64,000 nucleotides of DNA from Candidatus Kapaibacterium sp. Its GTDB lineage: Bacteria; Bacteroidota; Ignavibacteria; Kapaibacteriales; UBA2268. The stretch covers positions 2,112,001 to 2,176,000 of the forward strand of contig OY762428.1 of the NCBI GenBank assembly GCA_963665665.1. The letters run 5' to 3'. The position numbers and the translations under genes are program-made. Every line of letters begins with the position of its first letter. Within the stretch, counting starts at the first letter, position 1. The notes beneath the pieces were generated by a model that was not told the origin of the DNA, made no database searches, and saw nothing but the letters and a program-made list of their open reading frames with translations. This document shows, in pieces, positions 1 to 64,000 of the stretch.

Positions 1-370
1 TTGTGATATTATAATAGAACAGGATTATTCTGAAATTTTGGATTACCATAAGAAAAGTAAAAATGAAATAACTTTAGTGGCTGCTTTAAAACATTTTCCA
101 TTAGCTTATGGTACAATAGAATCAGGAAAAAATGGAAGATTATTAAGTATTATTGAAAAACCAGAGCTGAATTTTAAAATAAACAGTGGAATGTATATTT
201 TAGAGCCTCATTTATTAAGTGAGATACCTGAAAATACTTTTTTTCATATTACAGATTTAATAAATAAATTATTAATTGAAAATAGAATTGTGGGTGTATT
301 CCCTGTTTCAGAAAAATCTTGGGTTGATGTTGGAAACTGGAAAGAGTATTTAAGTATAATTAATAAATAA
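1..370 (+). CDS. Sugar-phosphate nucleotidyltransferase, C-terminal part (truncated by window start)
   Basis: YG..E...EKP...INSGMYILEP...W.DVG motifs of NTP-transferases; the frame appears open back to the window edge. Confidence 0.8.
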   Translation, partial: CDIIIEQDYSEILDYHKKSKNEITLVAALKHFPLAYGTIESGKNGRLLSIIEKPELNFKINSGMYILEPHLLSEIPENTFFHITDLINKLLIENRIVGVFPVSEKSWVDVGNWKEYLSIINK

Positions 371-385
371 ATTCAAATACAAACT

Positions 386-469
386 ATGTTCAAAAATAAA
401 ACACTTTTAATTACAGGAGGAACTTGTTCTTTCGGGAATGCTGTTCAGAAAAGATTTGCTAAACAATGA
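386..469 (+). pseudogene. 27-codon N-terminal stub of a CapD/FnlA-like UDP-sugar dehydratase
   Basis: Translates MFKNKTLLITGGTCSFGNAVQKRFAKQ*, matching the typical MFKNKTLLITGGTGSFGNAV start; Rossmann Gly changed to Cys, early stop. Confidence 0.7.
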
Positions 470-544
470 TTTTGACACTTAAATTATATAAATATAGACT
501 GATATCAATTAAATTTTCAAGAATTAAGTAAAGGTAAAATTAAA

Positions 545-2242
545 ATGAAAATATTAGGAATTCATGCAGGGCACGATTCAAGTGCTGCATTAGTTGTTGA
601 TGGTAAAGTAATCGCAGATGTGCAAGAAGAGAGGTTTAACAGAGTGAAACACTCAAGTAATGTACCAATAAAATCAATTCAACATTGCTTAAGAGAGGCA
701 AATATTGATGATATTAATGAAATCGATTACATCAGTTTATCATGGGAGAATAACCCAAAAGGTATTGATACATTGTTCGGCCTAAAAAGGGTATATTCTT
801 CAAAAGAAAAGGTTGCTATAAATCTTGCTAAAACGTTTTTGGGTAAATCATTTGGAATGGTAAGCGAAAAACTACCGATATACTATCCTGATTATACAAG
901 CTATGATAGTAAGAAGATAATCAATAATAATCATCACTTAGTACATGCTGCTAGTGCTTTTTATACTAGAAAGAAAAATGATAAGTGTCTAATCTTTACC
1001 ATTGACGGAGCTGGAGATAATATCTGTACTGCTGTTTGGGAAGGTGAAGGAAATAATATTAAGTTACTTAAGAAGTATTACAATGAAGCATCAATTGGTT
1101 GGGCTTACAGTATAGTAACTGAAGGATTACATTGGATTCATGGTGATGGCGAAGGTAAAACTATGGGGTTAGCGCCTTATGGTGATCCTTCAAAATGCAA
1201 GGGTGTTCTAGATAAATATTTTCCAATATTTGAAAATGATGTATTAGTAAAAGAATCAGAAATTGGAAAGGGGTATTATTGGAAAGAAAGTGGTTCGACT
1301 CAGTTTCACTTTGATGAATCAAAAGAAGTAGAATCTCTTATTGACAAATACGGAAAGGAAAATATTGCTGCTGAGGCACAAAGAAAACTTGAAGAAGTTG
1401 TTATGAATCTTGTGTTTGGATGGTCAGAAAAAACCAGTGTTAAAAATGTTGCTTTTGCCGGTGGTGTTATGTTGAATGTAAAATTAAATCAAAGAATATG
1501 GAATAATAGAGGTAATATTATTGAAGAGCAGCATATATATCCTAATCCTGGAGACTCTGGATTAGCTGTTGGTGCAGCTTTATTAGAATATTACCGTCAC
1601 AATGAGTACAATGGCCATGAATTAAATAATCTTTATTTGGGTCCTGAGTATTCAAATGATGAAATTGAAAAATTATTGAAAATTCGAAAATTGAATTACA
1701 ACTATGTTGAAAACCCGTCAAAAAAAGCTGCTGAATTACTTGCAGAAAACAAAATAGTTGCATGGTTTCAAGGAAAAATGGAGAGTGGACCACGAGCTTT
1801 GGGAAACAGATCAATTCTAATGAGTCCATTAAAAGCAAAGAATAAAGATATAATTAATGCATGGGTAAAATTCAGAGAAGGATTTAGACCTTTTACCCCT
1901 TCTTTATTACATGAGTATAAAGATGAATATCTTGAGGATTGTAGGGATGAATTTTTTATGATTACATCTTTTGAAGTGAAAGAAGATAAAAAGTCAAAGA
2001 TCCCTGCAGTTGTACATGTTGATGGAACTGTAAGACCTCAGATGGTTCAAAAATCAACAAACCCCAAATATTGGAATTTAATTAATGAATTTGGTAACCT
2101 TACGGGAGAGTATATTGTGTTAAATACTTCTTTCAATGTTATGGGAGAACCAATAATTAACAATCCTAAAGAGGCAATAAGATGCTTTTTTGATGGTGGT
2201 ATTGATGCATTATTTTTGGGTAATTATATTTTAGAAAAATAA
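545..2242 (+). CDS. Carbamoyltransferase (NodU/CmcH family)
   Basis: HDSSAAL..EERFNR.KH, HHLVHAASAF, EGKTMGLAPYG, GPRALGNRSIL, VHVDGTVRPQ, LNTSFN motifs. Confidence 0.95.
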   Translation: MKILGIHAGHDSSAALVVDGKVIADVQEERFNRVKHSSNVPIKSIQHCLREANIDDINEIDYISLSWENNPKGIDTLFGLKRVYSSKEKVAINLAKTFLGKSFGMVSEKLPIYYPDYTSYDSKKIINNNHHLVHAASAFYTRKKNDKCLIFTIDGAGDNICTAVWEGEGNNIKLLKKYYNEASIGWAYSIVTEGLHWIHGDGEGKTMGLAPYGDPSKCKGVLDKYFPIFENDVLVKESEIGKGYYWKESGSTQFHFDESKEVESLIDKYGKENIAAEAQRKLEEVVMNLVFGWSEKTSVKNVAFAGGVMLNVKLNQRIWNNRGNIIEEQHIYPNPGDSGLAVGAALLEYYRHNEYNGHELNNLYLGPEYSNDEIEKLLKIRKLNYNYVENPSKKAAELLAENKIVAWFQGKMESGPRALGNRSILMSPLKAKNKDIINAWVKFREGFRPFTPSLLHEYKDEYLEDCRDEFFMITSFEVKEDKKSKIPAVVHVDGTVRPQMVQKSTNPKYWNLINEFGNLTGEYIVLNTSFNVMGEPIINNPKEAIRCFFDGGIDALFLGNYILEK

Positions 2243-2397
2243 TATTTTTACCTCAATTTCAATTAATAATAATTACCGGAATTTCATGTTGTAAAAAACA
2301 ACTTATAATAAATTTTCATCTCGATGAATAGGATATAAAGTACAAGTAACCTTTTCATTTATTATATTTTTAATTTGAAGTAAAACAACTAAAAATA

Positions 2398-3603
2398 ATG
2401 AATATATTAATATTTTCGAACAGTGAATATCCTGAAGGCTTAGCATCTTCTGAAATTGTTAAATTAATGGTAGCCGGAATTAATAAAAACAAAAGAATTG
2501 CAAAAATAGTTATTCCAGCAGGGTATCATAATGCAAGTACAGAAGATATAAATGGTGAGAAAGATATTCCACATGAATTTATTAGAAATACTGAATATAT
2601 AAAAACCTTCAATCTATCTTATGTAAAAACACAGTTCTCTATTTTCGCATATCTTTTTAAAAGAAAGTTTATTAATAAAGAAAATGATGTTGTTGTTTAT
2701 TATGAATTAAATCTTTTACAAGATTTTTTTCTTATCATTTGTTTGTTAACTTTTGGAATTACATTTATTCAATGGACTACTGAAAAGAATTCGGCAAACA
2801 AGGATTTTTATACTTTTAAAAGAAAATTACAATATGTTGTTGCATTTGTTTCGGAACGAATATTACCAAAATTATCAAAAGGTGTTATTGTTATTTCATC
2901 AAATTTACACAAATATTATTGTAATTATACGAAAAAAGATAAAATATTATTATCCTCAATTCTTGTTGATTCAGAACCCTCGATTTTAAATTCAATAGTT
3001 CAAAATAATAAGCTAAATAGAATTCTTTCTTTAGAAAAAAAAATAATTGTATATAGTGGTACTTTTGGAGAAAAAGATGGGTTTCAGTTTATTTCTGATG
3101 CTGTTAGCAAATATATAGTGGATAATCCTGATACAATATTTGTTGCTTCCGGAATACCATACAAAGGAACATCAATAAATGAAATAATTAAAAATTCAAA
3201 CCTAAATAATATTCAACATAATTTTTATTATTTAGGATTATTGTCAAGAAATGATTTAAAAGTATTAATTAATAGTGCTAATTTATTGTTGGTTTGCAGA
3301 ACAAATTCCGAATTTGCAAATTTTGGATTTCCTTGGAAATTGGGTGAATATTTAATGACGAAAAATCCTGTTATTGCAACAAGAGTAGGTGATATTGAAA
3401 AATATTTTACTGATAAAGAGAATTTACTAATTGCTCAACCTGAAAATAGTTCTTCAATTTATGAAAAAATTAATTTTGTTTTTGAAAATAATTCTTTAGC
3501 TAAAAGAATTGCTGAAAATGGTTATTCAAAAGCAATAGAATTCTTTGATAATAGAAAAAGAGGAAACGAATTAATAGAATTTGTTGACAGAATTTCAAAA
3601 TAA
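2398..3603 (+). CDS. Glycosyltransferase family 4
   Basis: C-terminal GT-B motif GFPWKLGEYL..KNPVIATRVGDI; polysaccharide-cluster context. Confidence 0.85.
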   Translation: MNILIFSNSEYPEGLASSEIVKLMVAGINKNKRIAKIVIPAGYHNASTEDINGEKDIPHEFIRNTEYIKTFNLSYVKTQFSIFAYLFKRKFINKENDVVVYYELNLLQDFFLIICLLTFGITFIQWTTEKNSANKDFYTFKRKLQYVVAFVSERILPKLSKGVIVISSNLHKYYCNYTKKDKILLSSILVDSEPSILNSIVQNNKLNRILSLEKKIIVYSGTFGEKDGFQFISDAVSKYIVDNPDTIFVASGIPYKGTSINEIIKNSNLNNIQHNFYYLGLLSRNDLKVLINSANLLLVCRTNSEFANFGFPWKLGEYLMTKNPVIATRVGDIEKYFTDKENLLIAQPENSSSIYEKINFVFENNSLAKRIAENGYSKAIEFFDNRKRGNELIEFVDRISK

Positions 3604-3635
3604 AATAATAAGATAACATATGTAAGACAATATTT

Positions 3636-5501
3636 ATGTGCGGAATAACAGGTAAATTTGATTATAATAACAAGGTATCTGAATCATTAATATCTAAAAT
3701 GACTGATACTTTAGTGCATCGGGGTCCTGATGATAAAGGAGTTTGGTGTAACGATAATTTTGGGTTTGGTATGAGGCGTCTTTCTATCATTGACATAGAA
3801 GGTGGTCATCAGCCAATTTTCACAAATGATAAAAAAATTGGTATTGTATTTAATGGTGAAATTTATAATTATAAGGAAATTAGAAAAGAACTTATTCAAA
3901 AAGGAGTGGAATTTAAAACCAATAGCGACACAGAAACCATTTTAAAAGGGTATGAAGTTTGCGGTGATGAAATATTTGAGAAATTAAACGGTATGTTTGC
4001 CATCGCAATTTGGAATAAGAATAATAAAGAGTTAACTTTAGTCAGAGACAGAATTGGAATTAAACCTCTATATTATTATAAAGATGATAGTAGATTGCTT
4101 TTTGGGTCTGAAATTAAAGCAATATTAGCTGATAAGACAGTGCCAAGAGAAGTTAATCAAATAGGATTAAGTTTTTATTTTGATTTGATGTATATTCCGA
4201 ATCCTCATTCTGCATTTCAGAATATTTACAAATTAGAACCTGGTCATATCCTCAAAGTTTCTCAAAAAAATATTGAGAAAAAAAAATACTGGGATTTTGA
4301 ACCATCTAAAATACAAGTTGTTAATTCAAAACAAGATTTAAAAGAAGAATTTTTGCATCTCTTTGAAGATTCTGTTAAAAAAAGAATGTTAAGTGAAGTA
4401 CCTTTGGGGGCTTTTTTAAGTGGTGGAATTGATTCAAGTTCAATCGTTGCCATGATGTCAAAAAACAGTTCGGAAAGAATTAAAACATATTCTATAGGAT
4501 TTGAAGATAAACAATTTGATGAATCTAATTATGCAAAACAAATTTCAGAGAAATTTAATACAAATCATACTAATATGTATGTTGATTCTTCAATGCTTAA
4601 TTGGATAGAAAATTATGTATATCATTTTGATGAACCTTTTGCAGATTATGCAGCATTTCCAACTTACATAGTATCAAAACTGGCCCGAAAGGATCTGACT
4701 GTTGTATTAACAGGAGATGGAGGGGATGAAATATTTGCGGGTTATTACAGGTACAATAGTGAAAAAATTGCTGATAATATCAAGATATTACCTTCATTTA
4801 TAAGAGACGGAATTTTAAGTCCTACTCTTAAAATGCTCTTATCTGTATTAAGTACAGATAGTAGACATTTTAACAAAATTGATTCAATAATCAAAAGATT
4901 ATCAGAAGTTGATAAAGAAAAGATAAGGAGATATACTGAACGATTTAAAAAATATTCTGATGATGATTTTAGAAAATATCTTAAATTTAAAAAAAGAAAT
5001 ATTGGTATGGTTGAATATTATATTGAATTATCAAGCAATATTAAATCCAGACTATATTTTGACCAAAATACATCTCTTAATGAGGATATGCTTACTAAGG
5101 TGGATAGGGTTACAATGGCAAATTCACTTGAAGCTAGAGTTCCATATCTGGACCATAGAATTGTTGAATTTTCATACAAAATTCCTGATAAATTATTGTT
5201 CAAAGGATATAATTTAAAAACTTTTCTCAAACTAGCTTATAAAGATATTCTGCCTGATAATATTTTAAATAGACCCAAGGGAGGCTTTGGTTTTCCAATA
5301 GATAAATGGATAAGATATGATTTAAAAGAATTGGTTTCAGATACACTTTTAAGTAAAGACTCTTTGATAAATCCATTTTTAAATTCACAAAATATTGAAA
5401 AATTAGTTAAGTCACATTATAAAAAAGAAACTAATTCAGGTGCTAAAATCTTTATGCTTATGGTATTTAATATGTGGTATAAAAGATGGATTTCTCAATA
5501 A
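3636..5501 (+). CDS. asnB: Asparagine synthase (glutamine-hydrolysing), probably a polysaccharide amidotransferase
   Basis: MCGI N-terminal nucleophile, HRGPDD, NGEIYN, LSGGIDSS, GDGGDE, SLEARVP. Confidence 0.95.
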   Translation: MCGITGKFDYNNKVSESLISKMTDTLVHRGPDDKGVWCNDNFGFGMRRLSIIDIEGGHQPIFTNDKKIGIVFNGEIYNYKEIRKELIQKGVEFKTNSDTETILKGYEVCGDEIFEKLNGMFAIAIWNKNNKELTLVRDRIGIKPLYYYKDDSRLLFGSEIKAILADKTVPREVNQIGLSFYFDLMYIPNPHSAFQNIYKLEPGHILKVSQKNIEKKKYWDFEPSKIQVVNSKQDLKEEFLHLFEDSVKKRMLSEVPLGAFLSGGIDSSSIVAMMSKNSSERIKTYSIGFEDKQFDESNYAKQISEKFNTNHTNMYVDSSMLNWIENYVYHFDEPFADYAAFPTYIVSKLARKDLTVVLTGDGGDEIFAGYYRYNSEKIADNIKILPSFIRDGILSPTLKMLLSVLSTDSRHFNKIDSIIKRLSEVDKEKIRRYTERFKKYSDDDFRKYLKFKKRNIGMVEYYIELSSNIKSRLYFDQNTSLNEDMLTKVDRVTMANSLEARVPYLDHRIVEFSYKIPDKLLFKGYNLKTFLKLAYKDILPDNILNRPKGGFGFPIDKWIRYDLKELVSDTLLSKDSLINPFLNSQNIEKLVKSHYKKETNSGAKIFMLMVFNMWYKRWISQ

Positions 5502-5529
5502 TGATTTTTTTTAATATCCCCCCCAAAAA

Positions 5530-5745
5530 ATGCCAAATAAAAGAATACATATAATTGATATCAGGCAGATAATCAGGCTTGGCGGCGATAATTGTAGTAA
5601 ACGCAAAATATCAATGCTGACCGGTGTGGCAAGGAAAACGGTAAGTAAGTACCTCGCGCTGGCGGAATCTGCCGGGATTGAATATTCTGATATTGTGGAT
5701 ATTAGTGACAGCGATTTGATGGAGATATTGACTCACCAAAAATAA
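5530..5745 (+). pseudogene. IS21-family IstA N-terminal HTH fragment
   Basis: MPNKRI..IRQIIRL...SKRKIS..TGVARKTVSKYL resembles the IstA N-terminus; only 71 aa, no DDE domain, no IstB. Confidence 0.65.
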
Positions 5746-5783
5746 TCCCCCCCAAAAAAAAATCACTTCCATAAAAAAAAGGC

Positions 5784-5812
5784 TTGACATTTATAAATAT
5801 TATTATTATATT
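5784..5812 (+). promoter_or_regulatory. sigma70-type promoter
   Basis: TTGACA (5784-5789), 17-bp spacer, TATATT (5807-5812), with an A-tract just upstream. Confidence 0.6.
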
Positions 5813-5871
5813 CCGGCGGTTAAATGATTGATTAATATTGATATAATTGATGCTGAGCCCGGAGGATTGAA

Positions 5872-5883
5872 CGCTCTTTGACA
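5872..5883 (+). promoter_or_regulatory. boxA-like Nus antitermination motif
   Basis: CGCTCTTTGACA versus rrn boxA TGCTCTTTAACA; about 60 nt downstream of the -10 element. Confidence 0.5.
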
Positions 5884-6198
5884 ATGTGATATACTTGTTT
5901 TTGAGCGTTTTTCGCGTTTACCGGCCTTTGATATGATCTACAACCCCTAACTAAGAATTTTCCCGATGCTTACTTTGGTTTTTTATTTATGATAAGCATT
6001 TTGCACTTTTATAGAGGTTATTTTGGAGAAATGAAACTTTGTATTTATTTGAATTACACTGATCACGGCTTTTTTACTGAAGATTTTTTACTTCTTTCCT
6101 ACTCATCCCGGTAACTCATTGATATTAATAATTTTAATATCGTTGATTCTTCTTCCCGAAACGATTTTTCACGCCCAAAATCCCTTGTTCTGAGCCAT

Positions 6199-6450
6199 CC
6201 GAGCGTTCCCTCGTGTTTGCCGAGTGTTTCCTCGTGCTTGCCGAGTGTTTCCTCGTGCTTGCCGAGCGTTCCCTCGTGTTTGCCGAGTGTTTCCTCGTGT
6301 TTGCCGAGTGTTTCCTCGTGTTTGCCGAGCGTTCCCTCGTGCTTTCCGAGCGTTCCCTCGTGCTTTCCGAGCGTTCCCTCGTGCTTGTCGAGCGTTCCCT
6401 CGTGCTTGTCGAGTGTTCCCTCGTGTTTGCCGAGCGTTCCCCAGAGCCTT
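6199..6450. repeat. Tandem array of 12 x 21 bp (consensus CCGAGYGTTYCCTCGTGYTTG)
   Basis: Units read at 6199, 6220, 6241 ... 6430 (last one degenerate); internal palindrome CGAG-N6-CTCG. Confidence 0.95.
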
Positions 6451-6615
6451 CCGAGAGACTTTTTCAGTCAAAATTATTATCAGAAAACACGGAATTTTAC
6501 TTTTTTGATTAAAAGTTTCGTTGGTTTTATCAGATAAAACACTTTGATCATTTGATGTATTAATCAGGCAGGACCGATAATCGGTTTTGCCTTGTAATTG
6601 TTTTATTCATAACTA

Positions 6616-7905
6616 TTGGAGGTTACAATGCCGATAATTGTTGATAATTCGTTCACGAATGATTCCCACGGGATGAGGGCCGAAAGGCTTAATGCCATAC
6701 AGGGGAATCTTTCGATAATACAGCCCGAGCTTAACGCACCGCCGGAAATTACCGGATGGGCTTCGGGATGCTATGACTTGTTTATGCAGAAGTGGGCCAC
6801 GGCCGGAACAGAGAGCGGCGAGAAGGAAGGAGCCACTTATGACGTTAATGTTAAGGAGGAGAAGATGGAGGAGGAGTACCAGCACTGCCGCAATGTTGGT
6901 ATTGCTGCTTATGTTGATGATCAGATGCACCTGAAGGATTTTCACTTCGACGAGACATACCCGCGTGGTAGGAATGACTGTGTTGCCAGGGTGAAGCTTG
7001 TTCTGGATGCACACCTGCGGCACGAGGCCGAGGGGATTACGCACCTGATACCGGCAGAGCTGATAGTGAGGCTGACTACTGCTGTAACGGAACTGGAAGA
7101 GGCCCTGCGGAATCAGGACAAGGAAAGGTCGGAGGCGGAACATGCGGTTCTTGAGCTTTCGGAGGCCATGGAATATGATACTAAGAAGCTGAATACGCTG
7201 AAGTCCTGGTGGTTTGCCATTATGGGCAAGGAGGATCCGAGGATTGGCTATATCGGGATGGTGAACCCAAAGGGCGGCCAGGGGCGGCGCCTGCCGGCAG
7301 TACCGCAGAACTTTACTTACAATATCGGGAGCGGCGTGTTTTCCTGGGATGCGGTGGAAACTGCTACGAGCTATCAGCTTGCCTACCGTCACGCGGGAAC
7401 GAGCGAGAACTGGGAGCAGGGCTATCAGGGCGGCGATACAAGCAGCAGTTTCTTCCCCGGCGCCGGCAGCTGGGAGTTCAAGGTGCGCGCCCGCAACGAG
7501 CATGGCTACGGTGATTTCTCGAATGTGATAACGACCGAACTTGAGGACATTTTGCTGCCTCCGGCATGGGTATACGCACACTACAGCGGCGCCCCGGCAG
7601 TCAGGGGAGAGGGGGCCCCGGGGAACGGGGAGGCTCCGAGGGTTGAGCAGAACAATGTGGAGGTGACATGGGCGGAATCAACACGGGCGGAGCTTTACGA
7701 GATATGGCGCTCTATTGTTGATATTAATGATCCTCCGGGTGAATTTACAAAGATAGTGGAAACGAGCAGCCGCCGCTACCTTGATTTTGATATCCAAAGC
7801 CTTACCCGCCATTATTATTATATTATTGCCACCGCCGGGGAGCTGCGCAGCGAGCAGAGCGTGCAGGCAATGGCGGAGATATTGCAGGCGACGCCGGTGG
7901 CGTAA
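6616..7905 (+). CDS. Hypothetical protein, N-terminal helical domain plus two fibronectin type III-like domains
   Basis: 429-aa ORF; P.N...FSWDAV..ATSYQL...WEFKVRARNEHGYGDFS and VTW.....YEIWRS...YLD.....HYYYI FN3 patterns; no signal peptide; true start may be ATG 6628 after GGAGG. Confidence 0.8.
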   Translation: MEVTMPIIVDNSFTNDSHGMRAERLNAIQGNLSIIQPELNAPPEITGWASGCYDLFMQKWATAGTESGEKEGATYDVNVKEEKMEEEYQHCRNVGIAAYVDDQMHLKDFHFDETYPRGRNDCVARVKLVLDAHLRHEAEGITHLIPAELIVRLTTAVTELEEALRNQDKERSEAEHAVLELSEAMEYDTKKLNTLKSWWFAIMGKEDPRIGYIGMVNPKGGQGRRLPAVPQNFTYNIGSGVFSWDAVETATSYQLAYRHAGTSENWEQGYQGGDTSSSFFPGAGSWEFKVRARNEHGYGDFSNVITTELEDILLPPAWVYAHYSGAPAVRGEGAPGNGEAPRVEQNNVEVTWAESTRAELYEIWRSIVDINDPPGEFTKIVETSSRRYLDFDIQSLTRHYYYIIATAGELRSEQSVQAMAEILQATPVA

Positions 7906-9134
7906 GGAAGAATAACTGGGATAAGTAGGAAAAGAAGAAGGATGGGTAGGATGATAAGGAGAAGAATCTGCACTGGGATGGGTTGGATGATGAAGAGGGA
8001 TGGGTAGGATAATGTTTCTTCATCTTAATCCTATTAATCCAAAACATCCTATAAATCCAAGTTCTGACTTGTAGGATGATGAAGAGAAGAATCAGCACTG
8101 GGATGGGTAGGATGGAGAAGACAGATGAATAGGATAATGAAGACAGAGGGGCTAAATAACATTTCTTAATCCTATAATCCTATAATCCTAAACATCCTAT
8201 AAATCCGAGTTCTGACTTGAGGGATGATGAAGAAGATAAAGAATCTGCACTGGGAGGGGTAGGATGAAAAAGACAGATGAAGAGGATAATATTTCTTTAT
8301 CTTAATCCTATAATCCTGTACATCCTATAAATCCAAGTTCTGACTTGAGGAGTGATGATGAAGAGAAGAATCAGAATTGGGATGGGTTGGATGAGAAGAC
8401 AGATGAAGAGGATAAAGAAGACAGAGGGGCTAAATAACATTTCTTAATCCTAAATCCTAAACATCCTATAAATCCAAGTTCTGACTTGAAGGATGTAGAG
8501 GATGAAAAAGATAGATGAGTAGGATAATGTTTCTTCATCTTAATCCTATTAATCCAAAACATCCTATAAATCCAAGTTATGACTTGTGGGATGATGAAGA
8601 GAAGAATCAGCACTGGGATGGGTAGGATGGAGAAGACAGATGAATAGGATAATGAAGACAGAGGGGCTAAATAACATTTCTTAATCCTATAATCCTAAAC
8701 ATCCTATAAATCCAAGTTCTGACTTGAAGGATGATGAAGACAGATGAAGAGGATAATGTTTCTTTATCTTAATCCTATAATCCTAAACATCCTATAAATC
8801 CTAGTTCTGACTTGAGGAGTGATGATGAAGAGAAGAATCAGAATTGGGATGGGTAGGATGGAGAAGACAGATGAATAGGATAATGAAGACAGAGGGGCTA
8901 AATAACATTTCTTAATCCTATAATCCTAAACATCCTATAAATCCAAGTTCTGACTTGAAGGATGATGAAGACAGATGAAGAGGATAATGTTTCTTTATCT
9001 TAATCCTATAATCCTGTACATCCTATAAATCCGAGTTCTGACTTGAGGAGTGATGATGAAGAAGAGGCTAATGTTTCTTCATCTTAATCCTATATATCCT
9101 AAACATCCTATAAATCCGAGTTCTGACTTGAAGG
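7906..9134 (+). repeat. Cluster 1 of GxxExxY-associated imperfect palindromic repeats (10 copies)
   Basis: Core ATCCTATAAATCCRAGTTCTGACTTG ends near 8071, 8219, 8347, 8488, 8586, 8726, 8814, 8957, 9045, 9130; copies separated by purine-rich GGAT/GAAGA modules. Confidence 0.95.
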
Positions 9135-9203
9135 ATGGAGAGGTTAGAAATGGAAAAAATGTGTAAATTGCACAAGGAATTGTTTTTTAATATTTTAGTG
9201 CTG

Positions 9204-10349
9204 ATGAAATTACGATTGCTATACCTTACCTACTCTGTGCCGCGCCCGTCTACGCCTCTGTCCAGTGCTTTCAATATGAACAGGATCAGGGAGTTAAAAA
9301 GAAGGAACAATATTGGGCTGTATGCCCTGAGTTTTGAGCATTTTGTTAAATTTCATAAATATAGATCGAATTATAATTTTAGCGACCTGGGATTTGACTT
9401 TGACCAGGATGTAAAATGCCTGCTTAAGGTTGAAAACCCATATAGCTATATGGATATGCTAAGGCCTGTTAACACGTTCAAAATTTATAAATTTTATAAA
9501 GAAAATAATATTAACCTGATTCATGCACATGTTCTGCGGGATGGATATTACGCACATCTTGTAAAACGGAAGCATCCCGGTGTTAAGTATGTCCTTACTG
9601 TTCACGGAAGCTATATTGCATATTTGCCATTCAGGTCTGAAAGGATCTAAAGAATAACTTTGGAAGTATTGGAAAGTGCTGATAAGGTTTTTTTTGTTTC
9701 TAATTTTCTTTTAACTACTGCAAGAAAACTTGGTTATAAAAGTGATAACTATATCGTTATAAACAATGGCTATCCGCCTGATATTTTTAAATTTGATAAT
9801 AAAAAAGAAAGCAAATATCCGATTATAGGTTTTTGCGGCAATTTGAATAATGTAAAGAATGTTGTTTCTCTTGCAGGCATTTTTGAAATAATAAAAATAA
9901 AATTTCCCGAAGCAAAGATGCAGATAATCGGGCAGGGGACAAAATTCCGGCACATTTCCGAAGATTTTAAAAACAGGGGCTTAAGTGAATTTGTAAGTTT
10001 TACAGGAGGAATCAGGCAAAAGGAGATTGCCGGATATTTTTCCTCTATGTCAGTTTTGCTGTTGCCAAGTTTCCGCGAAGGATTCCCGACTGTAGTTGCT
10101 GAAGCCATTGGCTCCGGACTTCAGGTAGTCGGGTCAGATATTGGAGGTGTGCGTGAAGCGGTTGGTGATTGTGGAAAGCTGGTAGATCACGGGGATGATT
10201 TCGAGAGAAGATTCGCGAAAGCAGCAATAGAATTAATTCAAAGGCCTGTTAACAAACAGATTATCAGGAAAAGAGCAGATGAGTTGACATGGAAAAATAT
10301 TATTGATAAGGAAGTTGAAGTATATCACGAAATTTTGGGCCATGGATAA
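9204..10349 (+). pseudogene. Glycosyltransferase family 4 interrupted by an in-frame TAA (9648-9650)
   Basis: ORFs 9135-9650 and 9660-10349 are in the same frame; HAH..TVHGS and PS.REGFPTVVAEA..G..VVGSDIGG motifs; likely start ATG 9204. Confidence 0.8.
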
Positions 10350-10459
10350 CATCAAGCCATGAAACCTTTGAAATTATTTACTTAATAAATTATTACAGCA
10401 ATGACTGAAAAGAATATAAATATTGATATTGAGTATGGTTTAGATTCGAGATATTAATC

Positions 10460-10976
10460 AAAGAAGAATCAGCACTGGGAGGGGTAGGATGAGAAGATAG
10501 ATGAAGAAGATAAAGAATCAGCACCAGGATGAGTAGGATGAAAAAGAAGGATAAGAATCTGAACTGGGATGGGTAGGATGGGAAAGGATGAGTGGGATGA
10601 TGAGTATGAGAATATTTTTTCATCTTAATCCTATAATCCTGAAAATCCTATAAATCCTAGTTCTGACTTGAGGGATGATGAAGAAGATAAAGAATCTGCA
10701 CTGGGAGGGGTAGGATGAGTGGGATGATGAGTATGAGAATATTTTTTCATCTTAATCCTATAAATCCAAAACATCCTATAAATCCGAGTTCTGACTTGAG
10801 GGATGATGAAGAAGATAAAGAATCTGCACTGGGATGGGTTGGATGAAAAAGACAGATGAAGAAGATAAAGAATCAGCACTGGGATGGGTTGGATGAAAAA
10901 GACAGATGAAGAGGATAATATTTCTTTATCTTAATCCTATAATCTTAAACATCCTATAAATCATAGTTAAGACAAG
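10460..10976 (+). repeat. Cluster 2 of the same repeat family (3 copies, last one a variant ending TCATAGTTAAGACAAG)
   Basis: Cores end near 10670, 10798, 10976, immediately upstream of the GxxExxY gene. Confidence 0.93.
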
Positions 10977-10991
10977 AGAAAGGATATTACA

Positions 10992-11372
10992 ATGGAAAAT
11001 GAGGAATTAACTCATAAGATAATTGGCTGTGCTATGAAGGTGCATTCAATTCTTGGAAGTGGATTTCAGGAGGTGATTTATCAGCGTGCATTAGGAATTG
11101 AATTTAATAACGCAAATATTTCCTATCAAAGAGAATTTGAAATGGAAATATATTACGAAGGGGTTCATATTGGTAATAGAAGGGTGGACTTTTTCGTTGA
11201 AGATACTGTTATGGTGGAGATTAAGGCAGTCTCCAAGCTTGAAGATGTCCACCTTGCTCAGGCAATAAATTACTGTGAGGTATATGGCCTTCCTTATGGA
11301 TTACTTTTAAATTTCGGATCCTCCAAACTCGAATTTAACAGAGTGTACAATTTGAATAAGAGAAGAAGATAA
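10992..11372 (+). CDS. GxxExxY protein (PD-(D/E)XK nuclease superfamily)
   Basis: LGSGFQEVIYQRAL signature, RVDFFVED..MVEIKAV catalytic-like motif, AQAINY, GLLLNFG; RBS-like AAGGA upstream. Confidence 0.95.
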   Translation: MENEELTHKIIGCAMKVHSILGSGFQEVIYQRALGIEFNNANISYQREFEMEIYYEGVHIGNRRVDFFVEDTVMVEIKAVSKLEDVHLAQAINYCEVYGLPYGLLLNFGSSKLEFNRVYNLNKRRR

Positions 11373-12128
11373 ACTAGGATGAGTAGGATGAAAAAGATAG
11401 ATGAAGAGGATAATATTTCTTTATCTTAATCCTATAATCCTGTACATCCTATAAATCCAAGTTCTGACTTGAAGGATGGGGTAGGATGAAAAAGATAGAT
11501 GAAGAGGATAATACTTCTTTATCTTAATCCAATAATCCTGTACATCCTATAAATCCAAGTTCTGACTTGAAGGATGGGGTAGGATGAAAAAGATAGATGA
11601 AGAGGATAATACTTCTTTATCTTAATCCTATAATCCTGTACATCCTATAAATCCAAGTTCTGACTTGAAGGATGGGGAGGATGGAGAAGATAGATGAAGA
11701 GGATAAAGAAGACAGAGGGGTAGGATGAAAAAGACAGATGAAGAGGATAAAGAAGACAGAGGGGTAGGATGAAAAAGAGAAATGAAGAGGATAATATTTC
11801 TTCATCTTAATCCTATTAATCCTGTACATCCTATAAATCCGAGTTCTGACTTGAAGGATGTAGAGGATGAAAAAGATAGATGAGTAGGATAATATTTCTT
11901 TATCTTAATCCAATAATCCTAAAAATCCAATAAATCCGAGTTCTGACTTGTGGGATGATGTAGAGGATGAAAAAGACAGATGAGTAGGATAATACTTCTT
12001 CATCTTAATCCTATTAATCCTGTACATCCTATAAATCATAGTTCTGACTTGAAGGATGGAGAGGATAAAGAAGACAGATGAAGAGGATAATGTTTCTTCA
12101 TCTTAATCCTATTAATCCTGAAAATCCA
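11373..12128 (+). repeat. Cluster 3 of the same repeat family (6 copies plus 1 truncated)
   Basis: Begins at the GxxExxY stop codon; cores end near 11471, 11569, 11667, 11853, 11950, 12051; partial copy to about 12128. Confidence 0.95.
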
Positions 12129-12174
12129 TTTGTTACTTTTTTGTATGAGTTAACAAATGTTTTTTTATTTCTAA

Positions 12175-13035
12175 TCAGCCCTTCTGTGTCAGAAGCACCC
12201 CGCTAATTGCAATTATACCCCCAACAAAAAAAACAGGCGTAAGTACGTGGCCAAGGAAGATCATTGACAATACAGTTGTAAAAATTGGCTGTAGATTATT
12301 GAAAACAGCAACTTTACTTGCATCCAGCCTTGATAGGGCATAGTACCAGAGCCCATAGCCAAAAGCTGATGTCATCACGGCAAGGAATACAATTTTCAGC
12401 CAGTCTGTGGCAATATATTCAGCAGGTGCAAAATCCGGGGATATCAGTAAATATTCCGGCATATATGTAACAAATCCGATGATCATTGTTATTCCGGTCA
12501 TGTATAAACCGCCATATTTTTCTACCATTTTCTTTCCTATGGTAGTATAAAAAGCAAAGGATACACTTGCGGCCAGGGCCAGCAGATTCCCGGCAAAATG
12601 CCCGGAATTAAGGTCAATACCCTTCTCAAATAATATCATAGATGTTCCTGCTATAGCTGTAAATATCCCGGCTGTTTTTCTCCATGTAACTTTTTCTTTT
12701 AGAAAGGCCATAGATATTATCAATACAAAAGCCGGCATAATAGCATAAGCAAGCGCTACATTCGGGGCACCGGTCATCTTGATACTTGTCAGGAAAAGGA
12801 ACTGATTGATAGGAACATTCAATATCCCCAGTACAAGGCATGTCAGGTAATCTTTTTTTTCAATTTTTTTCTTACGCAGGTTACCAAATTTTATCCAAAC
12901 AATAAATATTAAAGCAGCAAATAAGGAACGAAAAAGTAAAATGGTTTTTGGGTCGATCCTGTCGGTCAGGTCTTTAGCTATAACGTGCGAGCTGGAAGCC
13001 GTAAACTGCTGAATAACTATCAGTATCTCAACCAT
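12175..13035 (-). CDS. DMT/EamA family transporter
   Basis: About 10 hydrophobic segments in two EamA repeats; FL.EK, LQPIFTTVLS...LG motifs. Confidence 0.9.
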   Translation of the reverse strand: MVEILIVIQQFTASSSHVIAKDLTDRIDPKTILLFRSLFAALIFIVWIKFGNLRKKKIEKKDYLTCLVLGILNVPINQFLFLTSIKMTGAPNVALAYAIMPAFVLIISMAFLKEKVTWRKTAGIFTAIAGTSMILFEKGIDLNSGHFAGNLLALAASVSFAFYTTIGKKMVEKYGGLYMTGITMIIGFVTYMPEYLLISPDFAPAEYIATDWLKIVFLAVMTSAFGYGLWYYALSRLDASKVAVFNNLQPIFTTVLSMIFLGHVLTPVFFVGGIIAISGVLLTQKG

Positions 13036-14173
13036 AATTATTAATTATCCTGATAATTTTTTCAGCCTGGTTTTCATAAGAATATTCCTTCGAAGCAATT
13101 TCAGCTTTTTTTTGAAATTCTTTGCTGTTTTTCATCATTGCAAGTTCCATTATCGCACATGCCATATCAAAAGCAGGGGCATTATGATCTATGATAATAC
13201 CCGTTCCTGTCGTTTCAATAAATTTTCTCATTGCAGGAAGGTCTGATACCAGCGCGGGTATCCCGGCCATTGGATATTCAAACAATTTGTTTGGTAATGC
13301 CATTTTGTAGGAAAACGAAACCGGCTCGATAAAACACAGCCCTATATCGGCGGAACAGGTCCAGTTATGAAGGTTATCATAAGGCACGGAACCAGCAAAG
13401 ATTACTTTTTTACTAACATTTAATTTTCCTGCGTAATTTCGTACTTCGTTTTCAAAACTGCCTTCTCCTGCAAGCACAAGCACAAAATTCTCCAACAAGG
13501 CCAGTGCTTCCAAAGCAGGGATAATACCACGGCCCGGAAGTATCATCCCCTGATATAAAATAATTTTGACATTATCGGGGATTTTAAATTTTTTCCTGAT
13601 GACATTAGTATTTGATTTCTCCCGAAAAGGAGGAAGGTTCAATATTGTGTGGAATTGTTTATTAGTTTTGAAATGTTTTTTCAGGTATTGGCCGTCCATA
13701 TCACCGGATACTACGAAGGAATCTACTTCACGAACAAGTTTCTTTTCTACTTTTGTAATAATACTTTGCTTCAGCGGACTATTATGCAGAGGCCCGAGCG
13801 CGGAATATATTTCACGCGAATCGTAAAATATTTTACCTCCTGTTTTCTTTTTAAATTTTCTTGCAGGACAAAGAGAATACATATCCCCGGCCCAATACAC
13901 GGAAGCATTAATTTTGGGAAGATATTTTGCAGCTTCCCTGTTGAAATATTTCCATTGTTTCAAAGCGCGACAATTGCCCGGTTCATCTATGTAAAAGAAA
14001 TCAATTCCATACCTGGAGAATTCAGCTTTATCTGATTTACTTCCAAAAGAAATACATGCAATTTCCTTTTTTGCGCCGGCCAGTGATCTCATTATATTCA
14101 GAGACCTGGCATCGTTAAGCAGCCTGCCCATAAAAAAAAGGCATATATCATAATTTTCCGGCAAACTGCTCAT
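13028..14173 (-). CDS. Glycosyltransferase family 4
   Basis: YDSRE, ILYQG....RG, ALPNKLFEY.MAGIP...SD motifs. Confidence 0.9.
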   Translation of the reverse strand: MSSLPENYDICLFFMGRLLNDARSLNIMRSLAGAKKEIACISFGSKSDKAEFSRYGIDFFYIDEPGNCRALKQWKYFNREAAKYLPKINASVYWAGDMYSLCPARKFKKKTGGKIFYDSREIYSALGPLHNSPLKQSIITKVEKKLVREVDSFVVSGDMDGQYLKKHFKTNKQFHTILNLPPFREKSNTNVIRKKFKIPDNVKIILYQGMILPGRGIIPALEALALLENFVLVLAGEGSFENEVRNYAGKLNVSKKVIFAGSVPYDNLHNWTCSADIGLCFIEPVSFSYKMALPNKLFEYPMAGIPALVSDLPAMRKFIETTGTGIIIDHNAPAFDMACAIMELAMMKNSKEFQKKAEIASKEYSYENQAEKIIRIINNYG

Positions 14174-14341
14174 ATATATCTTATTCGATTTATTAATCTA
14201 CAAAACCAATAAAAAGTTCAGTTAATTAGTAACAGCAATTTAACCAATTTTCCAAAAAGTCCCGGTATTTGTTTTGTTAAGATCATTCTGACAAAACTAT
14301 GCAGCAGACAACAACATAAATAATTTATAATGCCAAAAAAA

Positions 14342-14992
14342 TTAATCCTCGGATTTTTGAGGAATGATAACCAGCCTCATGGTTGAATATATTCCTTTCG
14401 GCAGTTCCTCAACGAGTTCTTTTTCCTCGAAAGAGCTTAACTCTATCTGATCTTTCACTTCCCGGCGTTCGAATTCACGGATCATATCCATACCTTCTTC
14501 AGGATTTTCAGCTACAAGGCTGTACATAGTTTTGAATGGCATAAGCTTGGGCCCGCCGGTTGTAGGGGCAAAATATTTACCGATAACTTCAATAACATAG
14601 TAGGCAGATTTATCAGAAAACTCACGGCTTATATCCCTTATCAGCCAAAGAGCACCTTTGTTCAGCCTGTTGAAATTCGCGGATTTGTATGCATATTGCC
14701 TGATCAAAGGATCTTCATTGTTCAGCTCCCTGAGTGCAGTTGCCATTAGCAGGTAAATATCTGAAATATCCCTGTCGCCTTCGCCTGTGGGTTCTTTCGG
14801 CAGTTTATCAATTGCTTCCGCTCCCAGCTTTGCCATTTCCTTGAAGTTTTTCATCTGGTAAAGTTCTGCAATATTTTTCAGATAGGATTTTTTCTGTTTA
14901 ATAACATCATCAGGATAGTTAGTTGTCAGCGGCCCGTCAAACATCGGATCATAACTTTCCATTGTATCTTTCATCACGTTTCCGTATTTCAA
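14342..14992 (-). CDS. Hypothetical protein
   Basis: 216-aa ORF, helical/TPR-like N-terminal half; start uncertain. Confidence 0.65.
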   Translation of the reverse strand: MKYGNVMKDTMESYDPMFDGPLTTNYPDDVIKQKKSYLKNIAELYQMKNFKEMAKLGAEAIDKLPKEPTGEGDRDISDIYLLMATALRELNNEDPLIRQYAYKSANFNRLNKGALWLIRDISREFSDKSAYYVIEVIGKYFAPTTGGPKLMPFKTMYSLVAENPEEGMDMIREFERREVKDQIELSSFEEKELVEELPKGIYSTMRLVIIPQKSED

Positions 14993-15020
14993 TTACAAAA
15001 TTCTTTCTCAAAATTAATAA

Positions 15021-15054
15021 AAAACCGGTTAAAATCATTTTCCAACCGGTTTTT
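15021..15054. terminator. Intrinsic terminator-like hairpin
   Basis: AAAACCGGTT...AACCGGTTTT inverted repeat downstream of the 15075-15800 gene. Confidence 0.55.
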
Positions 15055-15074
15055 GATGTAATTTGTGTTGTTTT

Positions 15075-15800
15075 TTATTGTCCCATTGGTGCCGGTTTGG
15101 CATCTGCCGGCGGATCGAAATCGGCAGCAGACATTTTCTCGTTAAATTTCAGGCTGACAGTTTTAAAGTTAATTATTGCACCCTGCATTGTAATGTCAAT
15201 ATTAGTGGCAACAGTTGCGCCGTTGAAATTTTTATAATCTTTGAACTTTATAATAAAAACACCCTGGCTTGTTTCGGATTTTGCCTGAATCACAAACTTG
15301 CTGTCCTTTGCAACCCAAAGAGTAGTTTTAGAGCCGTCTTTTTCGGTAGCAGTCATTTTAAAGGCATCAATATTATCTATTGTTTCTCTTCCGGACATTT
15401 TCACTTCCGTACTGTCCCTGTCCAAATCGGAAAAAGGTGATTGATATAAAATTTCAAATTGTTTGAATTGCCCGGCAACATTCTCGTGAGGTAGCGTCAT
15501 TTTCTGACCCATCTGATCTACCCATCCTGTTTTGCCGTTAGTAGCCAAAGTTACTTTAACCCCGTTAGTTGTTTCTTCAACTTTGAATTTGTCAGGCATT
15601 AAAGCAAGAAAATTAACTTTCTTGACCATGCCCATCATTGTTACTTCGGCATTAAGAGTCACTGATTTCACATTATCCAGTATTTCAGCGCCGCAGGCTT
15701 CTTTATTCTCTTTGATAATTTTATCAACTTTATCAGCACTTGCCGATGTAACCATGAAAGCAAGCATTGCCAATGTTAGTAAAACTGTCCTTTTAATCAT
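15075..15800 (-). CDS. Exported protein, LolA-like/outer-membrane lipoprotein-sorting fold
   Basis: Signal peptide; NGKTGW, F.DYK..NG...A..I, F.PP motifs typical of this family. Confidence 0.65.
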   Translation of the reverse strand: MIKRTVLLTLAMLAFMVTSASADKVDKIIKENKEACGAEILDNVKSVTLNAEVTMMGMVKKVNFLALMPDKFKVEETTNGVKVTLATNGKTGWVDQMGQKMTLPHENVAGQFKQFEILYQSPFSDLDRDSTEVKMSGRETIDNIDAFKMTATEKDGSKTTLWVAKDSKFVIQAKSETSQGVFIIKFKDYKNFNGATVATNIDITMQGAIINFKTVSLKFNEKMSAADFDPPADAKPAPMGQ

Positions 15801-15875
15801 TTTCTTTCTCCGTTATAAATAAATATCATTTTTTATCGACGTAAAATTATTATACAAGTTGCATGAATTACAAAA

Positions 15876-16718
15876 CTATATAAACTTTTTCAACTTATCA
15901 ATAAACTCATCGGCTTCAAGGCCTTTTATATAAAATTCTTTAAGGCTATCTTTATCAGGCAGGCCTTCCGGGAGTACTGATTTAAGCCAGTTAAGTTCAT
16001 TTTTCGAGAATGCAATGCCATCAAGGATATAATTTTCGAATGCTTCGTAAGTTAGTGGTACAGCAAGTTTCAGTATATCAGCAATAATATCGGCATAAAC
16101 CCTGATTTCGTACTGAGCGTGGCCGTCCATCCTGAGTTTCAGGAAATGAAGAAGGTTGTGAAGGTCAATTTTCCAGTACCATTCAGTATAGGTTGATAAT
16201 GGGAGGTTTATTCTGGAAAGTTCACGTGTTAAATCCAGCTCAAGGTAATCATTGTATTCCTTAAACAGGTTTTCCTGTGTATCAGACATCATTTTCTGTA
16301 CTTTTCCTGCTTCTCCATCACCAATGAGGTCTTCGGACCTTCCCTGGCGGTTCATAGTACTCTGGTGGCGCAACTGCGATAGTTCCGGGATGTAGAATTC
16401 GTCCTTCATTTCAGAATAACGCCCGCTGTATTCGTTTACATTTGCTGTCCTGTGGCGTATCCACTGGCGTGCAACGAATATTGGTAATTTCACATGGAAT
16501 TTCAGTTCAACCATTTCGAACGGGCTTGTATGCCTGTGTCTCATCAGGTAGCGGATAAGCTCGCGATCCATGCTGCGTGTTTTTGTACCCTTTCCGTATG
16601 AAACCCTTGCAGCCTGAACAATTGCATCGTCGCTGCCCATAACGTCAATCAATCTTACGAAGCCTTTGTCAAGGCATTTAATCTCTTTTCCGAGAATATC
16701 TTTTAGTTCTTCGTTCAT
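15876..16718 (-). CDS. thyX: FAD-dependent thymidylate synthase
   Basis: AARVSY, H.SPFE, ARQWIRHR...NEYSGRY ThyX motif, HAQYEIR. Confidence 0.97.
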   Translation of the reverse strand: MNEELKDILGKEIKCLDKGFVRLIDVMGSDDAIVQAARVSYGKGTKTRSMDRELIRYLMRHRHTSPFEMVELKFHVKLPIFVARQWIRHRTANVNEYSGRYSEMKDEFYIPELSQLRHQSTMNRQGRSEDLIGDGEAGKVQKMMSDTQENLFKEYNDYLELDLTRELSRINLPLSTYTEWYWKIDLHNLLHFLKLRMDGHAQYEIRVYADIIADILKLAVPLTYEAFENYILDGIAFSKNELNWLKSVLPEGLPDKDSLKEFYIKGLEADEFIDKLKKFI

Positions 16719-16785
16719 TGCATCTATCTATTTTTGTTAATAAATTCTTCTTAAAGTATAGAACCGTCTCATTTGCTTGCTATAC

Positions 16786-16887
16786 AGTCACTCCTCGACA
16801 GGCCCCGATAGGATTAGGCAAGGTGAACGCAACAATGAATCTATGATCCGCTTGAATACCGGATTCTTCATTTCGTTCAGAATGACA
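16786..16887. repeat. REP-like palindromic element (GTCATTCTGA..GAAGAATC type)
   Basis: Ends GATTCTTCATTTCGTTCAGAATGAC; related arms at about 45240-45300 and 45523-45550. Confidence 0.55.
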
Positions 16888-16956
16888 AAAAGTATGTATT
16901 TCAAATAGTGAGTCATCATTTTCAATTTTTTAAATATTTATAATAATCAAAAGTTA

Positions 16957-18198
16957 TTAAAAGAATACATCAAGAAATTTGTTGATCCTTGTATCATCAA
17001 CCCTTATAAGACAAAGCTGCTGCGAGCCGGCCAACGTCATTACCGAGCCTCTCTGATAGACAGGCTGAAGGTTGAAAACCGGAAAGTCCGAAAGTGATAT
17101 TATTTTTATAAGCCTACCATCCCGGCTGATAAAATAAGCTCCGAATTCGTCATTATTTCTGCCAATAAAACTAAGCTTATTCTCATCTATAGCAGGAGCC
17201 GAAGGTACTGCAACATCAAAATAGATGTCCCATTTCTTTTTCCCGTCCTTGTCGAAACAGAACATGCCGCTGTAAGCTTCACCCAGTCCGGAATTATAGC
17301 CAAGAACGAAAAAGTCGCCTTCATTTGATACGGTAATGTATCTGGCAAGTAAATTTAATTCCTTGTTGAATAATTCTTTTCCCTTTTTGTCAAGAACAAA
17401 AACTTTGGAGAAGCGGTTTGGGCCGACATCAAGCATACCTGAGAAATAAATTCTGTCTTCGCTGACAACTGGGTGTTTTATCAGCCTAATTCCGGGATAA
17501 AATTTCTTCCACAGTTCTTTTCCTGATTTATCAATACAAACCAGTGAGTCTGTCTGCCCGTTTTCGTTAAGTGTTGAAATTATATAAATATTTCCTTTAT
17601 TATCAGCAGAAAACTTTTTCCCGTAGTATGCATCGGTTCTTCTTTTCCAGAGCAGTTTACCGTTAAAGTCAAACTTAAGTAACTGGCCTTCTTCAGTAGC
17701 CGATAAAATACCGTCACTAACTGCCAGTAAGTCAGAAAAGATCAGATTCTTTTCATCGATATCAGGAATTTGCGTTTTCCATCTTTTTTTACCAAGAATA
17801 TCGTATGAGCATATATTACCCTTATTTGTTACCAGGTAAATATTCATTTTGTCATCGGCACACATTGCCGCAGCGGCAGTTTCACCGCTGTCAAGCTTTT
17901 GTTCCCATTTATAACGCCCGTATTCAGTAAGCACGATTGAACCTGCCGCAGTTGACATTGCAATAAATTCTTCCCCAATTGGCAGGGGAGGGAATTTTGC
18001 GCCGCTTTTATCATCAGCCTCGGGATAATCTGCAAATGCCAAAAAATACGGAACAGGCCCTGTTTCTTCGTAAGATCCGGTTCTACCGGGGTCTGAAGCT
18101 GTATTGTAAGGACCTTCAAAATCAGGTGATCCGCAGGCTGCGAGCAAGAATATCGATAATAATACCAGGTAATTGAATAGTTTGTATTTATTAATCAT
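16957..18198 (-). CDS. Lipoprotein with PQQ-like beta-propeller repeats
   Basis: Lipobox LAAC; repeated D..GK..W motifs. Confidence 0.8.
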   Translation of the reverse strand: MINKYKLFNYLVLLSIFLLAACGSPDFEGPYNTASDPGRTGSYEETGPVPYFLAFADYPEADDKSGAKFPPLPIGEEFIAMSTAAGSIVLTEYGRYKWEQKLDSGETAAAAMCADDKMNIYLVTNKGNICSYDILGKKRWKTQIPDIDEKNLIFSDLLAVSDGILSATEEGQLLKFDFNGKLLWKRRTDAYYGKKFSADNKGNIYIISTLNENGQTDSLVCIDKSGKELWKKFYPGIRLIKHPVVSEDRIYFSGMLDVGPNRFSKVFVLDKKGKELFNKELNLLARYITVSNEGDFFVLGYNSGLGEAYSGMFCFDKDGKKKWDIYFDVAVPSAPAIDENKLSFIGRNNDEFGAYFISRDGRLIKIISLSDFPVFNLQPVYQRGSVMTLAGSQQLCLIRVDDTRINKFLDVFF

Positions 18199-18912
18199 TT
18201 TATGATAATCTGTAATGGTAAAAAAACTAAATATAATTAAAAATGGACAGAACTCATTAATAAACTTTCACACTATTAAATATTATACAAATTGAATAAA
18301 TGATATTATTTTGAATGATAAGCATTTGTAATTTATTCAATTTATTGTTATATGTGCATTGGATTAATGAATATTGAAAAAAATGAAAATCACCAATCAG
18401 AGCTTGTGATGAAACAGATACTTACCCTGATTCAATTTATTGTGATTATCGCACTAATGGCTATTCCCACAACTTGCTTGCCAGCCGACCAAAAGTTCCG
18501 GGCAGTTGAAATGACCTATACAGTAAGAGATTCGGAAGCAGGAAATCTTGAATTCAATAAAATGTTAACTTCTGAAGAAGCAGGCCAATACAGGATAATT
18601 GCCAATATTGGTTTTTTCAACGGAGAGCTTTGCAGATTTATAATTACTACAAAACGAAGTTAGATGAGTCAGAAGAAAAAGAATGGGGTATGCAGTTGAT
18701 ATTTAATATTTTAATACTTATTACTTTTGTATTTTCAATGACTCTATTCTTTATCGCAAATGCACTTTATACATAATTTCGTTATCAGTTTTGGATATTT
18801 GTTCGGAGAGAAACTGGATGAAAAGTATAATAGACGATGATACAACTTAAATTATCTTAGATTCTCTATAAACCACCTGCCATAACAATAAACACAATAA
18901 TTATTTGTATTT

Positions 18913-18929
18913 TACGGAAATAATCCGTA
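18913..18929. promoter_or_regulatory. Probable antitoxin operator of the TA pair
   Basis: Perfect inverted repeat TACGGA-N5-TCCGTA about 36 bp upstream of the antitoxin ATG. Confidence 0.6.
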
Positions 18930-18965
18930 CATTAACTACTGAATATAGATATCAAGGATATAGCA

Positions 18966-19241
18966 ATGAAACAGAATACAGCAAGATTTGATGCAAGGTT
19001 GTCGGCAGAGCAGAAAAGTATGTTCGAAAAAGCCGCTGTTCTTGGCGGATACAGGAATCTGACAGATTTTGTAATAGCTGCCGTAAGGGATAAAGCAAAT
19101 GAAATAATTGAAAAGAATGAAAGCATAATTGCCTCGGAAAGAGACAAGGAAATATTCTTCAGCGCTTTAATGAATCCGCCGAAACCGAACAATGAACTTT
19201 TTGCAGCAAAAGAAGAGTATGATAATCTGGTAGCTGAATAA
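18966..19241 (+). CDS. DUF1778 (TacA/AtaR-like) RHH antitoxin
   Basis: ARFDARL..EQK...EKAA...G..LTDFV and F..AL.NPPKPN..L motifs; stop overlaps GNAT start. Confidence 0.9.
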   Translation: MKQNTARFDARLSAEQKSMFEKAAVLGGYRNLTDFVIAAVRDKANEIIEKNESIIASERDKEIFFSALMNPPKPNNELFAAKEEYDNLVAE

Positions 19242-19750
19242 TGTACTTTACTCGTCCATTAGACCCAAAATATAACCGTGTTGAATTTTCTAGCGGTAAT
19301 GAACTATTGGATAATTATTTTAGGAGGCAGGCTCGGCAGGATGTAAAACGAAAGCTTGCTGCATGTTTTGTTATAATCGATGAAAAAAGTGGGAAAATAT
19401 CCGGATTCTATACTCTTTCAAGTGCAGGTATTGCACAGAGGTTTGTTCCGGATTCGTTTAGAAAAAAGCTTCCCAAATCGTATAACACTCTACCGGCAAT
19501 ACTTATTGGCCGGTTCGCAGTTGATATAGAATTTCAGGGTAGTGGTATTGGAAAACTATTATTGATTGACGCTCTGAAAAGATGCCACAATACATCTGAT
19601 TATATTGGAGCCTTTGCTGTCATTGTTGATCCGATAGATATGGAAGCCGAAAAATTCTATGAAAAACACGGATTTATTAAACTCCCGGATAGCGGAAAGA
19701 TGTTTCTGCCAATGAAAACTATTGAGAATTTGTTTGTAGTAAGAAATTAG
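19241..19750 (+). CDS. GNAT acetyltransferase toxin (TacT/AtaT-like)
   Basis: F.SG...LD.Y, PAILIGRFAVD...QGSGIGKLLL.DAL, A..FY.KHGF. Confidence 0.9.
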   Translation: MYFTRPLDPKYNRVEFSSGNELLDNYFRRQARQDVKRKLAACFVIIDEKSGKISGFYTLSSAGIAQRFVPDSFRKKLPKSYNTLPAILIGRFAVDIEFQGSGIGKLLLIDALKRCHNTSDYIGAFAVIVDPIDMEAEKFYEKHGFIKLPDSGKMFLPMKTIENLFVVRN

Positions 19751-19795
19751 TCACGCAATTGGGAATAATTATTGACAAGCAAAGGTGTTGCGTAA

Positions 19796-20158
19796 ATGAA
19801 AAACCTTCTGATCGGAATAATAATTGGTGTTGCACTTGCAGTAGTATTCTTGGTTGCAAAAAGCCTGTTTATAGCGCAGAAGGAAATACCGAGAAACCAT
19901 GTTGCCGTTGAAATAAAGATTGAAACAAAAAAAGAGATTGAATCAATTGGAATCTCATCCCCACGTTCAAAACAGATTTTTAGAATTGGCGAATCAAAAG
20001 AAAGCCTTGCTGTTTTCCCGAATCCCGGCGAGGGAACTTTTTCTTTAACCTGCATCTTTAGCAATGGGGATACAATAAGAAGTACGGAGGTGTATATTGA
20101 AGGAGGATATTCAATAGCAGCAGTGATTAAAGATGATAAGATAGATATAGAATATTGA
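19796..20158 (+). CDS. Hypothetical membrane-anchored protein
   Basis: 120-aa ORF with N-terminal hydrophobic helix. Confidence 0.65.
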   Translation: MKNLLIGIIIGVALAVVFLVAKSLFIAQKEIPRNHVAVEIKIETKKEIESIGISSPRSKQIFRIGESKESLAVFPNPGEGTFSLTCIFSNGDTIRSTEVYIEGGYSIAAVIKDDKIDIEY

Positions 20159-20309
20159 TAATTGACTTAATTTAATTTATTGAGAAATTATAATTCATTG
20201 CTACCGGCTCTCAGTTTTCAAGTGAAGATTAAAACAAAAAAGCCCCGCCTTGATGGCAGGGCCGAAAATCAGGATCTCGAAAGATCGCTAATCAAGCAGG
20301 ATGGAATTT

Positions 20310-20969
20310 TTAGAAGGAACCAAACTGGAAGGTGATACCACCGGATACCCCGCTCAGCTCCATATCTTTTGCTTTATCGATAGATTTAAACTCTGAATTG
20401 CTGCGAATCTCATCAACGAATCTGTATCCGGCTTCAACCTGTATTCTGAAGAATTTTGCCACATTAAGTTCTACAGCTATACTTGGTTCAAGAACGAAGT
20501 AGGCAGCCCAGATTTCATCATGATCGTAATCATCCATATTCATTCTGTCAATATCCTGAACAGATGCGCCTCCGAAACCAATCAACGTATTGGCGCTGAA
20601 ATGAAGTACTTCCCAGGGATCGTGAATATATTCAAGATAAAGCCCGCCATATCCGAACATGAAGTCAGCATCAATTGTTTCGTTCTGGCCGTTCTGGTAG
20701 GTGAATTCGGGCCATGTAACGAGGCCGTATCCGGCGCCGCCGATTGAGAACTGCTTGTTTATCGTCCATGCGCCTTTACCGCCCACGAACATTGCGAACT
20801 CGTTATCAACCTGAGAGAATTTAATACTTGGCCCGCCATACCCGGAGGATGAGAATTTTTTACCGCCGAAAATTGTATTAATATCCTGATCTTCTTCCTG
20901 TGCCATTGCTGTCGTTGCTGTCATTGCCATTAGGGCGAACATTGCCATTGTCAAAATGATTTTCTTCAT
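20310..20969 (-). CDS. Outer-membrane beta-barrel protein
   Basis: Signal peptide, amphipathic Gly/aromatic strands, terminal Phe. Confidence 0.8.
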   Translation of the reverse strand: MKKIILTMAMFALMAMTATTAMAQEEDQDINTIFGGKKFSSSGYGGPSIKFSQVDNEFAMFVGGKGAWTINKQFSIGGAGYGLVTWPEFTYQNGQNETIDADFMFGYGGLYLEYIHDPWEVLHFSANTLIGFGGASVQDIDRMNMDDYDHDEIWAAYFVLEPSIAVELNVAKFFRIQVEAGYRFVDEIRSNSEFKSIDKAKDMELSGVSGGITFQFGSF

Positions 20970-21016
20970 TTCTTTTTCCTTCCAATTTAGATTATAACTT
21001 GTAAATAAAATTTTCT

Positions 21017-22273
21017 TTAGAATATACCGGCTTTTACATAAAATCCTATAGACATATTACTTAGGTCTAATGCTCTTAGCGAGGCATCTTCCCTGAATAG
21101 TGTACTGCTTTTAAAACTGTAAACATATCTGTATGAAGCTTCAAAACCGAATTTTACATAAGGCATCAGGTTAATTTCTGCTCCTGCACCCGGTTCAACC
21201 ACTGTAAATACTGTCCAGGGCTGATTGGGTAATACTGTTATCCCGTTACTGACTGATGCGCCGCCGAATCCAAGGGTTGTACTGAAAGTATAGTGTAGCA
21301 GGTCGTCGCTGTTGCTGAAGTATTCCAGCAGGAGGCCGCCGTATCCCATATACATTTTAGTACTCTGGTCAATAATATCGCTTCCCCATACATCCATTTG
21401 GGTGCCGTTAGTCAATCCGTAGCCGGTAATACCGATGGAATATTTTTTATTCATAACCCATCCGATTTTTCCGCCGGCAAGTATTACGTTTTTCCCGTTA
21501 ATACTTGATGATTTCACCATCGGGGCGCCATACCAGCCACTGTGTTCCAGTATTGTTGAAAGAGTTTTTATTTCGTTACTGTCAAACTCTTCATCATCGT
21601 ATATCGGATCGTAGTCGCCAGCCGGGAAAAAATCTGATGGTATTGCCATGACCGGTTTCTCAACTCCAATCCGGCTGTCGGGTTTATAATTTCCTGTTAA
21701 AATATCAGGATAGTTTTCAAAGTACTCAATAATTTCTTGTGTTTTTTCCGGCGCTGTTGCCGCCATTGCCTGACTATTTAAATTCCGGGGCAGCCCATTA
21801 GTTTTAGTATCTTCTTTTTCCTGATTATTTGCCCTTTTCTCTGCCAAAGTACTGTTGTCATTTTCCGAGCTTATAATTACAGGTACTGCCCCGGGGATGG
21901 TTTGGTTAGTCAGGTAATTTTTATTTGTATCTGCCATTGATGAATCAATAACGCTAATGCTTTTTTCAACTATTTGTTCAACTGCTTTGCTCAGGGTGGC
22001 TTCTTTTTCCGAATCGGGAGTAAAATGCCAGGCCAATATTGCCAGGCTGACTGTTACCGGAACAATTACTGCCGTCAGCGCTTTTCCGCCAAGTAAGTAT
22101 TTCAATCCGGATTTGCCTATCCATCCGGCAGCAAGTGTCAGAGCGATATGCTTGGCAACAAGCTTTTCCGCGTCCTTCCTGGTAAAATCAACTTTTTCGT
22201 TGCTGGCGGCCTTAAAATAATTATCCAGAAGATTTTTATCACCGCCATGTTTATTTTTATTTTCGCTTTTCAT
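21017..22273 (-). CDS. Putative anti-sigma factor: N-terminal domain, TM helix, long linker, C-terminal OM beta-barrel
   Basis: Overlaps the ECF sigma stop; TM around aa 65-83; C-terminal ~180 aa visibly paralogous to 20310-20969; terminal Phe. Confidence 0.7.
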   Translation of the reverse strand: MKSENKNKHGGDKNLLDNYFKAASNEKVDFTRKDAEKLVAKHIALTLAAGWIGKSGLKYLLGGKALTAVIVPVTVSLAILAWHFTPDSEKEATLSKAVEQIVEKSISVIDSSMADTNKNYLTNQTIPGAVPVIISSENDNSTLAEKRANNQEKEDTKTNGLPRNLNSQAMAATAPEKTQEIIEYFENYPDILTGNYKPDSRIGVEKPVMAIPSDFFPAGDYDPIYDDEEFDSNEIKTLSTILEHSGWYGAPMVKSSSINGKNVILAGGKIGWVMNKKYSIGITGYGLTNGTQMDVWGSDIIDQSTKMYMGYGGLLLEYFSNSDDLLHYTFSTTLGFGGASVSNGITVLPNQPWTVFTVVEPGAGAEINLMPYVKFGFEASYRYVYSFKSSTLFREDASLRALDLSNMSIGFYVKAGIF

Positions 22274-22896
22274 GTATCACTCCCGGCATAAGTGAGCTTT
22301 TTTAAATTCTCATTCCGGGCAGCTCCGTTATTTTTCTTCGACTTGCTACTATTATTCCCGGATATTGCTTCTTGTTCGTCACCATCGCCTGCTCTCAGGA
22401 TTTTTTCTAACGCTTTTCTGCCTCTCTGAACTCTTGATTTAACCCCCGGAAGCGATCCTCCCTGTATTTCCCGGATATCTTCCATCGAAAGGCCGTTTAT
22501 TTCATATAGGATAACGGCTTCTTTCTGCTTCTCGGGAATTTTGTCCAGCGCCTGATAAAGCACCTGAACATCATATCCCGAATCGGGGCTGCTCTCGGCA
22601 GAAGTTAAGTTTTCAAAAACCCTGTCGGATTCTTCGTCGCTTGAAAAGACGGAGAAAATTCTTTTTCTCCAGTTTGTTCTCTTATAAATCCTGCTTGCTA
22701 TCGTGAACATCCAGCTTTTGAAAGCTACGGGATTCTTAAGAGTATGGAAGCTGTCGAAAGCTTTAAGAGTGGCTTCCTGAACCAAATCCATGGCTTCGTC
22801 ATTATTTCGGGCCATAGCTTTGGCAAACCTTACCAGGCCTTCACGGCATGGCTCGTATAACGCCATAAACTCTTCCTGCTTTTTATTCAGGTCCAT
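22270..22896 (-). CDS. ECF RNA polymerase sigma factor
   Basis: DLVQEA..KA, FKSWMFTIA (region 2); AL..IP.KQ.EA..L....GLS..DI......GVKSRVQRGR (region 4). Confidence 0.92.
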   Translation of the reverse strand: MDLNKKQEEFMALYEPCREGLVRFAKAMARNNDEAMDLVQEATLKAFDSFHTLKNPVAFKSWMFTIASRIYKRTNWRKRIFSVFSSDEESDRVFENLTSAESSPDSGYDVQVLYQALDKIPEKQKEAVILYEINGLSMEDIREIQGGSLPGVKSRVQRGRKALEKILRAGDGDEQEAISGNNSSKSKKNNGAARNENLKKLTYAGSDT

Positions 22897-23467
22897 TTCA
22901 ATTCATCCTTTTCAAACTCATCCCATCCTGATTTTCTTTTTCGAGGGGCTTTTCATTGCCCTTCTGTGTAGTATGATACTTGAAATGCAAAACGGATGCA
23001 AAGTTTTTTCAATTAATTTAAAAAATATCAAAAAAGTTTTCAAACAGCCTTGATTACGAAAATAATCAAACTAAGTTTCGAAACATAATTCAATGTTTTA
23101 TAAGCAATTATTTTTATTAAAATATGATTGGGATTGTTCGGATTGTCTCTTTTTTTCAGATAATAATTCCTAAAGGTATAACAAATCTGTTTCTGAACCT
23201 CAAATATTTTGATCAATTTGATATAAAATTGTGAAACCCATACAATTGAAGGCAAAGCTTTAGGAAAAATATTACTCGACTGGCCCCAGAATTCGCTGTT
23301 AAAGTTTGATTTTGAATTCACAACAGTGATTTTAATTAAATTTATCTTGCTTTATGTTGGATTTTTAAGCTTAAATTTTGAAAATACATAACAATAATAT
23401 ATTTTTAGGATAATATAATTATGTAATTTACGTATATCTCGTTCTATAAATATTCTTACTTTTTTGA

Positions 23468-24280
23468 TTGGTGATGATAATGGAAAAATCTCCCTACAAT
23501 GCAACCGTTACAGGAAAAATTTTAATTACTCCGGACCTTATGGTTCTCAGGGTAAGGACTGACGACCCGAGAGATCTGTTCAGGGCCGGACAATATACTA
23601 CTATCGGCCTTCAGGGCAAGGAACCGCGTTCCTCTAATTCGGTGATGCCGCTTGAACCTTCGCCTGAAAACAATCTGATCAAAAGGCCTTATTCGATTGC
23701 CTCGGCAAGCAATGAAACAAGAGACTTCGAGTTTTATATCAGCCAGGTGAAGTCCGGGCAGCTTACACCACGCCTGTTTAACCTTACGTTGGGGCGCAGA
23801 ATGTGGGTGGATGATGAAATACTCGGCATTTTCACACTAGATAAAACTCCGAAGGACTGCAATATAGTAATGATAGCCACCGGCACGGGGCTTGCACCAT
23901 ATATCAGTTTCCTGCGTTCCCATATCAACGATCACCCGGAAATCAATCTTGCCGTTATCCACGGAGCCGGTTTCCCCTGGGATCTTGGTTATTACAGCGA
24001 ACTTCAGTTTATCAGCAATACTTTCAAAAATTTCTTTTATTATCCTACATTGCTGAGGGCAGACAATTCATGGACCGGCCTGCGAGGTTATATCGAGGAA
24101 CATCTTGAATCAGGATTACTGCAAAAGGATGCCGGAATTCCGATAGATCCCGAGAAAACACATTTCTACCTGTGCGGAAATCCGAAAATGGTGGAATCAG
24201 TTTCGTCATTCCTTTACAAGAAAAAATATACAAAGCATTGCAGCACGGCAGACGGCGCCCTGCATATTGAAGAGTACTAA
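23468..24280 (+). CDS. fpr: Ferredoxin-NADP(H) reductase
   Basis: F.AGQY, RPYSIAS, G.LTPRL, ATGTGLAPY.S, LCGNP.MV, E.Y terminus. Confidence 0.9.
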   Translation: MVMIMEKSPYNATVTGKILITPDLMVLRVRTDDPRDLFRAGQYTTIGLQGKEPRSSNSVMPLEPSPENNLIKRPYSIASASNETRDFEFYISQVKSGQLTPRLFNLTLGRRMWVDDEILGIFTLDKTPKDCNIVMIATGTGLAPYISFLRSHINDHPEINLAVIHGAGFPWDLGYYSELQFISNTFKNFFYYPTLLRADNSWTGLRGYIEEHLESGLLQKDAGIPIDPEKTHFYLCGNPKMVESVSSFLYKKKYTKHCSTADGALHIEEY

Positions 24281-24300
24281 TTGGAAATTACAGGTTAACA

Positions 24301-24915
24301 ATGGCAAAAAGATTTTTACTGATATTATTATCGATCATTATCATACTTCCTTCCTGCCTTGTGGTGAAGGAAAAGGAATATTCAGACGTAGAGCAGACTA
24401 TATCGCTAAGCCCCAAGCCGGAAATCCCCATGTCCGAAAAACTGGTGCGTTCCAAAAAAGGGGATATGATATCTTTTATACCCGAAGAATGGTTTTTCGT
24501 GAACGTAAACGAAGATGCTTCATCGGATATTATTATTATGGCTGTAAACCCGGATTATACCCTCGGGGTTGTTTTTTCAGAAATCCGAAAGAACGACCTT
24601 GTTGACGGTATCGTCCGAAAGGAAGGCCTGCTGGGACTTGCCAGGCTGAGTATGGACCGCAGGGCCAGGAAAACCGGAGGTGCATCCAAGCTGCTGGGCA
24701 AATACACTCCTGTGGAAATGGGGTCTAATGATTTCGTGAAATACGAATTTTCTTCTGCCGGAAACATGAGGTCGATAGCGGTAGTATTCAAATCATCGCT
24801 TGATATGTATTACGAAATGACCATGATGCCAATGAGCTTTTCCGGCAAGAAGCTGCCTCCTTATGACGAAATAAACAAAATATTACGATCCGTGATGGCC
24901 ACGGTAAAATTTTAA
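24301..24915 (+). CDS. Hypothetical lipoprotein
   Basis: Lipobox-like LPSC; 204-aa ORF followed by a terminator. Confidence 0.7.
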   Translation: MAKRFLLILLSIIIILPSCLVVKEKEYSDVEQTISLSPKPEIPMSEKLVRSKKGDMISFIPEEWFFVNVNEDASSDIIIMAVNPDYTLGVVFSEIRKNDLVDGIVRKEGLLGLARLSMDRRARKTGGASKLLGKYTPVEMGSNDFVKYEFSSAGNMRSIAVVFKSSLDMYYEMTMMPMSFSGKKLPPYDEINKILRSVMATVKF

Positions 24916-24922
24916 TATTAAT

Positions 24923-24948
24923 GCCGGTTATTTAGCCGGCTTTTTTTT
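24923..24948 (+). terminator. Intrinsic terminator
   Basis: GCCGGT-TATTT-AGCCGGC followed by T8. Confidence 0.7.
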
Positions 24949-24961
24949 CGAGGTATGTAAT

Positions 24962-25408
24962 ATGAAAATATCCCCCGATACACAAAATGTGATTGATTTC
25001 CTGGACGAGATAAGCGATGGTAGCCTGAAGCAAAAGGACGACCTGGCGTTCCTGCTTGAAGCATGGGCGGCTACAGGACAGCCCGATGCGACAAACTTTA
25101 TGATTGAAAGCGGAGCTTCGCTTCACAGGGTTTCCGAAACTATAAAGAAGGCACAGGATAATCCCGAGGCGCTTGCAAAGCTAGACGAGGAAGAGTTCAA
25201 ATTCCAGACAGCAGTCAGAATTAATATTATGTCGGTAACTTATGATAGTGAAAAAAATGAATATTTCGAATTAAAATACCGCCAATTGACCGAAGAGTGT
25301 TATCAGAACATGAGGGATCTGGCCCACGACCTGCACCTGCTGCGGAAACTCCAGAAAACCAGCCGGGAAATGAATCAGGCCGGCAAAGACGGGGAAGCCG
25401 CGAAATGA
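24962..25408 (+). CDS. Hypothetical helical protein
   Basis: 148-aa ORF with GAGG RBS. Confidence 0.65.
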   Translation: MKISPDTQNVIDFLDEISDGSLKQKDDLAFLLEAWAATGQPDATNFMIESGASLHRVSETIKKAQDNPEALAKLDEEEFKFQTAVRINIMSVTYDSEKNEYFELKYRQLTEECYQNMRDLAHDLHLLRKLQKTSREMNQAGKDGEAAK

Positions 25409-25920
25409 CGCCTGTAGGCCACGTATCGCTGGCGTATCTCGGAGGCGCTTTTTTTAAAAAGTTGCCCGTACCGGCATTGATAATCGGCGCATTGCTGCCT
25501 GATATTGACTTCATGTTTGTTTTCTTTCCCTGGTTCGATTCCATTCACCGTTCGGTTACTCACAGCCTGCTGTTCATACTTACAGGTTCGGGTGTAATCA
25601 CTTTGCTGCCCCGGGTAAAGAATAAAAAATACTTCTTTTGGGGATTATTTCTTGGCAGCGCCCTGCACCTGCTTGCCGATTCGATGATGGACGGCAATCC
25701 CGGCAACGGCATGGGAATACAGCTTTTCTGGCCATTCTTTGATTACTACTTCATGCCGTTTAACCTGATTGGCGGATTTGGTCACGGCCCCGGCTGGAAG
25801 CAGCCCCTGGAGCAACTGAAATATTCCCTTCCCGCCCTGCTTATAGAAACCCCTCTGGCAATAGCCGCCTTGGTAGTGTTTTGGAAGAGGAGGAAAGGCA
25901 AAATGATAGAAGAACGGTAA
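25405..25920 (+). CDS. Membrane-bound metal-dependent hydrolase (YdjM-like)
   Basis: MTPVGH, LLPDID, HRSVTHSL, HLLAD, G..LFWP motifs; start at ATG 25405. Confidence 0.88.
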   Translation: MTPVGHVSLAYLGGAFFKKLPVPALIIGALLPDIDFMFVFFPWFDSIHRSVTHSLLFILTGSGVITLLPRVKNKKYFFWGLFLGSALHLLADSMMDGNPGNGMGIQLFWPFFDYYFMPFNLIGGFGHGPGWKQPLEQLKYSLPALLIETPLAIAALVVFWKRRKGKMIEER

Positions 25921-25940
25921 GCTTGATTATATAAGGAGAT

Positions 25941-26143
25941 ATGAGAATGAAAAAAGTAAACAGTAAAATTGTTGATTGGGATGACCATATAGATAATAAG
26001 TACGGCAGGAAAGGCTCGCGAACCCGCGAAAAGTTTGAACAGGAACTTGAAGCTTTCAAAATCGGCGTGCTTATTCAGGAAGCCAGAAAACAGAAAAAAT
26101 GACTCAGGAAGAACTGGCAAAAAAAGTGGGTACAACTAAATGA
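25941..26143 (+). pseudogene. Frameshifted, truncated XRE/HigA-like HTH antitoxin
   Basis: ..YGRKGSRTREKFEQELEAFKIGVLIQEARKQKK, then a frameshift in an A-run to MTQEELAKKVGTTK*. Confidence 0.7.
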
Positions 26144-26276
26144 TATTTCCCAATAATGTAAATAGGAACTTAGAAAGTTTAACTACAAGGGGAAATATCA
26201 TTATAAGTAGAATTTAGTCATGCGAAGAAATAAGAATTATCTCAAACAAACTCATTTGTCAATAATATTACAAAAA

Positions 26277-26783
26277 TCAATACCCAATTAATAAAATTCC
26301 TTTCAGCGGTAGTTGTAAGCGATTACTAATATATAATGTTTCTAAAAATGTATAAATCTTTAAGAAGTCATTACTTCCACGATAATTATTCCTGACGGCA
26401 ATTATCAGATATTCAACCTCAAACATCATACATGCTTGGAAAATATCTTTTAAAAACTGGTTATTAGCAACAGCTCTACCAGCTTCAACTTCTATAACAA
26501 TTTTATTATCTTGACTAAGGGCATCAGCATTGAAACTTTTGTCAATTTGATTTTCACAACCAAATAATACGGGTACATGTATCTTTTGATTCTTAGATTT
26601 ACCTGTTTCGACTTTAAATTCAATTGTCTCAAGTCCTGGTCTTAAAATTTCTAAGACATCATTACTGTTTAAATGTTTGTCTTCGGATGATATTTTATTT
26701 TCAACACCTTTGAATATATCAATAACTGTATTGATATGCTTTGTAATTCCATGAGAACGAGGGAAAAACTGGAATTTAATCAT
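26277..26783 (-). CDS. Hypothetical protein, possible PD-(D/E)XK restriction-endonuclease-like fold
   Basis: FNADAL....IVIEVEAGR motif; AT-rich. Confidence 0.55.
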   Translation of the reverse strand: MIKFQFFPRSHGITKHINTVIDIFKGVENKISSEDKHLNSNDVLEILRPGLETIEFKVETGKSKNQKIHVPVLFGCENQIDKSFNADALSQDNKIVIEVEAGRAVANNQFLKDIFQACMMFEVEYLIIAVRNNYRGSNDFLKIYTFLETLYISNRLQLPLKGILLIGY

Positions 26784-27013
26784 AACTGCTCATTAATATA
26801 TTTACTCAAAACATTATCTGGCAAAGTCAGTTCATTTTCTTCAACAAAAAAGAATATTTTCTCATCGACAAATCTTGCTTCTTCAGAGGAATAAGTAGAA
26901 TTATTCATGATTGCATCATTTAAAGAAACAGTACTTATAGTAACATTGCCAAATTCTTTGATGAAAATATCTCTACAAGGATATTCTTGATTATTAAAAA
27001 TTATAGGACGCAT
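26780..27013 (-). CDS. Small hypothetical protein
   Basis: 77-aa ORF overlapping the next start by 4 bp. Confidence 0.55.
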   Translation of the reverse strand: MRPIIFNNQEYPCRDIFIKEFGNVTISTVSLNDAIMNNSTYSSEEARFVDEKIFFFVEENELTLPDNVLSKYINEQL

Positions 27014-27383
27014 GTTTGAACCATACTTAAATGAATAGAATAAAATAAAAATAATTAAAATTCAGAAAAAATATAATAATACAAAAATACTTTGATTTTT
27101 GAAATAACCGCATAAATCATAATATTATTTTATTGAGACACATCAAAAATCATAATATTTCTGGATCGTAATATAAAATTATGTTTTTCCATCTCTACTT
27201 GTTGTAACTGAAATGAAAAATCTATCAGAATTTTTACAGAAAATTGATCTCGCATATTAAAATAAGAATGATATTATAAATTTACTAAATCAAACTGCCG
27301 AAAAATCCTTGCAGAACATTTTCCGTTTAAAAGTGTTATTTTTTGGAAAGGGAGCAATATTGGGCCATCAAACAGGATGAAGT

Positions 27384-28322
27384 ATGAGGTATTTATTAAT
27401 TTTAATAGCCATTTGCCTTGTTTCATGCAGCAATTCTACTGATAATTCTGAAAAATTGCAGGAATGGGAATTTCTGGATTATTCTTTAACCGAAAATTTA
27501 ACGGATGTCGAATTTCTTAACGATGATTTCGGAATTATTTCCGGTTGTTTGGGGACACTCCTAAAAACAACCAATGGAGGTGATACATGGGAAAAACTTG
27601 ATGTTGGTATAAATCATTCTTTTCTAAAGGTTTTTGCCCTGAATGAAAATGAATTTTTCACATCAAGAATCGGACTATACAAAACAAACGACAACGGAGG
27701 TTCGTTCGATGATTTGGGCGGATTATCCGAGGAACCGGGGTCAATATTCTCAATTCATTTCTTTAATTCGGATAACGGATTAATATGCAAGGGCGGCAGA
27801 ATTCTTAAAACAACCAACGCCGGAGAGAATTGGCAGGAAGTATATAATTCCGGTTTTGCCTGCGATATGCAGTTTGTTTCCGAATCTGTGGGATTTGTTT
27901 CAGGAGGAATAACCTACGACGGTAAGTCTGTGGGCGAAATTTATAAAACAACCGACGGCGGAAATAATTGGAACAAAATTGAAATAGACATAGCTGATAT
28001 ATCAGCAATGTATTTTTTGAATGAGAATACAGGTTATATAGCAATGTATGATAATAGTATTTTGAAAACAACTGATGGCGGCGAAAATTGGGATTTAGTT
28101 TCAAATATTCCAATCTTGTTTTATGATATTATCTTTTTAAATGAAAAGACGGGATACGGAGTCGGGGCTAATTATATCTACAGCACAACAAATGGCGGGG
28201 AAACCTGGGCGCAGGAGCTGGAAGATAATGATATTATATTTACATCAATAACAAAAACTCCAAACAACACAGTTTATACCGTTACTGATAACGGCCATAT
28301 TCTGCGAAAACTGAGCGATTAG
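27384..28322 (+). CDS. YCF48-like/BNR (Asp-box) repeat lipoprotein
   Basis: Lipobox LVSC; repeated KTTNGG.TW motifs. Confidence 0.88.
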   Translation: MRYLLILIAICLVSCSNSTDNSEKLQEWEFLDYSLTENLTDVEFLNDDFGIISGCLGTLLKTTNGGDTWEKLDVGINHSFLKVFALNENEFFTSRIGLYKTNDNGGSFDDLGGLSEEPGSIFSIHFFNSDNGLICKGGRILKTTNAGENWQEVYNSGFACDMQFVSESVGFVSGGITYDGKSVGEIYKTTDGGNNWNKIEIDIADISAMYFLNENTGYIAMYDNSILKTTDGGENWDLVSNIPILFYDIIFLNEKTGYGVGANYIYSTTNGGETWAQELEDNDIIFTSITKTPNNTVYTVTDNGHILRKLSD

Positions 28323-28366
28323 TGAAGAGATGGGCCACACCTTATCAAAAAATATTTTTGGGGAAT

Positions 28367-28508
28367 GAAATTTCAGGAATTCGAGGTGATCCGGGGTGGC
28401 ACATCTGAATATTGCAAACCTCCTCCGGCCTGATTGCCACCCTCACGCTGAGGGATATGTTGGAATCGTGAGAACCTGTCATGCTCTGAAACTGTTCCTC
28501 GAGATTTC
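28367..28508. ncRNA. Candidate structured RNA element (unassigned)
   Basis: Terminal near-inverted repeat plus two internal stems; GC-rich intergenic; no family recognised. Confidence 0.3.
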
Positions 28509-28659
28509 CTTATCCCGGCTTGAAGTGAGAAAAGAATTTACAAATCCTTCTCCTCGTTGCGAAGCCCCGCTTCGCAAAGCTATTAGGGTAAAGCTACATT
28601 AAGTTATCTAAAAAGTTCTCCTTAACAATCAACAGCCGGGGCGGACCAAAAACTCTCCC

Positions 28660-28694
28660 TCGTCCAATGAAAATCAATCATTGGACGAGAAAAA
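28660..28694 (-). terminator. Terminator-like hairpin after the response regulator
   Basis: CTCGTCCAATGA...TCATTGGACGAG 12-bp stem. Confidence 0.6.
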
Positions 28695-28700
28695 TCATAG

Positions 28701-29333
28701 TTACTCTATAAGCCTGTTTTTTATGGCGTAGCGGGTAAGCTCCACGTTATTTTTCATGCCCATTTTTTCGAGTATCCTGTTGCGGTATGTGCTGATAGTA
28801 TTTATACTAAGGAATAGTTCTTCTGCTATCTCGGAAATGGTCTTGCCGGAGGAAAGCATATACATCACCTGGAATTCCCTGTCCGAAAGGGACTCGTGCA
28901 GTGGCGTGCCGTCGCCCATTTCAATGGTGGAGGCAAGTATTTCCGCCAGTTCGGGGGATATATATTTTCTGCCGGTGGATACTTTCCTGATAGCGTCAAT
29001 CAGCACCTTGGGTTTGCATTCCTTGTTTATATACCCGGAAGCGCCGGCTTTTATCACCCTAACGGCATACTGCTCCTCGGGGAACATGGTGAAAACAAGC
29101 ACTGCCGTTTTGGGGCTTATCTGTTTCAGTTCCTTAAGCGTATCCAGTCCGTCCTTGCCGGGCATGGAGATATCCAGCAGGACAACATCATATTTATTTT
29201 TTTGAATTTTTTCAAGAAGTTCGTTTCCGTTTTCAGCTTCGTCTATGGCCCTGATATCTGTAGTATCGTCAAATATTTGTTTCAGGCCTTTCCTAACAAC
29301 CTCGTGGTCGTCAACTATTATCAGATTAATCAT
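28701..29333 (-). CDS. NarL/LuxR-family response regulator
   Basis: VDDH..VR.G, LLDISMPG, LSDRE.QV...G...EIA..L..S..T HTH. Confidence 0.95.
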   Translation of the reverse strand: MINLIIVDDHEVVRKGLKQIFDDTTDIRAIDEAENGNELLEKIQKNKYDVVLLDISMPGKDGLDTLKELKQISPKTAVLVFTMFPEEQYAVRVIKAGASGYINKECKPKVLIDAIRKVSTGRKYISPELAEILASTIEMGDGTPLHESLSDREFQVMYMLSSGKTISEIAEELFLSINTISTYRNRILEKMGMKNNVELTRYAIKNRLIE

Positions 29334-31806
29334 ATTTTATATCCTCCTTGTTAAAAGGTATTTTCAGCAGTATTTCAGTACCGTTTCCGGGACTGCTGAT
29401 AATGTTCACTTCAGCACCCATAAATTTAGCTCTTTCCCGGATACCAAGCAAGCCGAATGATTTGTTCTCGCCGATTGAATTTCCGTCAAATCCGACGCCG
29501 TTGTCCTTAATATCAAGAACGAGCACGCCATTAATGAATTTTAAATATAAATCTACCCTTGTAGCCTGGGAATGCCGTGAAACGTTAGTCAGTGTTTCCT
29601 GGAAAATCCTGAATACTGCCGTGGCAAAATCATCGTCCATTCTGGCTTCTTTCACTTCAAAATCCATAATACACCTGATGCCGGTGCGCCGCTGGAATTC
29701 AAAGCCGTGTTGTTCAAGGGCTGCAACCACTCCAAAGTGATCGAGAACTGAGGGGCGCAACTTGCCGGAAATGGATCGTACTTTTTTCACGGTAGTGTCT
29801 ATCAGCTCTTCCATGTTTTCAAAGCGTTCATGAAGTTTTGTCCTTTCGGGATCTATCTTTTCAGAAAGCCACCCGGCATCAAGCTTGATTGCAGTAAGCA
29901 GGTAGCCTAACTCATCATGAATTTCAAAAGCAATTTTCTTTCTTTCTTCCTCCCTCGCTATTTCAAGGTGAAATGCCCTGTTACGGAGTAGTTCGCGGGA
30001 TTTTTTCAGTTCAATTTCCACTTCCTTGCGGATGGTGATATCTCTTATAATTGCTATCAGCCCGACAAGCGAACCTTCTGAATCGGACATTATTTCCAGG
30101 GCCCATTCAATAGGAACGTTCCTGCGGGATTTTGTTTTTGTAACAAATTCTTTCGGAATGAGCGATTTATCCTCTTTCATCAGGTACATGAACCTGGAAA
30201 AATCTTCAAAACCGTCAGTTCCGGGCAGTGCATCAATGATATTTGAACCAAGAAGGTCCGGGCGTTTATATTCAAGTATCTTTGCAAAGGCGTCGTTCAG
30301 CTCGATTATCGTTCCGTCGGAATCAGTCAGTACAATGCCGTCAGGAGCCGTACCAACCAGGGTGCGGAATTTTTCCTCGCTCTTCCTGAGCGCTTCCTCC
30401 GAGAACATTTTTTGAGTAATATCTTCATAGATAACAACTACCTCGCCGGATGGAAGCTTATAAATATTAGTCTGCCGCCAACTGATAATACTGTTTTTTT
30501 CCTTTATAGTAATGGGCATTATCAGCGGTTTGTCATTACTCCATGTATTTCTTACATGATTAATAAGCTGTCCGATAAAACTGCCCTTTTCGAAATCATC
30601 GGTTGATTTGCCAATAATCTCATCTTTTTCAATCTTTTCGATTTTTTCCACCGAATCATTTATATTACTGATAAAGAAAGATTCAGCCATATTAGTTGTA
30701 GCAAAAACCATCACACCGCTACTCATGTGCGCAAACAGTCCCTTGAATCTTGCCTCGCTTTCCCTGAGAGCTTTTTCAGCCGTCACCGCCTCGGTTATAT
30801 CCCTGTCTATCAGGGAAACGCCGACTTTTTTCCCGGTAGCATCCACGAATGGGCAGATAGTTTGGGAAACATATATCAGCCTGCCATCTTTGCAAATCCT
30901 GGTGGTATCCAGCCTTTCAACAATTTCCTTACGGCTTACCCATTCCAGTTTTTCCAGCAGTTCGTTTCTCATATCAACCGGAACCAGGGTGGTAATGGAT
31001 TTTCCGATAATTTCCTGCGCTCTGTAGCCATAAGTCTGTTCGGCACCGGAATTCCAGCTTAAGATTGTACCGTCCCAGTGCACACCGAAAATAGCGTCAA
31101 TTGTAGATTCAACAATTGAAGTAAGAAGGTTCCATGTATGCTCTACCCTCATTCTGTTGGTAATATCACGCGCAATGGCAATGGCGCCGTAAATTTCGTT
31201 GCCTTTTTTCTTAAGAGGAACACCTATACCTTCCCAATAGCTGAAGTCGGTAGCTTCATCCTTGAACGGCTGGTAGGAAATTCCTTTCTTAATTTGCCTT
31301 AGTTCCATAGCCCAGTTGCAATAGGAATCAAGGAAGGTTCCTTCGTCGTAGCTGAAAGCCTGGCTTGCCCTGAATCCAATAGCATTCGGGCTTTTTTCCA
31401 GGGCTGCCTTGTTTGCCCAGCGAATCCTCATAGTACTATCCACCTGAACAATTATATCAGGAACGCCGTCCAGTACTGCCTGAAGTTCTGAACGCCCGCT
31501 GATAACCATCTTTTCTGCTTTTTCTCTTTTATTTTTTTGCTCTTCATATTCATTCCAACGTCTTGCTGAAAAAATCAAAAGGGTGATTGTCAGGAATATC
31601 ATTACCGGAAGAGCCTGAACCGGGTTAATAAAATTGAAAAGAAAGGAATAATCGATAAAAGTTGTGCTCCAATAAACAATGATGGAGAAAAAAATTGTTA
31701 TGCCTATATCCTTGAAGGTCTTGTTGTCCTTACGGCTAACCCAAATTTTATTAAACCAGTCTTTCATCGATAAACCCGGATATTTATACATACACCATAA
31801 TAGCAA
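29326..31806 (-). CDS. Multi-PAS sensor histidine kinase (HisKA_3)
   Basis: Two TM helices, about four PAS/PAC domains, EER..IA.EIHDELG, QE.LTNV.RHSQA, DNGVGF, GLLGIRERA. Confidence 0.93.
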   Translation of the reverse strand: MLLWCMYKYPGLSMKDWFNKIWVSRKDNKTFKDIGITIFFSIIVYWSTTFIDYSFLFNFINPVQALPVMIFLTITLLIFSARRWNEYEEQKNKREKAEKMVISGRSELQAVLDGVPDIIVQVDSTMRIRWANKAALEKSPNAIGFRASQAFSYDEGTFLDSYCNWAMELRQIKKGISYQPFKDEATDFSYWEGIGVPLKKKGNEIYGAIAIARDITNRMRVEHTWNLLTSIVESTIDAIFGVHWDGTILSWNSGAEQTYGYRAQEIIGKSITTLVPVDMRNELLEKLEWVSRKEIVERLDTTRICKDGRLIYVSQTICPFVDATGKKVGVSLIDRDITEAVTAEKALRESEARFKGLFAHMSSGVMVFATTNMAESFFISNINDSVEKIEKIEKDEIIGKSTDDFEKGSFIGQLINHVRNTWSNDKPLIMPITIKEKNSIISWRQTNIYKLPSGEVVVIYEDITQKMFSEEALRKSEEKFRTLVGTAPDGIVLTDSDGTIIELNDAFAKILEYKRPDLLGSNIIDALPGTDGFEDFSRFMYLMKEDKSLIPKEFVTKTKSRRNVPIEWALEIMSDSEGSLVGLIAIIRDITIRKEVEIELKKSRELLRNRAFHLEIAREEERKKIAFEIHDELGYLLTAIKLDAGWLSEKIDPERTKLHERFENMEELIDTTVKKVRSISGKLRPSVLDHFGVVAALEQHGFEFQRRTGIRCIMDFEVKEARMDDDFATAVFRIFQETLTNVSRHSQATRVDLYLKFINGVLVLDIKDNGVGFDGNSIGENKSFGLLGIRERAKFMGAEVNIISSPGNGTEILLKIPFNKEDIKYD

Positions 31807-32028
31807 ATCGGAATGAAATTCGCAAATTCTCAGTAATTACAATATAATAAATATGTAGATATTTTCCGGAATATAGCTTAAGAATCCTAAATCATTTTCA
31901 ATAATGAGCGTTTTTTAGTAACTTTGTTACCTGGCAGTATTGTATGCGGTTTATCTGCTTTTATCTATTGCCTTTAAGTAAAAAACGTAAATTTTTAATA
32001 ATTCAATAATATTATAAAGAGCAAGTCG

Positions 32029-33648
32029 ATGCAAAAGTTACTTTTATTAGGCGATGAAGCAATAGCTCAGGGTGCTCTTGACGCAGGAATGACAGGTATT
32101 TACGCCTATCCTGGTACGCCCTCGACCGAGATTACCGAATATGTTCAAAGATCGAAACAGGCTAAATCCGGAAATGTTCACTCTATGTGGTCGGCAAATG
32201 AAAAAACGGCTATGGAATCTGCCATTGGCGTTTCCTATGCCGGCAAACGTGCCATGGTATGCATGAAGCACGTCGGCCTGAACGTGGCAATGGATCCGTT
32301 TGTAAACTCTGCTGTTGCCGGTGCTAACGGCGGGCTGATCATTACTTCCGCAGATGACCCGTCTATGCATTCGTCTCAGAATGAACAGGATTCAAGATCA
32401 TTGGCTAAATTTTCTTTCATACCTATCCTTGAACCCAATGACCAGCAGGAAGCCTACGATATGGCTCACTACGGATTCGAACTTTCCGAGAAATATGAAA
32501 CTCCGGTTTTGATGAGAATTACAACCCGCCTGGCACACTCCCGTGCAGCGGTAGCCCCGAAAGAAAAAAGGCAGCAGAACGAAATTAAAATTCCAGGCAA
32601 CCCTATTCAATACGTTCTTATGCCGATGAATGCCAGAAAACAGTACAAAAAACTTCTGGAAAAACAACCTGTCCTTGAAAAAGAATCCGAAACATCCGGA
32701 TTTAATAAATATATTGACGGCAATGATAAATCGCTTGGTATAATTGCATCCGGTATTGCTTATAATTACCTGATGGAAAATTATCCCGAAGGAAAAGTTA
32801 ATCACCCGGTTCTGAAAATAGGACAGTATCCCTTGCCAAAGAAAATGATCGAAAAACTTGTGGATGAATGTGACGAAGTTATCGTAATTGAAGAAGGATT
32901 TCCCGTTATCGAGGAAATGCTTACAGGACTTCTGAACAGGGGGGTAAAAGTAAAAGGCCGTTTCGACGGTTCAGTACCACGTACCGGTGAATTAAACCCG
33001 AATATTGTAGCCGAAGCTCTCGGGCTGCCTAATACCAGGGGTAATGATATTCCGGCGCTGGTTGCCACAAGGCCTCCTAAACTTTGCCCCGGATGTCCTC
33101 ATATCGACACTTACAAAGCCCTTAACGAAGCATTAACATCTTATTCAAAAGGCCGGGTAATGTCTGATATTGGCTGCTATACTCTCGGAGCTCTTCCCCC
33201 GTTCGATTCAATAAACTCATGCGTGGATATGGGTGCATCAATAACAATGGCCAAAGGCCTTTCTGATGCGGGAATGCACCCGGCAGTTGCAGTTATCGGC
33301 GATTCCACATTTACTCATAGCGGTATGACAGGACTTCTTGACTGTGTTATCGAGAAAACACCCGTAACAATTATAATTGTTGATAATGCCACTACAGCAA
33401 TGACCGGCGGACAGAATTCAGCAGCTTATGGCAGGCTGGAAAATATCTGCAAAGGAATCGGTGTTGAGGAAGAACATATTAAAGTTATCAACCCGTTAAA
33501 GAAAAACCACGACAGCTTTGTTCAAACCCTGAAAGAAGAATTGGAGTACAAAGGTGTTTCCGTTATAATACCACGCAGGGAATGTGTGGTAACACTTAGC
33601 CAGAAAACAAGGGCAAAAAAGAAAGCAAGAAAAGCTGAAAGCAAGTAA
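32029..33648 (+). CDS. iorA: Indolepyruvate:ferredoxin oxidoreductase alpha subunit
   Basis: AYPGTPSTEI, MKHVGLNVA.D, SSQNEQDSR, CPGCPH, DIGCYTLG, GDSTF.HSG, TAMTGGQ. Confidence 0.95.
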   Translation: MQKLLLLGDEAIAQGALDAGMTGIYAYPGTPSTEITEYVQRSKQAKSGNVHSMWSANEKTAMESAIGVSYAGKRAMVCMKHVGLNVAMDPFVNSAVAGANGGLIITSADDPSMHSSQNEQDSRSLAKFSFIPILEPNDQQEAYDMAHYGFELSEKYETPVLMRITTRLAHSRAAVAPKEKRQQNEIKIPGNPIQYVLMPMNARKQYKKLLEKQPVLEKESETSGFNKYIDGNDKSLGIIASGIAYNYLMENYPEGKVNHPVLKIGQYPLPKKMIEKLVDECDEVIVIEEGFPVIEEMLTGLLNRGVKVKGRFDGSVPRTGELNPNIVAEALGLPNTRGNDIPALVATRPPKLCPGCPHIDTYKALNEALTSYSKGRVMSDIGCYTLGALPPFDSINSCVDMGASITMAKGLSDAGMHPAVAVIGDSTFTHSGMTGLLDCVIEKTPVTIIIVDNATTAMTGGQNSAAYGRLENICKGIGVEEEHIKVINPLKKNHDSFVQTLKEELEYKGVSVIIPRRECVVTLSQKTRAKKKARKAESK

Positions 33649-33716
33649 TCGTGTTAATTGTATTTAAAATATTCAGCAAAGAAAATGGATTATAATTTTG
33701 TATATAAATTGTATTT

Positions 33717-33790
33717 GACCCCTCCCAAACCTCCCCGAAGGGGAGGGCTTTAAGAATAAGCCCCTCCTTCGGAGGGGTTTTGGGAGGTCG
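33717..33790. repeat. REP-like long palindrome between iorA and iorB
   Basis: GACCCCTCCCAAACCTCCCCGAAGGGAGGGCTT...AAGCCCCTCCTTCGGAGGGGTTTTGGGAGGTC; half-copy at about 48014-48049. Confidence 0.75.
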
Positions 33791-33880
33791 GGTTTATCAA
33801 TATTATTCTCTGATTTTCAGAACAGCTGAGTAAATATTTATAGTATTTAAGATTTTTTAAACATAATAATTGAAAACGAA

Positions 33881-34453
33881 ATGAAAAAAGATATAATATT
33901 ATCAGGCGTGGGCGGCCAGGGCATTATCTCGATTGCCGCCACTATTGGCTACGCTGCCGTTGAAGCCGGGCTTTACCTGAAACAATCTGAAGTTCATGGC
34001 ATGAGCCAGCGCGGTGGTGACGTTTCTTCCCACTTCCGCCTTTCTGACAAACCTATCAATTCAGATATTATCCCCGAGGGAAAAGCGGATATTATCATTT
34101 CCGTCGAGCCGATGGAATCTCTCCGCTACCTGCCTTACCTGGCTCCGGACGGATGGCTGATTACTAACACAAATCCTTATGTAAACATTCCAAATTACCC
34201 GGAAATTGAAGATGTGCTTGCTGAAGTTAAAAAACAGCCAAACCACATAGCAATGGATGCTGATAAGATTGCACACGACCTTGGATCTCCGAAATCGGCA
34301 AATATTGTTGTGCTTGGCGCTGCAACTCCCTACCTCGGCATGGAACTTGAAAAATTTGAAAGCTCACTGAAAACATTATTCGGACGCAAGGGCGATGCTA
34401 TTGTTCAAGCAAACATAAAAGCACTGCACGCCGGCCGCGAACTGGCTCTTTAA
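33881..34453 (+). CDS. iorB: Indolepyruvate oxidoreductase beta subunit
   Basis: GVGGQG, SEVHGMSQRGG.V.SH.R, AN.V.LGA. Confidence 0.95.
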   Translation: MKKDIILSGVGGQGIISIAATIGYAAVEAGLYLKQSEVHGMSQRGGDVSSHFRLSDKPINSDIIPEGKADIIISVEPMESLRYLPYLAPDGWLITNTNPYVNIPNYPEIEDVLAEVKKQPNHIAMDADKIAHDLGSPKSANIVVLGAATPYLGMELEKFESSLKTLFGRKGDAIVQANIKALHAGRELAL

Positions 34454-34481
34454 ATTTTATCCGTATTATCAAATTAACGGA

Positions 34482-34509
34482 AAAGAGGCGCTTATTGAAG
34501 CGCCTCTTT
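34482..34509 (+). terminator. Intrinsic terminator after iorB
   Basis: AAAGAGGCGCTT-ATTG-AAGCGCCTCTTT perfect 12-bp stem. Confidence 0.75.
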
Positions 34510-34875
34510 GCTTTGAGCCGGCATGGCAACCGCACGATGGAGTAACTCTTCAAAATGGCTGAATTGTATTATTGATTGGTAAGACAACGAGAAAGCAAAA
34601 GTTGTTTCGGGAACTTGATTGACCTGATGCCAAGGGTGGCCCTGCATTAATATTGATGTAAATACAGCATACAATAATAGAGAAGACCTGTGCAGACATT
34701 TATACTTTTTGCTATTGAAAAATAATCCGAATTTTATTATTCTTTACTCATTTTGTTTTATAGGTGGAGAAAGGAACTAATTGTTTCAGCAATTTATTAC
34801 AAACAAATTCAGGTTAATTTTACATTTTTTTTATTATCTTTCTTTTAAACTTTATCAACAATAACAGAAATAAAA

Positions 34876-35358
34876 ATGGCAAAAATGAAATTTCCTGCAA
34901 CACCTGCTACACGATTCCTTAAAGCTAAGAAAATCGAATTTGAAAGTTATATGTACAACTACGAGGAGCACGGCGGTACCGCCCAAACAGCGAAAGAATT
35001 GGGAATTGACGAACATGCCGTAATAAAAACACTGGTATTTCGCGCAGAAAAAGGCAACCCCTATATTGTGCTTATGCATGGCGATAAAGAAGTTTCCGCC
35101 AAAGAACTGGCACGGCAGGCCGGCAGCAAGAAGGCCGAACCTTGCGACACCAAAACAGCTATGAATTTTACAGGATACCAGTTCGGGGGAACATCTCCTT
35201 TCGGAACAAGAAAAGAAATGAAAATATATGCCGAGGAAAGTATTTTCGAACTGAATCAAATATATATCAACGGAGGTAAGCAGGGATATATTATCGTGAT
35301 CTCCCCCCGCCAATTAGATGAATGCCTGAAAATCATTAAAATTAATGTTGCTATATAA
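34876..35358 (+). CDS. ybaK: Cys-tRNA(Pro) deacylase (YbaK/EbsC family)
   Basis: TPA.R.L, KTLV, TGY..GGTSPFG, INGG..G. Confidence 0.9.
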   Translation: MAKMKFPATPATRFLKAKKIEFESYMYNYEEHGGTAQTAKELGIDEHAVIKTLVFRAEKGNPYIVLMHGDKEVSAKELARQAGSKKAEPCDTKTAMNFTGYQFGGTSPFGTRKEMKIYAEESIFELNQIYINGGKQGYIIVISPRQLDECLKIIKINVAI

Positions 35359-35430
35359 AAATATTTTATTTATAATAGTAAATAAATGATTCATTTGAAT
35401 CAATTTTTTCAAAAATGGCTGACTATTTAG

Positions 35431-37005
35431 ATGAAAGAAGATAATGCAGCACCAAGGTTTACATTTATTTCAGCAGGAGTTTTCTGGCTCATTGTAATTA
35501 TCGTATCTGCGTGGTTTAATATTGATGAAGCGAAAAAAAATATTGATAACAATGTACTTGAAGCCTCAAGATCTTTTTTCAAAGAAATTGTTACTACCAG
35601 GCAATGGAATGCTCAGCACGGAGGTGTGTATGTTAAAATAACAGAAAACACACAGCCCAATCCATATCTTGATGTTCCAGACAGAGATATTGAAACAGCT
35701 GATGGTGTAAAGCTAACAATGATCAATCCTGCATACATGACCCGCCAAATATCAGAGATTGCAAAAAGTAATGACGATGTTTTATACCATATCACAAGTT
35801 CAAACCCAATAAGGCCTGCCAATAAAGCTGACGTTTGGGAAGAACGTGTTCTGAGTAACTTCGAAAATGGTAACAAAGAAGCTTTCGGTTTGGTATCCTA
35901 TCTTGAATTGAATTACTACAGGTATATGGCTCCGTTGTTTGTAAATGAAAGCTGCATGAAATGCCATGAAAAGCAGGGCTATAAGATCGGGGAAGTAAGG
36001 GGCGGCATCAGCGTTAGTATACCGGCAGATAATTTTATCAGTACATACCGGGCACAATTTGTAAGTATCAGCTTATGGCATTTTGTCTTTTTAATTCTCG
36101 GATGGGGTGGTATATATCTATTTGGAAAACGAATTTACTTGCAATATTCAACCATTCATTCTACAAATGAGGAACTTAAAAAAATTGATTCGCTCAGGAA
36201 ATTAGAACTGAAAAAAAATATTAAATTAAATAAAGAATTGGATAATAAGGTAAAAGAAAGAACCAGTGAGCTTGAAATCGCGAAGGAGAAAATATCAATG
36301 TTCCTCCGATCCGAAAAAGAAATAAATGAAATGAAAACAAGGTTTATAAACCTGATACACCATGAATTCAAAACCCCTCTGACCGTTGTTCTTTCATCCT
36401 CAGAAATAATTAAGGTTTTGTCTTCCAATAAGCAAAACTGTGAATTATCCGACCATTTGAGTAAAATAAATACTGCCGTTAAAAACATGGATAAGCTCCT
36501 ATCCTATGTTCAGTATTTTCAGCAAAGTAACAAAATGCTCAAGGAATTTTCACCAGAAAAATTTGATATTATTGAAACCATCAATTTTATAATCAAATCT
36601 CGGCCCGAAAAATATACTGATCGGCAAATTACTTTCAAACATAATGGATGTCAGTCTTTTACATTTTACAGTGATAAAAAACTTTTTGAATATATCGTCA
36701 GGGAAGTAATAACAAATGCCCTGAAATTTTCCCCAAAAAACTCGGCCGTTAATGTGGTTTTGGATTCCGGACCTGAAAGCTTTTTAATAATAATAAAGGA
36801 TGATGGCGACGGAATACATGGAGACGATCTACCAAAAATTATGGATCCGTTTTATAAACAGGCAGACAAAATTGGAATTGATTCAGGCCTCGGGCTTGGG
36901 CTATCGATAGTTAAGAAATATATTGAAATCATGGGGGGCAATATTGAAATTACAAGTAAAAAATGTGAAGGTACCACTGTTACATTGAACTTTAATATTA
37001 AATAA
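35431..37005 (+). CDS. Sensor histidine kinase with periplasmic DUF3365/Tll0287-like c-type heme domain
   Basis: WNA.HGGVY, NPAYMTRQISE, CMKCH heme motif, RGGISVSIP; HEFKTPL, NALKFS, GLGLGL. Confidence 0.9.
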   Translation: MKEDNAAPRFTFISAGVFWLIVIIVSAWFNIDEAKKNIDNNVLEASRSFFKEIVTTRQWNAQHGGVYVKITENTQPNPYLDVPDRDIETADGVKLTMINPAYMTRQISEIAKSNDDVLYHITSSNPIRPANKADVWEERVLSNFENGNKEAFGLVSYLELNYYRYMAPLFVNESCMKCHEKQGYKIGEVRGGISVSIPADNFISTYRAQFVSISLWHFVFLILGWGGIYLFGKRIYLQYSTIHSTNEELKKIDSLRKLELKKNIKLNKELDNKVKERTSELEIAKEKISMFLRSEKEINEMKTRFINLIHHEFKTPLTVVLSSSEIIKVLSSNKQNCELSDHLSKINTAVKNMDKLLSYVQYFQQSNKMLKEFSPEKFDIIETINFIIKSRPEKYTDRQITFKHNGCQSFTFYSDKKLFEYIVREVITNALKFSPKNSAVNVVLDSGPESFLIIIKDDGDGIHGDDLPKIMDPFYKQADKIGIDSGLGLGLSIVKKYIEIMGGNIEITSKKCEGTTVTLNFNIK

Positions 37006-37190
37006 TTTGCTAAAAGAATTTTTCTTTTTTAACCTAACAAGCAACTCCCGTAGCAAAAGGCAGGAAATTCGCCCGAATAGATTAAATAATTTATATAAAT
37101 AATTATATTTTAATTACAAATTCATTGCCTGAGCGTCAATTTTATTTTAATTTTGTTTTTTTACTTTGTATCAATAACGTATAAAGTGTT

Positions 37191-37814
37191 ATGAAATCAA
37201 CTAATATAAAATGGCACAGAAGCAAGATAACCACTCCTGAAATTGAAGATAAACAGGGACACAAAGGTTGTGTACTCTGGTTTACCGGACTTAGTGCATC
37301 CGGAAAATCAACGCTTGCAGTTGAATTGGAACGCCGCCTGTTTGATTCAGGCCACAGGGTTACTGTACTTGACGGGGACAATGTCAGGCACGGACTGAAT
37401 AAAAATCTTGGTTTTTCGCAGGAGGACAGGGAAGAAAATATCAGGAGAATTTCCGAAGTTGCAAAGCTTTTCAGGGCTGTAGGAATGATCGTAATTACCG
37501 CCTTCATTTCTCCTTACCGCCGGGACAGGGATATGGCAAGGGCCTTATTCAATGATAACAGCTTTAAGGAATTCTATGTAAAATGCAACATTGATGAGTG
37601 TAAGAAACGTGACCCAAAAGGTTTGTATCAGAAGGCAATTGACGGAGTAATCAAGGAATTTACAGGTATTTCCGCTCCTTACGAGGCACCAGAGACACCT
37701 GAACTTGTTGTTGAAACTGATAAGAACGATATCGAAACATGCGTGAACCAGATTATTGAATATCTGAAAGAAAGCAAAGTAATTGATATCAACGGAGATT
37801 CAGGCATTATATAG
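37191..37814 (+). CDS. cysC: Adenylyl-sulfate kinase
   Basis: [39 protein letters not shown]. Confidence 0.97.
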
Positions 37815-37831
37815 TTAGTTTTTCAACTTAT

Positions 37832-37870
37832 AAAAAGTCCGTCAGGATTGATCCTGCCGGACCTTTTTTT
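37832..37870. terminator. Bidirectional terminator between cysC and the TetR gene
   Basis: AAAAAGTCCGTCAGGAT-TG-ATCCTGCCGGACCTTTTTTT. Confidence 0.7.
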
Positions 37871-37895
37871 AAACAGCTGCTTCAGATATATCATA

Positions 37896-38501
37896 TCAAA
37901 ATTCCAGAATACTTTCTATCTGCTCATTGCTTATTTTCATAAACTCGGCATAGGAAGAAGGCTGCCTGCGATTCATGTAGTATAATAAAATACCGGCTAC
38001 TGTGTATTTCATTTGTTCCTTCCTGATTGCCGCAACACCGGGGGTCATATTCCTTTCTCTTACACAATAATCCCATTCTGAAGAACTAAGTGTATCAACA
38101 AAATTATAGATCATTTCCGTAGTTGGTTTCTTTCCTACAAAGTCATTCATTCTTTCTATGTAAAAAAGCTCGTATATTCCGGGATACTGTATGAAAAACT
38201 TCATATATGCCAGGTTGATAGCCCTTATCATAGTGCAGCCCCTTGCTACTCCCTCGGTTTCCTTACGGATAAAATGCCTGCATTCCTCCAGAAAGTCATG
38301 CACACATTCGAATATCAGCTCGTTTGCATCCTTGAAATAGTTATACAAAGTAGCATATGAATAACCTGCCCTGTCAGCTATATTTCTTACACTGATATTC
38401 CTCAGGCCTTCACCTTTCAGAATTTCCTTTGCCGCCTGGATAAAATATCCCCTCATTCTTTGCTCCTGAATTTCTTTATTTCCCACTTTAACGCCTTTCA
38501 T
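37896..38501 (-). CDS. TetR/AcrR family regulator
   Basis: SVRNIADRAGYSYATLYNYFKD HTH; likely start ATG 38501 rather than 38609. Confidence 0.9.
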   Translation of the reverse strand: MKGVKVGNKEIQEQRMRGYFIQAAKEILKGEGLRNISVRNIADRAGYSYATLYNYFKDANELIFECVHDFLEECRHFIRKETEGVARGCTMIRAINLAYMKFFIQYPGIYELFYIERMNDFVGKKPTTEMIYNFVDTLSSSEWDYCVRERNMTPGVAAIRKEQMKYTVAGILLYYMNRRQPSSYAEFMKISNEQIESILEF

Positions 38502-38504
38502 ATT

Positions 38505-38555
38505 ATTAATAGTGTTAATTATTATTATATCGCAAATATAATTAACAGTGTTAAT
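38505..38555. promoter_or_regulatory. Two palindromic operators, probable TetR autoregulation
   Basis: ATTAATA-G-TGTTAAT (38505-38519) and perfect ATTAACA-G-TGTTAAT (38541-38555). Confidence 0.6.
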
Positions 38556-38717
38556 ATTTGCAAGAAATATTTTCTCAGCCTGAAAAAATAGAAGAAAATC
38601 AGCTATCATACAGGACTATTTCTTTAATTGTTATTGGAATCCGGCTAATAAAATTTTATTTTCAGTGAAAAATAATTTATTTTGCCTGTTATTGTAGTAA
38701 CCATTATCGGTTAATAA

Positions 38718-39868
38718 GTGGGGAATGCTGAAAAAGAAATAGAGCTGTCCGTTGTTATGCCTTGCCTTAACGAAGTGAAGACTGTCGGGTTGTGCGTGGC
38801 CAAAGCAATGAATTTTATGAAATCTAACGATATTCATGGCGAAGTTATTGTTGCGGACAACGGCTCGGTTGACGGCTCGGTTGAAGCAGCAAAAAATGCC
38901 GGGGCCAGAGTTATAGGCATAAAACAAAAGGGCTACGGCAGTGCTTTGATGGGAGGAATTTCCAAAGCAAAGGGAAAATATGTGATAATGGGAGATTCCG
39001 ACGACAGCTATGATTTTTCTGACCTGAAGAAATTTGTTGATCAGCTGCGCCGTGGAAATGACTTGGTAATGGGCAACAGGTTCAAGGGCGAGATAAAAAA
39101 GGGAGCCATGCCCTGGCATCATAAATACCTGGGGAATCCCGTTCTATCAGGTATCGGCAAATTATTTTTTAAGAGCCCTGTTAATGATTTCCATTGTGGC
39201 CTTAGGGGGTTTACTCTTGAGGCTTATAAAAAATGGATATGCAGACGACGGGAATGGAATTTGCATCTGAAATGGTTGTGAAAGCTACTCTTATGGATTT
39301 AAAAATTTCCGAAGTGCCGATCACATTATCACCTGACGGACGAGAGGGCAAGCCGCACCTCCGAAGCTTCAGGGACGGGTGGAGGCATCTGCGTTTTCTT
39401 TTTCTTTATACTCCGCGCTGGCTTTTTCTCTACCCGGGGCTGGGCATGATGTTCGCAGGATTCCTGGCATTGATGTATATATTCCTGTTTCCTGACATTT
39501 CCTGGGATATCCATACCATGCTATATGCATCCGGATCAATAATGATCGGATTTCAGGCTGCCATACTTGCGGTATACTCCAAAGTATTTGCAATTCACGA
39601 GCGTCTTTTGCCTTCCAGCCCGAAGGCAGAAAAGGTGCTGAAAAAATATACTCCCGAAAAAGGTATTGCTATAAGCCTGATATTACTTGTAATTGGTATA
39701 GTTGGTTTTGTATATTCCATATTTATCTGGCAGGAAGGAACATTCTTCGAACTCGGAATCAGGATAACCATGAGATACGTTATCGCATCGGTTACATTTC
39801 TTGTTTTGGGTTTTCAGCTATTCTTCTCCAGCTTATTTTATTTCATATTAAAATTAAACACCCGCTAA
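38718..39868 (+). pseudogene. GT2 polyprenol-phosphate glycosyltransferase, frameshifted in an A-run near 39228-39233
   Basis: VVMPCLNE, DNGS.DGS, DFHCGLRGF in ORF1 continue as MEFASEMVVKA, HLRSFRDGWRHLRF in ORF2. Confidence 0.85.
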
Positions 39869-39872
39869 AGCC

Positions 39873-40637
39873 ATGCCTGCAGTCAGTATTATAACCGTAT
39901 GCCTGAACGAAAAGGCAACTATTGCCCGGACACTTGACAGTATTCTGAGCCAGACAAACCGTGATTTTGAATTAATTGTTATCGACGGAGGGTCTGATGA
40001 CGGAACTGTTGATATAATCAATAAATATTTACAAAATATTGAAAAATTTGTTTCCGAAAAAGATAATGGAATATTCCACGCCCAGAACAAAGGGGCGAAT
40101 CTTGCCGAAGGTGAATACCTTTTATTTTTAAATGCCGGCGATGCAATATGTGATTCTTATCTTATAAAAAAATTCGTTGAGCATAAAAACAAAACCGATA
40201 TTATAAGCGGGGATATTGTATTTGAAAGGGGCGGAAGGCTTCTTTATCGCAGGCCTTCGCCCGATAAGATTACCCGACGCTTCATGCTGCTTGAAAGCCT
40301 GCCTCATCCGGCAAGTTTTATCAGAAGGGAATTACTTCTCCGGGCTGGCAGATATGATATGAGCAAAGGAACTTTTGCCGATTATGATTTCTTTATGAAA
40401 GCCTTGTTCGAAATGAATGCCACATATAGCAGGCTATCCCACAGGGCTGCTATATTCAACCTTGACGGTATCAGCAGTGGTAAGGATAAATCTTTAAAGG
40501 CAAAAATCATGAGAGAGAACATTCAAAATGAATATCTGAATAGTGATCTTTTAATGAAATACAGAACTTTTAACCCGATTTTTGATCTTCTTTTCAAGAA
40601 AATACCACATTTTTATTATCGCCTGCGTGGAATTTAA
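39873..40637 (+). CDS. Glycosyltransferase family 2
   Basis: SIITVCLN, IDGGSDDGT, SEKDNGI..A.NKG, FLNAGD. Confidence 0.93.
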   Translation: MPAVSIITVCLNEKATIARTLDSILSQTNRDFELIVIDGGSDDGTVDIINKYLQNIEKFVSEKDNGIFHAQNKGANLAEGEYLLFLNAGDAICDSYLIKKFVEHKNKTDIISGDIVFERGGRLLYRRPSPDKITRRFMLLESLPHPASFIRRELLLRAGRYDMSKGTFADYDFFMKALFEMNATYSRLSHRAAIFNLDGISSGKDKSLKAKIMRENIQNEYLNSDLLMKYRTFNPIFDLLFKKIPHFYYRLRGI

Positions 40638-40718
40638 TAATCAAATCAGGTTTTTCTTTATTTATTATTTATATTTGCGGATGTAAACCTTTGGTATGAA
40701 TAATTCAAAGATCATAAA

Positions 40719-42131
40719 ATGAGTAAAAGCATGAGCGGAAAAAAATTATTTCAATTGAACTATGAAACTCTGTTTGTAATTTTGGGGCTTATTTTCGGAA
40801 TAGCTTTTATCAGGGTAAACGCCCCTTTTCATTCTAATGACGAAGACAGGCACTTCCTTCATGCATATTTTATCGCCAGTGGTTATACTATTCCCGATAC
40901 TAAGGACGGCAAAGCCGGAGGTGAAATACCTGACAACTTAGTAAATGTTGTAAGGAGTTTCCAGGGCATTCCATTCCACCAGGGAACCAAAATTGATAAA
41001 CTTAAAATGGAAAGGTCCTTCGATCAGCCATTGAATCCGGAACAAAGCTCTTTCCATATTGATTATGAATTCAGAACGCCTTTTCTGCCCTACCTGCCTT
41101 ATTCAACCGGTATTCTGATTGGAAAAATATTTAATTCCAATCCGGTGTGGCTTGGCTGGTTTGCACGTTTCGGAGGTTTGGTATTTTACCTCTTTGTTAT
41201 GTTTTTCGTTCTTCGAACAACACCGGTTTTCAAGGGAGTGTTTTTCCTTTACGGATTAACTCCAATGGTTCTTTATCAATGCTCGTCAGTTACTTACGAT
41301 ATGATGACGATAGCTTTATCGTTTTTCATGATAGCCTTTTTCCTGAAATTCGCACTTGACGAAAATTCAAAGCTGACACCCCGGGATTTAGCATTAATTA
41401 TTATAATTGCAGTTTTGCACAGGTTTGCAAAGAACGGGTATGTTGTAATTCCTTTCATGTTCTTTATAATTCCGCCAGGGAAAATTGCAAAATCAGTAAA
41501 ACAGGCCCTGCCTATAATGGCCGGTATGTTCATACTATTTATTATACTTTATAAATTGCCGAACTGGACATGGAGCAAAGTCATTGCCGGGCTGGACGTT
41601 GAAAGAGGAATATCTCCGCAGAAGGATTTCTATAAGAACATGGGAGAAAACCTGTCGATAAATCTGGCAAATCCCGGAATGTTTATTTCCAATTTATGGG
41701 CCAATATATCTCATTTTAAACAGGAATGGGCCGGCGGAGCCATGGGGCGTTTCGGCTATTCCTATTCTATAATGCCAAACTGGTTCTTTTTTATCCACGG
41801 CTTTGTTCTGTTCTTTGTTGCCCTGATTGAAGGCAAATCGCAGTTTAAAATGGTTTTCTGGCAAAAGATAATTACCCTGATAGTTGCAGTACTTTCAATA
41901 GCCCTGGTAATAGTTGGATTTTATGTGCTTTCGCCTGTGGGAGCAAAGATGATATTCGGCCTTCAGGGGCGATACTTCGTGCCAATAATTCCTGTTGCCC
42001 TTTTGCTTTTATACAACACTGCCTTTGAAAGCAAATGGTGGAATAAGTGGGGACATTTGGCTCTTACTGCTTATATAACTATTGTTCTGATCTACACTAT
42101 TGTATTTCTGAACGGAGCACTATACATATAG
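40719..42131 (+). CDS. DUF2142-like multi-pass membrane protein (GT-C-like)
   Basis: PF...DE..HF..AY, GLQGRYF.P motifs; many TM helices. Confidence 0.75.
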   Translation: MSKSMSGKKLFQLNYETLFVILGLIFGIAFIRVNAPFHSNDEDRHFLHAYFIASGYTIPDTKDGKAGGEIPDNLVNVVRSFQGIPFHQGTKIDKLKMERSFDQPLNPEQSSFHIDYEFRTPFLPYLPYSTGILIGKIFNSNPVWLGWFARFGGLVFYLFVMFFVLRTTPVFKGVFFLYGLTPMVLYQCSSVTYDMMTIALSFFMIAFFLKFALDENSKLTPRDLALIIIIAVLHRFAKNGYVVIPFMFFIIPPGKIAKSVKQALPIMAGMFILFIILYKLPNWTWSKVIAGLDVERGISPQKDFYKNMGENLSINLANPGMFISNLWANISHFKQEWAGGAMGRFGYSYSIMPNWFFFIHGFVLFFVALIEGKSQFKMVFWQKIITLIVAVLSIALVIVGFYVLSPVGAKMIFGLQGRYFVPIIPVALLLLYNTAFESKWWNKWGHLALTAYITIVLIYTIVFLNGALYI

Positions 42132-42341
42132 TTTTATTCCTGAGCTTCAAATCCCATGAGTATAACTATTAGAAATAACATGCTCTGAAAAAAGATACAT
42201 AGCCAGGGTTCAATTACAGCAAGCCTGCTGCAGAACTGTTCCCCGAATTTACTTAGTGGGTTACATAAGTGATTAACTTATACATCTATTGAATTTCAAG
42301 AAATATATACAACTATAAAAACAATCCTTAATAAATTGTGT

Positions 42342-43616
42342 TTAAGCAAACAACTGCTTTCTTATAAATACGATTCCGAAAACAATCATCAATCCGCCAA
42401 GGACTATTGCAGCCCATTCGCTCAGGGTGGGTATGCCGTAGCTAAATTCGTAAGCACCGATATCTACATTGAAGTTAGTCATGGTGCGTTTAAAATTTCT
42501 CTGGTCATATAGCACAGGGTTGCCTTCATGGTCGGTATTTGCGCCGTTATCAATTGCGGGGCTTCCCCCCAGCAAAGCATGCGTAAGCGTCAATCCACCG
42601 TTGTTTTGCAGCGGGCCAAGCAGCGGGTCAATAGCCGTAGCTGATTCAATTGCACCGGCATCAGGAGTGGTAGTATTTCTTGTATCGCCGTAACGGTCGC
42701 CAGTTGTGTTGGTAGAAAAGTTAACTCCGCCAATATCTCCGATAAGATTATTCCCGAGTGAAATTAATGTGCCGTAACCATAAATATCCGGGTAATAGCT
42801 ATATCCTGTATTCCCGGCAACTATAGTATTTCTAAGATAGGTAACACTATTTGAATTGCTGCCCAGGTTTATACCGCCCCCATAAGCATAAGACAATCCG
42901 TGATTATCGCTGATCGTACAATTTTCGAGATAAAGAATTGAACCGAAATTTATAACTCCGCCTCCACCGAATGAACTAACTGAATTTCCTGAGATTGTAG
43001 TATTCATAACAAATGTTTTTGTCTGTAAATTATTGGCATTAATAATCAATCCATTTCCGTTACAGTCACTAATACATGAATTATTTATATAATTCTGTTC
43101 TTCATTGTTGGATGAAATATAGATTCCGGAACCATAAGTATTATTATAGCCATCGTGAATATAGCAATTGCTCATGTTTAACGAACCGGCAATATATACT
43201 AACCTGAAATCAGCATTGCGAACTTCACAATATTCCATTGTCAGATCTCCGTTGCACTGTATTGCCATTTCTCCGGCATCCGCTATTGAAATATTTTTGA
43301 TTGTAACTGAATTTCCCGAATAGATTGTAATAATATTTTTATTACCAGCCCCAGTAATTAAATCACCATATAAAATAGTTTTGCCGCGTCCCTGCCCCTG
43401 CAAAGTTATACTCTTGTTAATAATAATTCCACCAATACCACCTTCCTGTGGCATTTCTCCGAATATGCTAATAATATCGCCATTTGAAGCCACAGATATT
43501 GCAGATGTAACACTTGTAAACATTTTAGAACCGTCTGCTGCTACCGTTAGCGTGTCCGATAAAAGGCAAGAATATGAAAAAAGAAAGGCAATAATCAAAC
43601 CCGCAAAATATTTCAT
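42342..43616 (-). CDS. Secreted beta-helix protein with choice-of-anchor Q domain and IPTL-CTERM sorting signal
   Basis: DPLLGPLQNNGGLT.THAL..GSPAID.G...DQR...DIGAYE; C-terminal IPTLSEW + TM + basic tail; likely start ATG 43616. Confidence 0.85.
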   Translation of the reverse strand: MKYFAGLIIAFLFSYSCLLSDTLTVAADGSKMFTSVTSAISVASNGDIISIFGEMPQEGGIGGIIINKSITLQGQGRGKTILYGDLITGAGNKNIITIYSGNSVTIKNISIADAGEMAIQCNGDLTMEYCEVRNADFRLVYIAGSLNMSNCYIHDGYNNTYGSGIYISSNNEEQNYINNSCISDCNGNGLIINANNLQTKTFVMNTTISGNSVSSFGGGGVINFGSILYLENCTISDNHGLSYAYGGGINLGSNSNSVTYLRNTIVAGNTGYSYYPDIYGYGTLISLGNNLIGDIGGVNFSTNTTGDRYGDTRNTTTPDAGAIESATAIDPLLGPLQNNGGLTLTHALLGGSPAIDNGANTDHEGNPVLYDQRNFKRTMTNFNVDIGAYEFSYGIPTLSEWAAIVLGGLMIVFGIVFIRKQLFA

Positions 43617-43844
43617 TAATAATCCTGATAATGAATGTTTTAAATTACTTGATAAGTTAAAATAATGATATAATTGTTGTAAACCAAAAAATCCCGATAA
43701 ATACCGGGATTTTAGATAAAAACATAAGAAAAACTCACTCCTGAACAAAAAAATCATACATTTAGGAATCAGGAATCTGCCTGATTTCCTGAAACTGATT
43801 AGTAAAAAGCAATCATAAAGCAGGAAAACTATTCATATTAAAAA

Positions 43845-44076
43845 TTATTCAGCCCAGGCAGGCATGGCCATCAGATAATATCCGGCACGTTGCATTGCCT
43901 GCTCATCAGTCACGTCAGGCTGCCACGATTTTATCCATTCAGCAAGCCCGGGCTGAACCTGCTGCCGAAGCTAAAATCCCGTCATCTCCCATGCAATATT
44001 TACAATAGTTCTCGTGTTTTCCTTTAAACTCGGGCATTTCCAGTGGCGCACCGCAAGAATGACAAAATGTTGGCAT
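43845..44076 (-). pseudogene. Frameshifted small zinc-ribbon protein
   Basis: MPTFCHSCGAPL...YCKYCMGDDG, then shifts to ..EWIKSWQP...MPAWAE*; span 232 bp is not a multiple of 3. Confidence 0.7.
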
Positions 44077-44139
44077 TGTTTTTTTCCTTTCATTATTTTG
44101 CTGTCAATTAATTACATTTGCATAATAAGGCATGATATA

Positions 44140-44155
44140 TGACAACAGTCTGTCA
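44140..44155. promoter_or_regulatory. Probable binding site of the WYL regulator
   Basis: TGACA-N6-TGTCA palindrome between the WYL stop and the zinc-ribbon start. Confidence 0.55.
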
Positions 44156-44165
44156 GTATTATTTA

Positions 44166-45095
44166 TTAGTATTTTTCCTGAATTTTTCCGGCAATATTTT
44201 TAATTATTTCTCTTATATGAACCGGCTCGATAACTTCCACAGCATCGCCATAACTTAAGATCATCCCGTAAAGCCAATAATCCTCGGGAATTTTCACACT
44301 CATCAAAATAGAGCCATCCTCAAGGATATCCTGACTGGAATCCCTGAAATATTCTTCTACAATATATTTCATCTCCGGTATGAATTTCAATTTAATAAGC
44401 GGAATATCACCAAATCTTTCCCTGTATTTGTTCTGGTGCTCCTCGAAGTCAACTTCTTTGCGGAAGAAACGTTCACCAGTATCTGCTGCATCCTTGATTC
44501 TTGAAAGGCGGAAAAGCCGATAATCATTCCTAAGCCTGCACCAGCCAAACAAATACCACGAATACCATTTGAAAACTATAGTGTAAGGCTCTACATTTCT
44601 TACAGTTCGTTTGCCCCTGCTGCTTGTATATTTGAATGAAATAACCCGGCAATTATCAATAGCATTTTCTATCAGGCCCTGGTTGTTCGAGTTTTTTCTG
44701 CCAATATGCAGCGAACTAAAATCTATATACAGCTTCTCTTTCTTTTTTTCAAATTTATGTTTATCAGTTTTACCTGCTATTGCCCTCATTTTTTCAATTG
44801 TATCTGCAAGGGCACCGTTTTCGAAAGTAGAATAAATACTTTCCAGCGATGTAATAATAAAAAAAAGGTCATCTGTATCAACCATCTGCCGGTTTATACT
44901 GTACCCGGGCATTATTCCGAATCCGCCGCGTGCACCTAAGCTGGATACAACAGGAATACCTGCCGAGCAAAGGCTGTCTATGTCTCTTTGTATAGTCCGC
45001 TGCGACACTCCGAATTTCCCGGCAAGTTCCCTGGCGCTTGTCATTTCGTTATTCAGAAGATGCAGAACAATAGCAAGAAGTCTGTCAATTTTCAT
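44166..45095 (-). CDS. YafY-like HTH-WYL-WCX transcriptional regulator
   Basis: RLL.I..LL, ELA.KFGVS.RTI.RDI..L..AGIP, R.VEPY, WYLFGWCRLR.DYRLFRLSRI, V.EP. Confidence 0.95.
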   Translation of the reverse strand: MKIDRLLAIVLHLLNNEMTSARELAGKFGVSQRTIQRDIDSLCSAGIPVVSSLGARGGFGIMPGYSINRQMVDTDDLFFIITSLESIYSTFENGALADTIEKMRAIAGKTDKHKFEKKKEKLYIDFSSLHIGRKNSNNQGLIENAIDNCRVISFKYTSSRGKRTVRNVEPYTIVFKWYSWYLFGWCRLRNDYRLFRLSRIKDAADTGERFFRKEVDFEEHQNKYRERFGDIPLIKLKFIPEMKYIVEEYFRDSSQDILEDGSILMSVKIPEDYWLYGMILSYGDAVEVIEPVHIREIIKNIAGKIQEKY

Positions 45096-45234
45096 ATTCA
45101 GTTGAAATTATTATTAACAACAATCTGCAAATCTAATATTTTTTGTTGAAATGATTATTGTTTTATCGCAGTAAGGTATTTCCTGAATATACCGAAGCAG
45201 CTTTTAAATGTTTTTCTATTCAAATTTTTAACTT

Positions 45235-45770
45235 ATCACCCTGCGCCAGCGAAGAATCCATTCTTATTACACTATCTGCAAACGAAGATGGATTCTTTTT
45301 CGGGCAACCACAAGGGTTGCCCCTACGATTAAATCACCTGTCCCCCACTGGCGGGGGTGAAGTTCCGGAAAATTCCCCTCGTTGATGGGTGGCGAGCGCA
45401 GCGAGTTCCCGACAAGTCGGGACAGGCTGGGGTGGATTTCTTTTTCTTAGTTTCCGAACCTTGCATTATTATCCACGAGCTAAAGCACGTGGCTATTGAA
45501 TTTGACAATTATAAGGCTGGAAGGTCATTCTGAGCGCCAGCGAAGAATCCATTCTTTATGCATTCCCCCTCATTACGAAGTTGTACTTCGTAATGCAGTT
45601 TTCTTTTGAAGCTGAGCTTCTCTATTTCAAAGTAGAACTTTGCAGGAAAAATTCATTCCCAAGTACAACTTGGGAAGAAGGGAAAATCACCTGTCCCACG
45701 CTGGTGGGGGTGAATTAGCCCGGTTTTCTCTTCATTTTTAATTATTCATTGTTAATTGTTAATTAAAATC
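45235..45770. repeat. Mosaic of several different REP-like palindromes
   Basis: e.g. GGGCAACCACAAGGGTTGCCCCTACG, TCCCGACAAGTCGGGA, CATTACGAAGTTGTACTTCGTAATG, TTCCCAAGTACAACTTGGGAA, duplicated AATCACCTGTCCC..GGGGGTGAA. Confidence 0.75.
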
Positions 45771-45994
45771 CCAACTCCGGCCCTTACCCCCCGTTCTTCC
45801 ACCCAAATGAACAGGCCGCCGGCCTTAATTCCCTATCCTGTGGTTTCTATGAATCGAATAATTTCCTTAATTCAATGCTGTTTTGAACCAGAACCATGAT
45901 GTTTGGGCTAAATGCTTTGTTGGCAGGGCTTTAAACTACATTGGCCGGAGGTATTGAGGTGTTGTTTAGCCTTAATGTAGTGAAATTTGGCCTC

Positions 45995-46253
45995 ATTGAG
46001 GTCTTGGTTGACTTTACTGAGGACTTGGTTGACCTTACTGAGGTCTTGGTTGACCTTACTGAGGTCTTGGTTGACCTTACTGAGGACTTGGTTGACTTTA
46101 CTGAGGTCTTGGTTGACTTTACTGAGGTCTTGGTTGACTTTACTGAGGTCTTGGTTGACCTTACTGAGGACTTGGTTGACCTTACTGAGGTCTTGGTTGA
46201 CTTTACTGAGGTCTTGGTTGACTTTACTGAGGTCTTGGTTGACTTTACTGAGG
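45995..46253. repeat. Tandem array of 12 x 21 bp (ACTGAGGWCTTGGTTGACYTT)
   Basis: Units at 45995, 46016 ... 46226 plus a partial unit; internal AGGTC-N6-GACCT palindrome; minus frame reads (LSKVNQD)n. Confidence 0.95.
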
Positions 46254-46377
46254 TTGCTCATTATCTTCAACCAAGGCATCAATGACTTCGACCAAGGCAT
46301 CAATAAAGCAAAACATTGCTGCAATAGTGTCGACCATTGGTACATTGCTTTCGACACTTCCTACCTCCCCCCGCCCC

Positions 46378-47733
46378 CATAAGCGCTAACTTAGTGTTTG
46401 ATTTTTATATATAATTTTTTTATATTTGTAAATGGAAAAGTACAACAAGCATATAGAAGAATGGGATGTAGTTACAACCTTACTTCCTTTGGGATGGGAA
46501 TTAAAGGCTAAAGAACTCCAGGCTTTCCAACGTCGCAGGGCATTTGATTCACCTTCTGAGCAACTTCGAGCAATACTTATGCATGTAGCAACGGGGCATT
46601 CTATGAGGGTGGTTGCTACTAAGCTTAAATATGAAAGAAATATAGATATATCAGATGTTGCGTTATTAAAAAAAATGAGGACGTCTGCTGATTGGCTTCG
46701 CTGGATTGCATTAGGATTGATTCATAATAGGGGGATATCATTAGATTCCCCAGAATGGTTGTCTGATTTCAATGTAAGATGTATCGATGCGTCTGTTGTT
46801 ACTGAGCCGGGGTCAACAGGTACTGACTGGAGACTACATTACAGCCATAATCTGTTCAACCTCAAGTGTGACGAATTTATTATTACCAGCCCCAAAGTCG
46901 GTGAGTCTATATCTAATTTCAAAATTAACTCTTCTGATCTTTTTTTAATTGACAGAGCATATTGCAGTTATAAGGGTATTTCAGAAATTCTCGGAAAGAA
47001 AGCAAATTTTGTTGTCAGATATAAGCATAAAGGTTTTACACTCTATAATAGTAAAAAAGATAAAGTTGATATTATTAAAGAATTAAAAAGTTTAAAGTTA
47101 GGTCAAATATTTGACAAAATATTTTTTATTTCCTCCTCCTCCTCAAAAAACAAAAAGATTCCTGTACGTATATGTGCTATCAAAAAAAGCAAGGAGCAAG
47201 CTGAGTTATCCAGAAAGAAAGCAAAAAAGAATTTTGCTAGAAAACAACAGACAATCAGTTCTACAGCTTTAGGACTTAATGATTATATTGTTTTGGTGAC
47301 TTCTTTGATTAATGATATATCTTCTAATAATATCTTAGAATTATATAGAATGAGATGACAGGTTGAAATTTCATTTAAAAAACTAAAAAGTCAATTTGGC
47401 TTGGGGCATTTACCAAAAAAAGATAAAAACTCTGCACGAGCGTGGCTTTATGCTAAGATGATCACAGCTCTCCTTACTCAGGCTATTATCGATGAAGGTG
47501 AGCGTTTTTCCCCCTGGGGCTACAGGTTTAATAAAAGAGAATGATAAAAGGAGTACATCACAATGGCGTGAAAATGTATTTGTTAAAGATATTTTATTGA
47601 AAATCATCAGTCCCGGTATTACTTTGTATCAATGTATTAACAACTGGGATGATGTTTCTAATTGCCTAAAAGAAGGACATCGAAAAAGGCAAAGTAGTAT
47701 GAATTACTTATTTTCACTAAGTTAGCGCATATG
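46378..47733 (+). mobile_element. IS4-family insertion sequence
   Basis: 19-bp terminal IRs CATAAGCGCTAACTTAGTG / CACTAAGTTAGCGCATATG (1 mismatch); 11-bp TSD CCCCCCGCCCC at 46367-46377 and 47734-47744. Confidence 0.92.
46432..47544 (+). pseudogene. IS4-family DDE transposase with a nonsense codon (TGA at 47356)
   Basis: IDAS, IDRAY and Y..R[W>*]QVE..FK.LKS (YREK) motifs; the frame continues to FSPWGY..* at 47544. Confidence 0.9.
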
Positions 47734-47844
47734 CCCCCCGCCCCCCTCCTTCGAAAGGAGGGGGAGTTAATTCTATGTTATTTAACTTCTTATCCCCTCC
47801 TAAAGTAGGAGGGGAATACAGGGGTGGTTTTCTTACTTTGATTT

Positions 47845-48015
47845 GGAACAAGGCAGCAATGACTCCGAACAAAGCATCAATAACTCCGAACAAGGCATCA
47901 ATAAAGCAAAACATTGCTGCATTGCCTTCAACCAAGGCTGCAATAACTTCGAACAAGGTAGCAATGACTCCGAACAAGGCGTCAAAAAAGCAAAACATCA
48001 GTACTTTGCTTTCGA
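47845..48015. repeat. Degenerate 21-bp-period repeat, related to 46265-46355 on the other side of the IS
   Basis: GAACAAGGCATCAATRACTCC-like units; shared block CAAGGCATCAATAAAGCAAAACATTGCTGCA on both sides. Confidence 0.8.
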
Positions 48016-48325
48016 CCCCTCCCAAACCCTCCCCGAAGGGGCGGGCTTTGAAGAAAAGCAAAGCAGCAATAGGTTAAAACTTCGGTACATTACTTCTGAA
48101 CAAGGGTTCCATGATTCCGACCAAAGGGGAAATATGTTCAAACATCGCTGCATTTACTCTGCCAAATCCTTCGAAAGGACGGGGAATTAATTCTATGTTA
48201 TTTAACTTCTTATACTTTCATCGGAGAGGAGGGGATTACGGGAAGCGTTGCGATAATTTCTTTAAGACAAAAAAAATCCCGGTTATGAGAACCGGGATAA
48301 AAAAGTATATTATCTTTTGAAAATA

Positions 48326-50731
48326 CTACTGTATCCTTATCCTTTGGCCTATCTGAAGCCTTCTTGGATTTACGTTCTTATTTTTTCTTTTCAGGGAGTT
48401 TGTGCTGATTCCGAATTTCCTTGCTATCTTCTGGAAAGTATCTCCACGGCGCACTTTATAATATTTCGGAGCCCTGTTTACTTTTTTCGATACCGAAGAA
48501 CTGCCCTTGGCTGTTTTATTCGGATAAATGGTCAGCAAAGAGCCTTTGTAGATAGTATTACCCTTAATTTTACTGCTGTTCCATTTTTTTATATCAGATT
48601 CCCGAACGCCATATCTGGCTGCTATTGTACCAATACTTTCGCCCCTGCGTACTTTATGGCTGACTTTTTCGGATCCGGTAGATTCGGCAATTGCTGTTTT
48701 CCTTTTCTGAACCCCGTCGGAGATTATTTTAAGGATTTGACCCGGAATTATTTTATCCTTTCGGATTTTATTTTCATTTCTGATTGCTGCAACGGTTACA
48801 CCGTATTCATCGGCTATCTGCCCGAGTGTTTCGCCGCGCTTTACTTTATGGCGGATAATTTTCGGGCGCTCAAGTTTATTGATTGCCAGTGTGGAAGTAT
48901 CAATTGCAGAACTTTTTGCAATAATAAGTTTCATGCCTGGCTGAATATTCTCTTCATCAACGGAAATATCATTCAGGTTCCTCAGGTCTGTCAGCCTTAC
49001 GCCATAGTGCTGTGCTATCCTGTAAAGGTTCTCACCCCGCTGAACAACATGAATAACCGAACCTTTTTCATTAATCTGTTTCTGTGCTTCTATCGAGGAC
49101 AATTGGGTATTATCATCTTCCGGAACAAAATTTGCGCCCGGTATTTTAAGTACTGCACCGGTTTTAAGCCTTGAGCGGTATGACCTGAGGCCGTTAAATG
49201 CGGCAATTTCCTTGCTCGATACACCATATTTTTTTGCAAGTTTGGAGAGTGTTTCCCTTCTCTGAACTTTATGATAAATCCACGGCCTTTTTTCTTCTTC
49301 AGTAAGGTTTGGATAAAGGTTTGCTATCATGTCTTTTGTTCCGACAGGAACTTTCACCGAGTAATTTTCAACATTCGGAGGAGTAAAGGAACGTACAAGC
49401 TCGGGGTTCATATCTGCTATCGTTTCCTCGGGAACGCCCGCGCATTTGGCTATGGATGCAAGGTTAACAGATTCGGAAACATTGAATATTTCATATTCAT
49501 ATTTTTTTTCAAATTCAATTTCCTTCATGTCGAAACCATATCCTTCAGGATCCATGGCAACACGTGTCATGGCAATAAACAGGGGGACGTATTTTTTAGT
49601 TTCCCGTGGCAGGTATTTTTGAACATTCCAGAAATTGGGATCGCTCTGTCCGGATCTTCTGATGGCTCTTTTCACGCATCCGGCACCACAATTGTAAGCA
49701 GCAAGTGCAAGATGCCAGTTGCCGAAATCGTTGTACAGGTCTTTCAGGTGTCTCATGGCTGCAACTGTAGCTTTCTCGGGGTCTCTTCTTTCATCCATCC
49801 AGAATGAGGCTTCGCTGTTCAGTCCGTATTCTTTACCGGTAGAACTAATAAACTGCCACATACCAACTGCTTTTGCTCTTGAAACAGCATTAGGGTTCAG
49901 CCCGCTTTCCACCATGGAAAGATATACCAGTTCAAACGGGGCTTCCTCTTCGTCTGCAATTTCAAGCAGGAGTGGGAACCACCTCTTTGTTCTGGAAAGG
50001 CATTTTTTCATAAATTTCTTACCAATTTTATGCTGTGTAAGAAATTCAATATTTTTCTGAACATATTTATTATCATCAAGGGGGATAGTAATTTCTCTTT
50101 TTTTGGCTGTAACGGGCATACCGGCAAATGCCTGATTCAAATTAGCTGTATCCTTCGGAATTTCAATAGTCCCGATAGAAATATCACCCTGGTCATCATC
50201 GCTGTAGAAGTTATCCAGTTCGTGATAAAGTTTATCCCTGATAATAAATATCGAGGAGTTCTCGTTCAGGGATTTGAAATCCGGTACAAAGCTTTCGTAA
50301 TCATCAACAATGGACTGGGCAAGGTCAGTAAATTCTTCGTTGTTTTCTATTCCGGGATAGCTTACAAGCCTGTTCAAAATATCCATTGCCTGTTCGAAAT
50401 AAAGAGCAGCTTCGGTAGTATCGCCTTTTTCAATTCTTATAAGAGCCTGAACATATTGCTGCCTGGCTTTTTCCATAGTGATAAGAACAACCTGGTCGTT
50501 TCTTTTGGCTCTTTCCTCGTAATCGTCAAGTTCTGAAAATTCGTCAGGAAACAGTTTATATCCTTTTTCAGTGGATCTGGCATCCTGAGCAAACGCGTTG
50601 CCAGCAGTAAATAGCAGCAATGCGGAAAATAAAAACAGCAATAGTCGCCTTCCTCTGAAAAAAGGCTCTTTTTTTTCTGAATATTGCATCTTTCCCCCCG
50701 GTATTATAACAGCATTCAATATTAAAAACAC
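48326..50731 (-). CDS. mltD: Membrane-bound lytic murein transglycosylase D with multiple LysM domains
   Basis: [46 protein letters not shown]; about five HKV.RGETL-type LysM repeats. Confidence 0.92.
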
Positions 50732-50797
50732 GAAAAATTGTTAATTAAAAAAAATACTCTACAGGCTTTGGCAAAGAAAGCCTGATAATCTAATTTC

Positions 50798-51616
50798 TTA
50801 ATTTATGAAATTTCTTTGACTTTTACCCGAAATAATCAAAGAAAATATAAATATTGCTGCCTGAATGAGTATTATTGACGCTCCGGAAGGCAGGTCTGCC
50901 TGGTATGAAACAATTAATCCGGTAAAAGCGCTGAAAACGCCAAATAGCACCGCCAGTAAGGACATAGCAAAAAATGTTTTTGAAATAAGCCTTGAAGATG
51001 CTGACGGAATCACTAAAAATGCAGCCACCAGGATTATTCCGACAATTTTTACGGAAACAACAATAGTTATAGCCACAAGGATATTAAGAATGTAGTCATC
51101 CCTGTCAACTTTCAGCTTATCTGTTTTGGCAATTTCGCGATCGAATCCCGCATAAGCCCATCTTCCCCAAAGTTTGAATGTTGTAAGCAGGCTGATCAGT
51201 AAAATCACCGATGAAATAATAATATCTTCCGTTGTTACTGTGAGTATCGATCCGAATAAATATGTAAAGGCATCTACGGTATAATTTTCTTTTAAGGACA
51301 GGAATACGATACCCAGCGCTACTGCAAGTGAGAAGAATATTCCAATAGAAGTATCAGGGCTGAGTGTTGTTCTTTGGCGGACAAATACGATACCGGCAGC
51401 TATCAGAACCGTGAATGGAACGGCCGTGTACAGGGGTTCAGTATTAAGCAGTAGCCCGAGAGCCACGCCGCCAAAAGCTGCGTGAGCCAAGCCGCTGCCC
51501 AGAAAACTCATTTTGCGCTGTACGATGAAACTACCGTAATAGCCACATAATATACCAATAATAATGCCCCCGATAAATGCCCTCTGCATGAAGGGGAATT
51601 GAAACAGGTCACTCAT
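50798..51616 (-). CDS. znuB: Zn/Mn ABC transporter permease
   Basis: GLAHAAFGGVALG, YLFGSIL, VKIVGIILV.A.LVIP, PSGASI; start ATG 51616 overlaps the znuC stop. Confidence 0.9.
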   Translation of the reverse strand: MSDLFQFPFMQRAFIGGIIIGILCGYYGSFIVQRKMSFLGSGLAHAAFGGVALGLLLNTEPLYTAVPFTVLIAAGIVFVRQRTTLSPDTSIGIFFSLAVALGIVFLSLKENYTVDAFTYLFGSILTVTTEDIIISSVILLISLLTTFKLWGRWAYAGFDREIAKTDKLKVDRDDYILNILVAITIVVSVKIVGIILVAAFLVIPSASSRLISKTFFAMSLLAVLFGVFSAFTGLIVSYQADLPSGASIILIQAAIFIFSLIISGKSQRNFIN

Positions 51617-52367
51617 GATTATGCTCCGCGAGATGTGGGAAGGATCCAATATGAACAAATGCTTTTTGCAGTTCATTCTGGTGCAGGGCTTTTTCGGACG
51701 GGCCAAAACTTATCTGGTATTTGTTAATAAGCAGGGCGGTTCTGGCGTGGTGGAATGCCGTGGCCCAGTTGTGAGTTACCATAACAATAGTTGTGCCTTT
51801 TTCCTGGTTGATTCTGTCAATCAGGTGGTTCAGGGCTGTTTCACAAACCATATCCACTCCTGTTTCAGGTTCGTCAAGCATAAGTATCTTCGGGTTTCTG
51901 ACTATACCCCTTGCAAGATAAACTCTTTGCAGTTCGCCTCCGGAAAGGGAATTCAGCTGCCTTTTCCATATTTTCGCGGCATCAACCTCCTCCAGGGCCT
52001 GAAGGGACCTGTCTTTTAATTTCCCGCTGATTCTGCCAGGCCAGGTATTGGCCAGGCCGCTGGCAACCAGGTCTATCGCCCTTGCCGGAAAGCTCCGGTC
52101 CAGGCTTTTAAACTGTGGAACATAGCCTATTGTGCCGGGCCCGGAATCATTAACCCCGGAACCAAAAATCTTTATCTTTCCTTTGCTGACATTGTTAATC
52201 CCCAGAATAGATTTTATCAGTGTTGTTTTCCCGGAACCATTTGGCCCGACAATTGCAAGAAAATCGCCGGCCGGCAAATCGAAATTAATATTTTCCAGCG
52301 CAGTATGATTCCCGAATTTGATAGTCAGGTTTTCTACGCTCAGGGCCTGTTGGCTTTTAATATCCAT
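51609..52367 (-). CDS. znuC: Zn/Mn ABC transporter ATPase
   Basis: GPNGSGKTT, IGYVPQ, LSGGELQRV.LAR, LDEP. Confidence 0.9.
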   Translation of the reverse strand: MDIKSQQALSVENLTIKFGNHTALENINFDLPAGDFLAIVGPNGSGKTTLIKSILGINNVSKGKIKIFGSGVNDSGPGTIGYVPQFKSLDRSFPARAIDLVASGLANTWPGRISGKLKDRSLQALEEVDAAKIWKRQLNSLSGGELQRVYLARGIVRNPKILMLDEPETGVDMVCETALNHLIDRINQEKGTTIVMVTHNWATAFHHARTALLINKYQISFGPSEKALHQNELQKAFVHIGSFPHLAEHNHE

Positions 52368-52370
52368 TGC

Positions 52371-53243
52371 TTATAATCCCAGGGCTTTCTTAAAAGTTCT
52401 GGCATTATACAGAATTATATCCGTATATTTTTCCCTTCCCTGCTCCCCTCCGAGCGGGTCAAGAATAAATACCCGTGTACCGGAAGCTTCAGCAAGTATC
52501 CTTGCGGGGCCGTCAGGCAATTGGGGTTCTGAAAATATTGCTTTTACCTGGTTTTTCTTTAGCTCCTTTACCATTGCGGAAATAAAGACGGGGGTAGGTT
52601 CCTTACCGGGTGCCGGTTCAATCGATCCGCCGTACCTTAATCCGTATCTTTGCAGGAAATAGAGAAATGACGGGTGGAAAAGATAAACTTTTTTACCCTT
52701 AACATCAGAAATAATTTTTTCAACCTGCCGGTTCAGAAGGTTCAGCCTTTTAGCAAACAGATCAGCATTCACTTTATATGTTTTAGCATTCTCAGGATCG
52801 TATTTGGCCATGCTGTCTGCAAGTGCCGGAAGAATTGCTTTAACGGCAAGCGGATCGGTCCAGAAATGCGGATCGGCAGTACTGTCATTATTTTTAAAAT
52901 ACTTTCCGAAGAGTATTTTCTTGTCATCTGGCAGCAGTTTGATTAGTTCTATTTTGTTTTCAGATTCCATATTTGCAGCCCAGCCGTCGGCGTGGTCCGA
53001 AATAAAGAATAGAGCCTTTGCCCCGGCGGTAATCCTTGCATCCGACGGCGTAGGCGAATAAGTATGAGGTGAATCGCCCACTTTCATGAGCATTTTTACT
53101 TCAGCTTTAGTACCGGCAATTTCTTTAATTATCTGGTAAACGGGGTTAGCCGTAGCAACAAATACTGGTTTTGCCCCCCTGGCAGAACATGAGATCAGCA
53201 ATAACACAGACAATAAAAAAATTGTAATATTCTTCTTAATCAT
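52371..53243 (-). CDS. znuA: Zn/Mn ABC transporter substrate-binding lipoprotein
   Basis: SPHTY.PTP, DPHFWTDP, FHPSF.YF, LDPLGG. Confidence 0.9.
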   Translation of the reverse strand: MIKKNITIFLLSVLLLISCSARGAKPVFVATANPVYQIIKEIAGTKAEVKMLMKVGDSPHTYSPTPSDARITAGAKALFFISDHADGWAANMESENKIELIKLLPDDKKILFGKYFKNNDSTADPHFWTDPLAVKAILPALADSMAKYDPENAKTYKVNADLFAKRLNLLNRQVEKIISDVKGKKVYLFHPSFLYFLQRYGLRYGGSIEPAPGKEPTPVFISAMVKELKKNQVKAIFSEPQLPDGPARILAEASGTRVFILDPLGGEQGREKYTDIILYNARTFKKALGL

Positions 53244-53573
53244 ATCTTCACCGGGTAAATTTGTTCACTATTATTCAATTAATATTAAATTATCAAACAA
53301 TCATTATTCAAAACAACAAGGCAAATTACAAAATTATTGCCCTGAATTTACTTTTATTAGCCAAAATATTAATTATTTTATAAAATAATACATTTTTATT
53401 GACAAATGACGTGGTTTTTAGCTAACTATTGGTTTTTTGGTATAGTTTATGCTTAAAATTAACTGAATATTAGCACTATTTCTCTCATCAGGAGAAATTT
53501 GCGTATTTTTTATCATGTAAATTCATTTTTTTACATGAAATAATTGTGAAAAGAAAATTAATTTAATATATTA

Positions 53574-56540
53574 TTGTTAAGAATTATGACATTGTATATA
53601 AATAGTATGTATAGAAAAACCGGAAAATTGATATTAGCTGCCCTGTCAGGATTAATCCTGGCATTTCCCGGTTTTCTTTCTGCCCAGACAATTCCGGCCA
53701 GCCCGGCTAACTGGCTGTTTCCGGACGGCAACGCACAAGGCACAAGAAGGACTCTTGTCCGGTCGTCCATACAGGAACTGGATTCAATAAAAGTAAAATG
53801 GTCAACGCCCTCAATTTCAGGCGATGTGAAACCATTGATAGGCAATGTGATAAATAATAACAAAATATCCGGGGGATTTACATACGGCCCAAATGAAATT
53901 ACTGCCGTGATGGGTGATAAACTTGTGGTGGTTGATGCTATGGGCAGAACTCATCCTAAAGCGCAGCTTCCCGCATTTGTAAAAAATGTGAGCGTGCTAT
54001 TCGATTCGCTTGCAACCACTGTTGGTGAACTGACCACAAGGCATGTTGTAATGGGCCTGGAAACAATTGAGTTCGAAAATCTTGACGATAGTCTTGCTTT
54101 TGCTTACATTGCAGGTTATAATTCATCAGCGGATACAGTTGGCATTCTTAAACGCCTGGCAATCGACCTTAGGGATTACGACCCGAATATCTTTGCAAGC
54201 ATCAAACCCGTGATGGGGCGCAGGCGCGGAAATAACACTCTTGTTTATGCTACCGTTAACATGTCCGAACCCCAGGTTGGAACTTCCTCGCCGGGTACGG
54301 CTCCTTTTTTCAGAGGTTTTACACAGTTCAATACCGGTAGTATGCTCTTTGATTACCCGCTTCCGGATGTTGGCGATGATTTTGATTCAAGGATTACACT
54401 CGGGCCGGAAGTTGGTTTTGCTCAGCCATCGTTCTCATCAAAAAATGGCGATGCTAATATTATACTCCCCAATTACCCGACAATGACAATTGACGTTACA
54501 ATAGACAATCTGGTAACCGACCCGACATATCCGAATGAATCCTATTTATTCGGGTTTGACGTTGCCGGCGCTTTGATTAACGAAGGTATTTATCCCAGGC
54601 CAATGTCCTCAATGACTGATCCTCTTGGGAATCGCCCGGTAATCAGGCCATATTATGTAGATATAAAAGATGCCAGGAACGGCGACAGTATTTTTATTCT
54701 TGTTTCCGAGGGATATAAAGGAATTGAAGGTTCCGAGGGTACGGCCCGCCTTCACCTTTATAACACGGACGGTGATGCAATCACTCTTCCGACCGATGTT
54801 GATATAGCCCCGCCGTTTATCGGGGGTGAAGATCACGACTGGTCGGTGGCCGTAGGAGATGTTGACGGTAATTCGTCCAATGAGTGGCTACCGTATTTCC
54901 CGAATAATGCAGGCAACGAAATAATTGTTTCGCAAAGTACCAGGGAGTTTGCATTCCCCGGAAATAAAGTTTATATTCTCAGATATTACAGCGGTTCGGA
55001 AATTGACAAACCTTCTCCGCCAAATACATATCTGTACCACCTGGATACACTTGCTTCGCAAAGGATAAACGGCTGGGTAGCCGCCGTGAACGATCTTGAC
55101 GCAGACCCCGACGGGAAGGAAGAAATTCTCCTTGTTGACGGTTCCAAACTTACAGGCGTCAGGCTTAGGGATTATGATTCCTACGAGTTCAGAATAGGCA
55201 GGCCATTCGATACTGTATTTACGTTCGATTTTAATATGCAGTCCATTTCATCAGTTGCCGTGGCGGATATGGAGGGCGACGGCATGAATGATATTATCGT
55301 TACTACTTACGACAGTACTTATGTTATAGGTACGGTAATGATCGATATTATTAATGTCATTGAACCTTCGGACAGCGCTTCCTATTGTGCCGGGGATACA
55401 ATTCTATTCAAATGGGAAAACCTGATGATGGGCCAGGACTATGTAAATATCAGCTTCGAGGCTGTAACTCAGATTAGCGGAACTGTTACCGGACTTGATA
55501 CAATACTTATTGAAGAAAACTACCCGAACAATGCCGATACCGTGATGTATGAATATGTGGCATCGGATGAATTATTCGGTAAATCTGGAAGAATAATTGT
55601 TGCCAGCTCGTATAATCCAACGAAAGTTTCCGATGAATCAGCATCATTTACAATATACGGCCCGGTTTGTATCACTGATACTCTTCCTAAAAGAGAATAT
55701 CAGGTGGGTGAACTTATTGAATTTACCGGCATGCATTCCTGCATTGATTCGGTAAGTATATTTACAAGCTACAGTTCCTCAACGTTCTGGGATTTGCAAT
55801 ACACTGGCGAAATAAATACCAGCGGAACATTTTCAATAGCTGCGGCCTTGCCGAGCGCCACGTTTTTCGAATGCCTGAGCGAAGATCCGGACAGCCTGCT
55901 TAATATCAATCTTGTCGGATTCAGAGATAGTTTCAGGGATACTTCACAAACGCATACTATCAGGCTTCATCCGGCTCCATTTCCTGTTACATGGGATACA
56001 AGCGAGACTTCCTGCCCGAACTTCCTCTTCCATTGGGACCCCATGGATATTGACTATCTTTGCGATTCCGTTTCAATTTCCGTATCTGTTAACGGAGGAA
56101 CAAGCTGGACTTGGATTAACACTGCTGCAGCGAACGAGCATCCATACCTGTGGCGAATACCCCTTGCATTGCCGGACAGCATTCTGATGCGCTTCTGCTG
56201 CGAGAATTCATGCGTCAGGACGGACACAATAATAAAAAATTATCAGCCAAAATATATTGACATTGTTTCCCCGAACCCATTCAGTCCCGTAAACGAGGAA
56301 CTGACTATTTGCTATAAAGTTCCGGAGGAAACAAACGTAACTATCAGAATTTTTGACGCTGCCAACAGGATAATTGCAGAACCTGTTAGAAGCCAGCCGA
56401 GAAATCCGGGTACGGCTTATTGTGATACCTGGAACGGCTACACTGCCAACGGCTCGCCGGCGGCAAATGGTATGTATTACCTGAGCATTGAATTTTCAAA
56501 CGGATCAAAAGAAATCTATCATGTGTTTATTAGAAAATAG
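53574..56540 (+). CDS. Large secreted protein with FG-GAP-like repeats and C-terminal FlgD-Ig/T9SS-like domain
   Basis: Signal peptide; VGDVDGN, DLDADPDGKEEI, ADMEGDGMNDII; SPNPFSP...WNG....G.PAANGMYY. Confidence 0.78.
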   Translation: MLRIMTLYINSMYRKTGKLILAALSGLILAFPGFLSAQTIPASPANWLFPDGNAQGTRRTLVRSSIQELDSIKVKWSTPSISGDVKPLIGNVINNNKISGGFTYGPNEITAVMGDKLVVVDAMGRTHPKAQLPAFVKNVSVLFDSLATTVGELTTRHVVMGLETIEFENLDDSLAFAYIAGYNSSADTVGILKRLAIDLRDYDPNIFASIKPVMGRRRGNNTLVYATVNMSEPQVGTSSPGTAPFFRGFTQFNTGSMLFDYPLPDVGDDFDSRITLGPEVGFAQPSFSSKNGDANIILPNYPTMTIDVTIDNLVTDPTYPNESYLFGFDVAGALINEGIYPRPMSSMTDPLGNRPVIRPYYVDIKDARNGDSIFILVSEGYKGIEGSEGTARLHLYNTDGDAITLPTDVDIAPPFIGGEDHDWSVAVGDVDGNSSNEWLPYFPNNAGNEIIVSQSTREFAFPGNKVYILRYYSGSEIDKPSPPNTYLYHLDTLASQRINGWVAAVNDLDADPDGKEEILLVDGSKLTGVRLRDYDSYEFRIGRPFDTVFTFDFNMQSISSVAVADMEGDGMNDIIVTTYDSTYVIGTVMIDIINVIEPSDSASYCAGDTILFKWENLMMGQDYVNISFEAVTQISGTVTGLDTILIEENYPNNADTVMYEYVASDELFGKSGRIIVASSYNPTKVSDESASFTIYGPVCITDTLPKREYQVGELIEFTGMHSCIDSVSIFTSYSSSTFWDLQYTGEINTSGTFSIAAALPSATFFECLSEDPDSLLNINLVGFRDSFRDTSQTHTIRLHPAPFPVTWDTSETSCPNFLFHWDPMDIDYLCDSVSISVSVNGGTSWTWINTAAANEHPYLWRIPLALPDSILMRFCCENSCVRTDTIIKNYQPKYIDIVSPNPFSPVNEELTICYKVPEETNVTIRIFDAANRIIAEPVRSQPRNPGTAYCDTWNGYTANGSPAANGMYYLSIEFSNGSKEIYHVFIRK

Positions 56541-56583
56541 ATATTAATAACAATTATATAATATTAAAGTTAAGGTTATCGCT

Positions 56584-57270
56584 ATGAGAATATTAGTTGT
56601 CGAAGACGAAAGAAAAGTAGCCAGCTTTATAAAACACGGGCTGGAAGAGGAACGCTACATTGTTGAAACTGCCCCCGACGGAATTTTAGGGTTGGAAATG
56701 GCAATGAACAATCCTTTTGACGCTATTCTTCTTGATGTTATGCTTCCCGGTAAAGACGGGTTTACAGTACTTAAAGAACTCAGAGACGCCGGGGTATCCA
56801 CACCAATAATGATGCTTACCGCCCGGGGTACAACCGAGGACAGGGTGGCCGGCCTGGATATGGGCGCCGATGATTATCTTGCCAAGCCCTTTAGTTTTGA
56901 GGAGCTTGCGGCAAGGCTGCGCTCGATACTGCGCCGTTCAAGCCCGGAAAAATCCACCAAACTCCGCTGCGGGGACCTGGTTCTGGATACTGTTTCGCAC
57001 CTCGCTTACAGGTTTGGTAAGGAAATTGAACTTACAACAAAGGAATATGCCCTGCTGGAATACCTGATGAGGAATAAGAACAGGATACTCAGTCGCAGCA
57101 CGATTACTCAGCACGTTTGGAAGCATAATTTCGATCCTGAGTCAAATATCATCGATGTTTATATCAAGCGCCTGCGTTCAAAAATCGAGAACAACGAATC
57201 GCGCACTTTGATACAGAGCATCAGGGGCGTGGGTTACCGCATGAGGGAAATCCCGATGGAAGAAGAATAA
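56584..57270 (+). CDS. OmpR-family response regulator (CusR/CzcR-like), no adjacent kinase
   Basis: ILVVEDE, LDVMLPG.DG, GADDYLAKPF, LT.KEY.LL, IDVYIKRLR.KI, RGVGY. Confidence 0.95.
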   Translation: MRILVVEDERKVASFIKHGLEEERYIVETAPDGILGLEMAMNNPFDAILLDVMLPGKDGFTVLKELRDAGVSTPIMMLTARGTTEDRVAGLDMGADDYLAKPFSFEELAARLRSILRRSSPEKSTKLRCGDLVLDTVSHLAYRFGKEIELTTKEYALLEYLMRNKNRILSRSTITQHVWKHNFDPESNIIDVYIKRLRSKIENNESRTLIQSIRGVGYRMREIPMEEE

Positions 57271-57489
57271 CATATTGATTTCAATTGATTTATTTATTCA
57301 TCCGACAACTTTAAGTTATCGGATGATTTATATTTTATAGCATTGTGGGGAGGAGTGTTTTGAATAGTACGGGTTCAAATTGTTGGAGAATTAATATTCA
57401 ATTTCAAGTTGATTCCCGATAATTGGTTTGTTACTATTTCCTTCTGATTTCATTATAAACTGAAAAACATCTTGTTCATCTAATTGCCA

Positions 57490-58527
57490 TTATTTAATGA
57501 TTTTCCAAAAGCCTGCTTTGTCGCTACCTATACGTTCAATTATGCCCTTCTCTTTAAGCTCTTTTATTCTTCGTTTTGCAGTACTCAGGCTAATATTTAA
57601 TCTCCTGCTGATTTCAGCGGCTGTTATTTTGTTATTCTGCTTTATCAAATTAAATACAGTGTCATTTACAGTGTCATTTTGCTGATTTACAGTGTCACTT
57701 ACTGCGCCACGGTAATGAATGTGCATTTCCCGGTTTTTAAGCAAGTGATTCTCTTTAAGAACTAAGTTATTCAGGAAACGTATAAGAAAATCCTCAGTTT
57801 TATGAATATCATTAGATAAATCTTCGTAATTGGCTCTTACAAGGGCATTACGAAAATACCAGGAATGTTCGGCAAACAAATCATTGTTAACATCTTTAAA
57901 ACCAAGTTTGCGAAGATATTTGATTAAAAAAACTGCCGTTGTTCTTGTGTTGCCTTCGCCGAAAATGTGAATCTGCCACAGATAAGAAATAAAATGTGCG
58001 ATATGCTCTATGATTTCATATTCGCTCAGACCTTTGTAGCTGAATTTCCTTTCCTGTTCAAAATCGTAATCCAAAGTATCTTTCAAACTATCGGCGCTTG
58101 CATACAAAACTGTTTCACCATTCAATATCCATTCTTTTTTAGTGATATTGTAATCCCGGATTTTTCCGGCATGACAATATATACCCCGAAACAACCTGCG
58201 ATGAATTGTAAGGTATTCTACAGGCGAGAATGTAAAGGTTTTTTCACTCAATATTTCTGTAATACTTGCCGAAACTTTGTCGGCTTCCTCAGTACGGGAT
58301 TCATCATTTATTGCGGGGCGCTGATTGTAATAAGTTTCTATAAGCTGTTTTACATCCTGAATACTTATATCGCCTTCTATATTCTGCCTGGCTGTTTCTA
58401 TCAGGTAGTCAGATGGTTTCAGCCCGTCAACTTGTTGCAGCCCAATAGCTGTTTTCCAGACTTTTGCTTTTTCTGCTTTATCCGGCTCGCCCTGCCGTAT
58501 GTATTCTTCAAAATTATCCATCGTCAA
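57490..58527 (-). CDS. Fic-domain protein with N-terminal VbhA-like segment and C-terminal wHTH
   Basis: AIGLQQVDGLKPS, HIFGEGNTRT Fic motif, DTVN linker repeats, IERIGSDKAGFW. Confidence 0.9.
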   Translation of the reverse strand: MTMDNFEEYIRQGEPDKAEKAKVWKTAIGLQQVDGLKPSDYLIETARQNIEGDISIQDVKQLIETYYNQRPAINDESRTEEADKVSASITEILSEKTFTFSPVEYLTIHRRLFRGIYCHAGKIRDYNITKKEWILNGETVLYASADSLKDTLDYDFEQERKFSYKGLSEYEIIEHIAHFISYLWQIHIFGEGNTRTTAVFLIKYLRKLGFKDVNNDLFAEHSWYFRNALVRANYEDLSNDIHKTEDFLIRFLNNLVLKENHLLKNREMHIHYRGAVSDTVNQQNDTVNDTVFNLIKQNNKITAAEISRRLNISLSTAKRRIKELKEKGIIERIGSDKAGFWKIIK

Positions 58528-58779
58528 AACTAAGAAAATTTTATTGGATCGGTTCTTCTTTTGTTAGTTTTATTTCAATTTTAATTTATTGCTGCAATCT
58601 ATATTGTTAGAAGTAAACAGGTTCCATTCTCAGATATTCAGATTATCTCTTAAATTCCTGAATATACGAAATAAATTACCAAAGGCAACAGTTAATATGG
58701 TACTGTTTAGCGCTGCTATCAAAATCTCATTCGTCAGGGCTCAAATTCACTTTTGTCACTTGTTCAGTTTCTTTTCGAA

Positions 58780-59805
58780 TTATTTATTTTCTTGAACAAA
58801 TCCCTGATTTTGAACAGGAGTATTTCCATTAGGAATTGATTGAAATGCTCGGTAGAATATCATCTTTTTGTTTTTATCTATTCCATAATACAAATCAGCA
58901 ATTTTGTTATGAATCTCGTCGCATTCATTTTTAAGACTTTTTTTATCATTTAAATTAATTGAAGTTGTGTATTGAATCATTGGGAAATAACCTTCATTCA
59001 TTCCTTGAGGGTAAATATTGAAAATCATGGGTTTAGTTTTAACATAATCAACAGTCATTGGAAAAGAGAATTTATTGTTAATATCAGCCATTACTTTTTG
59101 TCCGAATTCCTGTATTTCTTTTTCCTTCTGATATTGCCATAATTGGCTTGCAGGTTTAAGTAATTGATTTGCTAATACTACATTGTTTCCGGCATCTATC
59201 AGGTATCCTTTAGCATAATTCTGGCGAGCAGTTTGATACCAATCAAAAGCATCTTTGTCCATAATTCTTAATGTGCCAACCTGCATAATATTCAATTTCC
59301 AATCATTACCATATTTTCCATAAACGAGAGTTAAACTTGTTTGATTCAAATCATTATCAAAGTATCCAACCGAAACAAATGTTTCGTTATTCAAAGCATT
59401 AAAACTAATGATATAATCATGATTGCCGGATATGCCAGTCATTACATTGGTCAGAGCATTTGAAGATGAGTTTTTCTGATAGAATTCATTTAATATTTTA
59501 AAATCCTCATGTGAAAAACTTTGCCTTGTCTTTTGAATAAGCCCTTTCAAATCGTTCCTGCTCCGTTCTAACAGCTTGTCACTCATAATATTATATACTT
59601 TATCGGGATTATTACTTACAAATCCATCGATAATTTCATAGTTTAGTTTGTGTATCTCTTTTTTAATTTCGGTATCTATATTAGCATCTTTCCAAGTTCC
59701 TCCAGTATTGCAACTTGTTATAATAATCGGTAGGGCAAATAAGATTGAAATAACCTTTCTCATATTTTTTCTTTCATTCTTCATTGATTGTGTAAATCTT
59801 ATCAA
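58780..59805 (-). CDS. Hypothetical lipoprotein
   Basis: Lipobox ITSC; AT-rich 341-aa ORF, likely start at MRKVIS. Confidence 0.7.
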   Translation of the reverse strand: MIRFTQSMKNERKNMRKVISILFALPIIITSCNTGGTWKDANIDTEIKKEIHKLNYEIIDGFVSNNPDKVYNIMSDKLLERSRNDLKGLIQKTRQSFSHEDFKILNEFYQKNSSSNALTNVMTGISGNHDYIISFNALNNETFVSVGYFDNDLNQTSLTLVYGKYGNDWKLNIMQVGTLRIMDKDAFDWYQTARQNYAKGYLIDAGNNVVLANQLLKPASQLWQYQKEKEIQEFGQKVMADINNKFSFPMTVDYVKTKPMIFNIYPQGMNEGYFPMIQYTTSINLNDKKSLKNECDEIHNKIADLYYGIDKNKKMIFYRAFQSIPNGNTPVQNQGFVQENK

Positions 59806-60084
59806 TTAGTAAAACTCATTCCTATCCTGAATATACTTTTTTTCAACAACTTCACAAACATCACACTAAGCCTGATTACTTCGGTCATATTCCCCATAAC
59901 AGTACTGATCTTTAAACTTATTTCTAAATATACAAAATAAATGAATATTAAACCATAATAAAATCATAGCCCTGAATAAAAAAATCTCCTACCCCCGCCC
60001 AAAAAATACTTCAAACCATTCTGGCAGTATCCGAATTTCCAGCTTATTTCGCTACAATGAATATCTTTATTATCCTAATCCTCA

Positions 60085-60170
60085 TTTTTTGCAGTACTCA
60101 AACTAATATCTAATCGCTTGCTGATTTCAGCGGCTGTTATTTTGTTATTCTGCTTTATAAGATTAAATAC
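60085..60170 (-). pseudogene. Relic second copy of the fic 3' (wHTH) region
   Basis: TTTTGCAGTACTCA..CTAATAT.TAATC.C.TGCTGATTTCAGCGGCTGTTATTTTGTTATTCTGCTTTAT..ATTAAATAC nearly identical to about 57573-57657. Confidence 0.8.
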
Positions 60171-60491
60171 ATGAAAATATTTCATTTGACCTGATGATCC
60201 GTGTTTTTTGCTTAATCCTTGTAATCATCCGGCAGGAGAACTCTTAGCCCTGTTAGTATATATTTTTTTGTAAATTTTTTAATGTTTATTTCAAAACAGT
60301 TGATTTCTGTAATAAAATTGTTGCAAAATTCATAAAAAGGTCTTAGTTTAATAAGTGACAACACAAATGATACATGATACATTTTATTAGTTATAAATAA
60401 CTGATAATCAGGAAATTTAGAACGAACAGAAAAAAAAGACCAATAGCGCGGCATAAGACCAGAATTATTATTGATATATGGTAAGGCGCGT

Positions 60492-62309
60492 ATGAAAACT
60501 ATTATTATCGGCGGTGGAAAAGGTTGCAGGTCTCTGCTTGACCTTACAAGGAGTTCTTTTTTAAAGGAAATGCACTTAGATGTTATTGCCGTTGCCGATA
60601 TAAATTATGACGCCCCGGGAATGGTTTATGCCCGAGAGAACGGAATAAAAACTTATACTGATTACCAGGAAGCTATTTCGATTCCTTTGCTTGAAGTTGT
60701 GGTAGAACTTACCGGCAGAGATTTATTCCGGGACAAACTCTATAAAAACATTGGCCCCGGTATAAAGGTAATTGACCACACTATTGCCAAGCTCTTCTAT
60801 GAAATTGATAATGCCCGTATGGCCCAGGAACGCCAGCTGTTTGAAATGAAAGAGCTGGAAGTAATGCTGGACAAGGAAAGGTATTTTCTTCAAAGTGTTT
60901 TCGACAGCCTTCAGGACCTGGCTGTTGTTTTGGACAGAGGCCATAAATTACTAAGGGTAAACAGGAAATTTGCTGAGTTTTGTGGTATTACTCCAACAGA
61001 AGCTGTAGGCAAAACATGCTTTGAAGTGCTGGACATGACGGGCCTTGCATGCGAAGAAGACCTTTCCAGGTCGAGATTGGAATCCGTATTCGAGAACAAG
61101 GCTACAGTCAGCTTCCTGAAGATAACGCCACCGCCAAATGAAAATTACTGGGAGATAACAAGAGCCCCGATATTTGATAAATCAGGCAAGGTTGTGGCGG
61201 CGCTTGGTACATGGCACAGAATTACAGAAAGAATTAAACTATCGCATGAAAAGCAGAGCGCAGAGCAAAAATTTAAAAGTTTTATCTATTCGGCTCAGGA
61301 CTGGATATCAATTAAAGACAGGGATGGCAGATATGTAATTGTAAATCCTGTTGCAGCCAATGCACTTAAACTTAAACCTTCCGATTTCGAAGGCAAATTG
61401 CCTGATGAAATACTGCCGCCGGAACTTTTGAAAACAGTGAAAAGGCATGATAAAACAGTACTTGAAACACATCAGCCGCATGAGTTCGATGAAATAATTA
61501 ATATTGACGGCAAAGCACATCACTTCCATGCCGTCAGGTTTCCGCTTACAGATTACAAGGGCGAGGTGATAGGTGTTTGTACTATCCAAAGGGATAACAC
61601 CAAAGAGATAAAACTACAGGAACAGCTTATCCAAAGCGAGAAACTTGCAGCTCTTGGCAAGCTTGCTGCAGGGGTTGCCCACGAAATTAATAATCCGCTG
61701 ACCGGGATTCTTGCCTATGCCGAGGACCTGATAGAAGAAATGCCGGAGCAGAAGGAGTATGTTGACGACCTGAATGTTATCGTCCGTGAAACTCTCAGGT
61801 GCAGGGATATTGTTCGAAATCTTCTTGACTTTGCCAGGCAGGACAAACCAAGGCTTGAAAGCGAAAAAGCAAATGATATTATCGATAATTGTGTTATGCT
61901 TGTGGAAAGGCTTCCGCAATTCAGGGATATAAATCTTGAAGTAAAGAAGGAAAATAATATTCCGCTAATAAAGTGCGATCCCAAGCAATTGCAGCAGGTA
62001 TTACTGAACTTTATGCTTAATGCCGCCGAAGCAATGAAATACAGGGGCAATATCAGCATTATCACAGAATCGGATTTAAGGGAAGGCAATTGCATAATTT
62101 CCGTAAAAGATAACGGCCCGGGAATACCGGAAAACCTGATAGATAAAATATTTGAACCCTTCTTTTCAACGAAAGGCACAAATGGCCTGGGGCTGGCTGT
62201 TAGCTGGGGAATTATTGAAAGACACAGGGGAACTATCGAGATAGATATGGCTGAAGGCGGCGGTGCAATATTTAAAATTAAATTACCGCTGCAGTATGAT
62301 AAAATTTAG
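60492..62309 (+). CDS. Cytoplasmic NtrB-type histidine kinase with N-terminal Rossmann-like domain and two PAS domains
   Basis: IIIGGGKG..., VADIN.DAPG; PAS_4-like repeats; SEKLAALGKLAAGVAHEINNPL, FEPFFSTK, GLGL. Confidence 0.9.
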   Translation: MKTIIIGGGKGCRSLLDLTRSSFLKEMHLDVIAVADINYDAPGMVYARENGIKTYTDYQEAISIPLLEVVVELTGRDLFRDKLYKNIGPGIKVIDHTIAKLFYEIDNARMAQERQLFEMKELEVMLDKERYFLQSVFDSLQDLAVVLDRGHKLLRVNRKFAEFCGITPTEAVGKTCFEVLDMTGLACEEDLSRSRLESVFENKATVSFLKITPPPNENYWEITRAPIFDKSGKVVAALGTWHRITERIKLSHEKQSAEQKFKSFIYSAQDWISIKDRDGRYVIVNPVAANALKLKPSDFEGKLPDEILPPELLKTVKRHDKTVLETHQPHEFDEIINIDGKAHHFHAVRFPLTDYKGEVIGVCTIQRDNTKEIKLQEQLIQSEKLAALGKLAAGVAHEINNPLTGILAYAEDLIEEMPEQKEYVDDLNVIVRETLRCRDIVRNLLDFARQDKPRLESEKANDIIDNCVMLVERLPQFRDINLEVKKENNIPLIKCDPKQLQQVLLNFMLNAAEAMKYRGNISIITESDLREGNCIISVKDNGPGIPENLIDKIFEPFFSTKGTNGLGLAVSWGIIERHRGTIEIDMAEGGGAIFKIKLPLQYDKI

Positions 62310-62323
62310 AGAAAGGGGCTGCC

Positions 62324-63100
62324 ATGGAAAAAAAATTAAATATACTGATTGTGGATGATGAACAGATTGTTCTGGATAGTATCAAAAAAATCCTTAAAAA
62401 AGAGAAGTCTTATGAACTTAGTACGGCCCTTTGTGTGGAAGATGCATTGAAAATTATTGATAATTATAATATACAGATTATACTTACCGACCTGATGATG
62501 CCGGATATCGACGGCCTGGAATTTATTAAAATGATAAAGGACAGGGATAAGAATGTAATTATGATAATGATCACCGGATATGCAACAATTAATACTGCAC
62601 TGCAGGCCATGCAGATAGGTGCATTTGACTATATCGCAAAACCTTTTACCAGGGATGAATTGAAAAGTGTGGTGAAAAGAGCTGCCGACCTGGCTGAAAT
62701 CGTTATGAACAAAGGCCGGTCCGATGATGCTAATAAATCGACAGAACAACTATACAGCATTCAGGGAATCGGAAGGTATTCATGGATTATGATGCAGGAA
62801 GACGATACAATAATGATAGGTGTGGAAAGGCCATTCCTGATTAACGTGGGTAGCGTTCAAACACTTTATCTGCCAACTGTGGGGGATGTACTGCGCCAGG
62901 GGTCATCATATTTCCAGGTCTTTTCCAACGACCTTCGCTCCCACTCTCTGTCATCGCCGTTTTCCGGAACTGTTATTGCCGTAAATAAAACAGTTGAAAA
63001 AAATCCTGCACTATTGCAGAAAGACCCGTATGGCGAAGGCTGGCTAATCAGACTAAGGCCATCGAATTTCGAGGAAGAAAGAAAATTGTTGGGATTATAG
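62324..63100 (+). CDS. Response regulator receiver fused to a glycine-cleavage H-like domain
   Basis: IVDDE, TDLMMP.IDG, AFDYIAKPF; C-terminal SP.SG.VIAVN...DPYGEGWL..L.P. Confidence 0.88.
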   Translation: MEKKLNILIVDDEQIVLDSIKKILKKEKSYELSTALCVEDALKIIDNYNIQIILTDLMMPDIDGLEFIKMIKDRDKNVIMIMITGYATINTALQAMQIGAFDYIAKPFTRDELKSVVKRAADLAEIVMNKGRSDDANKSTEQLYSIQGIGRYSWIMMQEDDTIMIGVERPFLINVGSVQTLYLPTVGDVLRQGSSYFQVFSNDLRSHSLSSPFSGTVIAVNKTVEKNPALLQKDPYGEGWLIRLRPSNFEEERKLLGL

Positions 63101-63349
63101 CTCTCAATTTTGCTAAACTGTTTTTTGTGCTGCTTAGCATGAATTATGGAATTTGAAAACTTAATATAATTATTGCATCCAACCGCTCCTGCCCCTTACC
63201 GAACGGACTAAGATTTTCAGTTCTTTCATTCATCGGGCAGGCAGGCCGATTAAAAAAGATAAACGGCAGGTTAATAAATTTGATAATTATACTAATTAGT
63301 TACATTTACTGAAATAATTTCTAAATATTTGTATTCGGGATAAAGACAA

Positions 63350-64000
63350 ATGGGATCGTCAAAAAATCCACCTTGCGCATTTTGCAAGAGTTCGAAAGTT
63401 ATAAAACACGGAAAAACATCCACAGGTAATCCACGCTTCCGCTGCAGAAGTTGCGGAAAAACATGGGTACTTGAAAAGAACGAACCGGTAAGGCCGGATA
63501 TTGCCGATATTGCAGAAGCATATCTAAACGGCAGAACCTGCCGCGACCTTGTTAATATTTACCATAGCTCGCCACTGAGGATTAATCAGAAGATAAGGGA
63601 ATTCCTTATAGGCTGCCCCCACTGGGAAGATTATATCGACGCCGTTGTAACAAAACATGAACCCAGGATTATCAGCCTGGTGGGCAGAACGTTTTCTTGT
63701 GCCTGTAATGGTTCGAAAAATAATACAATGTTCCTTGCCCTGGCAGTAGATTCGCTTTCCACCTGCGTGCTGGGATATGAGATTGGCAAGGCCGAATCAA
63801 AAAATATTTGGCTGCGCCTGCTTGACAGGCTGAATTGCCGGGGAGTGGTTTGCCCTTCATTCATGAGCAATGGCAGCAAGGGTATAGAAGAAGCCGTTGA
63901 AACCGTATTCCCCTATGCCTCCGTTAAAATCAATTACCAGAGAGCCTACAGGGATAAAGAAATTTCTTGCTGCCTTTTCCGCCTGCCAATAAATAATAAG
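63350..64000 (+). CDS. Transposase-like protein (InsA-type Zn ribbon, HTH, degenerate DDE), runs off the window
   Basis: Open from ATG 63350 to the window end: CAFCKSSKVIKHGKTSTGNPRFRCRSCGKTW...FLALAVD...W..LL.RL..RG...SNGSKGIEEAVETVFP. Confidence 0.7.
   Translation, partial: MGSSKNPPCAFCKSSKVIKHGKTSTGNPRFRCRSCGKTWVLEKNEPVRPDIADIAEAYLNGRTCRDLVNIYHSSPLRINQKIREFLIGCPHWEDYIDAVVTKHEPRIISLVGRTFSCACNGSKNNTMFLALAVDSLSTCVLGYEIGKAESKNIWLRLLDRLNCRGVVCPSFMSNGSKGIEEAVETVFPYASVKINYQRAYRDKEISCCLFRLPINNK

Follow-up and report, generated by a model that had tools for sequence, protein, structure and literature searches.

Tandem hairpin units around a GxxExxY nuclease-like gene, apparently an amplified form of the inverted arms that bracket such genes in many phyla

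A 64,000-nucleotide stretch of DNA from Candidatus Kapaibacterium sp. (the window, meaning here the whole of the stretch that was analysed) carries a small gene of the GxxExxY family embedded in hairpin-like repeats, which raises the question of whether gene and repeats belong together and, if so, as what kind of unit. A first-pass annotation had proposed a REPIN-like system of nuclease and repeat. Of this proposal, the link between gene and repeat proves real and general, but the window genome shows no dispersal of the repeat and no RAYT at the locus. Judging from sequence comparison, the window repeats appear to be an amplified local form of inverted arms bracketing GxxExxY genes in many phyla. 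Such arms point to a selfish gene cassette, and no published description of GxxExxY arm cassettes was found in the literature.

The repeats consist of 20 co-oriented imperfect-hairpin units arranged head to tail in three arrays around the gene (Table 1), and the three clusters of a single family recognized at first pass were recovered as 10 units, 2 units plus one variant, and 6 units plus one truncated. The junctions with the gene are also as first described, with one copy ending 15 nt before the ATG (10992) and the next beginning at the stop codon (11370-11372). By segmentation of 10450-10976, the variant unit of array 2 ends in TCATAGTTAAGACAAG. The skewed composition of the arms was borne out as well: purines make up 79% and C 4.4% of the left arms (27-165 nt), and right arms (50-59 nt, plus a truncated one of 37 nt) contain 7% G. 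The units are tandem, partly degenerate arm copies in which the right arms are well kept, with a mean pairwise identity of 86% among 18 of them, and the left arms are scrambled from modules with sub-periods of 22, 44, and 50 nt. With up to 3 mismatches allowed, the core ATCCTATAAATCCRAGTTCTGACTTG is matched 18 times, always on the + strand, where shuffled sequences predict 0.00. A block duplication in array 1, first put at about 190 bp, is real and longer, spanning 231 nt at 98% identity (8590-8820 versus 8821-9051).

Table 1. Coordinates of the repeat arrays and associated genes in the window
Feature	Position	Strand	Description
Array 1	7906..9130	+	10 head-to-tail units of 85-166 nt; modular purine-rich left arm and conserved right arm ending AGTTCTGACTTG
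GT4 glycosyltransferase gene	9135..10349	+	between arrays 1 and 2; passenger or context gene, no part of the repeat
Array 2	10450..10976	+	2 complete units and a variant unit with right tip GTTAAGAC; end 15 nt before the GxxExxY ATG
GxxExxY gene	10992..11372	+	126 aa, PD-(D/E)XK fold protein; stop codon 11370-11372
Array 3	11373..12128	+	6 complete units (97-186 nt) and a truncated seventh; begins at the GxxExxY stop codon
Representative 98-nt unit	11472..11569	+	left arm ~11472-11512, right arm ~11513-11569

The claim that these units form hairpins stands as a real potential of modest strength: folding z-scores over the 20 units average -2.05 for the + strand and -1.68 for the - strand, with z below -2 on the + strand in 10/20 units. 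The + strand fold is the more stable one in 16 of the 20. The representative unit folds as RNA at -30 kcal/mol with a z-score of -4.25 on the + strand versus -1.65 on the - strand, and the reverse complement of its right arm has the tip GTCAGAAC, after which come four GGAT(T/G) cores. A search for exact-seed inverted repeats of 30 nt or more found none, and no enrichment of promoters or terminators was seen in the arrays.

The arrays are no assembly artefact. Contigs of a second organism from another study (organism B) carry the same genes at ~98% identity together with unit-sized array pieces that show a few differences, with a different order of modules after position 11410. The array bins also have 2-5 times the word depth in runs X1 and X3, which derive from one common sample and hold the largest share (0.89) of the words of the stretch. 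Across the 5.46-Mb genome, the core is found 18 times in forward and 0 times in reverse orientation at up to 4 mismatches, always at the window locus, and only three related canonical hairpins stand elsewhere. The copy count thus gave three tandem arrays at one locus where the REPIN model had led to expect dispersed copies. The GxxExxY gene is likewise a single match in the genome, at the same locus as the exact repeat, and a single gene and the repeat locus coincide also in the relatives G002 and G047; in G002, 5/8 tip motifs lie within 3 kb of the only GxxExxY gene. The setting is that of the protein-coding genes of a polysaccharide cluster, and no rRNA was found at the locus with Rfam. The GT4 gene is broken by an in-frame TAA at 9648-9650, a stop confirmed in runs X1/X3 that reads AAA in organism B. 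The same variable locus carries, separately, a 21-bp tandem array and a GC-rich island. The search for a Y1/RAYT transposase returned the two PF01797 matches of the genome, at C1:1,821,817 and C1:2,725,416, far from the locus.

The encoded protein belongs to the PD-(D/E)XK type, as had been proposed. Its sole Pfam match is PF13366 (E 1.2e-37, 129.2 bits against a cut-off of 22), and it also matches TIGR04256 (E 3e-39, 134 bits against a cut-off of 35). The predicted catalytic triad (D66, E76, K78) is invariant across 79 sequences, together with G24, E27, and Y30. An AlphaFold2 model (pLDDT 92.4) finds its best fold matches in Cas4 SSO0001 (E 1.7e-5), the BpuSI nuclease domain (Z 7.6), and Hjc (Z 6.3); since all fold matches have Z < 8, the protein is placed at superfamily level only. 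It is a bare nuclease core of 126 aa devoid of a sensor domain, and proteins 59-74% identical are found across phyla. We know of no PD-(D/E)XK protein of such small size acting as a transposase. The only comments in print found on GxxExxY/PDDEXK_3 are the label 'Unknown' in the accessible part of a survey of the superfamily (PMC3424549) and an incidental mention in the accessible part of a second paper (PMC8934634).

Whether the association between gene and repeat extends beyond this genome was addressed with 80 loci encoding close relatives of the window protein. An inverted repeat (score of at least 30) spans the gene in 52/77 loci against 2/233 control placements (Fisher p 3e-37), and 63/80 loci have one or more arms no farther than 500 bp from the gene. 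The 80 kb beside the genes hold 143 arms versus 16 in the 259 kb farther off, ~29 times the density. The tie between GxxExxY gene and this type of repeat proposed at first pass is general. No arm was detectable in 17 of the 80 loci. In this family, an arm measures ~45 nt and combines the conserved tip (T)GTCTGAAy with four GATT cores that come after it, 8-9 nt apart, one arm of an element being an inverted copy of the other. Of 317 intervals between cores, 271 measure 8 or 9 nt, four cores are present in 74/104 arms, and the right arms of the window retain this same tip and four-core design. The order left arm, gene, right arm is the most common architecture (22 loci), and 36/80 loci combine an upstream left arm with a downstream right arm. 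The gene usually sits inside the hairpin and not, as had been envisaged, beside repeats in the manner of RAYT/REP. The window layout, with complete hairpins to either side of the gene, recurs in relatives G002, G034:C5, and G007:C61, and tandem arms are also found elsewhere, for instance as runs of three left arms before a gene or as three successive right arms.

Arm and protein sequences also vary together: arm similarity follows protein similarity with Mantel r of 0.51 and 0.29, either value being reached by 0/2000 permutations. Within the arms, cores and tips are conserved as sequence and the spacers often mismatch; the stems are broken by mismatched spacers of 3-4 nt. An arm resembles the best-matching arm of related elements (0.81) more than its own partner (0.63). 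This combination of conserved cores and tips with closer similarity to the arms of related elements is what would be expected of protein-binding ends. The mismatches include 45 sense-strand G·U, 50 antisense, and 228 of transversion type, and thus show no RNA-type bias.

Arms are found without the gene as well. Relatives carry up to 193 gene-less arms (G034; 73 in G026 and 47 in G145), with 0 in reversed-pattern controls, and the gene-less left-right hairpins, 85-120 bp long, have the same arm type as the gene-carrying form of the same genome, a MITE-like pattern in which they act like MITE-type derivatives. The gene itself is patchy, being present in 25/61 relatives. It is found in 8/11 genomes with at least 10 arms versus 17/50 of the others (p 0.04, with kin not independent), was not found in three genomes, 79-88% complete, that hold 30-64 arms, and occurs in 10 genomes in which a strict arm match is absent. 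Signs of insertion were sought at several levels. Matching dinucleotides abut the tips in 0/9 gene-less hairpins of G145, and 4-nt flanks at 40 loci match in 72 direct versus 69 inverted cases, of 160, giving no indication of a target duplication. No clean empty site was found; at a Mucilaginibacter site, the congener has a different palindrome, and among the YD/RHS paralogs of the window genome a 103-bp hairpin stands in place of 72 bp, which is no simple insertion.

Several explanations have to be weighed against these observations. The arms could act in RNA, as a cassette within host operon transcripts resembling an intervening sequence (IVS), where they would pair with the ORF in the loop and RNase III would trim the stem, insulating the host message or freeing the nuclease mRNA; the window arrays would then be a stack of hairpins serving processing or stability, with some other job for the nuclease. 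The ORF-in-the-loop geometry of 36-52 loci, as in the ORF-bearing 23S rRNA intervening sequence, is in keeping with such a role, as are the shared strand of cassettes and neighbours (58/72 upstream, 56/74 downstream), the arrays' lack of promoter or terminator enrichment, and the orientation of all 20 units with the gene, whose sense strand folds better in 16. The fold preference and the co-orientation with neighbours indeed fit an RNA-level role equally well. Moreover, of the three genes of the IVS-protein family PF05635 in the genome, one lies next to a hairpin of 8-nt periodicity and another next to a tip-to-tip TTCAGAC..GTCTGAA. However, sense-strand G·U pairs are not in excess and 228 positions are unpairable, cores and tips are kept as sequence across phyla with no free covariation, the own partner is not the best match of an arm, and the stems are interrupted by their spacers. 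RNA processing would also leave the gene-less hairpins (~190 arms per genome) unexplained, and this explanation is considered unlikely.

The restriction-modification contexts of many loci could instead be read as a defence-related function, with GxxExxY as a small effector or helper nuclease of restriction-modification or other conflict systems, the arms as recombination borders of a shuffled cassette, and the window copy as a stray in a polysaccharide locus. A restriction-modification gene is the immediate large neighbour at 36/80 loci, 30 of them type I hsdM/S/R, in at least six different junction types, further neighbours include KilA-N, Bro-N, RhuM, YhcG, Ymh, PemK, and PIN, both loci on viral contigs adjoin ORFs that resemble type I restriction-modification genes in their sequence signatures, and Cas4-type nucleases are the nearest fold and profile matches. 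Yet the other 44/80 loci lie among unrelated housekeeping, transporter, or glycosyltransferase genes, PADLOC matches are weak (best E 6e-5, 21.5 bits), the bare protein core has no sensor, bursts of gene-less hairpins are left unexplained, and restriction-modification operons and glycan loci, being variable and often transferred, probably tolerate any insertion. A defence role thus seems rather unlikely. Less probable still is that the arrays are a passive satellite, neutral slippage-prone DNA beside the gene with no functional link in the window genome. The scrambled left arms with their sub-periods, the array content that varies between two close strains, and the confinement to one variable locus with its nonsense-mutated GT4, 21-bp array, and GC-rich island would suit this possibility, against which stand the tip and four-core design of the right arms, the 86% likeness of their 18 copies, and the coincidence of sole gene and sole repeat locus in 5.46 Mb, as in G002 and G047. 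Finally, the array transcript might be a protein sponge or regulatory RNA, such as a CsrB-like decoy, given the 73 GGAT motifs on the + strand of 2507 array bases, a CsrA homologue encoded in the genome, and a weak RsmY-like Rfam match at 7882-7974. That match scores 16.9 bits, below the gathering score of 57, by which a CsrB/RsmY-type RNA was rejected, and the cores at other loci (AAGATT, CAGAATT, CTTGATT, and similar) have no GGA, which is therefore no feature of the family; a sponge is highly improbable.

The explanation given most weight, at somewhat less than an even chance, is that the window holds locally amplified, partly degenerate arms of a selfish DNA-level cassette (left arm, GxxExxY gene, right arm) expanded by unequal recombination. 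The 126-aa protein would be a functional nuclease, with the repeated cores as its recognition sites, and would cut DNA at or near the arm tips, in duplex or extruded-hairpin form. Through such cuts the cassette would be copied or moved, as would gene-less hairpins in trans, either without target duplication or via homing-type repair. In the window genome, the arms would have multiplied in place and not dispersed, through slippage or unequal recombination between the periodic modules that they contain, yielding the 20 co-oriented units, with right arms homogenised and left arms scrambled, around the GxxExxY and glycosyltransferase genes. The patchy gene, the cross-phylum proteins, the gene-less arm populations, the tandem arms elsewhere, and the array modules that differ between two strains with ~98% identical genes count for the selfish cassette; the lack of a clean empty site and of a target duplication, the armless loci, the arm-rich genomes lacking the gene, the gene-bearing genomes in which a strict arm match is absent, and the want of a known transposase among PD-(D/E)XK proteins this small count against it.

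A broader and more doubtful proposal is that GxxExxY proteins are the mobilising enzymes of unrecognised elements of ~0.5 kb moving without target duplication, a PD-(D/E)XK counterpart of RAYT/REP whose arms combine four phased GATT binding sites with a GTCTGAA cleavage tip. These elements might spread with their gene-less hairpins across phyla, with a preference for variable loci such as type I restriction-modification operons, and the window would represent tandem amplification instead of dispersal. For GxxExxY/PDDEXK_3, a large cross-phylum family, the recurrent DNA partner provides a candidate substrate in the 45-nt arm, whose tip is fixed and whose four cores are phased. Action of the nuclease on the arms, if real, would define either a novel pairing of enzyme and repeat or a minimal mobile element of a new kind. 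It would also account for many of the odd periodic hairpins between genes of Bacteroidota, Cyanobacteria, and other phyla, and for the frequent presence of this gene as a passenger in type I restriction-modification operons. A small sequence- or structure-specific nuclease could also serve as a tool, and the window, as an extreme case with 20 tandem strain-variable units, is useful for the study of arm expansion.

Among known systems, the Ssn (GIY-YIG) single-strand nucleases are, according to the accessible part of PMC11893778, tied across genomes to a multi-copy NTS/SRM repeat that they recognise. GxxExxY genes, too, encode a small nuclease and accompany a multi-copy repeat in many genomes, but they differ in nuclease superfamily and repeat design, and the Ssn link is, in that same part, biochemical whereas we infer that of GxxExxY. 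A GIY-YIG Ssn nuclease was ruled out for the window, PF13366 being the sole Pfam match. The Coxiella burnetii 23S rRNA IVS, with its S23p ORF, is described in the accessible part of PMC4990558 as cut in the stem by RNase III and as an insert regarded as selfish, with a small ORF within complementary stem-forming termini. Such ORF-enclosing termini occur at the 52/77 bracketed loci of the GxxExxY family; in the window, the gene has instead a set of complete left-right units on either side. Unlike the IVS, the GxxExxY element lies outside rRNA, has an ORF of PF13366 and not PF05635, and has interrupted stems with no RNA-type compensation. With insertion sequences and MITEs, it shares terminal inverted arms with repeated sub-terminal motifs common to gene-carrying (~0.5-0.7 kb) and gene-less (85-120 bp) forms and a patchy cross-phylum distribution; it differs in that its only ORF belongs to no known transposase family, target-site duplication was not found in the nine hairpins or the flanks of 40 loci, and the mobility of the cassette is putative. 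REP elements, in the accessible part of PMC3733652, are palindromes of 20-40 bp headed by GTAG or CGTC, whereas GxxExxY arms measure ~45 nt, carry four GATT cores at regular intervals, and have tips GTCTGAAy/GTCAGAAC, the protein is a PD-(D/E)XK nuclease and no Y1 (HUH) transposase, the gene usually lies inside the hairpin, and the window-genome repeat is tandem at one locus. REP/REPIN-like dispersal is thus lacking in the window genome and is seen for related hairpins in some relatives. As in REP/REPIN-RAYT systems, target duplication is not seen, a low-copy gene stands amid, and is statistically tied to, short imperfect palindromes, and some genomes hold large gene-less populations of them.

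The GxxExxY gene of the window is embedded in three head-to-tail arrays of a single repeat family, spread over 7906-12128 and all on the + strand. The conserved core of the repeat, ATCCTATAAATCCRAGTTCTGACTTG, is matched 18 times in the window at up to 3 mismatches, where shuffled sequences are expected to give none, which confirms the co-oriented arrays described around this gene in the first-pass annotation. When units are delimited by cutting at the conserved end of the repeat, each consists of a left part that varies between 27 and 165 nt (79% purine, 4.4% C) and is built from a few modules with sub-periods of 22, 44 and 50 nt, and a right part that is 7% G and measures 50-59 nt, or 37 nt in the last unit, which is truncated. 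Mean pairwise identity over 18 copies of the right part is 86%. The arrays also contain a block of 231 nt duplicated at 98%. The units fold somewhat better than shuffled sequence, the mean z-score being -2.05 for the + strand and -1.68 for the - strand, in agreement with the imperfect bulged hairpins proposed earlier, and the + strand fold is the more stable one in 16 of 20 window units.

Features of the window (plain positions) and of the rest of its genome (G000, contig C1)
Feature	Position	Strand	Description
Array 1	7906-9130	+	10 units
Array 2	10450-10976	+	2 units and a variant ending TCATAGTTAAGACAAG
Array 3	11373-12128	+	6 units and a truncated one
GxxExxY ORF	10992-11372		126 aa
GT4 glycosyltransferase	9135-10349		Between arrays 1 and 2; in-frame TAA at 9648-9650
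21-bp tandem array	6199-6441		11.6 copies of CCGAGCGTTCCCTCGTGCTTG, 91% matches
GC-rich island	6000-8000		45-58% GC, against 25-39% around it
TacA-like antitoxin ORF, then GNAT acetyltransferase ORF	18966-19747		Antitoxin: PF08681, E 9.5e-21
Canonical gene-less hairpins	G000:C1:938,081; 941,955; 3,375,128		Left tip TTGTCTGAAC, right tip CCCAGTGCAGAA; inside YD/RHS-repeat paralogs
PF05635 genes with adjoining repeats	G000:C1:4,405,696-4,406,004 and 1,525,328-1,525,594		One with an 8-nt periodic AGTTGAxA / CAACTxTC hairpin, the other with tip-to-tip TTCAGACGGTGTCTGAA
(N/H)P(I/V) repeat ORFs	G000:C1:640,750-641,050 and 653,100-653,500 (-)		ATCCTATWC with a 9-nt period, ending AATCCAAGTTTAGAA

Within the single-contig genome of 5.46 Mb, the core at up to 4 mismatches is found at this locus only (18 forward, 0 reverse), and the window gene is the sole match to the GxxExxY profile. 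The arrays are real and vary between close strains. In the sequencing runs X1 and X3, taken from one sample and containing 0.89 of the words of the stretch, contigs break at the arrays and word depth there is 2-5x. A second organism (organism B), which comes from a different study, has contigs carrying the glycosyltransferase gene with 14 differences, the GxxExxY gene with 9 differences in 442 nt and the EamA transporter with 18 differences, together with unit-sized array pieces with few changes and another module past position 11410. This altered module and the array pieces, along with the depth in X1 and X3, answer the concern that the clusters might be assembly artefacts. Read joints of organism B that skip 7904>10552, 9138>10462 and 10600>11790 (depth 2.5-6.8) have short sides inside repeats and are too ambiguous to be called deletions; they are kept solely as a sign of differing module order.

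A coding repeat protein was rejected as the identity of the arrays, neither strand having a long ORF that crosses them. Neither promoter-like sites (6, with 16.4 expected) nor terminator-like sites (2, with 3.3 expected) are enriched in the arrays, and an Rfam scan returned only matches below threshold, namely plant miRNA models (27-30 bits, gathering scores 135-230) and RsmY (16.9 bits, gathering score 57). None of the sequencing runs listed for the stretch is recorded as RNA. The heptamer GACAGAT occurs 12 times in the left arms of the arrays and 13 times in the whole window, its reverse complement 0 times. In the Coxiella intervening sequence, the region before the S23p ORF has tandem repeats formed by the same heptamer, as described in PMC4990558; that it is common to both may be a coincidence.

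The product of the gene belongs to the GxxExxY family (PF13366, E 1.2e-37; TIGR04256, E 3e-39). Its ORF starts 15 nt past the variant unit, and the following unit begins at its stop codon. Among 79 aligned sequences, fourteen columns are invariant, including G24, E27, Y30, E37, Y55, D66, E76, K78, Q90, Y94 and N107. The AlphaFold2 model (pLDDT 92.4) has a restriction-endonuclease-like fold, with Cas4 SSO0001 as the best match (Foldseek E 1.7e-5), followed by the BpuSI nuclease domain (Z 7.6), an uncharacterised Spirosoma protein (Z 7.4) and Hjc (Z 6.3); since all matches have Z below 8, the resemblance holds at superfamily level only. A sequence search of solved structures gave nothing meaningful (best E 0.83), and a PADLOC search of the protein gave weak Cas4b matches only. 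The protein most likely acts as a metal-dependent nuclease.

The association of gene and repeat extends well beyond this genome. In five relatives, the tip motif AATCCYARTTCWGAC is much more frequent than its reversed control: G034 (158 against 1), G001 (71 against 1), G041 (33 against 0), G018 (22 against 5) and G002 (8 against 0). Nine GxxExxY loci were fetched from four of these genomes and their flanks examined for up to 450 bp per side. In eight of them, hairpin arms made of 8-9-nt sub-repeats adjoin the gene; the ninth, a gene fragment (L030), has a degenerate left arm upstream only. The sub-repeats vary by locus (AAGATTTT, CAGAATTT, CACGGATTT, AGGATTTT), and two loci of a second protein subtype (L025, L026) use CCTTTGTG/CACAAAGG. 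The tips GTCTGAA / TTCAGAC recur across loci and are absent from the downstream hairpins of those two. In G041 the gene is flanked by the left arm upstream and the right arm downstream, which places it in the loop. G002 has a single gene, with 5 of the 8 tip motifs of the genome no more than 3 kb away and complete hairpins on both sides as in the window. In G034 (L009, L016, L018, L020), runs of a 7-nt repeat, (TGGTYAA)n, often occur beside the hairpins, sometimes inverted on the two sides.

A scan of one genome per species yielded 601 protein relatives, the best 80 of which (59-74% identical) were used; these come mostly from Bacteroidota, and also from Cyanobacteria, Anaerolineae, Leptospiraceae, Nitrospirae, Ignavibacteriales and others. 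Local inverted alignment of the 300 bp upstream with the 300 bp downstream (score of at least 30) detects a bracketing inverted repeat in 52 of 77 loci, against 2 of 233 control placements at the same loci (Fisher p 3e-37). With a strict detector, which requires the tip at no more than 1 mismatch and phased GAT cores, 63 of the 80 loci have at least one arm no farther than 500 bp from the gene, and arms number 143 in the 80 kb near genes against 16 in the 259 kb farther off. The commonest layout is left arm, gene, right arm (22 loci), and 36 of the 80 have a left arm upstream together with a right arm downstream. The arm consensus reads (A)(T)TGTCTGAAy, 2-4 nt, GATT, then three further GAT(T/G) cores; of 317 intervals between cores, 271 measure 8 or 9 nt, and four cores are present in 74 of 104 arms. 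The right part of the window unit fits this design, its reverse complement being GTCAGAAC followed by four GGAT(T/G) cores, and the left parts are degenerate arms whose tip reads ATCTGCAC or ATCAGCAC and whose cores read GGATG or GGATA. The proposal made earlier is partly supported: the partnership of nuclease and repeat is real and widespread, it differs from a REPIN/RAYT system, and the repeat is undispersed in this genome.

The right tip TTCAGAC is often followed by A(A)ATG: an ATG begins no more than 4 nt after the tip in 20 of 40 loci (10% at random positions), and it opens a long host ORF in 14-19 loci, so that the element often abuts the start codon of the next gene. Translational coupling, with the GxxExxY ORF reading through the right arm to an ATGA overlap with the following gene, is found in only 2 of 51 loci and is not general. 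The tips GTCTGAAC/GTTCAGAC resemble the integron core sites RYYYAAC/GTTRRRY; an attC-like reading was provisionally set aside, as the tips have one extra base each and the gene normally lies between the arms.

Arms are also found without the gene. Among 61 relatives, 25 have the gene, in 1-4 copies each, and the strict arm pattern occurs 0-193 times per genome (reversed-pattern controls, 0-1). Eight of the 11 genomes with at least 10 arms have the gene, against 17 of the other 50, a weak association (p 0.04) among kin that are not independent; the three arm-rich genomes lacking it are 79-88% complete. The complete 2.8-Mb genome G047 has one GxxExxY gene and 4 arms, 3 of them no more than 300 bp from that gene. 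The genome G145 (Bacteroidota), reached through locus L098, has 47 arms, and nine gene-less hairpins examined there measure 85-120 bp and have the arm type of its gene-carrying copies. The two kinds of copy stand to each other as an autonomous element and its MITE-like derivatives do. No target duplication was seen in the locus flanks or around these nine hairpins, and no clean empty site was obtained; none of the conclusions draws on the unpublished genome G067. Both GxxExxY loci found in viral contigs have canonical arms; as they are just two, the reading of GxxExxY as mainly a phage gene was rejected.

In the window genome the arm detector gives 41 matches outside the locus, mostly chance-like matches in coding sequence, with three convincing hairpins; the reversed-genome control (1 match) is a poor one because GAT and TAG differ in frequency. 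In the YD/RHS paralogs, a 103-bp hairpin stands in place of 72 bp of coding sequence kept by four hairpin-free paralogs, and splits the reading frame. Repeats of similar style adjoin two of the three genes of the 23S rRNA intervening-sequence protein family (PF05635) in this genome. In two ORFs for long (N/H)P(I/V) tripeptide repeats, the DNA is enough like the right arm to be matched in a DNA search.

The reading that we tentatively favour is that the cassette is a selfish element acting at the DNA level, with inverted arms recognised by the protein, and that in this genome the arms would have expanded in tandem through unequal recombination among periodic modules. Action of the protein on the arms is what we infer. 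Tips and GATT cores keep their sequence, and the spacers are often mismatched. Mismatches in the 52 bracket pairs comprise 45 that are G·U in the sense RNA, 50 that are G·U in the antisense and 228 that pair on neither, without strand asymmetry. At positions 9-20, identity is 0.63 between an arm and its own partner against 0.81 to the best arm of another locus, and concerted evolution of partners is weak (own partner best in 8 of 39 loci). Arm similarity tracks protein similarity (Spearman 0.51 downstream, n=45; 0.29 upstream, n=43; neither reached in 2000 permutations), and shared descent contributes to this correlation. Taken together, these sequence patterns lean towards DNA-level ends recognised by a protein. 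An RNA role akin to that of intervening sequences is unlikely; in its favour stand the sense-strand folds, the lack of promoter or terminator excess, the ORF-in-stem layout and the orientation of the cassette, which is shared with the upstream neighbour in 58 of 72 loci and with the downstream one in 56 of 74. That the arrays are a passive satellite is very doubtful.

The genomic context bears on a further explanation, a defence-linked gene with cassette borders, which we regard as improbable. A restriction-modification gene is the largest ORF within 900 bp in 36 of the 80 related loci, 30 of these being type I hsdM, hsdS or hsdR, with at least six junction types; the counts draw on 146 neighbour ORFs, of which 75 were searched with a cut-off of E <= 1e-6 and 71 with one of E <= 1e-10. 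KilA-N, Bro-N, RhuM, YhcG/DUF1016 and Ymh are among the other neighbours, and also occur in restriction-modification operons. The remaining 44 loci lie among unrelated genes, one of them (L107) between glycosyltransferase genes. Either such variable, often transferred loci tolerate and carry the cassette, or the nuclease plays a part in genetic conflict. A polysaccharide cluster ends at the window locus: upstream lie nucleotidyl transferase, carbamoyltransferase, glycosyltransferase and asparagine synthase genes, and downstream the genes for an EamA transporter and one more glycosyltransferase. The in-frame TAA of the GT4 gene is confirmed in X1 and X3, the runs that contain most of the stretch, at depths of 44 and 32; organism B, whose genes are about 98% identical, reads AAA (Lys), indicating a nonsense mutation in this strain only. 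Elsewhere in the window, several frames of the 21-bp array are open, on both strands. The array is at the edge of the GC-rich island, whose 429-aa ORF has only a weak PQLLE-family match, and the TacA-like and GNAT ORFs are a probable TacAT-type toxin-antitoxin pair.

No published description of a hairpin-bracketed GxxExxY cassette was found, and subscription journals or supplements may still hold one. The cassette system is not REPIN/RAYT. Its ORF-in-stem layout is that of the ORF-bearing 23S rRNA intervening sequences, which are excised by RNase III according to PMC4990558. A published precedent is the Ssn/NTS system, in which a small nuclease is linked to a repeat of its own (PMC11893778).
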